A DNA stretch of 63,545 nucleotides, filler included, from Reticulomyxa filosa (Eukaryota > Protista > Foraminifera): assembly GCA_000512085.1 (NCBI GenBank). It is 19 parts of 19 records of this genome, joined end to end, with 100 filler letters (N's around TTAATTAATTAA, not from the genome) between each part and the next. Parts side by side here need not be neighbours in the genome. Positions count along the whole stretch, not along the records: positions 23,566 to 28,799 come from ASPP01013469.1; 18 more parts are not named here. The stretch is one strand, 5' to 3'. The translations under genes and the position numbers were made by a program. Each line of letters begins with the position of its first letter. Within the stretch, counting starts at the first letter, position 1. Below, in pieces: positions 1 to 63,545 of this stretch. Under the pieces are notes generated by a model. That model saw only the letters and a program-made list of their open reading frames with translations. It did not search any database and was not told the origin of the DNA.

Positions 1-249
1 GTGTCTTTTTTTTTATGTTTCTTTTAAGTACTGTATTCTATCTCTTAGAACGAGGTGTTCTTTTAACTAGAAAGACCTGGGTTTGTGCATGTAGAGAGAG
101 CAAAAAATAGTGCGAATTGAGGATGAAGCGAGATAGTATTCCAACACTTAACACGCTGCAGCCCATCTAAAAAAAGGCTGAATCAACGGCAAAAGATCCT
201 CCCAAAAATGAATTACAACAAATACGTTGCCAAAAGAGTAAAAAATGTT

Positions 250-1270
250 AAGAAGTAACACTTCAAACACTTAAAAAAAAACTTTATATCACTATAAAAG
301 ATTTTTTACTAGCTAAAAAAAAATTTCTTTGTCTCGAGAATCTTGATGAATTTTCTGTGACGAAAATCGTTGAAAATACTTAAACTTTATTTTCAAAATT
401 TCCTTCAAAACTTGATAAATGTGCGTATCTTGATTCAAAATACAACTTTTTTCAAAAGTATTAATCTTTTTTTTCCTTCACAAGCCTTGTTATCATCGAG
501 TGAGTTTCGGTTTTGCCAGAGGTTCAGTAGAAGATACCCGACCCTCGGAGTTCTGCCAAACACAAGAATCGGATATTTACATCGATATTGCCAATTTCTT
601 AAAGGCGTCTGATACTCTTAATGCAAGCAAGATTCGACCTTCTCTCGCAAGCCTCCCGTTTCCAGTAAAAGGGTACTATCAGTTACCAGTAGTTTGCGCT
701 TTGTTACTCTTAAAGCAACTAATGCCAATATACGCGTGAAGTTTAAAATACACTTAGTCACACTACGATCACAATATTACAAAATCCAACTATAAAAAAA
801 ATTTTTACATCACTATAAAAAAAAAATTTTTACTAGTTGAAATTTCTTCGGACTTTGTCTTGCGGTATCTGGTTGGTTTCAAAATTGTCGATTTTTTCAC
901 GATATTTCAATATCTTTCGAAATATCTAGTTGATATTGTTTGATTTCTAGATCTTGCTAATCTTTCACGATGATATAGATTTATTTATTTATTTTTCGTA
1001 TTCGTACACATGAATTGTTTTCGGGCTTGTATATTTTTCTTCCACACGTTTTCAAATTTGACTTCATCAATCTTCTTTTCTTCATTTTGTTTCAAGTGAA
1101 GAAAGCACACTGCACTCGCAATATTACAAAATCCAACTACTACAAAAAACTTTATATTTCTTGGCCCGAAAAGTCTTGGGAACTTTCTTAGAATACTTTA
1201 TTCGATTTTAAAAATCTTCTTCAAAACTTAAGATATGCTGAAGTATCTTAACACTTCCAAACACACTCTC
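250..1270 (-). repeat. Mosaic of a dispersed repeat family with decayed coding segments (copy 1)
   Basis: 476-755 is the reverse complement of ~20170-20432, and ~1030-1085 matches ~20640-20700. The motif CAATATTACAAAATCCAACTA occurs at ~772 and ~1119, and TTTTTACTAG at ~303 and ~826. The minus strand translates, with frameshifts, to LLALRVSDAF..VFGRTPRVGYLLLNLWQNRNSLDDNKACEG and EEKKIDEVKFENVWKK. Confidence 0.85.
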
Positions 1271-1763
1271 TTTTAAAATACAAAAGTTAACATTAATGAT
1301 GAAGTGGATAAATATTAATTTTTTTTAAAAAAAGATTATATCATGCTCATATGACAAAATTATTCGAATATGGGATTCATTATCAGGTCAGCAACTTCAA
1401 TGTTTGGAAGTGCATTCAAATTCAGTGAATAAGGTGCGGTTTTCAGATTATTCCAAATTTGTGTCATTTTCATTTTTTTTTAGATAGAATGTTATAAGAT
1501 GAATTCACAGAAGAAATATTGCAAAACAAGCACCTCACTCACACTTGAATACAGACTAAGCATTACAATATGTTACAAAAGTAACCAACAAACAACATTC
1601 CAGCTTCAGCTTTGCAGCTAGTTTTATTTAAAATTGTTTGAATGATATCATCTATCTCATTGTAAAAAGATTTTAATTTATTCTTCGAGCAAAACTGCTA
1701 CAACTTAAAACAAAACAAAAGTCAACAAAGGTTTAATCATTTTTTCTTTGACCGTTTCTTCGA

Positions 1764-1976
1764 TCATTGCTTGTATAGGGCATGGGGGCTTTCCTTTGGT
1801 TTCCTTGGCCTTTTCTTTGATTTCCAGACCTTCAGCGGTCTTGACTTCGGTTTCCGATCTTCAAAAATCTTTTCTTTGGTTTCAGGGTCTTTGTGATTTT
1901 TCTTTGGTTTTTGTGCCTTCAGTGGCCTTTTCTTGCCCGGCTCCTCGCACGTTGCTGGCGCTAGTGCTTTCCGCAT
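1764..1976 (-). repeat. Degenerate ~30-bp tandem repeat with Lys/Glu-rich coding-like remnant
   Basis: CTGAAG..AAACCAAAGAAAA-type units recur on the minus strand; no recognisable domain. Confidence 0.4.
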
Positions 1977-2099
1977 CTTAATGAGATGCCTAATCGCGAT
2001 TATATATATTTTGCATTCTTGTCACTACCTTTCGCTCGGCTGTTACCCCCTGTTGGCTTTTAGCTAGCCAATGATGAAGGTGGATACTTTTTTTTTTTT

Positions 2100-2473
2100 G
2101 TCATGTCCATTTGATAACACAATTCGAATATTGAATATATCATCGATCAAATTGGATTATTAAGTGAACATTCTAGTGATGTAACTGATGCACAATTTTT
2201 GCCAAATGGATATAAAATTATATATTATTCATGGAATGGTGCCATTCAATTTTTGAATACATTAACCAAATCCAAATCTTTAATGACATTCTAAGCTATA
2301 TTTGCAATAAAATTTTCATTTGATGGTCTCATATTCAGATGATGAAACTATTCTAATATTGGATTTATCTTCAGGAAAAAAAATTCAAGTGTTAAAAGGA
2401 TTTATTCATTTATCACCCGATAGTTCAAACTAGTGTCATGTTCTAACGATAAAACAATTCTATTATGGGGTAG
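2100..2473 (+). pseudogene. Decayed WD40-repeat gene
   Basis: Fragments SCPFDNTIRI, EHSSDVTDAQFLPNG, SPDSS and VSCSNDKTILLWG are interrupted by stops and frameshifts. Confidence 0.8.
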
Positions 2474-3157
2474 TGATAAAGGTTAAATTGTTGATATAAC
2501 TGAGACTAGTGTGGTAAATTATATTTGGAGGTGGGAAGTCAAAGTGGTTTATCAATTGAAGACACTATTTGTAAGAATGCAAAGGGTTTGAAAGACGAAC
2601 AAAAAATACTTGTAGTACTTTGTTTTTTTATTATTTGTGTAAATAAAATCCCTTTAAATGCTCTTGTTAGTATATTTACCCTCAGCAAAACTGATTTTTA
2701 AAGATTTTAAAAAATAAATTGATGTTGTATATTTTCTTTTGACACTTCAGGATGACTTACTTCTTGCTTAGTCAGTAATTAAATAACGTCGATGTGAAGA
2801 ATTATAATGATTTTTAGGCAACATCACAAAAATTGTTTATCTTTGTTAAATTTGAAATAACAAATAAGTTTTTTCCAATTAAAATTTTTTACATTTACAA
2901 TCAACGCAAAAATGAACCATAAACTTATTCCTTTGGCTCAATTAGCAATTAGTTTACAAGATGAGTTTGTAGTTTTGTTAAACTTGTTCTATGCAAATTA
3001 AATTTGTTCTATTTGCTTATTACTTGCTATTTCCTTGAATAAAAAAAAGTTATATTCGATAAACTTTCTTGATTATAAGGTACAAATTTAACACATTTTT
3101 TTAATCTTCGTATTACTTGTTAACTAAATGTTTTTGTTTGAATGTATTTAATAGATA

Positions 3158-4310
3158 TTATCCCCAAATTCCTATTGTATCACAAGAACATGACACAATT
3201 GTATCACTATTTGGAGAAACATCCACTCCATCTACATCGCTGTCATATCCTTCTAATCTCTGTATTTCATATCCTAATTTTACATCCCACAATCGAATGG
3301 TATTATCTCTTGAACATGACACAATCGTTTTATCATCTGGAAAATATGAAATTCCTTTTACAACTCTGTAATGACCTTTCATTTTATCCAATAATTTTCC
3401 TGATTCCACATCCCATACTCGAACAGTTTGATCGCAAGAACATGACACAACAAAATGATCATTGAAAGAAAATTGTGCACATAGTACTAAATTTGAATGT
3501 CCGTTAAATATTTTCAGTTTTTCACCTGATTTTACATCCCATAAAATAATCATTCTGTCATCAGAAGCTGATAAAATCATCTGACCATTTGAAGAAAATC
3601 GTACACAATTTACAGCATCTGAATGATAATGAAATTTTTTAATCTCTTCTTCAGATGCTACATCCCATAATCGTATTGTGTTATCTTTTGAACCTGAAAC
3701 AATAGTTTTACCATCTGGAGAAAAGTTTATATCCAATACTGAATCTATATGTCCTTTTAATATCTTTAGTTCTTTTCCTGATTTGATATCCCACAATCGA
3801 ATTGTTTCATCATCTGCACATGATAAAATTGTACTTCCATCTGGTGCAAATTCCGCTGCGTTGACTCCATAGGAATGTCCTTTAAAAATTTGTATTTGTG
3901 TTTTCAATATAACATCCCAAATACGAACTGTTTTATCTGCAGATGCTGAAACTATCTTGCGACCATCTGCTGAAAATTTTACTCTTCTCACTGCATCGTC
4001 ATGTCCTTGTAAAATTTTTAATAATCTAAAGCATATTCCCTGTATTTAATGTTGTAAATAAGTCTATCCAATTACACTCAATTCATAAACAGCAAATGAC
4101 TCAACATATTTGGTAACAATTTTGTCAAACTCATCGATCCATCCAAATTTAATATCAAAAATCCGAAGCCAATTTTGTATTATTTGTTTTGTTTCTTCTT
4201 CTGACTTTTTTTTACAAAAAATTCAGCTTGTTTATTGTTTAGGCGACAAATACATTAACAAAGTGTTGAAGCAAACTTACAAGCTTCGGAATTGTAGTTA
4301 CAGTATTCAT
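3158..4310 (-). CDS. WD40-repeat protein with short N-terminal IIQNWLRIFDIKFGWIDEFDKIV motif
   Basis: Seven GH...WD repeats lie in exon 4039-3158. A GT-AG intron (4105-4040) joins this to the exon SEEETKQIIQNWLRIFDIKFGWIDEFDKIVTKY. The probable first exon is MNTVTTIPKL (ATG 4310, GTAAGT donor). Confidence 0.92.
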
Positions 4311-4552
4311 GAAAAGATTAATGAGTTTAAAAAAATTTTTAACTTTGTGGGTGTCCTTGCTTTTGTCTTATTTTTTTATTTTAAAAAAGCATGTTCTACA
4401 CAGTTTATTTATTTTACTTCTGTTCAAAGATATTTGATCACTGAAACGTACTTATCTTTTTTTGGGCAGTACTGCACTTTTCCCGCTAACACAAAAAGTT
4501 CAAAGCAAAAAAAATAACATAACCTACATCAAAACAAGAAGCAGCATCAAAT

Positions 4553-6671
4553 ATGAGTGAACTTAAAGAAGAAAAACTAAAAAAAGGATATCAAACTGGA
4601 GTGGCTCCAGTTCCTTTTGAACCACATTCATGTTTTAACAAGAGTTGGGTTTTGCAGTTAAACCATCATGAACAAATCAATCATTTTATTTGTTTAGTTT
4701 GCAAGCAAGTTGCCAATATTCCAGTTGAAATTAAGTGTTTCCAACACGAAGACATGGACGAAACATTGATTGCAGGAGAGAATTGCTTGAAACAATTCCT
4801 TACCGAAAACAATAATATGTGTCCAGTACAACCTCATGACGACTGTAAGTATTATAAAATAAAGCCACTTCGTCTTCAAATTAATGATTTAGTTGTAATG
4901 TGTCCAAGACAATTCCAACAAGAATTATCAACACCTGGAAGAATTGAAGAAGGAAAAATATCAAAGATGTGTGATTTCAAAGACAAAATAAAAAATTTAA
5001 ACGATCATTTAAATAATTCATGTCCTTTGAAATTGTTAGAATGTTGGTTTAAACCATTTGGATGCGAAGATTCTTATATAGGTCATGAATTGGAAGAACA
5101 TTTGATCACAAACATGAAACAACATTTCCATTTAGTGATGAAGGAGTTTTCATTGATGCAACAAACCATACAACGATTAAAAGTTACACCTATTCTTTTC
5201 TATTTCCAGTTTTCCAAAATTAAAAAAATTTTATATACAGGATGAAGCAGGCAAATTACAAACACAAAATGAAAAAATGAAATTAGAAATGGAATTTAAG
5301 GAAAAAAACAATATGAAGATATTTTAAAGATGCTTAGCGAAAGTTCTATTCTGAAACAACAACTTTGGAAACAAAATCAAGATATTCTTGATTTCAATGA
5401 TCAACAGGTATATTTTGTATGATAGAGAAATAAGCATGCGTATAATATGATGCCTTTAATAGAAAAAACTCATGAATGAACTCGAAAAACTGAAACAAGA
5501 ATTACAAATCAAAGAAAAAATAATCTTGGAAAAGGACAAAATTAGTATAAAACAAGAAAATATTATCAGTGAACCAAAAGAAAAACGCAATCAAGATAAA
5601 CCTAATTCACTCGATTTTGATACATTTCGAACATCATCCAAATTATTTAAATCATTCAATGGACATAAAACCAATGTCTATTGTATTGACTATTTAACTT
5701 TTGGTGATAGTCAATTCATTTGCTCTGGAGCAGAAGATAAAACTATTCGAGTATGGGATATAGAGACCACGGAACAGATACAAATATTTACTGGACATTC
5801 CGATGACGTGTCTTGTGTGAAATTTTCATCGTATCATTATTGTAACCAACATTCCACAGTCATTTGTTCTGCATCATCTGACAAAACTATTTGTTTCTGG
5901 GATATCAAAAATGACAAGTCATTTCAAATTTTTAATGGACACACTGATGGTGTTTATGGAATTGAATTATCGTCATTTAATGGTGGTCGATATTTGTGTT
6001 CTGGGTCACATGACAACACTGTTGGTTTATGGGATATTGAAACATCCAGATCTTTGCATATTTTCAATGAACACACGAATTGGGTTTGGTGTGTGGATAT
6101 TTCACCATTGCAAAACAATGACAACAATAATGATAATAAAAATAATAGTATTGGCGTGATTGGTGGTAATGGATATACAATTTGTTCTGGATCACTAGAT
6201 AGAACCATTCGTATTTGGGATATTGAAACAACAAAACAATTGATTGTATTCAAAGGACATGAATATGCAGTGAGAAGTGTAAAATATGGATCAAATGAAT
6301 TAATAAATACAATATTATCTGGATCCTGGGATACGAGCATGCGCTTATGGGATATTCGATCTGGTCAACAAATTCAAGTGTTCAATGGACATACTCGTGA
6401 AGTGAATGCAGTCGCATATTCACCGCTTGTGAATGGTAATGGAAATATGATATGCTCTGGGTCATGGGATAATACAATTCGTTTTTGTGATATTCGATCA
6501 AATAAGGAGTTGCATGTGATCAAAGGAGATGATGTAAAAGACGATGGAATATTATGCTTTAAATTTTTAGGATTAAAAGAAGAGAAAGTAAAGAAAAATG
6601 AACGTACAGAAAATGGCAGTTGCAGCTTGTGTTATGGTTCAAGTAAGGGTATTATTCGTATTTGGGAATAA
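4553..6671 (+). CDS. RING-like + TRAF-type zinc fingers + coiled coil + WD40 propeller (TRAF7-like architecture)
   Basis: RING-like CLVCKQVA...GENCL...CPVQPH, TRAF-type fingers CDFKDKIKNLNDHLNNSCP and CWFKPFGC...LEEHL, a coiled coil, then WD40 repeats. Introns are 5183-5240 and 5408-5462. One base is missing in the A7 run at ~5302-5308. Confidence 0.88.
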
Positions 6672-7214
6672 TATTGAATAGCTTTAAAATTTGAAGTAAA
6701 TAAGTGATTTTGAACGAGTTGAATTTGATTTGATGTTGGTTCTTTTGCTGCTTTTTTGAAACTGAAACGAAAAAAAGTAGTCAGAAAAGGTGCAGAAAAA
6801 GGACAATTAACAGTAAAGACTTTAACTTTTTGTTGAAATGAAGTTTTTTTTACGAATTAATAATTGTAATCCAAATTCAACAGGATAAACTAAAACAAAC
6901 AGTTATTGCTTAGTTGAAGTGGCAAGCAAAGTTAGAAATTTAACAAAACGTGTTTTTCATATTAGTCTATCGCACAAATTGATTATTTATCATAAAAATT
7001 TTAATCACTTCTATGAGATGATATCATTATCAAAAATTGAGTAAAAATAAAAAATAAATCAATTCTGTTTTTACTTAGTGTTAATAAATAAAACAAACTC
7101 ATTCAAAACAAACTATTGTCAATATATTCATCCTCAAACAGAATTGAATCTTTGTGTTACAATATAAATAAATACAGTATATTGCAAAAAAAACTGCAAT
7201 ACCTAAATGGCACT

Positions 7215-7314
7215 NNNNNNNNNNNNNNNNNNNNNNNNNNNNNNNNNNNNNNNNNNNNTTAATTAATTAANNNNNNNNNNNNNNNNNNNNNNNNNNNNNN
7301 NNNNNNNNNNNNNN
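7215..7314. other. Artificial contig linker (first of 18 identical 100-bp spacers)
   Basis: N-run + TTAATTAATTAA (stops in all six frames) + N-run. The others start at 9761, 11180, 18613, 19806, 21518, 23466, 28800, 44546, 45695, 47447, 51706, 53081, 55649, 56861, 59515, 60615 and 61877. Confidence 0.98.
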
Positions 7315-7349
<35 letters not shown>

Positions 7350-7372
7350 TTATATATACACTTTTTTAATAG

Positions 7373-8139
7373 GTATAATGCACCGAGATGTTAAGCCACA
7401 AAACATATTGGTGGATGACACCACCAAAAGCGTTCGCATAATCGATTGGGGATTGGGCGCATTCTATTATCCAGGACATAAGTACACTGTTCGTGTTGCG
7501 ACACGAGCGTACAAAGCCCCGGAGTTGTTGGTCAACTATGACACTTATCATTATGCCATTGATATTTGGGCTTTTGGTGCTATGTTTGCTGGCATTGTTT
7601 TGTACTTTTTTTTTTTTTCCCCCCCTCTCTTCTCCCCCTATTTGACCATAATTTGTTACTTATATTGTTATAATATATATATATATATATATATACATGT
7701 ATATATATATAAATAGATATTTGACAAACAATACTTTTTTCACGGAAGAGACTTGGAAGAGCAGTTAGAAAAAACAATAGAAGTACTGGGCACAGACGAG
7801 TTCAATGTGTTTATGAAAAAATATCACATCCCAAGACCCGCTTTTGTGGACTCATTTCAATATTACGAAAAGAAAGAATGGAAACATTTCATGAGCGACA
7901 ATGCCGAAAAAAACAAATTCATTACTCGAAATGCCATCGACTTACTTGAGAAAATGCTATGCTTTGATCCCAATCAACGTCTCACTGCTAAAGAAGCAAT
8001 GCAACATCCTTACTTCAAAAAAGTCAGAGATCAGATTGCCAAACAAAACCAAGCTGACGCCACTGCACAGGCTCCAATCCATCTTGAACCCTCTCCCGAT
8101 GTCGATGCAACAAAGGACAAAGGTCATAACTATACTTGA
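7373..8139 (+). CDS. CSNK2A: Casein kinase II alpha-like kinase, 3' part
   Basis: HRDVKPQN, the CK2-diagnostic IIDWGL, YTVRVATRAYKAPELL and RLTAKEAMQHPYF. Intron ~7597-7717; the 5' end is lost at the contig edge. Confidence 0.9.
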
Positions 8140-8876
8140 ATATATGTTCTTCAATTCTTTTGGACATTGATCAGACATGCTCCCCCCCCCCTCCATCTTC
8201 CTTTTTTTTTTTTCCTCCGATTAGTTGCAATAATAATAATAATAATAATAAAAACACACAAAAATCAAAAAATAAAAATTGTTACTTAACATCATATTTC
8301 TTTTTTTAAAAAAATCAATAATTTGTACATTTGAAACAATCACGCAACGAACAAAAACATGTGCAGCATTTTGTTTGCTTCAGCTTTTTTTACTGTTGTT
8401 GGATCACTCCATGTCTTAGCTTGTCATATCCATGTATCTTGTGGATATCTTGATGAACACAAAACTCCTTTCATTTTTCATTTTTTTTCCATTAGATATT
8501 TCAATTTAAGTACGTGCGTGTTTTTATTCAGCATTTTCTTCCTCCCGAAATAGTTCACTTGTACGTTTTTTGGTGATAGTTACAAAAAATACAGTATCAA
8601 ACCAAACTAAGAATGCCTTTCACGACGTTGTCGGCCACATGAGAGCAAAACACGATTGTATTTGCAATTGTCAATAATTTGAAAGTGAGTACGAGGACTG
8701 CATTGTTGTTACTGGCTATTTGTTTGATACAAGTTCCACGCCATGAAAATAAGTCTTAAACACCTTTACACGTTTGTTTTGTCTATTGGCTACGAAAGCT
8801 CTACAACAAGTTTTGCAACTCAAACAAAAAAAGCCATTATAGCCCCGCTTGCTTCAAACTGTAATACTTAATAACA

Positions 8877-9661
8877 ATGCAAGTATTAAAATTGCTTTCG
8901 CATAGATACCCTTTCAGCGTCCAAGGGACTTTAATTTCTCGTGATTTGGCAAGCATTTTGCCGTTGCTATCCTGTAGTCAACGGTTTAACCATTCGCAAG
9001 CCCAAGCTCAAGTCCAAGTCCAATCTAAACCTCAGCAATCTCAGTCTCAACAAACTCATTCTCATTCTCATTCTCATTCTCATTCTCATCTCGTTTTCAC
9101 AAACACGATCACTCGCATTCTCGCACAGGTGCTCACCAGCACGCGCGTGGGCCGTCGTCGATAATGCCAGTCCGACGTCCGGAGATAACACCGGTGACGC
9201 CAGTGCGCCTGCAAGTGGCGTCGTGTATCACCGAATTGGTGTTCAAGAACCCGTTTTCGAATTACAATCAAAGAGTGGACGCATTGAAGTTGGTGACGCA
9301 TTACGACATGAACTCGTTGTCACAGCAGGTGTGTGCCATTATCGCACGCATCTTCAAGCATTGCCAGACGCATGTGCCGTACGAAGACCGCAAGATCAAC
9401 AGTAAGAAGCTCGCCGACGACTTGCACATCACATCCGCCGAAGTACACGCGCTGAAGGCTGCAATCAACCACATTTTGTTGGAAGAGAAACAGTACGTAC
9501 CCGAGCCGGCGCCCAGACTGTCCCTTAAAAATCCTTACGAGTGGTTCCTTCCGACGAGACAAATAAAACGCAAAATCATTTATCATTGCGGACCTACCAA
9601 TAGTGGAAAGACTTTCCATGCTTTGGAAGCCCTGAAGAAGGCCAAGACGGGAGTGTATTGT
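8877..9661 (+). CDS. SUV3: SUV3-family mitochondrial RNA helicase, 5' part
   Basis: NPYEWFLPTRQIKRKIIYHCGPTNSGKTFHAL..KAKTGVYC is the SUV3 Walker A context, preceded by a presequence-like N-terminus. One T is missing at ~9089 in the (CATTCT)n repeat; restoring it joins the 8877 and 9164 ORFs. Confidence 0.9.
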
Positions 9662-9860
9662 GGTATATGTTACTCCTCTATGTTCTTTTGCGTGTGTGTG
9701 TATGTAGGGAAAAGTCAGAAATTTCCGGAAATTTCAGACACACATAATACTTGTATATATNNNNNNNNNNNNNNNNNNNNNNNNNNNNNNNNNNNNNNNN
9801 NNNNTTAATTAATTAANNNNNNNNNNNNNNNNNNNNNNNNNNNNNNNNNNNNNNNNNNNN

Positions 9861-11050
9861 TTGGACGTGACGATGACGACGACGATGGTGGTGGAATTTC
9901 CGAAATGGTGATGTCGAGCATGCAAAAGAGATAGAATAAAGCAGCAGTACTTGTGGAGATATGGTAAAGGGTACTTTTGAAACAGCGGTCTTCGACAAGT
10001 CAATTCCGCTTCTTGAAGTTGGACATGGCCTCCAATTGCCCAATTGTCAACTGCTTCTGTCTTTTTTTTTCCTGTTTCTCTGCGGACATTGCTTCAAGAT
10101 TCACCTTTTCTTGCACTTCCACTCTATTCTCATTTGCCATTCTTCTTCTTCTTCTACTCTCGAACCATACGACCCACCTTTATGTTTACTGTGTCCTCTC
10201 ACTATTCAAACGAATCGTGTCCGATAGTCAATTGTTCGCAGTCAGTTGCTGCTGTCGTTGCTACTGATAGTCTATTTTCCTTCGCTCGATCGAGGATGTT
10301 TATCATCACTGTGCTATTCTTGTCTTTTCTTTGGTCGTCTCCTCCCATTTGTCCATCTAACATCGACCTCGGCGCTCCATTTGAAGACTGTGTGGGATGT
10401 GTTGGTTATTGCAACTACTGTAAAGGCCGAGGCAGTTGAATACTGTGATGGCCGTAGTTGTACTGAATTATGATGATCGAATCTTTATTCCGTCCCCTAC
10501 CATCATCATCATCGTCATCAAGGTAATTACAATTCAAAACAAAACAAATCAAAAAACAAACCAGAATTTTTTCCCACAACGCTCTTCGTTGCATCAAATC
10601 TGGAGAAGCTTGTCCTGTCTCTTGATAATTGATCACGTTCAATTTATTTTCCAAACGTGCCATGGGTGGGGACTTTCTTGTTTGCTGCATTCCTCTCCCT
10701 TATTTTTTTTGTACATACATCATCTGATGAAAGCTTTTTTTTCATATACACTGTACATACATATATACATATATACATATATACGTATACACAAACGAAA
10801 CATCAGTGGTTGCAGAATTTGTTAGAGAGGATATTTTGTAACATTGTCGTCATCCTCTTGCACTATCCTTCTGGCACTCGGTGTAGTAATGAGATTGTTC
10901 AAATGGTCCAAGAAGAACTCATATCGCAAGTACCGAGAAGTGTCCCAGAGCAGGTGAGACAGAGACAAAATCGACGATGCCTCCTCTCATTGCGTGGTCT
11001 GTCTTTCTGGAACACGAAAAGTAAATATTGACTGGGCTGCGTCACTGGAC
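9861..11050 (-). pseudogene. Decayed coding-like region of unknown family
   Basis: Exon-like GC-richer blocks separated by microsatellite introns. Minus-strand peptides such as LSHLLWDTSRYLRYEFFLDHLNNL are broken by stops in every frame. Confidence 0.35.
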
Positions 11051-11369
11051 GAATAAATAAAAAATAGCCCAAAACACAAAACTGGCAATGATCACCATCC
11101 ACAACAATTGATACAAAGTCTTGTGTTTGAACATATCATCTTGTGTTTTGGGCTATTTTGGTATTATTTAATATTACATNNNNNNNNNNNNNNNNNNNNN
11201 NNNNNNNNNNNNNNNNNNNNNNNTTAATTAATTAANNNNNNNNNNNNNNNNNNNNNNNNNNNNNNNNNNNNNNNNNNNNGTTTATTTGTTTATTTGTTTA
11301 TTTGTTTATTTGTTTATTTGTTTTCTACTATCTCTTCCAATTCTCCCTTCCTGTGTCCCTCTCTCTCTC

Positions 11370-14300
11370 TCTCTCAGATTTAAAGCAAGAACTTTGGTAT
11401 TGCTTTTCATTGTCGTCATCCTTTTTCTCCACGTCAATTTTTTTTTCGGATTTCTTGGCTGCAGGTGGTTTCTTGTCGTCATTTTTGTGGTCAGCCAACA
11501 CGTTTCCTTCACTGACCATAATCCTGAGGTTCCGGTCACTGTCAGCACCATCCTCCATATCTGACACATTGCTGTTTTGTATCTGATGCATCGCCGGCTT
11601 CAGCATTTGATCTTTCGACAGCTCTCTTTGCACCAAAGGACTGTGCTGTGGCGATTTTGGAGCGTTGGAGAATGACCGCTGTGATTTTGATATTCCATGT
11701 GGCGAAGAAGGTTCGATACGCGCATCTTTCGGTTCCATCATCAGCAAACGGCTCAACTATTGCCAATCACATTATTTTTTAAAAATCCTGCTTGCAAAAA
11801 AAAAAAAATAAACTGTTTCCTCCCCCCCCCCCCCTTTTGGACACAACTTTTGGATCAAGTTTGACTTCATCTGGATATTTTGTAATTATTTTGTTTGCCC
11901 TGTCGAGCAGCTGTGACAAATTTGTCACTGTGACGACCATGCCATCTTCGAATAAATCAGGTTCACGTTTGAATGCAGGATATATGTTATTTTGCTAATA
12001 CAAACACAAAAAAGGGCATTTATCTTTTTTTCCTCTCACAATCTCATTGATATAGACACAAACAAGATTACCATAGCACGTGATTTGTGAGATGTGATTT
12101 TGTACTCGTGTTTGGTTAGCAATAGTACGAGCTCGTGGGCTGCTTGCGCAACAACGTCACTGTCCGAAGATGTTAGGGCCACGCACCGAGAAAAGGTGTC
12201 ATCAAAGCACTGTTTCGGCATTCAAATCAAGTCAACTCATTGCAAAAAAAAGTGTGTGTGTGTGTGTGTGTAATCAAGACCTTGACAGGTCATTGCCACT
12301 GTTGCGTGTGTTTTTCTGTAACTGATATCACTTCTTGAAAAATATTCAATTGCTTGCATTGCTTGAGCAGTCTCGGAACGAACAATCCTAAGGCTTGAAT
12401 GCATCCCAATTTCTGCAAGTCATCGCCAACGTCAAGACAGACTGAAAAGACTCGAGCCAATGTCGCCGCTTGAGTGGGTATAAACAAGTCGATCAAAGCT
12501 TGACAAAAATCTCCAAGTGCGTGGTGAATGGACGGTTCTTCCGATGTCAAGCATGCTTTCAATGTTGTTGCGATGTGGGTCATTACATCAAAGATCTTTT
12601 GTTTATTATTATTATTGTTGTTGTTGTTATTGTCATTGTTATAAGTTGTATCTATTGTATACCATTTCAAACAACAACAAAAAAAGACGCAACTGAAACA
12701 TAAGTGGATCTAAAGTTGGAATCGATTTTGGACCAAGTAGGCAAAGGATACTTCATCAACTGATCTTGGTTATCAAAATCAATATCTCTCAGACTTACAT
12801 TTTCCCCATTTTTATCTTCCAGAATATTCTGTTGCATATACAGCGCCAACAATGTGAACAATCGAACATTCTTTTCTCGAAGCTTTTTGCCCTTTTCCGC
12901 GCGCCTAAATATAGATGAAGACCAGCGACAAACAATTTTTTAAAAAATAAAACAAAACAAAGTAAAGACATAGATGAAACATAGATAATAAAATGAATGG
13001 TTCAAACTTTCTTAAAATTTCAGCTCTTTCAATGGGATCAACCGTGTCCAAGTCGTCTTCCTCGTCGTCATCCATATGTAGCAAATTCGTGTTTTGGTTT
13101 TCATCCAAAGATATATGGATTGAATCTGGTTCGTTGGGGAAGGATCCATCTCGATTTGATTTGCCATTGTTACGGGTTCTTCCGATGTAGTGTCCCAATT
13201 GATCAATGGAAAAATATTGCGGATGCAAGACAGTGCATGCGTAAGGCAGGAAGAAGGCGATATTAGCGGGGAGTCGCGAATACAAATTACGGTCGTGCAA
13301 CACATCACAGCGCACAAGCCAGCAGCATGTGAGGACCATCATAGCGTCGACAGAGAGCGGGGCAGGCGATGAATCTCCAACGCTGTAAATCAATGAGGAT
13401 ATAAGTCTTTCTTGAATTCCTTGGAAATTGGGTTGGAACAATTTATACAAGTCCCAAAACATGTTCAATGACGGACTGTCTTTGCGAATGCGTGTTCCGT
13501 CGGATGTCTTGGAATGTTGGAACAGCCACGTTATCCATTTCTTGTGGGTCATTACATGATGTAGCAGCTTTATTTAGTTTTTATGTATTTATTTATTTAT
13601 TTTTATTTTTAGCACGTCCATTGATTGTAATCACATAAATAGATAAATAAATAAATAAATATGTACATATATAATATGTACATATACAGACAAAACTTTT
13701 CGTGCAGCGATTTGTATTGCAGCAATTCGACATTGAAGTAACGACAAAGCGACCCAAAAAATGATTAAAATAATTCGAAACAGAGACTTGGACCATTCCT
13801 TTTTGGTTTGCACTATGACTGTAAGCGTTTCAATGCCACGAACGGCAAGCAGTATGTCATTATCGGCACGTGCATACCGTTGCTCTACCGGATACGAATT
13901 CCAAAACTTTTGACTGCCTTTCAAACCTCGAACAATTGTCTGCAACACCATAATCACGACTTTCAATGTCAAGGGCTCCGTGACAATACAATACAAGCGC
14001 AACGCGCGACTTGCTATTTGTCTTGCTTTGAATACGGTGTCGTGTTCGCTCAAATCCACCTCCACAGTTGCCCATTGCAAACAACGCAAGCCCCAGGCAT
14101 TGGCCGCCTCTTTGGTGCCATAACGCACTTTGTAGCACGCGTAAAGCAAACGGGCAAGTTCCTCCACATAGATAATAGTCTTTCGAGCAAACCATTTGTG
14201 CAAACTCAGTCGCGGCCCATCTTCATTGAACGAGGCTTCCACTTCCGCAGTTATCTGATCAGTCGCCCAAGGTTCGGAGTCGGTGATCGGCTGTTCGCTC

Positions 14301-16743
14301 CATTGGAATTGATACGTCCGACGGTCCCTTAACCACATGGCCAGTTGAACGATCTCATCGTCAATGCCAATGCGCGGTGGCAGCATTGACGTGAACAGAT
14401 GTGACAATAGCTCGGCATTTGGATTGGCGAATTGTTCCATTGGTTTCGAGAGAAATAGTAAGCCATGCGTCATTATTACGGGGAGAGTGCAGCGAATGCG
14501 TTGCATATCTGTTTGGATTTGTTTGTTTATTGATTGATATATGTATCGTACATAAATAAGTAAATAAGTAAATAAATAAATAAATGAATAATATAAATAT
14601 AAATATAAATATATATATTTATATTTATATTTATATTTATATTTATATTTATATTTATATTATTCATTTATTTATTTCAATCAAAACTTCTTGTCGCAAG
14701 TGACGAAATCCATCGTATAACCACTTCAGTGACCAAATGTGCATATGGCTCTCCGCCTAGCAGCAATGAGCTATCCGTGTATCCACTGTTATCCCGTGCA
14801 ATTTGAATATGATCAGGATTGAGAAGCACGTGTCCGCCCAAGCCACAGCCGACACTGATGATTTGCAACAAACTGGACAAGACTGATTCGGGATGCGTGA
14901 CAAACACTTGTCGCAAGATGTTTTCGCACATGACGATGAACTGTTCGGGTGTGAGAACAGTTCGACGCATTTGGTCAATGACTCCCATATTCGGAGGTGC
15001 GGTGCTGCGATCCCGCACGTGTTCCAATTCTTTGGCGGACTTGCTCTTTCCGCTCACACTGAACAGCGATTTGGTTTTGTGTTTGACTTGCATTTCGTCT
15101 TGGAGCGCCTGTTTGGCCTGCATTTCAAAGCCGTCGATGCTTTTCAAATCTTGGCGATATCCCTCGTAGCGACCAATGACAGTGCGAATCAAGAAGCGCA
15201 CGGCGTCGTCAATGTTTTTGGGTTCGGGATGGGACATCAGCGTGGTATTACTGGTGAGTATGGCATGCCAGACACGATGGAATTGCGTATCGATTTCGGG
15301 TTTGCCTTCGTGTCCAAACTTGAGTGTCAGATTCAATAGGCGTTCCATATATCGTTCGGGATCATTGCAACTGTGCAAAGGAGCATTGGCAAACCACGGC
15401 AATGCAATTTGCAATAAGTTGCTTGTCAGAGTTAAATGATTGTCTTGCAATACCGGCGTCAATTTCCCCTGCTGTTCATATTGATGCATTCGTGCCGATA
15501 TGCGTTCCAACGTGGTGAGAATCTCGTCGATAATATCATGCGATATTTCGCTCGACGTCGCGTTGGCAAAGATCACCGAGATTTGCATGGCGTTGTGTCT
15601 TACGTCGCGTATATCCAAGGACTGCAATCCCATGCGGAGCTCGAACAATCGATCCAATGTCTCGTCCGAACGGCATATCTTTTTGGCCAGTTTGTAAAAC
15701 AGTCCAAACGCGCGACGACTCATATTGATCGCATGCATGATGTCATCAGCTACTCGAACAGCCGTGATAGCGTCATTGCGAGTATATCCGCCAGTGCCAA
15801 TCGAGCTGACATTTTCGTGGGATTGAGTAGCCATGCCACGAGCAATCAACGCCGGTGATAACAACTTTGGACGGGCAATGTGTTGACTGCCTTCTTCTTC
15901 GGCATACGCGACTGCTTTTTGCACGTCTTTGCTGGACAAGTTGACAGGCAGAGACAAGGCATACGTAGCTCCGTAGTTGTCCGAAGGCACGCCTCGAAAA
16001 GTGACCAAAGAGGAGGCATCTCTTCGATGTTGAGCCACTGCTTTTCCACTCATCAGCACTTGCTTATCCACAAATGGAATTAAATACAGCAGACAAAACA
16101 CAACCAATTGCTTGCAAATGGTCGCCGCATTCGCTTCCTCGTCGTCCTCATTTTCAATTTGTTCCGGTAAGTCCAATGACACAACCACGTCAAAGAATAT
16201 CTTGGCATTGCCATATCCGCCGCAGGCCAACTCTGAATACAACATTGACAGCACAGAATTTAAAATCAACGCGTAATAGTTTTTCATTAAGTACTTTAAC
16301 GACGGGATTCCTTCCTTTGTCCCTCGACTGCCCATTGGAACCACGACAATGTCTTCGAGTCTTCTCTCGGCAAAATGTCGTCTTTTTGCAACGCTGGGCC
16401 CAACGCCAATACCGCCGTGGCTGCTCGGAAGGCTTGGTATTCCAACTGCAATATCCGCAAGCGCAACTGTCGTTCCTGAGCTTGGTCCGCGTTTTTGTCC
16501 CGCAAAGGCTTGCGCTTGCCAAAGATTGCCGCTATCAGCTCTTTCCCTTCCGGTCCGTCGTCTGTGCTGCAATGGGACCAGATTTTCATTATCGTCAATA
16601 TCCGTGCTCGTTTCTGAGCATCCCAAAACTCGTGCAGCCATTTGATTTGCAATTCCTCTCCCACAACGCGCAATGCATATGCGACGTTTTCGACAACTGA
16701 CAAAGCAAGGGAGATTTGTCATTCCCATTAAATACAGTTTTTA

Positions 16744-16774
<31 letters not shown>

Positions 16775-18612
16775 AAAAACGTATACGTACATATACACAT
16801 ATTAATGTACATATAAAAATAAATAATTAAACTTCTGGCAATACAGCGAAAAACTTCAGGGTCACCATTACAATGCTGGAGCAAATGTTTGTCATCCAAA
16901 TCATTGCAAAACTGGATCAATTCAATATGCAAGTATTCGTTTTTTTTTTTGGCATTGTTTTGATGATTGTCCAAGTACGTTTCCAGTTCTTGTCGGAACA
17001 CTTGACACAGTCGCTCCTTTGTAGTGAGCGCCAGGATGACATAGTTGTAAACCCACACTCGACGACAGTTGGCAAAGAAGATTTGTGTCATCTTGCTTTT
17101 TTTGATGCGACCTTTGGGTTGTTGGAAGTTGGTGGTGTACCAAAGTCGCAGCGACTTGAAGAGTTGGGACAGACGACTGGGATGAGCACATTGAACGGCA
17201 TACAAAATGGTATTGAGCAACTGCGAGTCGTTTTCGCGTGAAAACCTCCACAATTGCACCCATATGCTATTATAGAATTCGATTTCGTCCAGGCCGTTAT
17301 CGCTATAGCCAATGAGTGGAATGAGCGCAATGCACATGCTTCCCAGTACTTCTCTCTCGGCCGACTTTTCATCCACGGCCAGCCATTTTTCCTGTAGAAG
17401 GATTTCTTGACAGCAATCAACACGAAGGAACTTCATGTAATCGCTGCCTTCGGCACATAGCTGTTCAATTTGCTCGACGATAACGTCCATGCACGCGCTG
17501 TAAGGAGCAAAGTCGTTTGGATCGAGCAAGGCTCTCAGCACTCCATGTGTGGGATCGTATTCGGTATTGGTGTGATACTTTTCCATGAAATTGGGTTCAA
17601 AGTCAGAAATGGTTAGTTTGATATTGTCCTGATGATGTTTGAACTTGGTCAAAGCGCGATGGACAATGATATCGGAATACAATTCGAATAGTTGTCCGAG
17701 GGAAGAAGGGAAGGACAATTGCGACTGCTGTTTGTCCGGTGATTTGTCGGCAAAGTAATATGCGATCAAATGTCGCATTGCTTTCTGCACGGCCTGCACC
17801 AACTCCACACAGGCGTATCGAACGTAGATATTGGTATGACATAAGAAGGCAAAAGCGACGGCATCAAGACGATGCAAGGCCACACATAAATCCTCCACCG
17901 TTTGCTTCTGCGACACTACTTCGACACGCTTTTGCTCGGGGAATTCGGCAAACACCATCACCAACTTGGTCAGCGTTTGCAACAGCACGCTGATGCATGC
18001 TGACTCGTGAATGTAGAATTGCAACGTGAAATTCGTCAACGAGATCAGCAGTCTCGGCAACAGGATCTTCTCTTGTTTCGCCACTTCGATCAATACGCTG
18101 ACAGCCAACTCGGTCGTCTCGTAGTCGGGATGCAACAACTGATTGCCAATGTACAACTTGTTGCCTTGCTTGGCATCGATCAGAATCGACGCCGGACGCA
18201 AAGCCAGCGATGCACGCAGACATGCCTTCAACACTTGCAGATACTCTCGACGATGTGACACCTTTGCTTTCTTGATCATGTCTTCCAATGCGTTGTTGTC
18301 GGCGTGCTTTTGTCGCAGATTCAAAATCTGCTTGGCCGTCTTGTTGTTCTGCACAAACGCGATCTTCAATAGATCTTTGTTCTGCAACGACACGTATGCA
18401 GGGTCGTTGATTATCGCATCTTCGCGTTTCTTCTCGTCCTGCGACTCGTCCGCCATCGTCTTCTTCTCGTCGTCCTGGTCTCCACGGCTGTTCCATAGCA
18501 GCAGATTGTTGTCGTCGTCGTTCTGTGACAAGTCTAGCCGATGAATCGGGATCGAAGTGGATCGAGTTACCATGATGTATCCTCCATTGTCATTCTCACT
18601 ATTATTATTATT
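11370..18612 (-). CDS. FRY: Furry/MOR2/Tao3/PAG1 HEAT-Armadillo scaffold of NDR-kinase pathways (multi-exon, both ends truncated)
   Basis: LHRLDAVAFAFLCHTNIYVRYACVELV resembles MOR2-PAG1_N. WGLRCLQWAT...ASRALRLYCIV and IFWVALSLL resemble MOR2-PAG1_C. There are long exons 18573-~16800, ~16710-14680 and 14508-~13695 plus smaller ones, and a one-base frameshift at ~16310. Confidence 0.75.
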
Positions 18613-18762
18613 NNNNNNNNNNNNNNNNNNNNNNNNNNNNNNNNNNNNNNNNNNNNTTAATTAATTAANNNNNNNNNNNNNNNNNNNNNNNNNNNNNNNN
18701 NNNNNNNNNNNNTCTTCTTTTTTTTTTTTTAAAAAAAAAAATAAAAAATAAAAATAAAATTG

Positions 18763-19631
18763 ACCAGTTTGTAATAACCCATCATAATGGAATAGGTATT
18801 GCTATTTGGATGTTCTCCGTCGATTTGCATCATTTGATCAAACAATTTTAAGGCATTTCGTGCTTCTTTTTTTTTAATATAGCCTTCAATGACACTATTA
18901 TACATTTCCTATATTTCACAAATGCAAGCATGCAAATTCAAAAGCGCGCCAGCAAAAACGAATAAGAACAAAGGGAGGAGGGAATCCAAACTAACCACAT
19001 CGACTCGATGATGTGGAGTCGTGGCTTTCAAATAGTTCAAAATATTGTGTGCGTCTTTGGGAAGTCCTTTGCGAGTATAGGCTTGCGCCAAATAACAATA
19101 ACTTTGCTGACTTGGATTATACCCATCGTTTCCCATTTCCCGAAGAACGTCAGTGCAAATATCTGGATTGCAATGGTATGCAGCTGCTTTCAATAGCAGA
19201 TGATAGGTTTCGAGATTGGGCTTCATAAGCACCGTGTCGTCTTTAAGTTGGTTCAATTCTCTTATTCGACGTTTGTCCGTGTCCAAAAGCAGTGATGGGT
19301 CACGCTTCGACTGTTGTTGGTAGTACTGCAACAGTGGATCGTATTCCTCGATCATGTCGTTATGATGTCGCAATGTCGTTTGCGATTGCAATCGTTTATA
19401 CGTTTCCAAAACTTTCAAAAATTCTTCATTGCGTTTCTTCATTCCATCGATTGTCGTTGCCAGGTTTTTATAATGACTGTGATAAATTTGCGCGTCTAAT
19501 AATAGATTCCACGACTCAATTCGGTCTTGTGGCATTTTCGTTTGTTCAAAGAAAAGATCTTCTTCAATTGGGTATTGTTCCAAATGCTTGTCTGTGTTTT
19601 CCACTATTGCACGTGGATCTGGAGACAACAC
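18763..19631 (-). CDS. Pentatricopeptide-repeat (PPR) protein, internal part
   Basis: 35-aa repeats PNLETYHLLLKAAAYHCNPDICTDVLREMGNDGYN and PSQQSYCYLAQAYTRKGLPKDAHNILNYL; the next exon is VIEGYIKKKEARNALKLFDQMMQIDGEHPNSNTYSIMM. Confidence 0.88.
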
Positions 19632-19905
19632 ATCCTTTATTATTATTTATTTTATTTTATTTTATTTTTTTTTAAGTAATCCCTCCCCCCCCCCCAAAAA
19701 AAAAGAAAAAGGTTGGAGTGTAACAAGAATTTTCTTGCTTTTTCTTGGCTTTTTTTTTATAAAAAAAAAAATGAAAAGGAAACTTTGTAAATCTGTCGAT
19801 GCAAANNNNNNNNNNNNNNNNNNNNNNNNNNNNNNNNNNNNNNNNNNNNTTAATTAATTAANNNNNNNNNNNNNNNNNNNNNNNNNNNNNNNNNNNNNNN
19901 NNNNN

Positions 19906-20810
19906 CAAAATCGTCGAAAAAGTCAAGTCGTTTCGACAAAACAAGAATCATCAAGCCAAAGTCCGAAAATTTTTTTTTTACTAGTAAAATTAATTTTTAT
20001 ATTGATTAAAATTTTTTTTTTATAGTAGTTGGATTTTGTGATATTGTTAGTATTGTGTGATTTTTAACCTTTTTCACCATTTGGCAATGTTTTTATTGCA
20101 ATTCATTTTCGGGGGGCTATTGTCATCGGTTCTGCATCTTGAGTGTTGTATGACTGTGAGAGGTGGAAGTGCTTTAAAACTTACAGCGTATATTGACCTC
20201 AGTTGCTTTAAGTGTACCGAGATGCAAACTCCTTTACTGGCAACGGGCGGCTTGTGTGAGAGGGTATCGATCCTAGCTTAGCCTTAAGAGTGTTCGACGC
20301 CTTCCGGGAAATTGGCAATCTCGAGGCAAATACCAGTCTTTTGTTTTTGGCAGAACTCCGAGGGTCGGGTAACTTCTACTGAACCTCGGGCAAAACCGAA
20401 ACCCACTCGCTGATAACAAGGCTTGTGAAGGCGATTCGGACGGTCGATGCAAGGTGTTTTAACCCTAATAGGCTATACTGCAAGCCATGTTGGGACAAAA
20501 TACTCCACATGGAATTGAATCAAGCATCCGATCTAATGGTAATGCAGACATGTTAACTACACTTCCTAACATGTCTGACTCTAGTGATTATTAAATGCCA
20601 GCATGCATAGTGGCATTGGAGTTGGAAATGGAATTGGACATGAAGAAAAGAAGATTGAAGAAGTGACATTTGAAAATGTGTGGAAAAAGAATATGAAAGT
20701 GCGACGGCAATTATGTGTTCTAACACTCCAACGATTGTAGTCACAAATATCAAATCCAAAGAACTAAAGATACAAAGAAAATACTTTCAAAGAAATTTTT
20801 TTTTACTAGT
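19906..20810 (+). repeat. Dispersed repeat family with decayed coding segment (copy 2)
   Basis: Homologous to 250-1270. Frameshifted reading: LKLTAYIDLSCFK..LLATGGLCERV..LALRVFDAFREIGN..VFGRTPRVG*LLLNLGQNRNPLADNKACEG..MLGQNTPHGIESSIRSNGNADML..EEKKIEEVTFENVWK..EYESATAIMCSNTPTIVVTNIKSKE. T-run-ACTAGT motifs lie at ~19980 and ~20805. Confidence 0.85.
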
Positions 20811-21249
20811 CAGATATCTGATATTGCGATTTTGCGCGAGATCAGATATACACAAGATAACAAACGAAACATCCAACTGAACAGTCGACACAAAATAATA
20901 GCAAGAAAGAATATCGAACAAAAATTAGTAACTTTTCTATTAAATAAGCCGAAATGGCAATAGCAACATTCACATGCTTTTCTTTAATAATAATTGTTTA
21001 GTTTGCTTTAATTTGTTAAAAGAGGTGAATTGAATCTCAATATTTTTCTGAAACTTCAACACTTCAAAAACAAGGGTCAGACTTTTGTAAGTAGTTTGTA
21101 AAAACAATAAACAAAAATTTAGAAAAGTTGTTGGAAGAAAAAAATTTATTTGCTTTTTACAAAATTATTTACAAGAAGAGGCTTCCACAGTAGATATAAT
21201 AACTACCGTTACAAACAAATAAAAACAAACAAAAACACCAACAAAAATT

Positions 21250-21517
21250 TTAATATTTCGTATGCCCACCCCTTAATCAAAGCTTTGTCCTATTGTCAAT
21301 CTCTTCCCATTCTTTATCAAACATTTTCCAAAGCTGTTCCAAAAATGTAATTTCATATTTTGGTGGATCTTCATCTTTATAATTCGCCACAGATTTTCGA
21401 TTGGATTGAGGTCTGTGCTCTGCGGAGGATGTTCTAAGAGCGCTATTCGATGATTCTCCAAAATTCCATAGTTGAGTTTGACTTGTGACAAGATGCATTG
21501 TCTTGCTGAAAAATAAA
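21250..21517 (-). mobile_element. Tc1-like (DD34E) transposase C-terminal fragment, frameshifted
   Basis: FIFQQDNASCHKS...LLEHPPQSTDLNPIENLW...WEEI...KGGHTKY*. Restoring one T at ~21461 gives 34 residues between the second catalytic D and the E. Confidence 0.9.
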
Positions 21518-21617
21518 NNNNNNNNNNNNNNNNNNNNNNNNNNNNNNNNNNNNNNNNNNNNTTAATTAATTAANNNNNNNNNNNNNNNNNNNNNNNNNNN
21601 NNNNNNNNNNNNNNNNN

Positions 21618-22900
21618 TTTTGTTGTCTTTGTATTCGTGTAGACGTAACCAAGCACCAACTACATGCGTTTGACGTTACAGCTCTCGCGACTGCTTTGGG
21701 ATACGGATTCCCCAATCAAAACTCCATGGTCGGGCGAAGTATAGGATCGATGACACGATCTATGTCGTGGACGAGCAGAGCTCATCAGCGCATGGTCCAA
21801 GACAAACATGGATGTTCCGGATCTCAATGCTTTTTTTTTTTTTTCGGAGAAAAAAAAAAAATGCTTGCTGGAAGATATTTATCGGGAAATAAATTTGACT
21901 GGCTCCACTCCCGAATTTGGAGGCAACAGATGTATCAAACGAGGAAAGGGGGCCCTTGGTATCGCGAACAAAAGTATTAATTCTTTTGTCGCTGCGACTG
22001 TGCTTTGCCAGGTATATTTGTCGTAACTGTTTTACTTTGTGATGAGTGAGTGAGATCTGTCTACAAGTGCTCACTTTCACTTTGACAATTCAATGCAAAG
22101 TTGTGTCATCAAACAAAATAGATGTGCGTATTCTACAATTTCCAATATCAGTGTCTCGTCGAGTGCTTTGGAAGTGGTGATTGATGATTATCGCGAATGT
22201 GAGGTTCCCCCCTACTCTGATCGCAGCAATGGCGTGTCGGCAACTTCTTTCTCCGATTACCAACTCCAACCTGTGGCATATTGTTGGGGGAAGAAAGAGA
22301 ATGGGAATGCCAATGTGTGCAGGCACCAAAGTTGCGCTATTGCCAAGGTATCGAATTTTGGAGCGCTTACTTTCAGCTCCAAGCGTCTATATTTTTATGA
22401 CCTGTGCGCGACAGCAGAAAGGTCCATTGATTGGAACTCCACGTACTTTCGATAATCGGCTTTAGTCGTTGGAGGCAATGCTGTAAGACTTTGTGTGGTG
22501 CATAATTCCTTGCTTGTCACACACTGACGGCAGACGGCAGACGAAAAGTTGTTTTTGTGATTGGCAACCGAAACACGTGAGTACAGATTTTTCAACCAAC
22601 TAGTGGACACAACAATATCACCAAACACGTGACCAAGCTGGAGGTTCCAACGCCGATACAGGACCAAACTAAATCATCAACACGTGATCAGACTGGGTCA
22701 CCAACATATGACCAAACACATGCGTCAAACTGGATCGCCAACGCATAACAATCTCAACCATTACCATATTGCAGAAATCCAACTCGCAGGCCGACGAAAG
22801 GTCCCAACAACATCGCCGATATCATGCGTCGCAACATAGAGTAAAAGTGGTATCTGTGGAGCAACTGTGTTTCGATGGCAGACCAAATGGTAAGGACCTT
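21618..22900 (+). pseudogene. Decayed gene with Pro/Thr-rich repeat remnants
   Basis: Coding-like composition but no sustained frame. Repeated ACCAAACAC(G/A)TG..CAAACTGG.TC.CCAAC units at ~22620-22745 resemble PT-rich stalk repeats. Confidence 0.35.
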
Positions 22901-23567
22901 CAGCTAAATGTGTAATATTTTTTTTTTTGGTGAAAACTCTGATTAAAAAAAAACAAGAGAGAAAAAATAAAAATCAAAACGGGAAAATAAATTAAATAAC
23001 AGTGGCATTGACATGCAATATCAGATTTGGACATGTAGTACATGCCAGAATGGAAGTGAATGATGTATCTAGTGACACTGGTGGTAAAAAGAAAAAATAG
23101 AGTACTAGCCGTTTTAAATTAATATTACTCTTCTAAAAAATGTATTGCTTTTACTTCTTTAGTATTGTGTTCGTAGTGTTTCATTGTGTACTGATCGTTT
23201 TGTGCTTGTTTTTTACTTTGTTTCTGCAACACAGGAAATAAAAAGTGTGTATGCTCTTCAATTTTTTTCTTAACGCTTATTTCTGCATAATTTAGTTAGG
23301 ACAAAAAAAAAAATCAAATAGCTAACCTTCCAAGATGTTGGCTGCCATCCAATTGGCATGCACGTAATACTTCTTCATTATTTGTATTGTTCATTCCACA
23401 AATATCGGTCCATCAAAACAAAATATTTGTTATTTATGCACTTTTCCTTGCATCTTGATTAAATTNNNNNNNNNNNNNNNNNNNNNNNNNNNNNNNNNNN
23501 NNNNNNNNNTTAATTAATTAANNNNNNNNNNNNNNNNNNNNNNNNNNNNNNNNNNNNNNNNNNNNGT

Positions 23568-24695
23568 AGTGGTAGTAGTGGTGATTGGTCGTCCTCTTCC
23601 ACTGATAAATGGAATTGGGGAGGAAGCAGCTCCAATACCGGCACCAACACCAATGGTAGTTCAAACACTGGCAAGAGCTGGAATTGGGACTTTTCGTCTT
23701 CGTCTACTTCGACGCCGAGCTCCTCTGGAAATAGCTGGAGCTGGGATTGGGGTGGAACGAGCCAAAACAAACCGAAAGATCAAAGTCAAGACAAACAATC
23801 GAAACCACAGATCGGACCATGGGACTTTGGATCTGCATCTGCCAAATCCACACCTTCGTATACTGTCAATCAGATGCTCTATTTGTTACTACAAAAAAAT
23901 CCCTCTCAATTACTCGCAGACGACTCCAAACTGCTTGCGGATAACTCGCTCATTGACCCTTTGGAAAAAAAACGGTCGATTGCTTTCCCCGTTCCAATGA
24001 CTCAGTATTTGCGTTCGAAAAAAACGCAAACGTCCTCACATTCCATTACAAAGGACAAAGGCGAAAGAAAGGACCATTCAAGTCAATCTTCGCAATCTGA
24101 TTCATTAACACTTGCGACGCTGCCACTCCAAAGCCAATTGGAAAAGTCACTGTCCGAACAGGCCGTGTATCCACAACTCAACAATAAGGACTACTACTCC
24201 ATTCCGAGTATTACCTGCATTCGGAGCATGACCTTGGATCAACTAAGACAAGTATCCGATTTCACCATTGGAAACAAGTTTGGCAAAATCACTTTTCCTG
24301 GAAAAACTAATCTTTGTGGTGTTAATCTGGACGATGTCGTCACCATTCAATGGAAATCTGCTCGAGTGTATTACAAAAATAATATCAATATACCTCCTAT
24401 CGTTTCGTCTTTTCTATTTCTTTGCGTATTCATATCAAACTCATTGTTCAAAGTTCACTTTTTTACACAGGGCACAGGACTAAACAAATACGCAAAAGTC
24501 GAACTGTACCAGGTGTTTCCTCTTCCACCGCCAAATGCTGAAGAAGGGTGGAAACCAAGTCGAGCAGATATGCATCAATTGTCGTTGCAGTTGGAGTACT
24601 TGTGTTCCAAAGACGAAAATGCCACTTTTGACAGTTTTGATTTGAATCGAGGAATTTGGAAGTTTCATGTCCACCACTGGAATACTTTGGATTGA
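23568..24695 (+). CDS. NUP98: Nup98-family nucleoporin-like protein: Trp-rich low-complexity region + Nup98 autoproteolytic (peptidase S59) domain, 5' truncated
   Basis: The frame is open from 23568 into the 23874 ORF. The domain reads YYSIPSI...VSDFTIGNKFGKITFPGKTNL..VNLDDVVTI...PPI|GTGLNKYAKVEL...GIWKFHVHHW. A 69-bp GT-AG intron at 24402-24470 restores the PPxGxGLN motif. Confidence 0.9.
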   Translation, partial: SGSSGDWSSSSTDKWNWGGSSSNTGTNTNGSSNTGKSWNWDFSSSSTSTPSSSGNSWSWDWGGTSQNKPKDQSQDKQSKPQIGPWDFGSASAKSTPSYTVNQMLYLLLQKNPSQLLADDSKLLADNSLIDPLEKKRSIAFPVPMTQYLRSKKTQTSSHSITKDKGERKDHSSQSSQSDSLTLATLPLQSQLEKSLSEQAVYPQLNNKDYYSIPSITCIRSMTLDQLRQVSDFTIGNKFGKITFPGKTNLCGVNLDDVVTIQWKSARVYYKNNINIPPIVSSFLFLCVFISNSLFKVHFFTQGTGLNKYAKVELYQVFPLPPPNAEEGWKPSRADMHQLSLQLEYLCSKDENATFDSFDLNRGIWKFHVHHWNTLD

Positions 24696-25233
24696 CAAAA
24701 GACACCTCTCCTGCTACCTCTTTTGCAATAGGCTCTTGCTACTCCAAATCAAACACACTACTCAGTATTTTCAAAACAAAAGACAACTGCTCTTTTTTAA
24801 TCCACTTGCAAAAAATCCCAAATTGTCCAATCCGGAAACCTTTTTTGTTTGTTTAGTGATCAACATTCAGTAATACTTTTAAAAAATCAATTCAAAGTCC
24901 ATTGAACAAGAAAATAAAATATTATATCTAAAATGTAGAAAAATGGTTTCAGAGGAAGATCTCACTTGAAAGCAAGAGGCCTGGTGACTGCAAAAAATAA
25001 TAATGTACGAGCCACATTTATCAGAATTGGCAGAATATTTAGGCTGGGATTGTCCATTAAATGATTCTCACCAAGTAGCGCAGATTGCTCGAATTGTGGC
25101 CGAATATGCCGACGTTGAGCTTTTACTCTCGGTAGGCTTGACTGCACGCAAAAAAAAAAAAAAGTAAAATGTGTTAATACATGAGACTGCAAAATGAAAC
25201 AGCTCACATTCCGGTTTAATAGTTCCCGTGCGA

Positions 25234-27200
25234 TAATGTCGCACTATAATGCTGGGGACATATCTGCGGACGGTCAGTTGCTTGTTTTATACGGACTGAG
25301 TGGCTTTAGGTGTGCACTTGCCAGAGTGACACAATTCACAAACTCGCAAAGTTACGTAAAAACACAGCAACAAAATATACGTCAACTATGCACGAAAATG
25401 AACAAACAATCAATTGAAAGACGCGAACAAAGGCGCATACACAACCATCCCGATAAAGAAACCCTCTGTGATGTGTGCATGTGGAAGCGAAAGTGAAGAA
25501 AACGAGTGTTTGATCACATCGATTAAAGAAGACATTAATTGTTATTGGTTTGGCAACCAAAAATCAGTTACCATTTGGACGTCCTCCTGGGCTCGCATTA
25601 TCGACATTTGGAGACAAAATGCCAGCGTATACGTGTTTACTGCACCCAAGAAAGATATAATTGTTGGGGTCGAAGGTTTGAACAGTCTCTATGAGTGCAT
25701 ATTTCATTGAATTATTTTTTTTTTAAAAAAAAGAACAAAAACATTGCCAGGGCCCTCCGATCCGAGATGTGAACTGCTGCAACTGAGGTGTGGAAGCGCA
25801 CAAGAGGCTAAAGAAGGAGGTGGTGCGCGATTGTTGTCAAAATGGAATTTTAGGTTGCCAGAGTCTCAGAGATCGACGCCGAGCGGTCCGTTTGTGTTGC
25901 CACGGCACTGTGCGCATTTTTTTGAAGACAAACAGGCACTGATTTTTGTCACAGCCCAAAAAATGAGAGAAAAAAATATAAGAGAAAGAGAAAGAAGCGA
26001 AATATCAGAACTGGCCAAAGTGATTGGCGGATGGAAGATCTCATTATGTATTGTTTCCCCTGAGGCTAAAAATAAACCCAAAAACACAACCTCAACAACG
26101 AATACCAATAAATCACGTTCTCCACTCGCCAATCTCGCTTCTAGTGTAACAGACGAAATTGTTGACGAAGAGAAAAACGAGAAATCAAATACCAGCTATA
26201 AAACCAAAACCAGTGTAGTAACTACCCAATTTGATAAAATGTTCATTTTTTGAGTGTTCTTTCAAACCATGAGTATATGCATATATTATTACACGTTTGT
26301 ACACATCATTACACATCATTACACACCATTACATATCCGCACAGAAGACACTATCGAGCGCCAGAGATCGCTCAGCGGGGGTGCAATTCCAGAGATATCA
26401 CCAAAACCGACCCGTTCACAAAGAAGGACTATTGAAGCGAAATCCACAAGTTCTAATTCCTCTCCGCACTCGTTATCTCCAATAACAAGAAGTCGAAATA
26501 CGAGTGTAACGTCTCCTACTGGTTTTCATGAGAATATCAAGTCTCATTGGTCTGGTTAATTTTGTATTTACATATACATATGTATATATTTTTGTTATCC
26601 CCTTTTTTTTTTGTTTTGTTGGAATTAATGTCAATGATAGAACCTGCCAAACGCGTCCATGAGCTAAAGATTCCCAAAGAAGTCAAAGAGTTGTTTGAAC
26701 ATTGTCGGTGTCACTATATATTTTTTCATCAACTCTCAGGTAGCTTGGTCTTGCTCTTGCGCAAGACTGAAGAATCGATTTTGCTAATGGAAGAGTTGGT
26801 AGAATTTCGTAAGCATCTTATGGCCATCTATTCCTCAGTGGAACTGAGTAAGCGCACTTACGGACGCATTGCCGTCAAGATTGATCTCAATTTAGATAAT
26901 CCCCCACACTTCACCATTGAAAGCATAAGTATTGGAGCTGTTAAAATTCCAGAAGAGAAATGCAAGATACTGTGCTATGATCAAAAGAGAGCAGCGATCG
27001 TCTTAGATACCTTAACTGTCACTGAGAAACCTGACAAATCTTCCAAACCCACAAATATCCAAAAAAAATCTGACAAACCTCTGACCAAATACACCACAAA
27101 TGTCCAAAAAAAATCTGACAAACCTCTGACCAAATACACTACAAATATCCGAGTAATCCGATTGAATGATCTCATTTATCAGTGGAAGCGTTTGTATTGA
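25234..27200 (+). CDS. Hypothetical multi-exon protein
   Basis: Successive exon-like ORFs (~25234-25355, ~25489-25675, 25751-~26240, ~26345-26520, ~26640-27200) separated by AT-rich intron-like gaps; no family recognised. Confidence 0.6.
27051..27150 (+). repeat. 45-bp in-frame tandem duplication (~2.2 copies)
   Basis: The unit ACAAAT(A/G)TCCAAAAAAAATCTGACAAACCTCTGACCAAATACAC(C/T) starts at 27051, 27096 and 27141 and encodes TN(I/V)QKKSDKPLTKYT. Confidence 0.95.
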
Positions 27201-27542
27201 TATTGTGTGATGATTTGTGTTGTCTAAATCTTTGATCTTGCACTTTTCATGATAATATCTAGTTTTCATTTTTGACACAGGAGAATTACTCTATTTTTTA
27301 GAGGATATGATTTTAGTTTTTTATTTGTTAATATAATCAAAATATATTTTGGATATTATTTGAAAAATTTGTACATAAATCGACATTTGTTTTAAAGAAC
27401 AATTATCATATCCAATGAATATTCATCATTAATGCATTCTTTTTAGTTTTTGGAATGACAAATTTATTGATTTTGGAACTGTTTTGAAATAATAATTTAG
27501 TTTAATTTATGATCTTTTTCTACATTCTTTTATTGTTTAGAT

Positions 27543-27763
27543 TGTAAGAGGTAATGCGTTGAGAAAAAGGTGCGCTAAAAGTAACCGAAAAGTTTACTAT
27601 CTTAGCAAATCTTCTACAGAAAGTGATATTAAGTCAAGAAAAAGAACAGTTAACCAAACAACCAAGACAAACAGGAGAAAGTGAGCAGTAAGCTGTGTAG
27701 GTGAAAAAAGGGGGATTCAAGGTTAACTTGAATCTCACTATCAATTGGTAGTCTCATCCTACA
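27543..27763. mobile_element. Solo-LTR-like or short TG...CA element, 221 bp, 4-bp TSD AGAT
   Basis: AGAT|TGTAAGA...TCCTACA|AGAT with imperfect terminal inverted repeats. It shares GTAATGCG, TCAAGAAA, CAAGACAAA and ATCCTACA, in the same order, with 35940-36158. Confidence 0.75.
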
Positions 27764-28944
27764 AGATTAACATTCAGTTCATTTATTATTTGTTTTCATT
27801 TTTTCTATTTAATATATTTTCTCAAATTCTGATCTGATTTACTGAAAAACTATTGAAAGCAGATTTCATCTTTCTCTAAAATTATTTAGTAATATTTTCT
27901 TGAGTTTGTGATTTTCAGATTATTTGTTTCTATTTTCTATTATAAAGTACAGGGAATGCAAAAGAAAGCTTACACATAAAACGGCATTTTATATAATTGT
28001 AGTTCGATATTTTAGTTTTTTAATTTTTTTTGAAAATTGCTAAAGGATTTAGAATTTTAACAAAAGATGTGCTGTTGCGTTAGTACTGGAGTTTGCTCGA
28101 AGTTATAAAAAAATTTAGTGTAAGTCATGAATATTTGCGTAAATGAAAGTTTACGTTCAATAATAAAACATCAAAATTAGTTTTGAAATCATAATAGTTG
28201 GTCTTGCTTTGTAGTGTTAGTACATAATTATGCATCTAACATTAATTTATTTGTCAATAAAATATTTACAAAGAAGTTCTAGTTGATGAAATGCTCAAAA
28301 AGTATTAATTAATGTTTAGGAGATAATGAAAATTGAATATTTCGTCAAGATAATACCACTAACCACACAGCAATTACAGCAAAAGAATGTTTTGAACAAA
28401 ATAATATAAAATTATTATATTTCAATCTAAATTCTCCATACATAAACAAATCGAAAATCTGTGTTGGATAGTGAAAATAAAAATATTCAAAAATAGACAA
28501 TGCAGGTCAAAAGAAGAATTTGTAAACAATTTGAATTAGAATGTGAAAAAATTAACAATAAATATGCACAAACTTAACAAAGCATTGTACAATGCAAAAA
28601 GTGGTTTAACCAAATGTTAATTTTCATTAAAAACAATATTAACACATTTCTTATGCTTTTGAATTAGCTTGATTTGTTTGTCATTGGACAAAAAAAAGCA
28701 AAAAGAATTATAGATAATTAAAGACAAAGAAAGCAGTCAAAAACAATCATGCCCTCACAATGTACAAACTTTAAAAATAACAAACTCTGTAAAAAAAAAN
28801 NNNNNNNNNNNNNNNNNNNNNNNNNNNNNNNNNNNNNNNNNNNTTAATTAATTAANNNNNNNNNNNNNNNNNNNNNNNNNNNNNNNNNNNNNNNNNNNNC
28901 CCCTTTTTTTTTTTTTTTTTTTTTAATTAAACAAAAAAAAACAT

Positions 28945-30422
28945 ACCCAAATAAGCGCCTTGTTGGTACAACTTTTGAACGGCCTGAGACGTATCAGGGT
29001 ATTGAATTTTTTCTTTTGGTTTATTTTTATCGGGGAAAGCCAAAACGAAGTAATTTTCGTGATATTCGTCTTCATCGCTGTCACCATTTTTGAAATCATT
29101 TAAAATACTCGATTTACTTTTGCTTTTGTCTTCACTTGGCTCCCATAAAAACAATTCCCAAAATTCACAATATTTGGTGTTGTTCAAGCATTCACGATGT
29201 TGTAATGCGTAGTACACATCGAATTCATAGTCGCTCCTCGACACCTGCATTTCCACATCACGATCCATCGGAATTGCACTAAAAGAGACATCATCGGACC
29301 CAATGTTAATGTCATTAACCTCATTCACCACACGTTTTCCATCACCTTTCTTTTCTTTTTCCTCCTTCTCTTTCGTATTTTTTTCATTATCCTTTTTGTT
29401 ACCTGGAATGGCCAGTCCGGTTTCATTCTTTTTTGGTGAGGGCGCAGGGTTGCCGCCTTTGCCGTGTTTGCGATGTTTTCGATTGTTCTTTTTCGGTTGG
29501 CCGCTTTTGTTTTGTTCTTGTTCTTTCCCTTTTTCCTTCTCATTTTCAATTTCGTCCTCTTCTTCATTGTCATTGGCGTTCTCCTCTGTCGTTTCCTTTT
29601 TATCCGCATCTTTGTGTGTACGTTTTTTTTAATTAAATAATGAAAGCATTTGTTATCAAAAGAAAATTCCGACCCCTTTTGTGGACACTACCCAAAAAAA
29701 AAAGGAACGTTTTTTTTTTTTTGGTGCGCCCCACCCCGTTTGCAAAAAAAAAAAAATCATGCACGTGAAGACTTTTTTTTGTTATTTGCTAACCTTGAGA
29801 AAAACTTGATTCTGTCGAAAGGGAAGAAGCGCTGGCATTAGGGAGTGGTTGACCTTTGCGGGGAATCTTGAGTTGCATTGCGGTATATTGGAACCGGTTG
29901 ATGGTTTTGACCAACCTCGCAGAATAAAATTGATTTGTCCTTTCCAAATTTTCAATTAAATGCTTTTGTGACAACCACACAGACTCCACGTCCAAGGCCA
30001 TGCTTACAATCCATCTGACAAAATTTAGTGTATACGTTTTATGTACTATATTTTTTTTTAGTTTTTTCATATATTGTTTAGTTTAAAAAATTTACTGACT
30101 TTAGCTCTTTTCGAATAGCCTCCAAATGCTCTTTTGTTAAGACCACTTTGGAATCGGGACTCTCCAATCGACACAAATAACTTCTTCGGCGAAGAGACAG
30201 GCCATAACTTGATTGAATTATCAAATTGTACTGCGGAAAAACGCGAAAACAAGCCACTTGCAATAAAAATCCTAAAGTCAAACGGTACGTGGACTCTCCA
30301 CAAAACCTCGCTGGCAGCGAGTACTGAGGGATTGTTTCCGAAACGATGCCAACAAATGATGGGCGTCGTTGCAATGGAGGTCGTAGAATTTCACTGCCAC
30401 TTTTATGTTCTGTAGACGACAT
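28945..30422 (-). CDS. Hypothetical protein, 5' part (charged low-complexity middle region)
   Basis: Exons 30422-~30100, ~30015-29795 and ~29625-28945 with GT-AG-type gaps; truncated at the linker. Confidence 0.65.
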
Positions 30423-33319
30423 ACTTTTTTGCTCTCAAAAATTATTTTCGCTCCAAGCAAAACAAATTTTTTAACAGGTCTTGTACTCGGAACAAAAATG
30501 TGTTCTTCGGTATTCTGAAAATATGTGAGAGGCATTGCAGAAATGATATCAAAAAGATTACACGTCTAAGTAAGTGTAGCGCTTATCTTCAAGAGCGTTA
30601 AAAACTAGCTCTAAAAAGCATAGAAACTTGAAAATTTCAGAGTTAACACGTTTTATCATTGTAAAAGAAAAAATAATTTTTTTGCATCATTTTCAGAGAC
30701 TTTTGATAAAATTAATTGTAAAGTTCTTTTTTCTAAGAGAGTCCCTTTACTTTTTTTAGCTTTTACGAGTTTGTAAGATGTTCATAAGCAAAGATATTTT
30801 TCTTTTGGAAACGACTAAAAAACATTACCAAAGAAAAAATGAGCGCAAACACGCATGATTTTATCTGAACAAGAGTTTTGGTGCAACGAGAAAAACTGGC
30901 CACAGTCTTATTTATGCGGCATTGAACCGGAGCAATTGTGTTGTAAAGTTAATATCAATAAATTTACGCACACTATTTTTTTTGATGATTATCATACGTT
31001 CTGAAATTCTGCATTTGTTTCATCAATTGCAGAATGACGAAAACACTTTTTAGCTGTTTCTCTCTCTGAAATTTGCAGCAAATAAAATTTTCTTTATTGT
31101 TTATTTTTGTAAATGCAAATTTTTTGATGTATTGTTTGACAGCTACGGGGTTGCAAAATTGAACTAAAGATGGGTCTTCTGGCAATTACAACGTTTGCAC
31201 TAACAATCTTCAAAAAAGTTGTATTCTTAAAGTTTTTGATGCGAAAATTCGGTGTGCAATTTTTTTGTTTGATAAAATTGGATCAACAATATTTAACTTG
31301 CAAAAATAAAAATACATCTTGAAGTAAATTTTGCCAAAATGTTCTAGCTTCGAAAACTTATTTTTTTGACATTAATTGTATTTTTAATCAATCTTGAAAG
31401 TTAGTGATTTGCAAGAATTGCTCTTAATGTTTAGATCTTTTGAATTCTAGTTAGCCACAAAATGTAAGCAATAAGACATGGACTTCATTTTTGAAAACAA
31501 TGCGATATCAATTTTCACTGCTAGTTAAAGTTGTTTTTTTTATTAGTTACCATTTACTTGCACGCTTTTCTTTGAAAGCAAACTTATGTCAGACAGAAAA
31601 TCGATGTGATAAAATTAATCTAGTCCGAAATGTTCTTAAAAGGGGTCTAGTTCCATTTTTTTATTTTTTTTATCTGGCATCAGCTGGCCTCTTTCACTCT
31701 TTTCAAAGACAACGAAATATTCTTTTTCATTACCTGAAAGTTGAGTAAGTCGCGTACATTAAACTAATTGGATTCTCATATATATGACTTTACATTTTTT
31801 TTTGTTAAGTTGATAAACATTTGTTCGTCGTTATATTGAAACATAAAATGACTATTTACAATATATAGACTATAATTAAGTGTTTATGGTATTAACTAAC
31901 ACTTGTAGAATGTTTCTTTATGTCGGAAAGATGAAATCATATGATTGATATATTAAATTATTTGATAAAAATATTTGGTGAAGCTTCTGAGATAAACATA
32001 AGTTTATTTAAATTCCATTTATTTAGTATATTTAAAAACTCAAAAAGGAATACAATATCAATTACAATCTATTTTTTAGACGCCAAAACGCAAATTTGAA
32101 TAAGAACATGAAATTTGTCCAGTTGTAATAAGTCAACGGATATTAATGCAAAATTCACATTGAAACTATGGCAAGTAATGTTAACACTTGAATAACATTA
32201 TTTTGAGATTGACAGATTTAAATAGCACCAGTTGCCGACACTAGTAATTTTGAAAATGAGTTGTACAAAATAACTCATTGTTTCAATTTAGATTAAGCAT
32301 TTTTTTTGACCAAACTTCAAAAGTCCTTTTTTGTTTCTCTTTTTTTAAAAATAATTGTCGTTGACACTGCATTTTCTTTAAACAAATCAATGTGTCTTAT
32401 CAATCTTTTTTGCAAGTGTACAAATCTACAACATGTTATGAAGCTATTTGTTGGAAAATATCAGGTTAATACTCAGTAGATTAGCCGTGATAGTTGTAAA
32501 AAGATTGCATATATTGTACTTTTTAAAGCATCGTTTCTGAAAATTATTCTTTGCTTTTGATTACTTCCATGAAATCCCTACGTAAAAGTCATTGCAGAAC
32601 GTATAATTTAGTGCTGGTCAAGAAACAACTCGTTTTTATTATTTAAACTAATTCCTAACTTCTACGTAGTTTTTGTTTCTGCAACTAGTTCTTATTTTCA
32701 ATGTTTATACAAAATAGACCTGTCTGTAAAGTGGTTTATTTTGTTCGTTTCCGTCAGCGTTTTGTGAACGTGAGAAATCTAATCAAAATATTTTCTTAAA
32801 TTGACTGAATAAAATAGAGTCATTAAAAACATTCTATACATTATGTAAAGGTCGAATATTATTTAAAAACTTTTTGCACGCTTACATGTTTCTGAAAGTA
32901 GTGGAATATGAAAGGCTCATTGTTAATCAAAGGATATCGCATAAGCAAAACAAAGACCTTACGTTTTAGTATCTTTTGATGAAATCCACGACTGCACAAG
33001 ATAAAAAAAAGAAATAAACAAATTGCAAACATAAGTGTTTATTGTTGTTGCAAACGAGCTCAAACAACGTCACTATAAAAAAAGCAAACAACAAAAATCA
33101 CAAGAAAAAGAATTAAAAAACAGAACCTAACACACAATATAAATTAGCAGCCAAACATATGACAAATAAAAAAATTATTTTTTCCCCCTCTCTCGTTCTT
33201 ATTGCATACCAAAAAAAAGTAAATGTCAGATATCGATTTGTTATGTTTAGTGCTCAAAATCTCAACATCTCCTTTTTTTTTGCTCCGTGTGGTTCGTTTT
33301 TTTTTTTAATAAATTATGC

Positions 33320-34940
33320 TCAGGGAATAAGACCTCCATTTTTTAGATTAGAGCGAATAATAATATTTTGAACGTCCAAAAATACAGTCTTGATATTGTC
33401 TTGATCAGTGGCACAAGTAACATGACAATAAATGAGCCGTTCCTTGACCGTATTTCGTGTCACAAATAGAGTTTGGATAAACTCAATTGCTTGATCGGAG
33501 CACTGTTTGAAATGGATTTGGTCCTGTTCTGGGTCTTCTCTGGGTTCATAATCAATTCCATTCCACTGCTCTTCGTCCCTATCGTCAACGTTAAATATAT
33601 ATGTTACAAGAGCCATAATTTTGGGTAGGGAGGGGAGGATATATTGTTGAGCCGTATGCGTATGTGTTCGTGAGTGTTTGGAATGAAGAGTTTTTTATTT
33701 GCTGGAGTGTATATAATAGTAAAAAAACTTTTTTTTTTTTTTTTTTGGCAAACTATTCTCTTTTCACAAGATAAGCATACCATCCAGCATCTTGAGTAAA
33801 ACAAACACCCAATGGGACTTTTCGAATTTGTTCGTGGAATAAATCTTTCTTATTCAAGAACAATATTAGCTCTAAACGAAAACACACGTTACAAACCCAA
33901 GACGGTTTGGCAGACTTTATAATCTACATGTAGTATTTTTTTTTTTTTTTTTTGCAACGTAAAGCTGTTTTCCTCAAACCAGCTTTGTGAAATTCCTGGA
34001 TATTGGCATATTCTGTGAATAAACGTACAGCTTCGTGCATTGCGTTTTGTTGTTCATCTTCAAATAGAACACAATTGTAATGATTCAGCGCCGTCACAAA
34101 TATCACTCCTGATACGTTGTCAAAGTGGGTGATCCATTTTCGTCGTTCACTTCTCTGTCCTCCAACATCGGTGATTAGAAATGTTGTGTCTTGTTGCGTG
34201 TAAGTGTACGTCACAGCTCCTGTTTACTCACATCACAAAAGGCATATTAAAAGTTTTTTTTAAAAAAAGGGGGAACACAAAAAAAAAAAAAAAAGGGAAT
34301 ATTTTTTGGGGGGCAGAGGGAGAGATGAGGAAAAAAACTATGGAAAAAAAATTTAACCAGTGGTGCGCACTCGTGCCTTGAGAACTTCTTCTTCAGTCGG
34401 TAAGAATTTGGGATGCATAACAGTTTTTGCTCTTTCGAAAAAGTATTCCATGTTATCTTCAAATGCAAATTTTCCTCTTCTTGCAAAGGTCGCTTTAACT
34501 GCGGGCAGCTTCCATAAAAATGATATTGCATTTCCCAGGGCCACCAAGTCCTCTTCGGACGGTTCCACGTTTTCTCCAAATGTAAACTCTGAATTTTTTA
34601 ACAATAATTTTATGTATTCAACAGTTTCGGTTGTCTCCTCGATCAAACAATCGGCATTTTTTTCTTTGTCCATTTCGTAGAATGTTCGTGATTTCACTAA
34701 CAGCTTTGTCATAAGTTCAATCAACGTTTGTCTTATTACCCATGCTGTTTGCACTGCTACTCGTGGTTCTATCATCACTACCCCTTGACTGCGTTTCAAA
34801 TTTTTGAAAATTGTGGATTTACCACTAGCACCTATTCCTAGCAATAGTAATTTTCGCTCTTTGTCGTCTTTTTTGTGTTCGACATTCATCCGCTTTTCAA
34901 TCTCGTCATGTGCCGGATCAGTGGCAAGGCAACACCCCAT
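33320..34940 (-). CDS. Heterotrimeric G-protein alpha subunit
   Basis: MGCC lipidation start at 34940; G1 GIGASGKST, G2 RVRTTG, G3 DVGGQRSERRKW, G4 LFLNKKD and G5 TCATD; about four exons. Confidence 0.96.
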
Positions 34941-35939
34941 TCTTTGAGATTGATGGTTTTTTTTGACGCTTTGTCTTTTGATGTGCTTGAGCTGATCAAT
35001 AACCGAAAGCTCTGATTGTTGAAAGTTCCTTTTTTTTATCCTAGGGGAACTACGTCTAGTTTTTCGTATACTTTTCCCTCCTTGCTTGCGCATATGAGCA
35101 CTATTTGTAGCTTACTCCAATAATTGATCAGATCAAAACTAATAGCATTTAGAGCACTGAAATTTACAGGAAAGTTTGCTAAATTATTCTCTTACTTGGT
35201 TTTTTTGTAGCAATGCTACATTTTATTATCGGCCTGCTGCAACAAATTGACAATTTTTTCACTATGATTTCCATTTGCACTTATTCAATATCTGTTTGGG
35301 ATAGTGTTATGATATTATGCCAATGATTTTTTGTTTAAACTTATAGTTAAATAACTAGTTAACAAATTGATTGTAAACACTTTTAAATATTGTGGTATGA
35401 CTTTTACAACAATTATTATCTTTGTTTTATTCTTTTCTTTTGAAGCTGATCTCATGTTTTTATGTTTCGTCTCTACCTAACAAGACAATAAGCAATGTAT
35501 TTATACTTTAGCAGTTTGTTGTTACTAGTTTGTTTTCTTTCTAGATAATTCTTTGAGCAAATTGGTTTTCTTAAGTATAATATAACAATCTTACAATAAT
35601 TTCAATACATAAAGGATAATAAAATCAATTACATTGTTGTATTTATAAATGTTTAATTTGAAAATTTACAATATTAATAATGTGTAATAGGTTCAATTGA
35701 AAGTGTTATATTTCAAAAATTTCCAAAGGTGACAGTTTTCTTGATAATTAGTTGTTATTGTTGACAGCATTATCTTTCAATTGTTAAAATAACAAAGGAA
35801 AAAATTAGTTTGAAATATTGAAATAACCTTCGGATAAATATGTGTGAATCAATTTGTACAGGCTGTGAGTATTTGTTCTAGAACACCTCAAATAGTAATA
35901 ATCAAATAATTTGTTATTTTGCAATAAAGTGTAAACATT

Positions 35940-36158
35940 TGTAGGAATAGTGAGAAGACTAAGTGTAATGCGAAAGGAACTTAGTTCCAAAAAGCAACTT
36001 CAGTAAAAGAAAACTAAATTGACAAAAATAATTGCAACTCAAGAAAGGAAACAAGTAAAAAACAAGACAAAAGTGTTGTGTTGTGAAGAGGGTTTTAACC
36101 CACCGGGTCCCACCGTTCCATTAGTATTTGAGATTGTATAATATGGACTTATCCTACA
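35940..36158. mobile_element. Solo-LTR-like or short TG...CA element, 219 bp, 4-bp TSD CATT
   Basis: CATT|TGTAGGA...TCCTACA|CATT with perfect 7-bp terminal inverted repeats; related to 27543-27763. Confidence 0.82.
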
Positions 36159-37963
36159 CATTATAAAAATATCTAGTTTGAACAATATAATTGTAAAAAT
36201 AATTATCGTTTTTATTTTTTTCCAGATTTAATCTCCAATTTTCTTAGCATCTGCATAAATACAAGGAAAATCCATGTTAACTTATTTACATATCCTTTCG
36301 ATTATCTGCAAAATGTATGTTCAGTTAACAGTACAAAGTCTGATCAGTTTGACTCTCTATTGGGTTATCAGCCAGATCATTTTGGTATATATACTTTGAA
36401 ATATCTAGATATATACGCACTTTTTGTGTAAAAACTTCTCTGAGTAATTTGAATTCTTAATTTGAGAATATTATAAATGCCTCTATGGAAGAGCCTTTCG
36501 TACTTGTTACTAAAGGATTATGATACAAATGTTGACAAAAGCAATGGACAATTCAGGCACTCAAATAACTTTTGTTTTTTGACATCTTGAAGATCTTCCA
36601 TTTTTTACTTTTTATCGTTTCTAGTGTTATAGTTATTGTGACATTAATCATTTACACCAACAATTTGTGCAGTATAAATCCGTCACAAAGACATAATAAT
36701 TCAATCCTAAATTTTCATTTAATTTCGGAAAGCTTGCCGTCTTCAAAATCTATTTTATGTCCGTTTTTTTACAACTTACTGTAATACTGATCTATAATCT
36801 CAATTTCAATTAAAACTAATACACTTTATTTCTAAAAGCATATCCAAGACTTCTTATAAGATTCTAAGATTTTGTCAAGCACTGCCTTTTTAAATTTTAA
36901 AAAAGTTTTCCCAAAAAGAGACTAGTTTTAATAAAGGGAATATGACCGTTTTTCGGGCAATCAACTCTAAAAAAGTGACGTATGCTTGATCTGAGAAACC
37001 TTTCATTTTGTTTGTGCTGTGTGAGTTTTTTTGGGCAAAAACTGCAAAGATTTCAAGTTTTTTGCTGTGGCTGTTGTTGTCACAGTCAGACGTCACAAGA
37101 CATAAAAAAACTTCCAATTTCGGGCAACAACTCGAAAATATAGTGAACAAAGCGAACAACTTTTATGCGTGAATATGTGGCGAATATGTTTACTTCTAAA
37201 TATTAAAATTGACTATGCGAATTGTGTCACAATACAAAAACAAAATAAAATGAGAAGATGTGTTTGTGGCATGATCCCCCAGTCACGGCATGCTCCACTG
37301 TGTCAAATAGATTTTTGAATTTGAATAAAAGAACCTCGAGCTGCAAGTCTGTATTAATATATGGCCCCGATGTGTGTTGTTCGGGTTCAAAAAAGAAAAG
37401 AATTTTAAAAATCTGCAACGTGGTTTGAAAAAAGTGCTTTTTCTTTGCAAAAAAAATGCCTTCAAAGAAATGGCGGAATATCGTGTTCCCGGTCAGTCTC
37501 AAACAAAAGGATGAACCAAATCAAAAGTAGACAGCCAAATCAAATCAAAATCAAATTAATCCTTAAAACCTCAGTTGACAGTAAATCGAACACAACAGAA
37601 AAACCTGAAAAAAAAAAAGGGGAGAAAAAAAATGTACAAAAATTAAAAAAGGAATAAAAACAAAATAAACAACAAGATAAAAAAACGACTTTAAACGATT
37701 TTGTGTCCAACGCTGTAGTGAAATACACAGAAAAAATATAAGAGAAGAAAAATAGAGAGAAAAAAATACATACATGAAAGAACAAATAACGAGTAAGGGA
37801 ATGATTAAAAAAGAAAAAAGACAGAAAAAAAAAGAAAAAAAAGACAGCACAACACGATACAAAACAGCGTAACACAGCGCAACAATAACAAAAACCAACC
37901 AAAAGTTTTTGATGATAAAAAAAATGAGTATTTCTTTTTTTTTTTGTATGGATTGTTTTGCAG

Positions 37964-39227
37964 TTATACATGAGCATTATGTATATGATGAGTAAGTTGC
38001 TTTTTGAGCCGAAACCGCCTTGCACACATAGGGCATGCGTGCTTTTTTTCTGCCGCATGTACCTGAAAGTAATGCAAAAAAGAAAATTCATTGTATTTAT
38101 CAAGAGACATATATATGTAGGAAAATTCTAGCGGAAAAAAGGATAAAATGTGCACTACGTTCCCTGTCTCTCTGCTCTTCGCACCCCTCCTTTCACCTTT
38201 CTCTAGTATTTTTTGTATGAAATGGAGATATCGTATATAATATTTTTTTTTTGTAAATAAATTAACCAATGCGTGTTGATTAAGATTTCGCTTGGAAGGA
38301 AATCGGCTATTACAAACAGTACATTGGTAAGGCTTCTCGCCAGTATGCGTGCGAACATGATCTTCTAAATATGCTTTTCGTGCAAATTTCTTGCCGCAGT
38401 ATAAGCAACCAGGACTCTCGGGGTCGTGGACTCGGATGTGTCTAGTCAAATCTCGTCGTTGCTTGTAGGTCTTGCTGCAATAAGGACAAGTGTACCTTTT
38501 TTGCATCTCTGCTTCTACTATAGTAAGTTTCGCAACACAATCCAACTACGTAATTAAGGTATGTATATTTTTTTTTTAGTCTATCGATATTAACAATAAA
38601 TAATAACAGATCACAATAAAAAAAAATACAGAACGTACTTTGAGTGGGATTGGAAACGTCAGCTGGAGGGTCTGCTGGGGTCGGCTTCGTTGGTGTGCTC
38701 ACTTTTTCTTCCGCAAAAGGTTCCTTACTGTTATGACCCTCCATCGGATTTGTAATTGAAAATTGTGGCAACACGAATTCAAATGGTGGCAAGTGATCAT
38801 TCGTTTTGCCGTCACTTGATATTATAAATGGCAAAGGGAATAGCAACGGGGATTTGGTCATACATGTCCAAGGGATTGATGCCTCGGGCAATTCAAAATT
38901 GTCCATTGCTCTTGCTGTCGTTATTGACGTTGGCGCATACAGCTTTTCCCCCGTTCCATCCGGGGATATGTTCCAGATCTTATTCATCATCTCATTTGTT
39001 CCGTGTTGAATATCCCAGTTTAAATTTGGCAATTCATGGCCTCTTAACAGGTTCATTGGAGCCACTATTGGATAGTTTAGTTGGATATTTGAAAATGCCG
39101 TATTAGTCTTGATTGCATCGAATTTGTCAGGAGTTTTGCTTGGGATTATTTGGGGAATATCGCCAACACTAGGTATAGGTATAAACGGAAAATACCCCAA
39201 AGGAAAATTAGCGCCAGAAAACGACAT
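37964..39227 (-). CDS. C2H2 zinc-finger transcription factor (4 fingers)
   Basis: Fingers CPYC..HIRVH, CLYC..HVRTH (TGEKPY linker), CTVC..HAL|VH and CPMC..HIHNAH, preceded by a Pro-rich N-terminal exon. Confidence 0.92.
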
Positions 39228-39843
39228 CTTTTGGCACTATGGTTTCACCTTTGCACAACCGTCCGATCAAAAAAAAGTTCGATTGAAAAGTCCCTTCACG
39301 CGCTACTTTCACTTTTGTGCACAATTTTTTTACGTCAAAATCAACAATAATGTCTGATTTTAAGTTTTTCATTTATTCTATCAATTTAAAAACATTTCTT
39401 TTTGGTTAATACATCGACAAAAATAATTAACAATCCACAAAAGAATAAAAGATAGCATGGACAATTTTTGTCGCACTAATTGTTCATAAATTAATATCAC
39501 ATGCACATCAGTAGATGTCACGGGACTAATTTTTGTTTTATTTTCCTGTTTTTTAAACTCATCTGCTACAATACAACCTAATCCTTTTGATAATTTTTGG
39601 TCAGAAAAAAACAAAAACAAAAAATAAGGACATTTTCCTCGTTTGCTCAATGATTTTTTGTCATGAGGAGTACACAACAAAAAAAAAGTTGTAACGCCGA
39701 TCGGCAAGTGCAGTCAGAAACTTTCATTAAACAAAAAAACAACGCCTAACTACAACAAAAACTATCACACATCCAACGAAAAAAAAAGTTTTTTCAAAAA
39801 GGAATGTCGATGTATTATTTTTGTGTGCCCTCTTTTCCTTCTT

Positions 39844-40769
39844 TTATCCTTCGAAATTTGTACTTCCATCTTTTGTCTCTTCCAAACACTTACTATTAAT
39901 TTCATCTGAATAGCAATGATTTGCAGTTTTGGGATTGTCACAATCAAGCCGAGTTGCGTTATTCGTATTACCCTCGTCAATTCGGATCGGAGAATGCCTT
40001 CGTTTTGCATCCAACAGGGCTTTTCCTTGATTTTGTCCTGGGTCGGTGGGCAAGGTTTCCCCGAGTAGTAGGGGATTGACATAGGATGTTGTTTTCATAG
40101 TGGCATCCACAAGCAAATCCATTGCAGATTGGGTCATCTTCTTTAACTCATCCCGCAGTCCCTCGCTCCAATTACTAGATTGTGACGATGGATTGCAAAT
40201 CTTGGAACTGATTGTGTCCATATTTTTTGTTTCGTCATTGCATGTATTCTGATTGCCAGTGTCGAGTGTCTCATTATTTTTATTGGCTTGAACATGTCCC
40301 ACTTTGCATTTCTGTGTCGTGTTAGCATTGTCCAAAAGCGTTACACTTTTGTCCTTCAGATGGGCATCCTTATCCCAGGTTTCCTTTGTCTGTACAAACA
40401 TTGTAACAATACAAAAAAAGAAAAGACTGTGTATACATTTTGTTTCATTATTATTATTATCTATTATTATTATCTATTATTATTATCCATTATTGTTAGC
40501 ATTGTCATTATTAGTTTTATTAGTATTGTTTTCAACAAACACACACAAATCTAAAATCGATCATCACACAACGTCAATTCTAGGATCATATGTCAATTGA
40601 ATGCTATGTTGTTTACGATATTCGTCACCTGATTTCCACATCAATGATTGTTGTCTTCATTTGGCACTCACAATCGTTGATATTGACACATCCACACAGA
40701 CAAATGGATTTCTTTTGTTGATGTAATTGATTTGCCTTATCCCTCTTCCTCCTTTTTCCCTTATCCTCC

Positions 40770-40800
<31 letters not shown>

Positions 40801-42495
40801 GTTTTTCTGCAAGGGATTGAAACTCTTCCAAGAAAAATTGTTGCGGCCCAATGACCGACCCAGGTCGGCAGATTCGTAACCAAGCAATAACCTCCCCTGC
40901 TGTCCAGCAGTAGTGTTTCATTAAATAACATCCAATCAATGATCCAGTGCGTCCTAGTCCTGCTTTGCAATGGACAGCAATCGTGCCTTTGCGATTAAAA
41001 GAAAAAGAGATATACATATATATATATATGTATATATATGTATATGTATGTATATGTATGTATATGTATGTATATGCATATATGTCCAAGGTATATAAAG
41101 ATGCATAGCAAACCTTTTGCGTTTTCACAAATTTGCAAAAATCTTTGGATAATATCATCAGACGGAGTGGTCCCATCAACAAAATACAAATCGAAATGCT
41201 CAATGCCGGCTTGAGTCCACACGCCCTTGTCATAGCATATTTTGTTAAGCCTTATAACGGTGGTAACTCCAAACTTTTTCCAAATGGGAATGTAGAAATG
41301 TGGAGTCAGCGCAGGATAGCCTTCTTCATCCGTGGTACTATCGTTTGGTCCCGCAAACGCAATGAATTGACGAGGGATGATCACATTCAAATCTCCATTG
41401 TCGACTCGTTCATAATGTTCGTACTCGTCAACCTTAAACCCGTCAAAGCTGAGGCACTTTTGTTGCATTGCTCGATACACCGCCCAGCAGCAGTGTTCGA
41501 CCGTGCATTTGTAAGCGCACAGGCCCATTGATGCATCGCGAAACGGAACTGCGCGTTGGACTATCATTTTTTTTTTTTTTTTTATTAATTGGTTTTGTTT
41601 TGCTTTATTTTATGCTGTGTTCTAATTATTATTTGTTTGGTTTGATTTATTCAAGTTATTTGCTGTTGTGTCTCACACACCCACTTCAACACGTTTATGC
41701 AATGTGTCATCAAAATGGGTCAAGAGGACACTCTGTTGGAATGTGTGTTTTTTGTTTGGCGAGTACCAAAGTCATGGACGTTTGAATATGCTTCTGCGGG
41801 ATGTCGTTTCAATGTTATCACTTGAAAGCAAGCCATCAGATATGTTGCATTCGCAATATTTTTTGGATTTTTATTTGTGTAGTAATAGATTTTGCAATTT
41901 TTGTATTGAGGGTCCTGTTTTTGTTTGTGGATTAGTTGTTTGTTTTATGCTTTATTTTTTTCAAAAAGAGTTCATACATTTAGTTTGCGTTCCAACATCG
42001 CACAAAATTTGTACAAGCAAGCCAAATTCAACGGCCCAAAGTCCACAAAAAATGGTTCGTATTTTAATAGTCGATCGATTGTAAAGAAGTGATACATGCC
42101 ATTTATTTTGGGTTGTGTGCGTGTAATCATTAAATACAGGCGGTCTTACATTTCACACATTCGGTCATTGTTCCATTTTTTTTTTGGCAATACACCCAAT
42201 CAAAAACACATCAAAGCAAACGCTTTCCACATCTCCAACGCTGACCCTTTTCAAAAACAAAGACATTCAAAATACATTACTTCGTTTTTCATCACTTACT
42301 TGAAATTATCGGTAAGGCTTGCTCGAATTCGCTCAGATTTTTGCTTGGAGAAGGCGTACGCTCGGGTAACGCAGGAACGTCTTTCGTGTATTGTTCAAAT
42401 GTTTGTGTGTTTGTAAGGTTTTTGGTCAAGCAGCAAAAATTTCAGAGGAGAAAGATAGTCGAACCATCCGAGGAATCATTACTTTTGTATTCCAT
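39844..42495 (-). CDS. CDC14: Cdc14 dual-specificity phosphatase
   Basis: [41 protein letters not shown], catalytic [10 protein letters not shown] and [13 protein letters not shown]. The exact start and last exon are inferred. Confidence 0.95.
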
Positions 42496-44679
42496 TATGT
42501 TCTTGCAAGTACTTTTTAAATTACTTTCAGGGACAAATGCAATGAAAAAAATTTCACTTTGACCTATGAAGAATAAACTTGACGCTCCTGGGAAACAAGT
42601 TCACTTGTAGAGTCTTATGAAAACAAATGTTTTGCTCGGTTGCTTACGTTTTTTTACGAAAGTTTTGTTGAACACAAATTGTTTTTTTATATCTGAATAG
42701 GTTTGTACATGGAGAAAGTGAGGTCAGCTACCAAGTATAACGTGAAAGGGCTTGCTCTTTTGAGTAAATAGCAATAGAAAAGACAATCCATAACAAAAAT
42801 GTATCATCATATAAAAAATAAATAGCTGTGAATATAATATATCTCAATGCCATTGGTATCCCGCACATCAAATTTAAATAAATTAAAGAATACCAACTTC
42901 TTAGATATTGAAAGCGATATTATATGTTTATTTTTAACGAATTCGGCTGTAGACAAGACAAATATATACTGTAAATGCCGAAATTTTTTCTAATATTTGA
43001 CTTCAAATTAGAGTCATTTATGTTAATTTAGGAATAATTTACAATTGATAATTTTTTGTTTGCTCCGCATTAAATAGAAATTATTGAAAATAAATTAATT
43101 CTTTGTTTATGTATGTTCAATCGATAGTCAGTTTTAAGAAAAGAAATTAATATGGCTTATTTTTCAACAACAAAACTATTGATCAAACTATTTGGATGTG
43201 ACAAAACTGATACACCAAAATCACATTTCCTTTTTTTTTGCAATTATGACGAAAGAAAAGCATAACAATTCGAGTCATTAAAAAAATTTCTTCTAGAAAA
43301 CACAATGGTAAAAAAGGAGACGATGTACGACACAAAAATAATTAAATAGATATACGTATGCATACAATAATTTGAGTGTTTATTTTGTATTTTTATTGTG
43401 CAATAACTGTTTTTTCGTTTTTTGTTAGTTTTTCTCATATCTTTATTTTTGGATAATATTTTTGGATGGTCTTAAAAATTTTGCCATTTACATGAAATGC
43501 TTTTTTTTGTTACGCTGATACAATTCAGCACTAAAGTATTCAAAAAACAAAAAAGAAAATCTCATCTATTACAATGCGGATAACAAATTCTATTAAAAAA
43601 TTTATGAAACAAATTTTAATCTAAAAGCAGCAAAAAACATTTTATTGTAATAACATTTAAACGCAAATACAACAAAAGCAATAAAATTCAAACAAAAAAT
43701 TTGCAAGCAATAACTTTATCGTTTCCGTAAGGGACGTTTAGGTGTTCAGTTTTTTGTGCGTACTGTAGCAACTAGTTCTTTACTGTTTTTCATTATTTTG
43801 CTGCAGTTAATTTTTTTGCAATTTTTACTTTTGTCGGAAATTGTAGTTTTAGCCCACTGGGGACTCCCAGGTTCCTTCAACGTTCAGATATTTATAGGGC
43901 CTTGCCCTACATCTTGTATAGGATTTTTGTTATTTGAATTCCAAAAGCAATTTTAAAGATTTTCAAAGCCAAAATGCAAGAAAATGAATAGAGTAAATAT
44001 TTAAAGCGTTGATGAAACATAATCTAAACCAGCAAATGATTATTAAAAATTGTAAAAATGTAATGTGTTTCCCATCAAAATTGATTTGAGATTGAATACA
44101 ATCCAGTCTGCAATGCAATTTTATTATGTACAAGGAATAGGGATCTGGGATATTGTTATGTTAAAACATACAAAGATTTAGTTATCACATTGAGAAATAA
44201 AAAAATTTTGTTTATTTATTTGACTGCGAAACGCAAACCCAATCTAAGAAGTAATTATTTCGACAATATAGAAATAATAAAAAAAACTAGTGAATGCTCA
44301 AAACATTCAATTCATTTCTCAGATATTGGTTCAAAATGACTATCGTATCTCTGTAAAATACATTTAATTTTATGTTCAAATCAAAAACTTAATTTGCATA
44401 TATATTATATTTACTACAGTAGGTTGCAAAGAAAACTGAACGCATAAAACATATCTTATGATGATAATTGATTTTCTCAATGAAAAATCAACATTCAGAC
44501 CTAATTTTTTTTTAAAGTATCTACGCGACTTGGAGATTTCTAAAANNNNNNNNNNNNNNNNNNNNNNNNNNNNNNNNNNNNNNNNNNNNTTAATTAATTA
44601 ANNNNNNNNNNNNNNNNNNNNNNNNNNNNNNNNNNNNNNNNNNNNTGTATACAAAAAAAAAAAAAAAAAAGAGAGCTAT

Positions 44680-45612
44680 GCAGTGAAGCAATTGACCTCG
44701 CAGCCGCGCAAATCAGTGGTTCACGTATGCGTAGCGCAAAACGGCACACATTTGTTTATGTTGGGAGGAATGGATAACAGTACAAAGAAAGGGACAGCAA
44801 ATACGCAAGTATTGAATCTGCAGACCAATATTTGGGAGCGTGGGACTTTCCCAGGAATGATCCAAGCACGTTTTGATTTCAGCTGCGGCATTGATCCCAA
44901 CACAAATCGTCTTTATGCCATTGGTTCGAAATATATAATAAATAAACATAATAATAATAAAATAAGATGTGATAATAACATTATTAAATAACATAGGTGG
45001 ACAAGTCAGCAGCGATACCTTTACCAATCTAATCGAATTTATTGTAATCACAGATATTGCAAATGAAAAATGGCATAAGTTTAAATACACCCTTAGCACA
45101 CCAATGGCACTGTATAACAATGCCATTGTTCCTGTAAGTTTCGTACGTATACCTTTTTTTTTTTAAAAAAAAAAAGGTTTATTTAATAGATTTATTCAAA
45201 AAAAAAATAAAATAAAATAAAATAAAGTAATATCAGAGGCAAACAAACGCAGAGCGTTGCTATCGGAAAAAGAAACGATAATGACGTCATCAAGTATGAC
45301 AGACTATCGCAGATTGCAAGGAAACACAGATATGTGTTTCGATCATCGCGTGGTGATGCTTGTGGTGGACGAGAGCTGTGGGAATGAAGTGAGTGAATCC
45401 GAGTGCGAGCGATTGAAGATGCACTTGGTGGATTTGGTCAGTCATTACGACATTGACAACGGACACACGCGAATCGGCATTGTTACATATCGAGACTCGG
45501 CGTCGCTTCATTTATCCCCGACACAAGGCACGTCACTTTCTGTAGTTATTCGATCAATCCAAAGCCTGCAGTGTTCATCTGCATCGTCTCCAACTTCTTA
45601 TATCGCATTAAG
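44680..45612 (+). CDS. Kelch-repeat + von Willebrand A domain protein, internal fragment
   Basis: Kelch blades LFMLGG...W...MIQARFDFSC...LYAIG|G, then RRL, then vWA VMLVVDESCG...TRIGIVTY. Confidence 0.8.
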
Positions 45613-45794
45613 TTCATTTTTTTTTTTTAATTACGTAAGTATGAATAAATATATAAATATATAAATATATAAATATATAAATATATATATATATNNNNNN
45701 NNNNNNNNNNNNNNNNNNNNNNNNNNNNNNNNNNNNNNTTAATTAATTAANNNNNNNNNNNNNNNNNNNNNNNNNNNNNNNNNNNNNNNNNNNN

Positions 45795-45922
45795 TAAAAT
45801 CGGGAAAAGAAATACAAAGATTCAAAGCTCATTCTGATGCGGTTGGAGCGATAGATATTTCACCAAATGATCAAAAAATTGTATCATGTTCTATTGATGA
45901 AACAATTAAAATCTGGGGATGA
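45795..45922 (+). CDS. WD40 protein, 3' end
   Basis: KSGKEIQRFKAHSDAVGAIDISPNDQKIVSCSIDETIKIWG*, the same ending type as the 3158 gene. Confidence 0.88.
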
Positions 45923-47053
45923 AACAAAGTTTACAAAACAAACATTGCATTCCAAATGGACTTTTTCTTTTTTGATTAATTTATTCCTTTTATCACAATT
46001 TTCACGTTGTTTTTTTTTTTTAAACAATTTGAAAAAAGGCAAAGTAACGTATACTTTTTTTTTATTTTTTTAAAAAAAGGATAATATTCTTGGTACCCGA
46101 GGACTTGTACTGCTGCAATTATTATTTATTTTTAAAAAAAACAAAGTAAGCGAAAAAATTGAATCACGAATAACGCAACAATGCATTAATTCAATTTTTT
46201 GTGCAATTCCCTTGACAGTAGCTCATCTGCGTTTGGATTGGTTCTTTTTTAAAAGAGTCCTTCTCTTTGTTCTTGGTCTATAAGAAATTTCTTTTTGGAA
46301 AGGTTAACAGTTCCTCTTTTTTTTTGTTTTCTTTTTCAAACTTATTGAATTTTCGTAGAGCGGCCACTTAATCTTGCACACTTGTGGAAACACTAAAAAT
46401 CAAGGAAGAGATTGTGTTGATGCTACGACGTTCAGGTGTAACAACAAATTTTGTGCGCTTTGTCTAGTCAAAATATCCATCAAGTAAGTTTTTTTGTTAA
46501 AATAGAAAGAGAAATTAGCAATGGCAGATGAAAACAAAAATTCAAGTCCACAAGAACATGATAAACAAACGGGACCACAGACTATCATAACTGTTGGAAT
46601 GGAGACCGAGCCGTATAATACTCGTTTTATCGAGCTTGATGGTCTAATGTTTCAAAGATAGATATTCAAATTTTTACTATTCAAGCTTAGCAACGCAATA
46701 GTCAATTTAAAAACAAGAAAAACACATTTAAAGTTGATAAAACCTTTGTCAAATTACACTTTTTATTTCAACAACAATTTTTTTTTTCAGCATTCTTTAA
46801 AATACAAAAAGTTGAACAAGTGTTTTCAAAGATTTTGTTGAAAACCTTTTGAAAAAAAACTTGTGCTTGCTCAATTTTGGACAAGTTCTTTAAAAAAATT
46901 CTTATCTTTATGAAAAAGAAACCATATGTATTGTTAAAATAATATTTTTCACGTTGACAAAATATTTGAAACCCCTTTCATTGCCCTTGACAGGAGAAAA
47001 ATTTAATATCTTACATTTTACATCGTCAAAACGAATTTTAGAAAAAAAAAAAA

Positions 47054-47446
47054 ATGACAACTCTTAGCAATGAAAAGCGAACTTCAACACAACTAGCATT
47101 AGTAAGCTTTATTACAAGCTTTCAGAAAGTCTGTTGTTTTTTATTATTTTTTATTATATAGTTTGTGATTTAAACAGTCTGAAGATGAAATGATCCAAGT
47201 AATCATACGGTATTGGATTCGAATATTGAAAATCAAATTAGGATGGATTTATGAATTTGACAAACTTGTTATCAATTATGTTAGTTCACTTGTTTTTCTT
47301 TTTTTTAAAGTACCAATCAAAATATTCAAATGTTTATTTAACATAGGCATCTACTGTCTTCATGTTTGACATATTTCGTTCATCATCCAAATTAATCAAT
47401 ACATTCACTGGACATATTGGTTATGTTTGGAGCATTGACTATTCAA
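47054..47446 (+). CDS. WD40 protein, 5' end with IIRYWIRILKIKLGWIYEFDKLV motif
   Basis: Exons MTTLSNEKRTSTQL.., SEDEMIQVIIRYWIRILKIKLGWIYEFDKLVINY and ASTVFMFDIFRSSSKLINTFTGHIGYVWSIDYS. Confidence 0.88.
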
Positions 47447-47546
47447 NNNNNNNNNNNNNNNNNNNNNNNNNNNNNNNNNNNNNNNNNNNNTTAATTAATT
47501 AANNNNNNNNNNNNNNNNNNNNNNNNNNNNNNNNNNNNNNNNNNNN

Positions 47547-50500
47547 ACGCACTTTCCATTGTTGTTTTTGTGTGCATATGTATGTTGAATGAAAAAAAAA
47601 GAGTGCATCGATTTTATTTTTTTTTAACTCTGAAGAGAACATCTCTCCGACCATTTATCAAATAGGAATGGTCGAATGTTTTGGATGCGATTTGTGATAT
47701 TTTGTGGTTCGTGATTGATCACTACCTTTCCCATTAGAAAGTGAAATGTCAACTGCGGTTGATTTTGGTACCATATTTTAGCAACAATGTTCCAATTGAG
47801 GCCGTGTTTTTGAACAAGATCATACACAGGCTTGTATCTGCCATGGGGATGAAAGCACAGGCATTCCAACACAAACTTTTTCAATGGCAGCACGATTTCG
47901 CAGTCGAATTTCTTTTCGATTCCAATCAAATTATCGAAAATCGACTCAATTTCGGATTTGTCATCTCCCAACTTTATTTTCTTATTTTTTTCTTTTTTGT
48001 TATACGTATATGCAAAATTTTTATAAAAAAAAAAAATTCGTATACACACACATATATACATAAATATATATATATATGTGTATATGTATACGTAAATAAA
48101 ACATACCACGACTGAATAAATTGGAACATTTTAGTTGCAAAAATAAAATTTCTTCTTCTCGGGAGCTGTGAACATCAGATGGAAATTGAAAAGGTTCTCC
48201 AATGGTCTTTGCAGCAAGGGCTTTCGAAATGGACTGCTTTTTATCCAGTTCTTGCAGAAACTCTTGTGAAAATACATATTTGTTTTTCCTTTGCCATTTC
48301 TCATGGTAAAACTCGTGCTCCAATTTTCTAAACAACATATACCACAGCAATCCAACGCAATACGCTTGTAACTTTTCATTTTTACCTTGGCTCTGCACGT
48401 ACGAATACATTAGGTCGCGAAATTGCGTGCATGTGCAGCCTAACAAGATTGTCCATGATCTTAACATATTCTGTTATTTTTGTTTTTTTTTTTTTTTAAA
48501 AAAAAAATAACAATGTTTTCTTCTTTAAAAGCATCTTTTATATATATGTATATATAAACTGCAGAGGAAATGGTATGAAAAAAGAATTCTGAAGGATCAT
48601 AGTCATTGCAGGTACCAAGACCGTGCTGCATTTACAATTGGAAGGATCGAATTTGAGTCGAAAAAAAAGGAGGAACATGACTTGAGCAACGTGGGTCCAA
48701 TTGCAGGGACTGTCCCGATGTTGGTGAATAATGTTGTTGAATGTGATGACAATGGCTTGGCAAATGTGATCTTTATTCGTCGCTGGACATTTGGACATGA
48801 ATAAATCCAGCGACGTCAGAGCGACTTCCAAAGACATGACTTTGTTGATCTGTAAAAGTATGGATTTCAATATATGAGTAAGTTCATCTTCGTGAATGAA
48901 CGGCTCCGGGGAACCCCACAGTGTGAGTGTGTCCGCGACTCCATGGAGCAACATTACATTGCCAACATTGGTCTTATGTTCTCCCTTCCACATCCATTGT
49001 TTGTTGTCGTCTTTCATTTCTGGTGCAGCTAATGGCTTCACTTTGCGTCGCTCGTTGCTTCCTTCTTGCACAATTTCGACGGAAAAGTAGTGCGTTAACT
49101 CCAAAGGAAATGATAGTCGCCAAATATAAAGCCATAACGAAATATTGCTCCCCTCCTTGCACTTTATAAACGACCGTTTTTCAGAGACTCCAAACTCCGT
49201 CCATCGCACCGTATACGTCGTGTTCGGAGTCGGTCGATGGTTCACCAACCAAATGTACATCAGTCTGGAGTCATTCAGTTCCTTCGCTATCTTGTTGTCA
49301 TTGCCGTTGTTGCATCCTCTTTGCAATTGCAATCCCACATACATCTCGTACGATTGAATCTTTTGCTTTTCCTTTTCCTTTTCCTCCTTTTCGTCCTGCT
49401 TGTCATTTTCCTTGTCTTCTTTGTCCGCTTTTTGCAGCTGCTTTTTCACAAACAAATCACCGTCGTTATCACCTTCTTTCGATCTTTTTTTGTTTTATCA
49501 ATAATTTTTTTTTTATTACAATACAAGCTCAGATCATGGTTATATATATATATATATATATATATTCTCTCCCTTCCTTCGTCTCAAAGTAAACTTACTC
49601 ACTTCCAAGACAATAGCTGCAACAATGAATCGTGAGCGCGGAAATATGAACATGGCCGAACTTGAATTGGGACAAACTGACTAGACATAACGATATATCC
49701 ATCCTTATTGAAAACCAACGCTCGCAATTGAAAGATCTTATGGTTTGCGTACTTGGGTTGATTGAGCATGGACAGATCACATTTGAATTCATTTGCAAAC
49801 TTTAGCAATTTGTGCAATTGCATTATAATCGGACTTTGTCGTGCAAGTCCCAACGACATGCGGTTCAATTTGCTCTCCACCAAGTGCGATTGATCCATGT
49901 ACGTATACACCAACTCATACATAATTCTACCTGCAAATGTCAACGGACTTTCCCACTCTAATGTCGCCACACCCGTGCGATAGTCTATTATCAACTCGCA
50001 GTTTCTTGGAGATGTTTTGTTATTATCATTTGTCATACTGCTCTCGTTATTGATATTATTACTTGATATCTGCCTGTTCATATTTTCTATCCATACCAAT
50101 AAAATAAACAAATATAAATATACACACACACACACATCAGATATACATATATATATATATATATATTTAATTATTTATTTTATTTACTTATATTCATTAA
50201 GGTTTATTTGGTTGCATGCATATGTATATTCAGATTCATAATTGTGCCTACATGCACATGCATGTTGCGAATACGTATGCACAGATTGAAAAGTATATCC
50301 TTTTAAAATTTTTTAGAGCTTTCAAACCTTTTGGAGTGATAAAATATATCGGTACCACTTTATTTTCGTTGCTCCGCTTTTCTTTTGCTTTTCCCTTCAC
50401 GTCGTCTTCATTACCACTTACAACTACTTTTACAACGTATTTTTGCTCCGGCTCTAAATTTTTTAAGATTGCATACGATTTCGTGGTATATTTTTTTTCC

Positions 50501-50700
50501 CAGTTTGGTGCGTCAGTGTTTCTATCTTTTGCATATTGCACCAAATATCGAGTCTTTGTAGCGCTCTTTTCTCTTGCTTTTGTCCAACCTACAACTGCTG
50601 AACGTGGATACATCCTCAGCATCTGCAGACGTATTGGCGAGATTTCCGATTCTATTGGAGTCAACCAGGTTTTTTTAAACCCAAATTTAATTTTTTTACT
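47547..50700 (-). CDS. Large protein with N-terminal fibronectin type III-like domains, 5' part
   Basis: RSAVVGW...YLVQY...LKNLEPEQKYVVKV is FN3, SPRNCEL...TLEWESP...YELVY is a second FN3-like domain, and the later exons look helical. The start is unresolved. Confidence 0.65.
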
Positions 50701-51463
50701 CTCACTTCTTCTTTGTCTTCATTTTTGTTGAGTTAGTGATCATCTAACCTTCTTTATCTGATATCATTGGATTTGATTTGGATATCTCTGGATGCGGCAG
50801 TGCGTTTTTTGGAAAAAAAAGGATCACAGAATTAAAAAAAACTTTTCCCTTCTAAGAAGTTAGACACAACGACAACAGACTAGTTCTGTGAGGTAAAATA
50901 TATGAACTCTTAAAATTGTTTCAATGAACAAGCACTGACCAAACATATAAAGATTGTTGTAAGACAGGAAAAAAAAGACAAGCAAACACATTTTAAAAAA
51001 ACCATAAAACTTATTTATGCTCAAATCGATATTGAGTGTCGTGAATGGCAAGTGTCTGCATTCTTTCAAAAGTAGAAATTCAGAGACTCGATTTTAAATA
51101 TTAAGTTTTTAAAAAAATCATCATCAAGTAATTTTAAATTCTGTAACATAAAATATATTAAATTATGCTTTTATGCAAGATAAAATCTTTTTTGTGATGT
51201 CTTATTTAATATCAATGTAAATTAGAAAACTAAATAATGAGGACTTCGTTTTTCGAGATAAATACAAAAATAACTTTATCATACATTTCAATCACTTCTT
51301 TGTGAATTTATAACATTATAATCTCTGTAATGTGCTGGCCGCTCGTTGATCAAAAAAACAGTCAATAATAGTATCAGACTCAAAAAACTTTACCACAAAC
51401 TTCTTTAACAAATTATGTGGTCTTTTTTTAGTTTTACAAGGTAGCAAAGCACTTATAAAAAAC

Positions 51464-51659
51464 ATGAAAGAGATTATCACTATTGAAGTCGGGCAAGCTG
51501 GGGTCCAATTGGGGACTTCAATTTGGGAGCAATACTGTGCCGAACATGGTGTTGAAGCCGACGGGAAACGAAAAGAGGCTTGGAAAGGCACTGACTTTCC
51601 GCAAGTGTTCTTCGAAGAAACGCAAGCACAAAAATTTGTTCCAAGAAATTTGTGTATCG
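51464..51659 (+). CDS. TUBA: Divergent alpha-tubulin, first exon
   Basis: MKEIITIEVGQAGVQLGTSIWEQYCAEHG...FFEETQAQKFVPRNL has the alpha-type GQAGVQ, EHG and FFxET..K.VPR motifs. Confidence 0.85.
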
Positions 51660-51899
51660 GTTAACATACTTCAAAAAAAAAAAAAAACTTTGTTATGACC
51701 CCAGTNNNNNNNNNNNNNNNNNNNNNNNNNNNNNNNNNNNNNNNNNNNNTTAATTAATTAANNNNNNNNNNNNNNNNNNNNNNNNNNNNNNNNNNNNNNN
51801 NNNNNAAAAAAAAAAAAAAACAATTTTTTTTTTTTTTTTTTTTTTTTTTGGACATGAAATAGGGATTGTTTGTTTTTATTAAAAAAAAAAAAAAAAAAA

Positions 51900-52975
51900 T
51901 GAATGATACCGATAAGCATTCGAGCGAAAGAGCCAAAGTCGGGACTTTGCAAGACAACGATCTCTACAAATCCAGCAACTTCGATATTTACTTTTCTTGG
52001 CCGTTGCGATTTTCTCCCCTGTCGCACCATCGACGGCGTTGCAGTGAGCTCCAATGTCCCAATCGTCACCATTTGCTTCGGTAGAACGAGCACTTGCTGT
52101 GACGTACCATTCCATCCACAACACACAATCACAAGCACACGCTCTCTCTTTTTAATTGTAATATTGCAAATAAATAAACAAACACATATATATATATACA
52201 AATATATATATATATACATATATATTTATTTATTTATTTATATAGACAAAACATGATGAAAAAGTGGAGTAAGGAGCAAAGAGTTGTGGGAATGAAAGGA
52301 GCGATTATTGGATTGAAGGAAATGCATATTGGCAATAACCAAAGGATATTCCTCCCCATTGTAAAATTTGATCGGACGGATTTGTTTCTCTCGCAATCGT
52401 GTCAACACCCCAAAATCAATATCATTGGAATATATCGAACTCTTGATCGCTTGTTCCCTGTCACTTGCGTCTCCTCTCAATGGAAATGCATTGGATGGGC
52501 TGTTTTTGATTGGATCAATTTTCCGAAACACTGGGTACGGTTGTGGTTGCAATGGCGACTGTGATTGCAATGGACGTTTTCGTTTTAATTGTAATTGCTC
52601 ATTGAATGAACATGTGCTTTCAACAGTCGTCGATTCATTGATATGTTTTTCCGTCAATGGAAAATCGTTATTTTCTTTTTTTTTTTTTTTGCATGTGGGT
52701 ACATGAGTGTTTCAAGCCGAGAGAAAGGGGTGCATTGACAAACAAACAAAATATATGTGTGTACGGAAATTGATACCAAAAAAAATAAGGAAATGAAGTG
52801 GAATGAACAGAGTATCGACACTTGTGTTGAAAATCACAACAGGACGAATCCACAAAGCAGTAACATTGGCATTGATATTTAAATGATCGACATTGCTTTC
52901 AAATGAGTTGATGCAATGCATGGAACAAGTAAAGTGAAGAGAGGACATGCGCGATCGTGACAACATTGATATGTA
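51900..52975 (-). CDS. Hypothetical protein, internal exons
   Basis: Exon-like blocks at ~52975-52810, ~52670-52270 and ~52120-51905 between microsatellite introns; no domain recognised. Confidence 0.4.
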
Positions 52976-53041
52976 TTTCTTGTCTTTGTCTCAAATACCA
53001 CTTTCAATATTATTACCCACGTACTTTTTCCTGAAATTTTC

Positions 53042-53080
<39 letters not shown>

Positions 53081-53199
53081 NNNNNNNNNNNNNNNNNNNN
53101 NNNNNNNNNNNNNNNNNNNNNNNNTTAATTAATTAANNNNNNNNNNNNNNNNNNNNNNNNNNNNNNNNNNNNNNNNNNNNTTCTCTCCTCTTCCTCCCA

Positions 53200-53354
53200 G
53201 AAAACGTTCGCAATTTCGGCAATTTTTTTTTCCCAATTTTAGACATGGGATTTCGTATTCCAAATATTACCAAAATGTTTCACGACTTGAAAGTGAATAT
53301 TTTCATGCTGTCTTATCGAGGGTATGATCCTGTCGATTTTTGTTTATTTCACGA

Positions 53355-53386
<32 letters not shown>

Positions 53387-54236
53387 CGGAAGAAATAAAA
53401 TCGTTGATTGTGTGATGGTTTGGCGTCGAAACAGATATGGCGAGAGTGAAGGAGAACCAAGCGAAGAGGGACTAAAAATCGATGCAAAAGTTGAGTCTAA
53501 AAAATGGACAAAGCAGTTTGTGGAAAGAAATAAAAAAAAGATGGGATGTTTTTTTTTTTGGGGGGGGGCGGGCGAGATTAGACGACGTTTGATTATGTAC
53601 GCAACAATTGGGAGACATTGCAAGTAGACCGAAAGCGGATATACTTGTTTGGACGCTCATTGGGAGGCGCGGTCGCGATTTACTTGGCATCGCAGCATAG
53701 TAACGAATTGGCTGGCGTCATTTTGGAAAACACGTTCACTTGCATCAGCGATATGGTCAAAAAAGTCTTTCGCTTTTTGGATTTCGATATAATCAAAAAG
53801 TACATGTTACGGCTGGAGTGGAGATCTATTGATTTGATTAATCAAATCACCTGTCCTATCCTGTTTTTAGCCAGTGGAAGAGTTTAACGTTACACCACCA
53901 CCATCACCCTGGTCATCAAAACAAAGATGTTTTTTTTTTTTTTTTTAATTGTCGCGTATTGCATACACTTTTTTTTTTCCCCCTCGGTTGTTAAATGATG
54001 ATGTGTTGTCTATTTTTTTTTATTTTTTTTTAAAGGACGAAATTGTCCCGAGCGAGCAAATGGTGGAATTACATCGATCTGCAAGTAGTGCACATTTCAA
54101 ATCATGGCATAGTATCCCACAAGCGATGCACAATGACGCTTGGCTCTCCGGAGGAGATGATTATTGGAAAGAGATACGCGCATTTGTAGAAGAGTGTGAA
54201 AACAAAGCTAACAAAAAAACAGATGCTACGGATTAA
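53200..54236 (+). CDS. ABHD13: ABHD13/BEM46-family alpha/beta hydrolase, 3' part
   Basis: MGFRIPN, LSYRG|YGESEGEPSEEGLKIDA, nucleophile GRSLGGAVA, ILENTF, acid DEIVP and HND. Confidence 0.92.
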
Positions 54237-54825
54237 ATGTGAAACGAAGGTTGACCACTTCAAACACATCGAAACATGTTTTTCTCCTGTCCCTTTAGCC
54301 TTCAACAATTGTGCTGATTTTACGAACGGTGAACACACATACATTGTCTTTCTTGACAAAATTAAACATCATGGATGATGTGCTCTCTTTTGGGGTGGCT
54401 CTTATATTGTGTGGAATTGTCATTCCCTTTCTTTTTCTAGTCAGTCAACACTCTTCTCACATTTTTCAAAGACTCTTATACTATTTGAACGCGTCACTAT
54501 TATATAATATCTAAAAAATAAATAGGTAAATAAATAAAAGTCGCTAGTGACTGTTTGAAGGGAAACACCCCGTTTTTGTTTAATGTACTCTTAAAAAAAA
54601 AAAGAACAATGAAAACAAAGACAGACTACGATTTGATTTTTTTGTTTATTTGGAAAAATTCGAATTGGATGATATAAATGAGGTTGCAAAAAAAAGCATT
54701 CTCGCTGGGCCATGGCATTGAGCATTCACAAACAAAAAAAAAACAATAACCGTTTTTTTATTTTATTGTAAGTTCTCTGTACAAAAACAACCAAACAGTC
54801 CGAAAATATCAAAATTTTCACAAAT

Positions 54826-55545
54826 CTACACTTTTTTCGAGGATTCCGGTACCAATTTCAACTCTGTGGTGACATGATCTGCATCTATAAAGTCTTGCTT
54901 ACGCAACCGAACTCTCATTCTCGCAAACACAATGAACTGTAAAAAGACTTGAACTACGTGTCCAAAATTTTCCTTTTTTTTTTTTTTTAAATGTCGGTGA
55001 TTACTATTGTAAAAAAAAAAAAAAAAAAAGCATACCTTGCTCTATCTTTGTGATAAACTCATTCAATTCAATGCCATCCTCTTCACTTTGAAAAATTTGA
55101 TCAAAAAAGGCATCAAACTCCTTTGGATCAAAATCCTGGATTTCCTTGGCAATGCTGTCGTACCTGCCAATGGCAGTGCCTCTTCGCGTCAAAAACTGCT
55201 GTTTGTTATCGTCAAAGGACACGATATCATCGGCCGACTTGTCCCCTCCTTTTTCGATCTTATGAGCATCGCGTTTCATTTGCTCCTGCAAGTACTTGCG
55301 CTCGGCCTTGTCCAGGACATTGCGTACTTTTTGCCGAGTTAGCTTCCCACTTCCGTCCAAGTCGCACCCATCGAAGAACACATACATGGCATCTCGTAGA
55401 CGCGAGTCCAAATAGCAAATGGACAAGCCGATCAAAAAGTCTTCAAAGCCGATTTTGTCAGGCCTATTTTGGAAGTTGGTGTTGAACAGCATGAACAAGT
55501 TTTGCATATTGCGAGAAGCTGGGTCTCTGTCCATTGCCTTTTTAT
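54826..55545 (-). CDS. EF-hand calcium-binding protein, 3' part
   Basis: IGFEDFLIGL, FDGCDLDGSGKLTRQKV and DGIELNEF; the last exon ends ESSKKV*. The layout resembles calcineurin-B-like or LPCAT C-terminal EF-hands. Confidence 0.75.
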
Positions 55546-55567
55546 TTGTTATTTTCAAAACATAAGT

Positions 55568-55569
<2 letters not shown>

Positions 55570-55645
<76 letters not shown>

Positions 55646-55646
55646 T
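55570..55646. repeat. (AAT)n microsatellite
   Basis: Long pure AAT run inside an intron at a contig end. Confidence 0.97.
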
Positions 55647-55748
55647 ATNNNNNNNNNNNNNNNNNNNNNNNNNNNNNNNNNNNNNNNNNNNNTTAATTAA
55701 TTAANNNNNNNNNNNNNNNNNNNNNNNNNNNNNNNNNNNNNNNNNNNN

Positions 55749-56860
55749 AAAGCGCAAGACTTGGTGCCAGGAGCGAGAAAAGAAAAAGATACAATTTGCT
55801 TGCAAATCTTGGAGGAGTTAGTTCAAAATCAATGGAATACTCAAAAGTTTACTTTAGAGTCTGATGACTCCGTGTTACTAAATCGAGTATTGGAAAGTAT
55901 TTATTCCAATACCTCTAATATGAGATGCAATGACCCTAATGAGACAATTGAAGAAATTTCGAGGCTGAAAGTGCAATTGTTCCAATGCATCAACTCCATG
56001 TTATCGATCATGGGCACTCTTAAAATTTCCGAAATGCAAGACAATCAAGAATTTGATGCAATAGTGGCACAGGCTGCAAAGCTATTGGGTTACTTTGGAC
56101 AAACCAACAAATCCTACCAATACAGTTTGCATATATGGTTTTTGAAGCAATTCTATGTTGCAAAAGGTATGAGTTTCACTCGGTCATTGATCTCAGAAGA
56201 GCACCTTTACCAAAAATTTCCTATATTCGCAGAGTGTGCCTTTTACAATTTAAAATATCCACAACAAAATTTTTCTTCTATTGATCCGTTTATTGGTATT
56301 TACCAAGCCAAGTACACTAATTTCAGTCAAAAAATTAGGCAGGGAATCCAATCTGGCTCTGTAGACAATATAGGGTATATGGGAGATAAGAAAGATTTTG
56401 TCCCATTATTAGCAGCAACTTTGTCTTTGGCTAATCTCTCTGCATTATATTTGAGCCAAAATTTTGAAAGTTACCGAAACTTATATATGTACATATATAC
56501 ATATATATTTTTTCCTTGATGTGAGTTTTGCAACGTATACTCAAACAATTATAGAGATAACAGAGTACTTGATAAGATGCAACGTACTTAGTTCGGACAT
56601 TGAACAAAACTTCGTTAAAGTGTTATTAAGTAAGGACCTTCGCCCAACTTTTGGTTTCATGAGACTACACAGCAAAAGCGCTGCTTCTGATGCTTTCATT
56701 CCAAGATTGTGTTTTCACTTTTTGGGTACACTTCAACTAATGAACAGTTACCTTGATAATTTTTTAAAAAACTGGTCGATTTTCTTTTCAAAAAAAAAAA
56801 AGCAAGTTTTTCATTTTTTTTTTTTTTTTAGGAAATCCATTTAAAGTGCTGGTGTTAAAT
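55749..56860 (+). CDS. RNF213 (mysterin)-like E3 module fragment
   Basis: LHIWFLKQFYVAKGMSFTRSL, IDPFIGIYQAKYTNFSQKI and LCFHFLGTLQ..NPFKVLVLN match, in order, my recollection of the RNF213 segments upstream of the RZ finger (VYLVRKL..QRGMEFVQ; MDRYLVYG..YKALR; MAIHAAAVL..PLKNL). Confidence 0.55.
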
Positions 56861-57705
56861 NNNNNNNNNNNNNNNNNNNNNNNNNNNNNNNNNNNNNNNN
56901 NNNNTTAATTAATTAANNNNNNNNNNNNNNNNNNNNNNNNNNNNNNNNNNNNNNNNNNNNCATTCCCTTTTTTACGGCCACAATCGAATTGTTTTTCTTT
57001 TAAAAAGACACATTACTTTGACCATACACAATCTAAATATTCTTCAAGTTTGCATCCCTTTTAATCGTACCGTATAATCAATTGAATTGTTTCAGTTTCT
57101 TCTAACCAGTTGTAAAAAACGTATCACATTGCATATTGCAATTCTTTTTCGTTCAAAGTGAGCTGTAAGAAAATTTTAGCTTGGTTCCTTTTTTGTTTCA
57201 ACCAATTCTTTTTTTTTCGGAAGCTTTGCTAGAAATTATGCAAAATGTACATACGTATACTTCTCAAAAAAATCCTCAAGGCTAGACAGCTCTAATACCA
57301 ATTAAAGATTAGTCGTTGGAATACGTGGCATGTAATCGTAAGGGAATATTAAAAAAAAAAATACACATGAACAAAAAATCGATTAGAACCACTTGCAGAT
57401 TGCATTCTAGCAACGGATGAAAAAAAAGGAAAACAATATAACTGTAAATGGCCAAGGCAGCTTAATATTTACATGAGGCCATTAAAAATCATAAAAACAG
57501 ATTTTTGTAACCGGATGCGATCGTCACGAAAAGAATCATTTGATGAATTTTTTATACAAGTTCATCAAAAAGGAAATATTTGTCAAAAATACAGTTTTTT
57601 AATTTTTCCCACAAGCAAAATTGTTCGTACACACGATTCTCAAAAATTCTAAAAAGCAACACCAAATATTGGCCTTGCTCACAAAAGGTTGAGCAAAAGA
57701 AAAAT

Positions 57706-58389
57706 TTATGAAAATACAAGGGAAATCACGGCGAAGAGCAAAGCAATAGCAACAGAAACGGGGGAAGCACCACAACGAACCGAAGTTTGATAATATTTGC
57801 CTGACATTCCTCCACAATTGCTTCCGTAAGTATAATTGTTCGAATCAGGTGAAGGTGTGCATTTCAGATTATTGAAATAAAACATCGTTATATTGCCATT
57901 AGCGCAGGTAATTGCCATGCTCTTGTTCAAGTTGGTATCATAGCCAACGCAAGTGTTAAGCGCAAAAGTAACGTCAGAAAAGCCATTTGTATTTTTGCAG
58001 CTCGTTGCGGACGACGAAAAGTTATAATCACGCTCATAGGCACTACATTTACTACCAGATTTGGCATCGCATTTCCATTTCAAGCTAGAAGTTGAAATAT
58101 TATGAGAAATTGCGAAGTCGATAAGGCTTTGTTGTTTGGAAGCGGTTCCACTGCAACTTGCCTTTTCCCATTCTTGGTACGTTATGTTTTTATCAGTGTT
58201 ACAAGTAAATTTAACACTGGTCTTTTTTCCAGTGGAATCTTGTCGGTTCCAACAAACACCAACCGAATAAGGAGCATCATAGAATACATAGTTGCAATCA
58301 TTGGTCAATTGGAGACTTGCAGTTGTCGTCGAGGACAAAGAAGAAAAGACCAATCCAAAGGTCAAAACCAAGGAAAAGAAATTTGCCAT
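57706..58389 (-). CDS. Secreted Cys-rich, probably GPI-anchored surface protein (227 aa, intronless)
   Basis: Signal peptide MANFFSLVLTFGLVFSSL, two internal Cys repeats, multiple N-x-S/T sequons, and C-terminal small residues plus a hydrophobic tail (CGASPVSVAIALLFAVISLVFS). Confidence 0.85.
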   Translation of the reverse strand: MANFFSLVLTFGLVFSSLSSTTTASLQLTNDCNYVFYDAPYSVGVCWNRQDSTGKKTSVKFTCNTDKNITYQEWEKASCSGTASKQQSLIDFAISHNISTSSLKWKCDAKSGSKCSAYERDYNFSSSATSCKNTNGFSDVTFALNTCVGYDTNLNKSMAITCANGNITMFYFNNLKCTPSPDSNNYTYGSNCGGMSGKYYQTSVRCGASPVSVAIALLFAVISLVFS

Positions 58390-59188
58390 CTTCAAAAGGT
58401 AATCAAAATGAACAACTGACAAAAAAATCAAACAAAAACTACTAAAGCGTAAAGAAAAAAAGTTTTTTAAAAAGTGGCCCTGCAAAAGGGACAACACCCC
58501 ATTATTTAACCTTGATATCGTGGACATTCACTATTCGTCAATTTATAGTATTTGTCAAAATTGTGCGCATACTACTCAATTTGATAATACAAAAAAGTAA
58601 ATAGCTATTACTATAACAAAATCTGTTACAAAGCGTTAAGTCATTAGCCAAATCTTTTAATCGGTTGTCACACGCAATTACAAAAATATTACGAAGAGGA
58701 AATGTGTAAATCTTAAATAACAAAAATGTTCATATTCATCACATTTGTAAAAATGTATCCTATTGTGCATTCAGACTATTATAACTTTTGAACAAGACAC
58801 AAGGAAAAATTGTGGCTGTTTTCATATTTAAAAAATTTTAACTAGGATGGGCTTTGCCCTATAGTATCATGTTTCAATATTTCTATATTTCAATTGATTT
58901 ATAATTCGAAGATGAAATAAGTGGAAACATTTTTGTTTTGCGAAACTAATGTTTTAAATTCAAACATTTATAGAATTATCTATGCTAGTATTGGAGCAGA
59001 TCGCTACCCCTCAAACAAAAAAATATAATTTCCAAACAATTTGTGTTACAACTTATACTGAAAAATTTTACATTCTATTTGTGTAAACAGGATTTTTGTT
59101 GTGACATGGGATATTCTTCCTCTAACTCTGTGACAAGCATCAGAATCTCATAACAAATATAAAATAGCAAAGGAACAAGATTACAGCA

Positions 59189-59514
59189 TCATAGTAATTC
59201 CAGTTCCCAATTAGCTTCGGTTAGTCCTACAGCTAATCGATATCCAACATTTTTCGTTAAGTTATCATAGGCAACTCCATATTTTTTGCCGTTGATAGTA
59301 TATGATAATTGATAATTAATCAAATCCAAGTGCACGACAATGATGTTTCCATCTTTGTCAAATTTTTCGCCGTAGGATGAGTCTTTGTTACAGTCATAAA
59401 GCCTAGTGGCAAAGCTAACAAATGAGTTCCTTCCATGTCCACAAAAGTACGAATCCAATGCGACTGCTTTGCTGTCATGATGACTTGGAAACACACAGAC
59501 AATAACCTTCCAAG
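59189..59514 (-). CDS. SPRY/B30.2-like domain, C-terminal fragment
   Basis: YGEKFDKDGNIIVVHLDLINYQLSYTINGKKYGVAY...YRLAVGL is typical of SPRY C-terminal strands. Confidence 0.7.
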
Positions 59515-62500
59515 NNNNNNNNNNNNNNNNNNNNNNNNNNNNNNNNNNNNNNNNNNNNTTAATTAATTAANNNNNNNNNNNNNNNNNNNNNNNNNNNNNN
59601 NNNNNNNNNNNNNNACATGATGAAAAAGAATGATGCAAAACTTTTCAAATAAATGCAATATATAATATAGTACATCATAGAGTAAAGATAGCATGTGATT
59701 TGTTCTGTGTAACCAGATTGAAACAAATTGTAAATGAAGCAATAGAATAACTTTATACTGAATAAGCGAAAAAGAATAAGAGAAAAAATGTTGTAAGAAA
59801 TAAAAGAAAAAGAAAAAATCTTAAACAAAGTTATTAAGCATATTTGATTCAAAATTAGAACATTAAAGTAAATTTTCATGGTTAACATAATTAGAAAATA
59901 AAGAATCAAAGAAAAAAGAATTAGTAAGAAAAACAAGTACATTATTGTATGTTTGTAGATTAACAGATGATGCAGAATTTGAATATTATATTAAAATTAG
60001 AAATATATATGATATGTCAAAAGCAAAATTAATGATCACAGAAAACAAATACTTAATTGATACGTATTTTAAAGATTTACTGATTAATGATAAAGTAAAG
60101 TTAACTAAAACATCGTAAGAAATGATAAATAAAAAATAATTAATATAATGAAGAAATTTGAAAAATTATCATATATACTTCAATAAAACTAAATAAATAA
60201 AGACTATTGATGACATTGCATAGTCTAGCATTCTTGGTCGTTAGGCTAATATATATATATAATTAAAGATTGTGAATTTCGAAATAATGATAATTAAATA
60301 ATATAATTATGTGCAAAAGAATTAAGTGTTAAAAATACAGATAACATGAAGCTAGTAAAGTTTTCTTCAATGCTTAAGTTTACTTTTTTCATTAAAGTAA
60401 TTAATTGCAATTTATAAAATTATACAGTATTAAAGGATTCAAGAAATAGTATATATTACAACAAGCTTACCAGATCCAGAAATTCAAGTTTTTGCGAAGA
60501 ATGAATTCAAAATCAAATTAGAGAGATCAAAAGATTATATGAAAGAGAAAATCGTAAAGATATTAGAAAGTGACATGTACATTGTTGCTATATGCTTGCA
60601 ATAAATAAGCAAAANNNNNNNNNNNNNNNNNNNNNNNNNNNNNNNNNNNNNNNNNNNNTTAATTAATTAANNNNNNNNNNNNNNNNNNNNNNNNNNNNNN
60701 NNNNNNNNNNNNNNTTTTTAAGATTTTGTCAAAAGTGTCGATCGAAATTTGAAGATTCAATTCAACCAAAAAAAAGGCATTGAAAAACTTGCGGGAAAAA
60801 AGAAATAAATATTTACTTGGTGAGATGCGTCATAAAACAATTAAACAAAAAAGTGAAAAAAACAAAATCAAACCAAAATAAAAAACATTCACACTAGAAG
60901 TGAGGTGTTTATTTCTCAATTTTATTTTTTAAAACACCAGATCAAATGTGTCAAAGTTAAATCATGGACAATCAAACAGGGAAACAAAATCCTGTTGAAG
61001 AGTTGGATGCAACGAAAGAAAAATGAAAGCGACATTACCAAGCACAAGACAATTATTTGATGATCCTGAACAATCTATTGATACTTGCTTGTGTGTGCAT
61101 TTCAGCATAAGGAAGTAAAGAGAGACGGAGGTGTATGAAAAAAGGCAAAGAGAATCTGAAAAAATTATTAAACTTAAAATTCCTTGAAAAAATTTACTTT
61201 TTGTTTTCTGTTTTCAAAAAACACAATTTCACAAACAAAGAGACATATTACATGAAAATGGCAATTATTAGTATGGAGAAAGATTGTTAAATTTTTTAGA
61301 AAAGCAGTGACCTCAAATATGATGATATAAGTTTGTTTTTGTTTGTGCAAATATTTTGGAGATGTTTTTTTGTAAAAAATTTACTGATTGTTCTAGTGAT
61401 TGTCCCATGCTCGCTAATATAAAAAGTATTAAATCCAATGTCTGATTGACCATTATTTTTATTGTCTTGCTTTTATTCCCAACAAACGCAAATCTCTTGC
61501 AAGGATTAGAATAAGAGATTACTACCACCAACGTAGAAAAGAGCATTGCCCAGAGAATAGTCCCATATTTCAAAAGAGTACTGTTTTCTCTTCACTTGTT
61601 TATAGTCGGCTGCTGACCTTTTTTGCATTAACACTTTGATTTTGTTTGTCTTCCTTTTCATTTGCTACACTTGACGAGGGATGAGATTTTTTCAACATTT
61701 GCAATAGAAACACATGCAGCAAGTTTTTTTATTTTGTTTTAGCTCGTTGGCGTCCCTATCCCCTCTTTCAAAACGCAATGCTATTGAAATATTTATTTTT
61801 AAATACTAAAATCATCTTAATCTCAAAACATTCAATGGAACTATCATAAATATAAATTCTGCTTTCTTTAAATGAANNNNNNNNNNNNNNNNNNNNNNNN
61901 NNNNNNNNNNNNNNNNNNNNTTAATTAATTAANNNNNNNNNNNNNNNNNNNNNNNNNNNNNNNNNNNNNNNNNNNNTGTCAATATTTTTTATTGCTATGT
62001 TGTAAAAAAAAAAAAAGATATTTTTTAGCAACTAAAAACCATAAATAAATCGTTATTTGTTTCACAAATCATCAAACAATAAGCATAATTAATATTACAA
62101 CAAAAGATCTTTATTTCAATTAACAAACAAAACTGATCAATGTTGTTATTGAATGTGATATTGAGAAAAAGCACAAAATAAAAAGAGAAATGAACAAGAA
62201 GAAGAAGAAGAAAAGAAATATTATAAAAAAAAATAATTGAATTAGATAAAAATGATTAACAATTAGCAAAATGAAATAATTAAATATCTCAACAATAACA
62301 TATTCAAACTGATCAAAAAACACAATAACAACGTAAGGAATAGATGTAAGCGGATTATTGGAATAATATTTTCAATATAATCATTGTGCACGTTATTTCA
62401 TCAATTAGAATAAACTTTACATATATTTAATATTGATTGAGATTGTATTGATATTTCTCATTTTTGCACATACAAATAACAAAAGATTACAAAATAATTA

Positions 62501-63413
62501 AATTTGGCATAACATTGTAAACATCAATAATTAAATGAAGATAATGTAATATGTCTATCTGAAATATCCTCCTTGATCATTGTATTAAATGTTAATTTAG
62601 AGTATATTTGCTTTGCATAATTTCGATAATAAAATTAATTGAATTTAGGACACTTTAATTTGTTTTGATGATATTCACAAGGAACGAGGTTCCAGATCGA
62701 CCTCTTATTAAATATTCTCTGTCTAAGATCAGTTGTAATAATCAAGAAATTGCAACAAGAGGTATATTTAAAATATTTGAAAGTTAAATGTCATTGTGGA
62801 AACAAAACACAAATATTTCTTCATAGCTCAACAGTTTTCAATATATTCTTAAAAACAAATTACTGATTTGCTCTTTATTTGGTACACAACAAAGCTAATC
62901 ACATGATTTGTGTTTATATAAAAAAAAAATTTCCAATTATAGTCATTTCAATAGATAAATATATTTATTTAAAAATAAAAAAATAATTATTTGATGAAAA
63001 CTTGGCAACTCTGTTGTTATGATTAAAATACATTCTTCTATTATGTAATTATAGAATTTTCGTTTATATTATTAAATAATTTAGCATATTTAGAAATTAT
63101 TTTTTACCAAAGTCATAAATTCGTCCTTTTTAATAATATTCTTATATTGTTGATGTTCCATTTATTGACTAAAAAAACTGTATTTATTTTACTGTCTGCC
63201 TTTCAAGTTTAGGACACCTTTTCCTTAATATTTGAATACAATTTTCATTTGTTATTCTTTAAAAAAATTGAATACATTTTTTTAAAAAGTAACATAAAAC
63301 ACATTTTTCAATGCTTGATATTCAATCAAATCAAATATGTTTAACATACTTTCTTAAATCAAATTTTTTATAGCAAAAAACATTCTCATTTCTTATTTAG
63401 CAAAAAATAAAAA

Positions 63414-63545
63414 TTATCCCCAAATACGAATAGGACCTTTGGCTAAACCATAACACATATTCAAATTATATTCAATATTTTTTATCTTATCTTTCTTTTT
63501 TAATTCAATAAATTTAAGACAATATATTCCATTATCTTCTTTATC
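63414..63545 (-). CDS. WD40 protein, 3' end
   Basis: DKEDNGIYCLKFIELKK...NMCYGLAKGPIRIWG* is paralogous to the end of the 4553-6671 gene (DDGILCFKFLGLK...LCYGSSKGIIRIWE). Confidence 0.9.
   Translation of the reverse strand, partial: DKEDNGIYCLKFIELKKKDKIKNIEYNLNMCYGLAKGPIRIWG

What the first reader, a model, noticed from the sequence alone, without database searches (positions are those of the whole stretch)
23568..23873. Nup98-family protein with tryptophan (WxWG) repeats in place of FG repeats
Seen: the frame upstream of the listed 23874 ORF is open to the contig edge. It reads SGSSGDWSSSSTDKWNWGGSSSNTGTNTNGSSNTGKSWNWDFSSSSTSTPSSSGNSWSWDWGGTSQNK...PWDFGS, with 9 Trp and 2 Phe in 102 residues. 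The spacers are S/G/N/T-rich like an FG domain, and the region is fused to a clear Nup98 C-terminal domain. The ORF track misses it because the start codon lies off the contig. Established: Nup98 proteins use FG/GLFG repeats. Tetrahymena uses Nup98 paralogs with different repeat types (GLFG vs NIFN) to distinguish its two nuclei. WG/GW motifs in disordered S/G/N-rich regions are Argonaute-binding hooks (GW182, Tas3, NRPE1). Inference: this is either a Trp-based pore permeability barrier, possibly specific to a nucleus type in a multinucleate protist, or a pore-anchored Argonaute platform linking small-RNA silencing to the nuclear pore.
Basis: partly seen in the sequence, partly recalled or inferred. 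Interest (0 to 1): 0.82.

Follow-up and report, generated by a model that had tools for sequence, protein, structure and literature searches.

The report
Tryptophan-repeat Nup98 nucleoporin in a foraminiferan
A nuclear-pore protein gene of the amoeba-like foraminiferan Reticulomyxa filosa carries tryptophan where all well-studied relatives carry phenylalanine in their sticky "FG" repeats. This rare natural variant could test the rules by which the pore's selective barrier works.

Summary
The piece is Reticulomyxa filosa contig ASPP01013469.1. Frame 23568-24692 (+) is open from the contig edge. Its first 102 codons hold 9 Trp, 2 Phe and 1 Tyr in S/G/T/N-rich disordered sequence. The frame runs without a stop into a linker and a genuine Nup98 autoproteolytic domain (Pfam 1.6e-22; fold TM 0.82-0.85 to human Nup98).

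The Trp stretch is almost certainly coding. It has coding-like GC, in-frame degenerate repeat units, and linker homology on both sides of ATG 23874. The NCBI model already includes it from 23676.

Ten of the 11 Trp/Phe residues sit in i,i+2 pairs (WNWG, WNWD, WSWD, WDWG, WDFG). The closest relatives, metagenomic transcript-like contigs, have FNFG/FSFG at the same kind of site. One relative mixes both residues (WNFG, FSWDFG). So Trp occupies the Phe positions of an FxFG-type repeat.

Other Trp-using Nup98 proteins exist. Kipferlia bialata has 23 WG against 3 FG, and one N-rich protein mixes WG and FG. I found no paper describing any of them.

I did not recover the missing N-terminus, so a short Trp patch is not excluded. 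Nothing tested supports the Argonaute-hook or nucleus-specific-paralog readings. Verdict: a new variant of a known kind, of moderate to high interest.

The parts
23568..23768 (+). Trp-rich repeat core (residues 1-67), cut at its 5' end by the contig edge. It holds 8 W and 1 F in S/G/T/N-rich sequence, with the motifs DW, KWNWGG, SWNWDF and SWSWDWGG.
   Evidence: Translation. Composition and W contexts. In-frame degenerate DNA repeats: D1 23668/23725 and D2 23610/23742. pLDDT below 50.
23769..23873 (+). Charged K/Q/D-rich spacer and the last hybrid motif PWDFGS (W85, F87), leading into the linker.
   Evidence: Repeat D3 23685/23820, 135 nt apart. Aligns to P-x-F-D segments of L002 and P0004.
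23874..24185 (+). Disordered linker between the repeats and the anchor domain. ATG 23874 is an internal Met.
   Evidence: The mafft alignment places linker elements on both sides of this Met against P0004 and L002. pLDDT below 50.
24186..24401 (+). Nup98 autoproteolytic/anchor domain, first half. This is the same exon as the repeats.
   Evidence: Pfam PF04096, residues 207-277. PDB matches. pLDDT 88-98. Foldseek TM 0.82-0.85 to human Nup98 APD.
24402..24470 (+). A 69-nt GT..AG intron, in frame and without a stop, left unspliced in the NCBI model.
   Evidence: A gap of 23 residues against all relatives, between PPI and GTGLN. GC is 0.30 against 0.38-0.43 in the flanking exons. pLDDT 44-49.
24471..24695 (+). 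Autoproteolytic domain, second half. It ends ...FHVHHW-NTLD-stop (stop 24693-24695). The cleavage tripeptide HF|S is HW|N here, and no Nup96 part follows.
   Evidence: HW is seen only here and in P0002, while 68 of 72 other APDs have F.

Best explanation
Positions 23568-23873 are the 3' end of the repeat-domain exon of a Nup98/Nup116-type nucleoporin gene of Reticulomyxa filosa. The protein has the usual layout: a disordered cohesive repeat domain, a disordered linker, and a C-terminal autoproteolytic-fold domain that anchors it in the pore. The repeats are of the double-aromatic FxFG kind, but Trp has taken the Phe positions: WNWG, WNWD, WSWD, WDWG and WDFG. I infer that these Trp motifs do what FG motifs do. 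They would make weak hydrophobic contacts with each other and with transport receptors inside the pore channel. Shown: the coding status, the domain identity, the motif register and its homology to F motifs. Inferred: barrier and receptor-binding function, and pore localisation. Unknown: whether the unseen N-terminal part is also Trp-based; I put that at about 0.4. The gene ends four codons after the would-be cleavage site (HW|N). It therefore makes a non-cleaving, Nup116-like protein without Nup96.
For: 1) Domain identity: Pfam PF04096 at 1.6e-22; solved Nup98, Nup116 and Nup145N domains at 6e-11 to 6e-6; the AF2 model has pLDDT above 90 over the domain and Foldseek TM 0.82-0.85 to human Nup98 APD.
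2) Coding status of the Trp stretch: GC is 0.49, against 0.30 in the intron and 0.25-0.33 in non-coding parts, with no AT-rich island. Three pairs of roughly 80%-identical DNA repeats lie 57, 132 and 135 nt apart, all multiples of 3. All 9 TGG are in frame 1. The NCBI model includes the frame from 23676.
3) Homology: the closest relatives are P0002 (52% identity), P0003/L002 and P0004/L003, plus L005. The full-length ones carry FNFG, FSFG or FNFD repeats upstream of the same linker and domain. L002 mixes W and F in the same motif: FNWN, WNFG, FSWDFG, FSWN and FNFG. The alignment pairs DKWNWGG with SKWNFGN and aligns linker elements on both sides of Met 23874.
4) Register: 10 of 11 F/W residues are in i,i+2 pairs.
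5) Precedent: the Kipferlia bialata Nup98-96 protein GIQ84545.1 has 23 WG against 3 FG in residues 1-345, with one acidic residue. P0042 has 9 WG and 14 FG.
6) Weak lead: for residues 1-102, the nearest named clusters by language-model features are FG nucleoporins at 0.75-0.82.
Against: Only about 87 residues of repeats are visible. The stretch holds 7 acidic residues, several next to Trp, whereas cohesive Nup98 GLFG domains almost lack acidic residues (PMC9918544). That could weaken cohesion. Native receptors barely entered engineered Tyr-for-Phe phases (same paper), so Trp motifs may not bind standard FG pockets. The taxa of the closest relatives are unknown. The Atlas scores are below the level at which that tool counts a hit as evidence.
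Confidence: 0.6

Rival explanations
1. Ordinary FG domain with a short terminal Trp patch. The unseen N-terminal 350-600 residues would be normal F-based repeats, and the five Trp clusters would be a local, functionally neutral drift of the last repeats.
For: Relatives use W only as a minority: about 25% of F+W in L002, and 6-10% in P0004 and L005. The visible repeats look like recent duplicates of one W-bearing unit, so a single unit could have spread locally.
Against: Five consecutive clusters are W-based, 9 W against 2 F. Kipferlia shows that a whole Nup98 repeat domain can be W-based. Going from F to W needs two base changes per codon.
Confidence: 0.3
2. Argonaute hook. The Trp residues in G/S/N/D-rich disordered sequence would bind the Trp pockets of an Argonaute/Piwi protein, tethering small-RNA silencing to the pore.
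For: The composition (W flanked by S, G, N, D in a disordered region) resembles known GW/WG hooks. That comparison rests on general knowledge of GW182, Tas3 and NRPE1. Cluster-to-cluster spacing of 19-26 residues would allow two pockets to be bridged.
Against: Only 2 of 9 W are WG and none is GW. The W residues sit in the i,i+2 register of homologous F motifs in relatives. The nearest feature-space clusters are FG nucleoporins, not GW proteins (weak). No Argonaute link was tested.
Confidence: 0.06
3. Not translated with the domain. The protein would start at ATG 23874, and the upstream stretch would be 5'UTR, intron or part of another gene.
For: ATG 23874 gives a 273-codon ORF. Frame 2 is also open across the stretch. 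In L001, the closest relative, a stop lies about 50 nt upstream of the domain in the same frame.
Against: GC is coding-like, the repeats are in frame, and frame 1 runs 102 codons without a stop. Linker homology extends upstream of the Met. A 273-residue protein would have a linker and an anchor but no repeats, unlike the full-length relatives.
Confidence: 0.07
4. Nucleus-type-specific Nup98 paralog. As in Tetrahymena (GLFG against NIFN), the Trp type would mark one class of nuclei.
For: Tetrahymena has such paralogs (PMC5450191, PMC8421043). R. filosa is multinucleate, which I state from general knowledge.
Against: No second R. filosa protein with this domain turned up, although length limits and clustering could hide one. 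As far as I know, nuclear dimorphism is not described for R. filosa.
Confidence: 0.04

Closest known systems
Human Nup98, and yeast Nup116, Nup100 and Nup145N
   Same: The C-terminal autoproteolytic-fold anchor domain is shared. So is the layout of disordered repeats, disordered linker and anchor. Like Nup116 and Nup100, this protein ends at the domain without Nup96.
   Different: The repeats are W-x-W-G/D instead of GLFG. Acidic residues are present in the repeats. The site is HW|N instead of HF|S. Whether a GLEBS motif is present is unknown, because that part lies off the contig.
FxFG repeat nucleoporins (Nsp1, Nup1, Nup2 and Nup153 type)
   Same: A double-aromatic i,i+2 motif followed by G, with polar and partly charged spacers.
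   Different: Trp replaces Phe, and the repeats are attached to a Nup98-type anchor.
Tetrahymena MicNup98A/B (NIFN repeats)
   Same: A Nup98 homolog with a non-canonical repeat motif in a protist (PMC5450191).
   Different: NIFN keeps Phe. The paralogs there are tied to dimorphic nuclei, and no paralog was found here.
Kipferlia bialata GIQ84545.1 (annotated 'hypothetical protein', Nup98-96)
   Same: Trp replaces Phe throughout the repeat domain: 23 WG against 3 FG.
   Different: It has single WG motifs in A/P/T spacers with almost no acidic residues. It keeps HF|SKYGL and a Nup96 part. It belongs to an unrelated lineage (Metamonada).
GW182/TNRC6, Tas3 and NRPE1 Argonaute hooks
   Same: Trp in disordered G/S/N/D-rich sequence.
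   Different: Here W is rarely next to G, sits in i,i+2 pairs and aligns with F motifs of nucleoporin homologs.
PEX13 YG domain of peroxisomes
   Same: A natural selective phase built on an aromatic residue other than Phe (abstract of PMC12173945).
   Different: A different organelle, residue and protein family. This is an analogy only.

Membership tests
Nup98/Nup116/Nup145N family | C-terminal autoproteolytic (peptidase S59) fold domain | tested here: met
   PF04096 at E 1.6e-22 and 80.7 bits against a cut-off of 28.4. PDB matches. AF2 model and Foldseek TM 0.82-0.85.
Nup98/Nup116/Nup145N family | N-terminal FG/GLFG repeat domain | tested here: not met
   The visible 102 residues hold 0 GLFG and 1 FG (WDFG). 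Trp motifs stand in their place. The remainder is off the contig.
Nup98/Nup116/Nup145N family | GLEBS (Rae1/Gle2-binding) motif inside the repeat domain | not testable with these tools
   Its expected position is upstream of the contig edge. In the relatives P0004 and L005 a GLEBS-like stretch is visible by eye, but Pfam did not call it.
Nup98-Nup96 self-cleaving precursor subtype | HF|S/T cleavage site followed by Nup96 | tested here: not met
   The sequence ends HHW-NTLD-stop. The nucleophile position is Asn, and no Nup96 ORF lies downstream.
Argonaute-hook (GW/WG) proteins | Several GW/WG motifs in disordered sequence | tested here: inconclusive
   Disorder is met. Only 2 of 9 W are WG and none is GW. 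No hook predictor was available.
Argonaute-hook (GW/WG) proteins | Binding to the Argonaute PIWI domain | not testable with these tools
   This needs a pull-down. No R. filosa Argonaute was retrieved.
Nucleus-specific Nup98 paralog sets (Tetrahymena type) | Two or more paralogs with different repeat types in one genome | tested here: inconclusive
   Only P0001 was found for R. filosa. The searches have length and clustering limits, and the assembly is fragmented.

The most novel reading that the evidence does not exclude
Reticulomyxa filosa builds the cohesive Nup98 barrier domain mainly on Trp rather than Phe, as Kipferlia bialata does independently. These organisms would then run a 'WG phase' nuclear-pore barrier with transport receptors adapted to it. 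That would be a natural counter-example to the reported universal selection against Trp in Nup98 FG domains.
Probability: 0.35. Interest if true: 0.8.

Novelty: new variant of a known kind. Interest (0 to 1): 0.62.

Why it matters
The pore's permeability barrier is explained by cohesive FG repeats. Nup98 FG domains are described as conserved in all eukaryotic clades, with selection against Trp (PMC9918544). In the same paper, engineered Tyr-for-Phe repeats still phase-separate but largely exclude native transport receptors. That points to co-evolution of the motif with receptor pockets. Natural Nup98 proteins that use Trp would give ready-made test cases for three questions: which properties of the aromatic residue matter, whether receptors co-adapt, and how often the motif has been exchanged in evolution. 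R. filosa shows this partly, and Kipferlia shows it over a whole domain. The papers I could search describe neither.

Tried and rejected
- Missing N-terminus and other Trp-rich R. filosa proteins: word searches with residues 1-102 found only the protein itself (candidates of 206-656 aa) or nothing (candidates of 56-178 aa). The HMMER search returned only hits through the anchor domain among the 150 shown. These blanks say little for low-complexity sequence.
- Metagenome scan for more relatives: it gave only L005 and a re-find of L003.
- L001, the contig of the closest relative: the frame has a stop about 50 nt upstream of the domain, and an unrelated ORF lies in another frame (no Pfam hit). 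It may be chimeric or hold an intron. I did not use it for architecture.
- P0042 source: its contig is not on record. I think its gi number belongs to a ciliate, but that is from memory and unverified.
- Minus-strand or frame-2 coding of 23568-23873: rejected. Those readings have no homology and are not continuous with any domain.
- Tandem Repeats Finder saw no array in the Trp stretch. The repeats are degenerate and interspersed.
- Pfam does not call Nucleoporin_FG or GLEBS on any of the relatives, including the F-based ones. Their absence here is therefore uninformative.

Full report
**What the piece is**

The piece (window 23566-28799) is the whole 5234-bp contig ASPP01013469.1 of the Reticulomyxa filosa assembly GCA_000512085.1. 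NCBI annotates a 'nucleoporin, partial' on it at window 23676-24873 (P0001).

**Check of the observation**

- Translating 23568-24698 (+) gives 375 codons without a stop, then a stop at 24693-24695.
They hold 9 W, 2 F, 1 Y, 30 S, 12 G, 10 T and 9 N.
- Nine W in 102 residues has binomial P = 2e-6 at a 1.1% background. At the 1.6% W content of the rest of this protein, P = 4e-5.
- TGG encodes Trp in this gene: the family-conserved Trp of the G-x-W-x-F strand is a TGG codon.

**The domain it is fused to**

- Residues 207-277 and 302-371 match Pfam PF04096 (Nup98-96 autopeptidase S59) at E 1.6e-22. They match solved Nup98, Nup116 and Nup145N domains at 6e-11 to 6e-6.
- An AlphaFold2 model built on a 33-sequence alignment has block-mean pLDDT of 88-98 over residues 201-270 and about 95-97 over 311-370. 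It is below 50 over most of residues 1-174.
- Foldseek places the folded part on the human Nup98 autoproteolytic domain, with TM 0.82-0.85 normalised by target length.
- The two halves are separated by 23 residues that no relative has. These residues correspond to 24402-24470, which starts GT and ends AG. That stretch has GC 0.30, against 0.38-0.43 for the flanking exons, and pLDDT 44-49. I read it as a 69-nt in-frame intron.
- The NCBI model leaves this intron unspliced. It also removes the conserved last strand (FHVHHW) through a 3' intron that looks spurious.

**Is the Trp stretch coding and in frame?**

An open frame alone is weak evidence, because frame 2 and parts of the minus strand are also open here. 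Four stronger points support coding in frame 1:

- GC is 0.42-0.57 across 23566-23873. The intron is at 0.27-0.30 and non-coding parts of the contig at 0.20-0.33. No AT-rich island appears inside the stretch.
- Three pairs of roughly 80%-identical DNA repeats lie 57, 132 and 135 nt apart. All three spacings are multiples of three. These are degenerate repeat units kept in phase.
- All nine TGG codons are in frame 1.
- In a mafft alignment with the relatives, linker elements align on both sides of the Met at 23874. Upstream, P-W-D-F-G-S aligns with P-N-F-D and S-T-F-D. Downstream, KKRSIAFPVP aligns with RQINRVAFQP.

ATG 23874 is therefore an internal Met. I could not obtain read-level evidence.

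**What the Trp residues are**

- The closest relatives by HMMER are P0002 (52% identity over the domain), P0003 and P0004 (41-42%), all from JGI environmental contigs. L005 comes from the same sample as P0004.
- P0004 (719 aa) and L005 (813 aa) are complete ORFs with N-rich repeat domains of the double-aromatic kind: FNFG, FSFG, FNFD and FDFN.
- L002 carries P0003. Its upstream ORF is offset only by a frameshift in a run of nine A. That ORF mixes the two residues in the same motif: FNWN, SKWNFG, FSWDFG, FSWN and GFNFG.
- In R. filosa, 10 of 11 F/W residues are in i,i+2 pairs: WNWG, WNWD(F), WSWD, WDWG and WDFG. The alignment pairs DKWNWGG with SKWNFGN.

The simplest reading is that Trp occupies the Phe positions of an FxFG-type repeat in a clade that tolerates either residue. 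R. filosa is the extreme case, with 82% W in the visible part. L002 has about 25% W, and P0004 and L005 have 6-10%.

**How unusual this is**

- Of the top HMMER hits, 92 had enough low-complexity sequence to score. In most of them the Trp share of aromatic residues in those parts is 0-5%.
- The clear exceptions are R. filosa and two others:
  - P0110 is Kipferlia bialata GIQ84545.1, annotated as hypothetical. Its residues 1-345 hold 23 W, every one followed by G, with 3 F and one acidic residue. An HF|SKYGL site and a Nup96 part follow. The WG exons are visible in the genomic locus L004.
  - P0042 is an N-rich protein with 9 WG and 14 FG that ends at HF.
- Ng et al. 2023 list selection against tryptophan among the features of Nup98 FG domains conserved across all eukaryotic clades. 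They also report that Tyr-for-Phe repeats phase-separate but largely exclude native receptors (PMC9918544).
- Full-text searches found no description of Trp-type nucleoporin repeats, nor of Reticulomyxa or Kipferlia pore proteins.

**Mechanism**

I commit to the FG-equivalent reading. The protein would be anchored through the autoproteolytic-fold domain, and the disordered repeats would contribute hydrophobic Trp contacts to the channel meshwork and to transport receptors.

- Shown: the architecture, the disorder, the motif register and the homology to F motifs.
- Inferred: cohesion, receptor binding and localisation.
- A caution: there are seven acidic residues in the 102, several next to Trp. 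That is unlike cohesive GLFG domains and closer to charged FxFG domains.
- The language-model look-alikes of residues 1-102 are FG nucleoporins at 0.75-0.82. That is below the tool's level for evidence and counts only as a lead.

**Rivals**

- A short Trp patch on an otherwise F-based domain stays a serious possibility (about 0.3), because the N-terminal 350-600 residues are off the contig and I did not recover them.
- The Argonaute-hook reading fits the composition. It is not needed, and the register speaks against it: 2 WG, 0 GW, and i,i+2 pairs aligned to F motifs.
- The nucleus-specific paralog idea has no support.
- Non-translation is unlikely given the composition, the repeat phase and the linker homology.

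**C-terminus**

- The cleavage tripeptide, HF|S or HF|T in 36 of 72 comparable domains, is HW|N here, and the ORF stops four codons later.
- Trp at this position occurs otherwise only in P0002 (HW|T). Of the 72 domains, 68 have Phe.
- The relatives P0002, P0003 and P0004 keep an S/T-[IV]-Y-G tail. R. filosa has lost it.
- This predicts a non-cleaving, Nup116-like protein. No Nup96 coding sequence follows on the contig.

**Verdict**

This is a new variant of a known kind: a Nup98-family nucleoporin whose visible repeats are Trp-based. It has an independent and more complete parallel in Kipferlia. The weak points are the truncation at the contig edge and the lack of transcript or functional data.

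Noticed in passing
window 23676-24873 (NCBI model P0001): The deposited gene model looks wrong in two places. It keeps the 69-nt intron 24402-24470 as coding. It also splices out the conserved last strand FHVHHW and replaces it with an unrelated tail.
   Followed up: yes
window 24675-24695: The autoproteolytic site reads HW|N instead of HF|S/T, and the ORF stops four codons later. Trp at this nearly invariant Phe position is shared only with the environmental relative P0002 (HW|T). Of 72 other domains, 68 have Phe.
   Followed up: partly
L004:2650-8357 (Kipferlia bialata BDIP01001508.1, protein P0110 = GIQ84545.1): This is a Nup98-96 precursor annotated as hypothetical. Its whole repeat domain is WG-based: 23 WG, 3 FG, A/P/T spacers and one acidic residue in 345 aa. 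It has a normal HF|SKYGL site and a Nup96 part.
   Followed up: partly
P0042 (1160 aa, source eukprot/MetaClust, gi 403369179): This N-rich Nup98 homolog ends at HF and has mixed WG (9) and FG (14) repeats. I did not verify its organism, and its contig is not on record.
   Followed up: partly
L002:790-880: The repeat/linker ORF and the domain ORF of this environmental relative are offset by one frame at a run of nine A. This is probably a homopolymer sequencing error or a slippery site.
   Followed up: partly
L001:1-240: In the closest relative's 1-kb contig, an unrelated 67-codon ORF ends about 30 nt before the called start of the domain ORF. The domain's frame has a stop about 50 nt upstream. 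The contig could come from a compact genome, hold an intron, or be chimeric.
   Followed up: partly
window 27049-27150: A 45-nt tandem repeat (2.3 copies, 94% match) lies inside ORF 26547-27200 and encodes a repeated KKSDKPLTKYTTN unit. That ORF and the other annotated gene on the contig have no Pfam match.
   Followed up: no
window 26288-26337: A short TACACATCAT tandem array of 3.8 copies lies between the two downstream genes.
   Followed up: no
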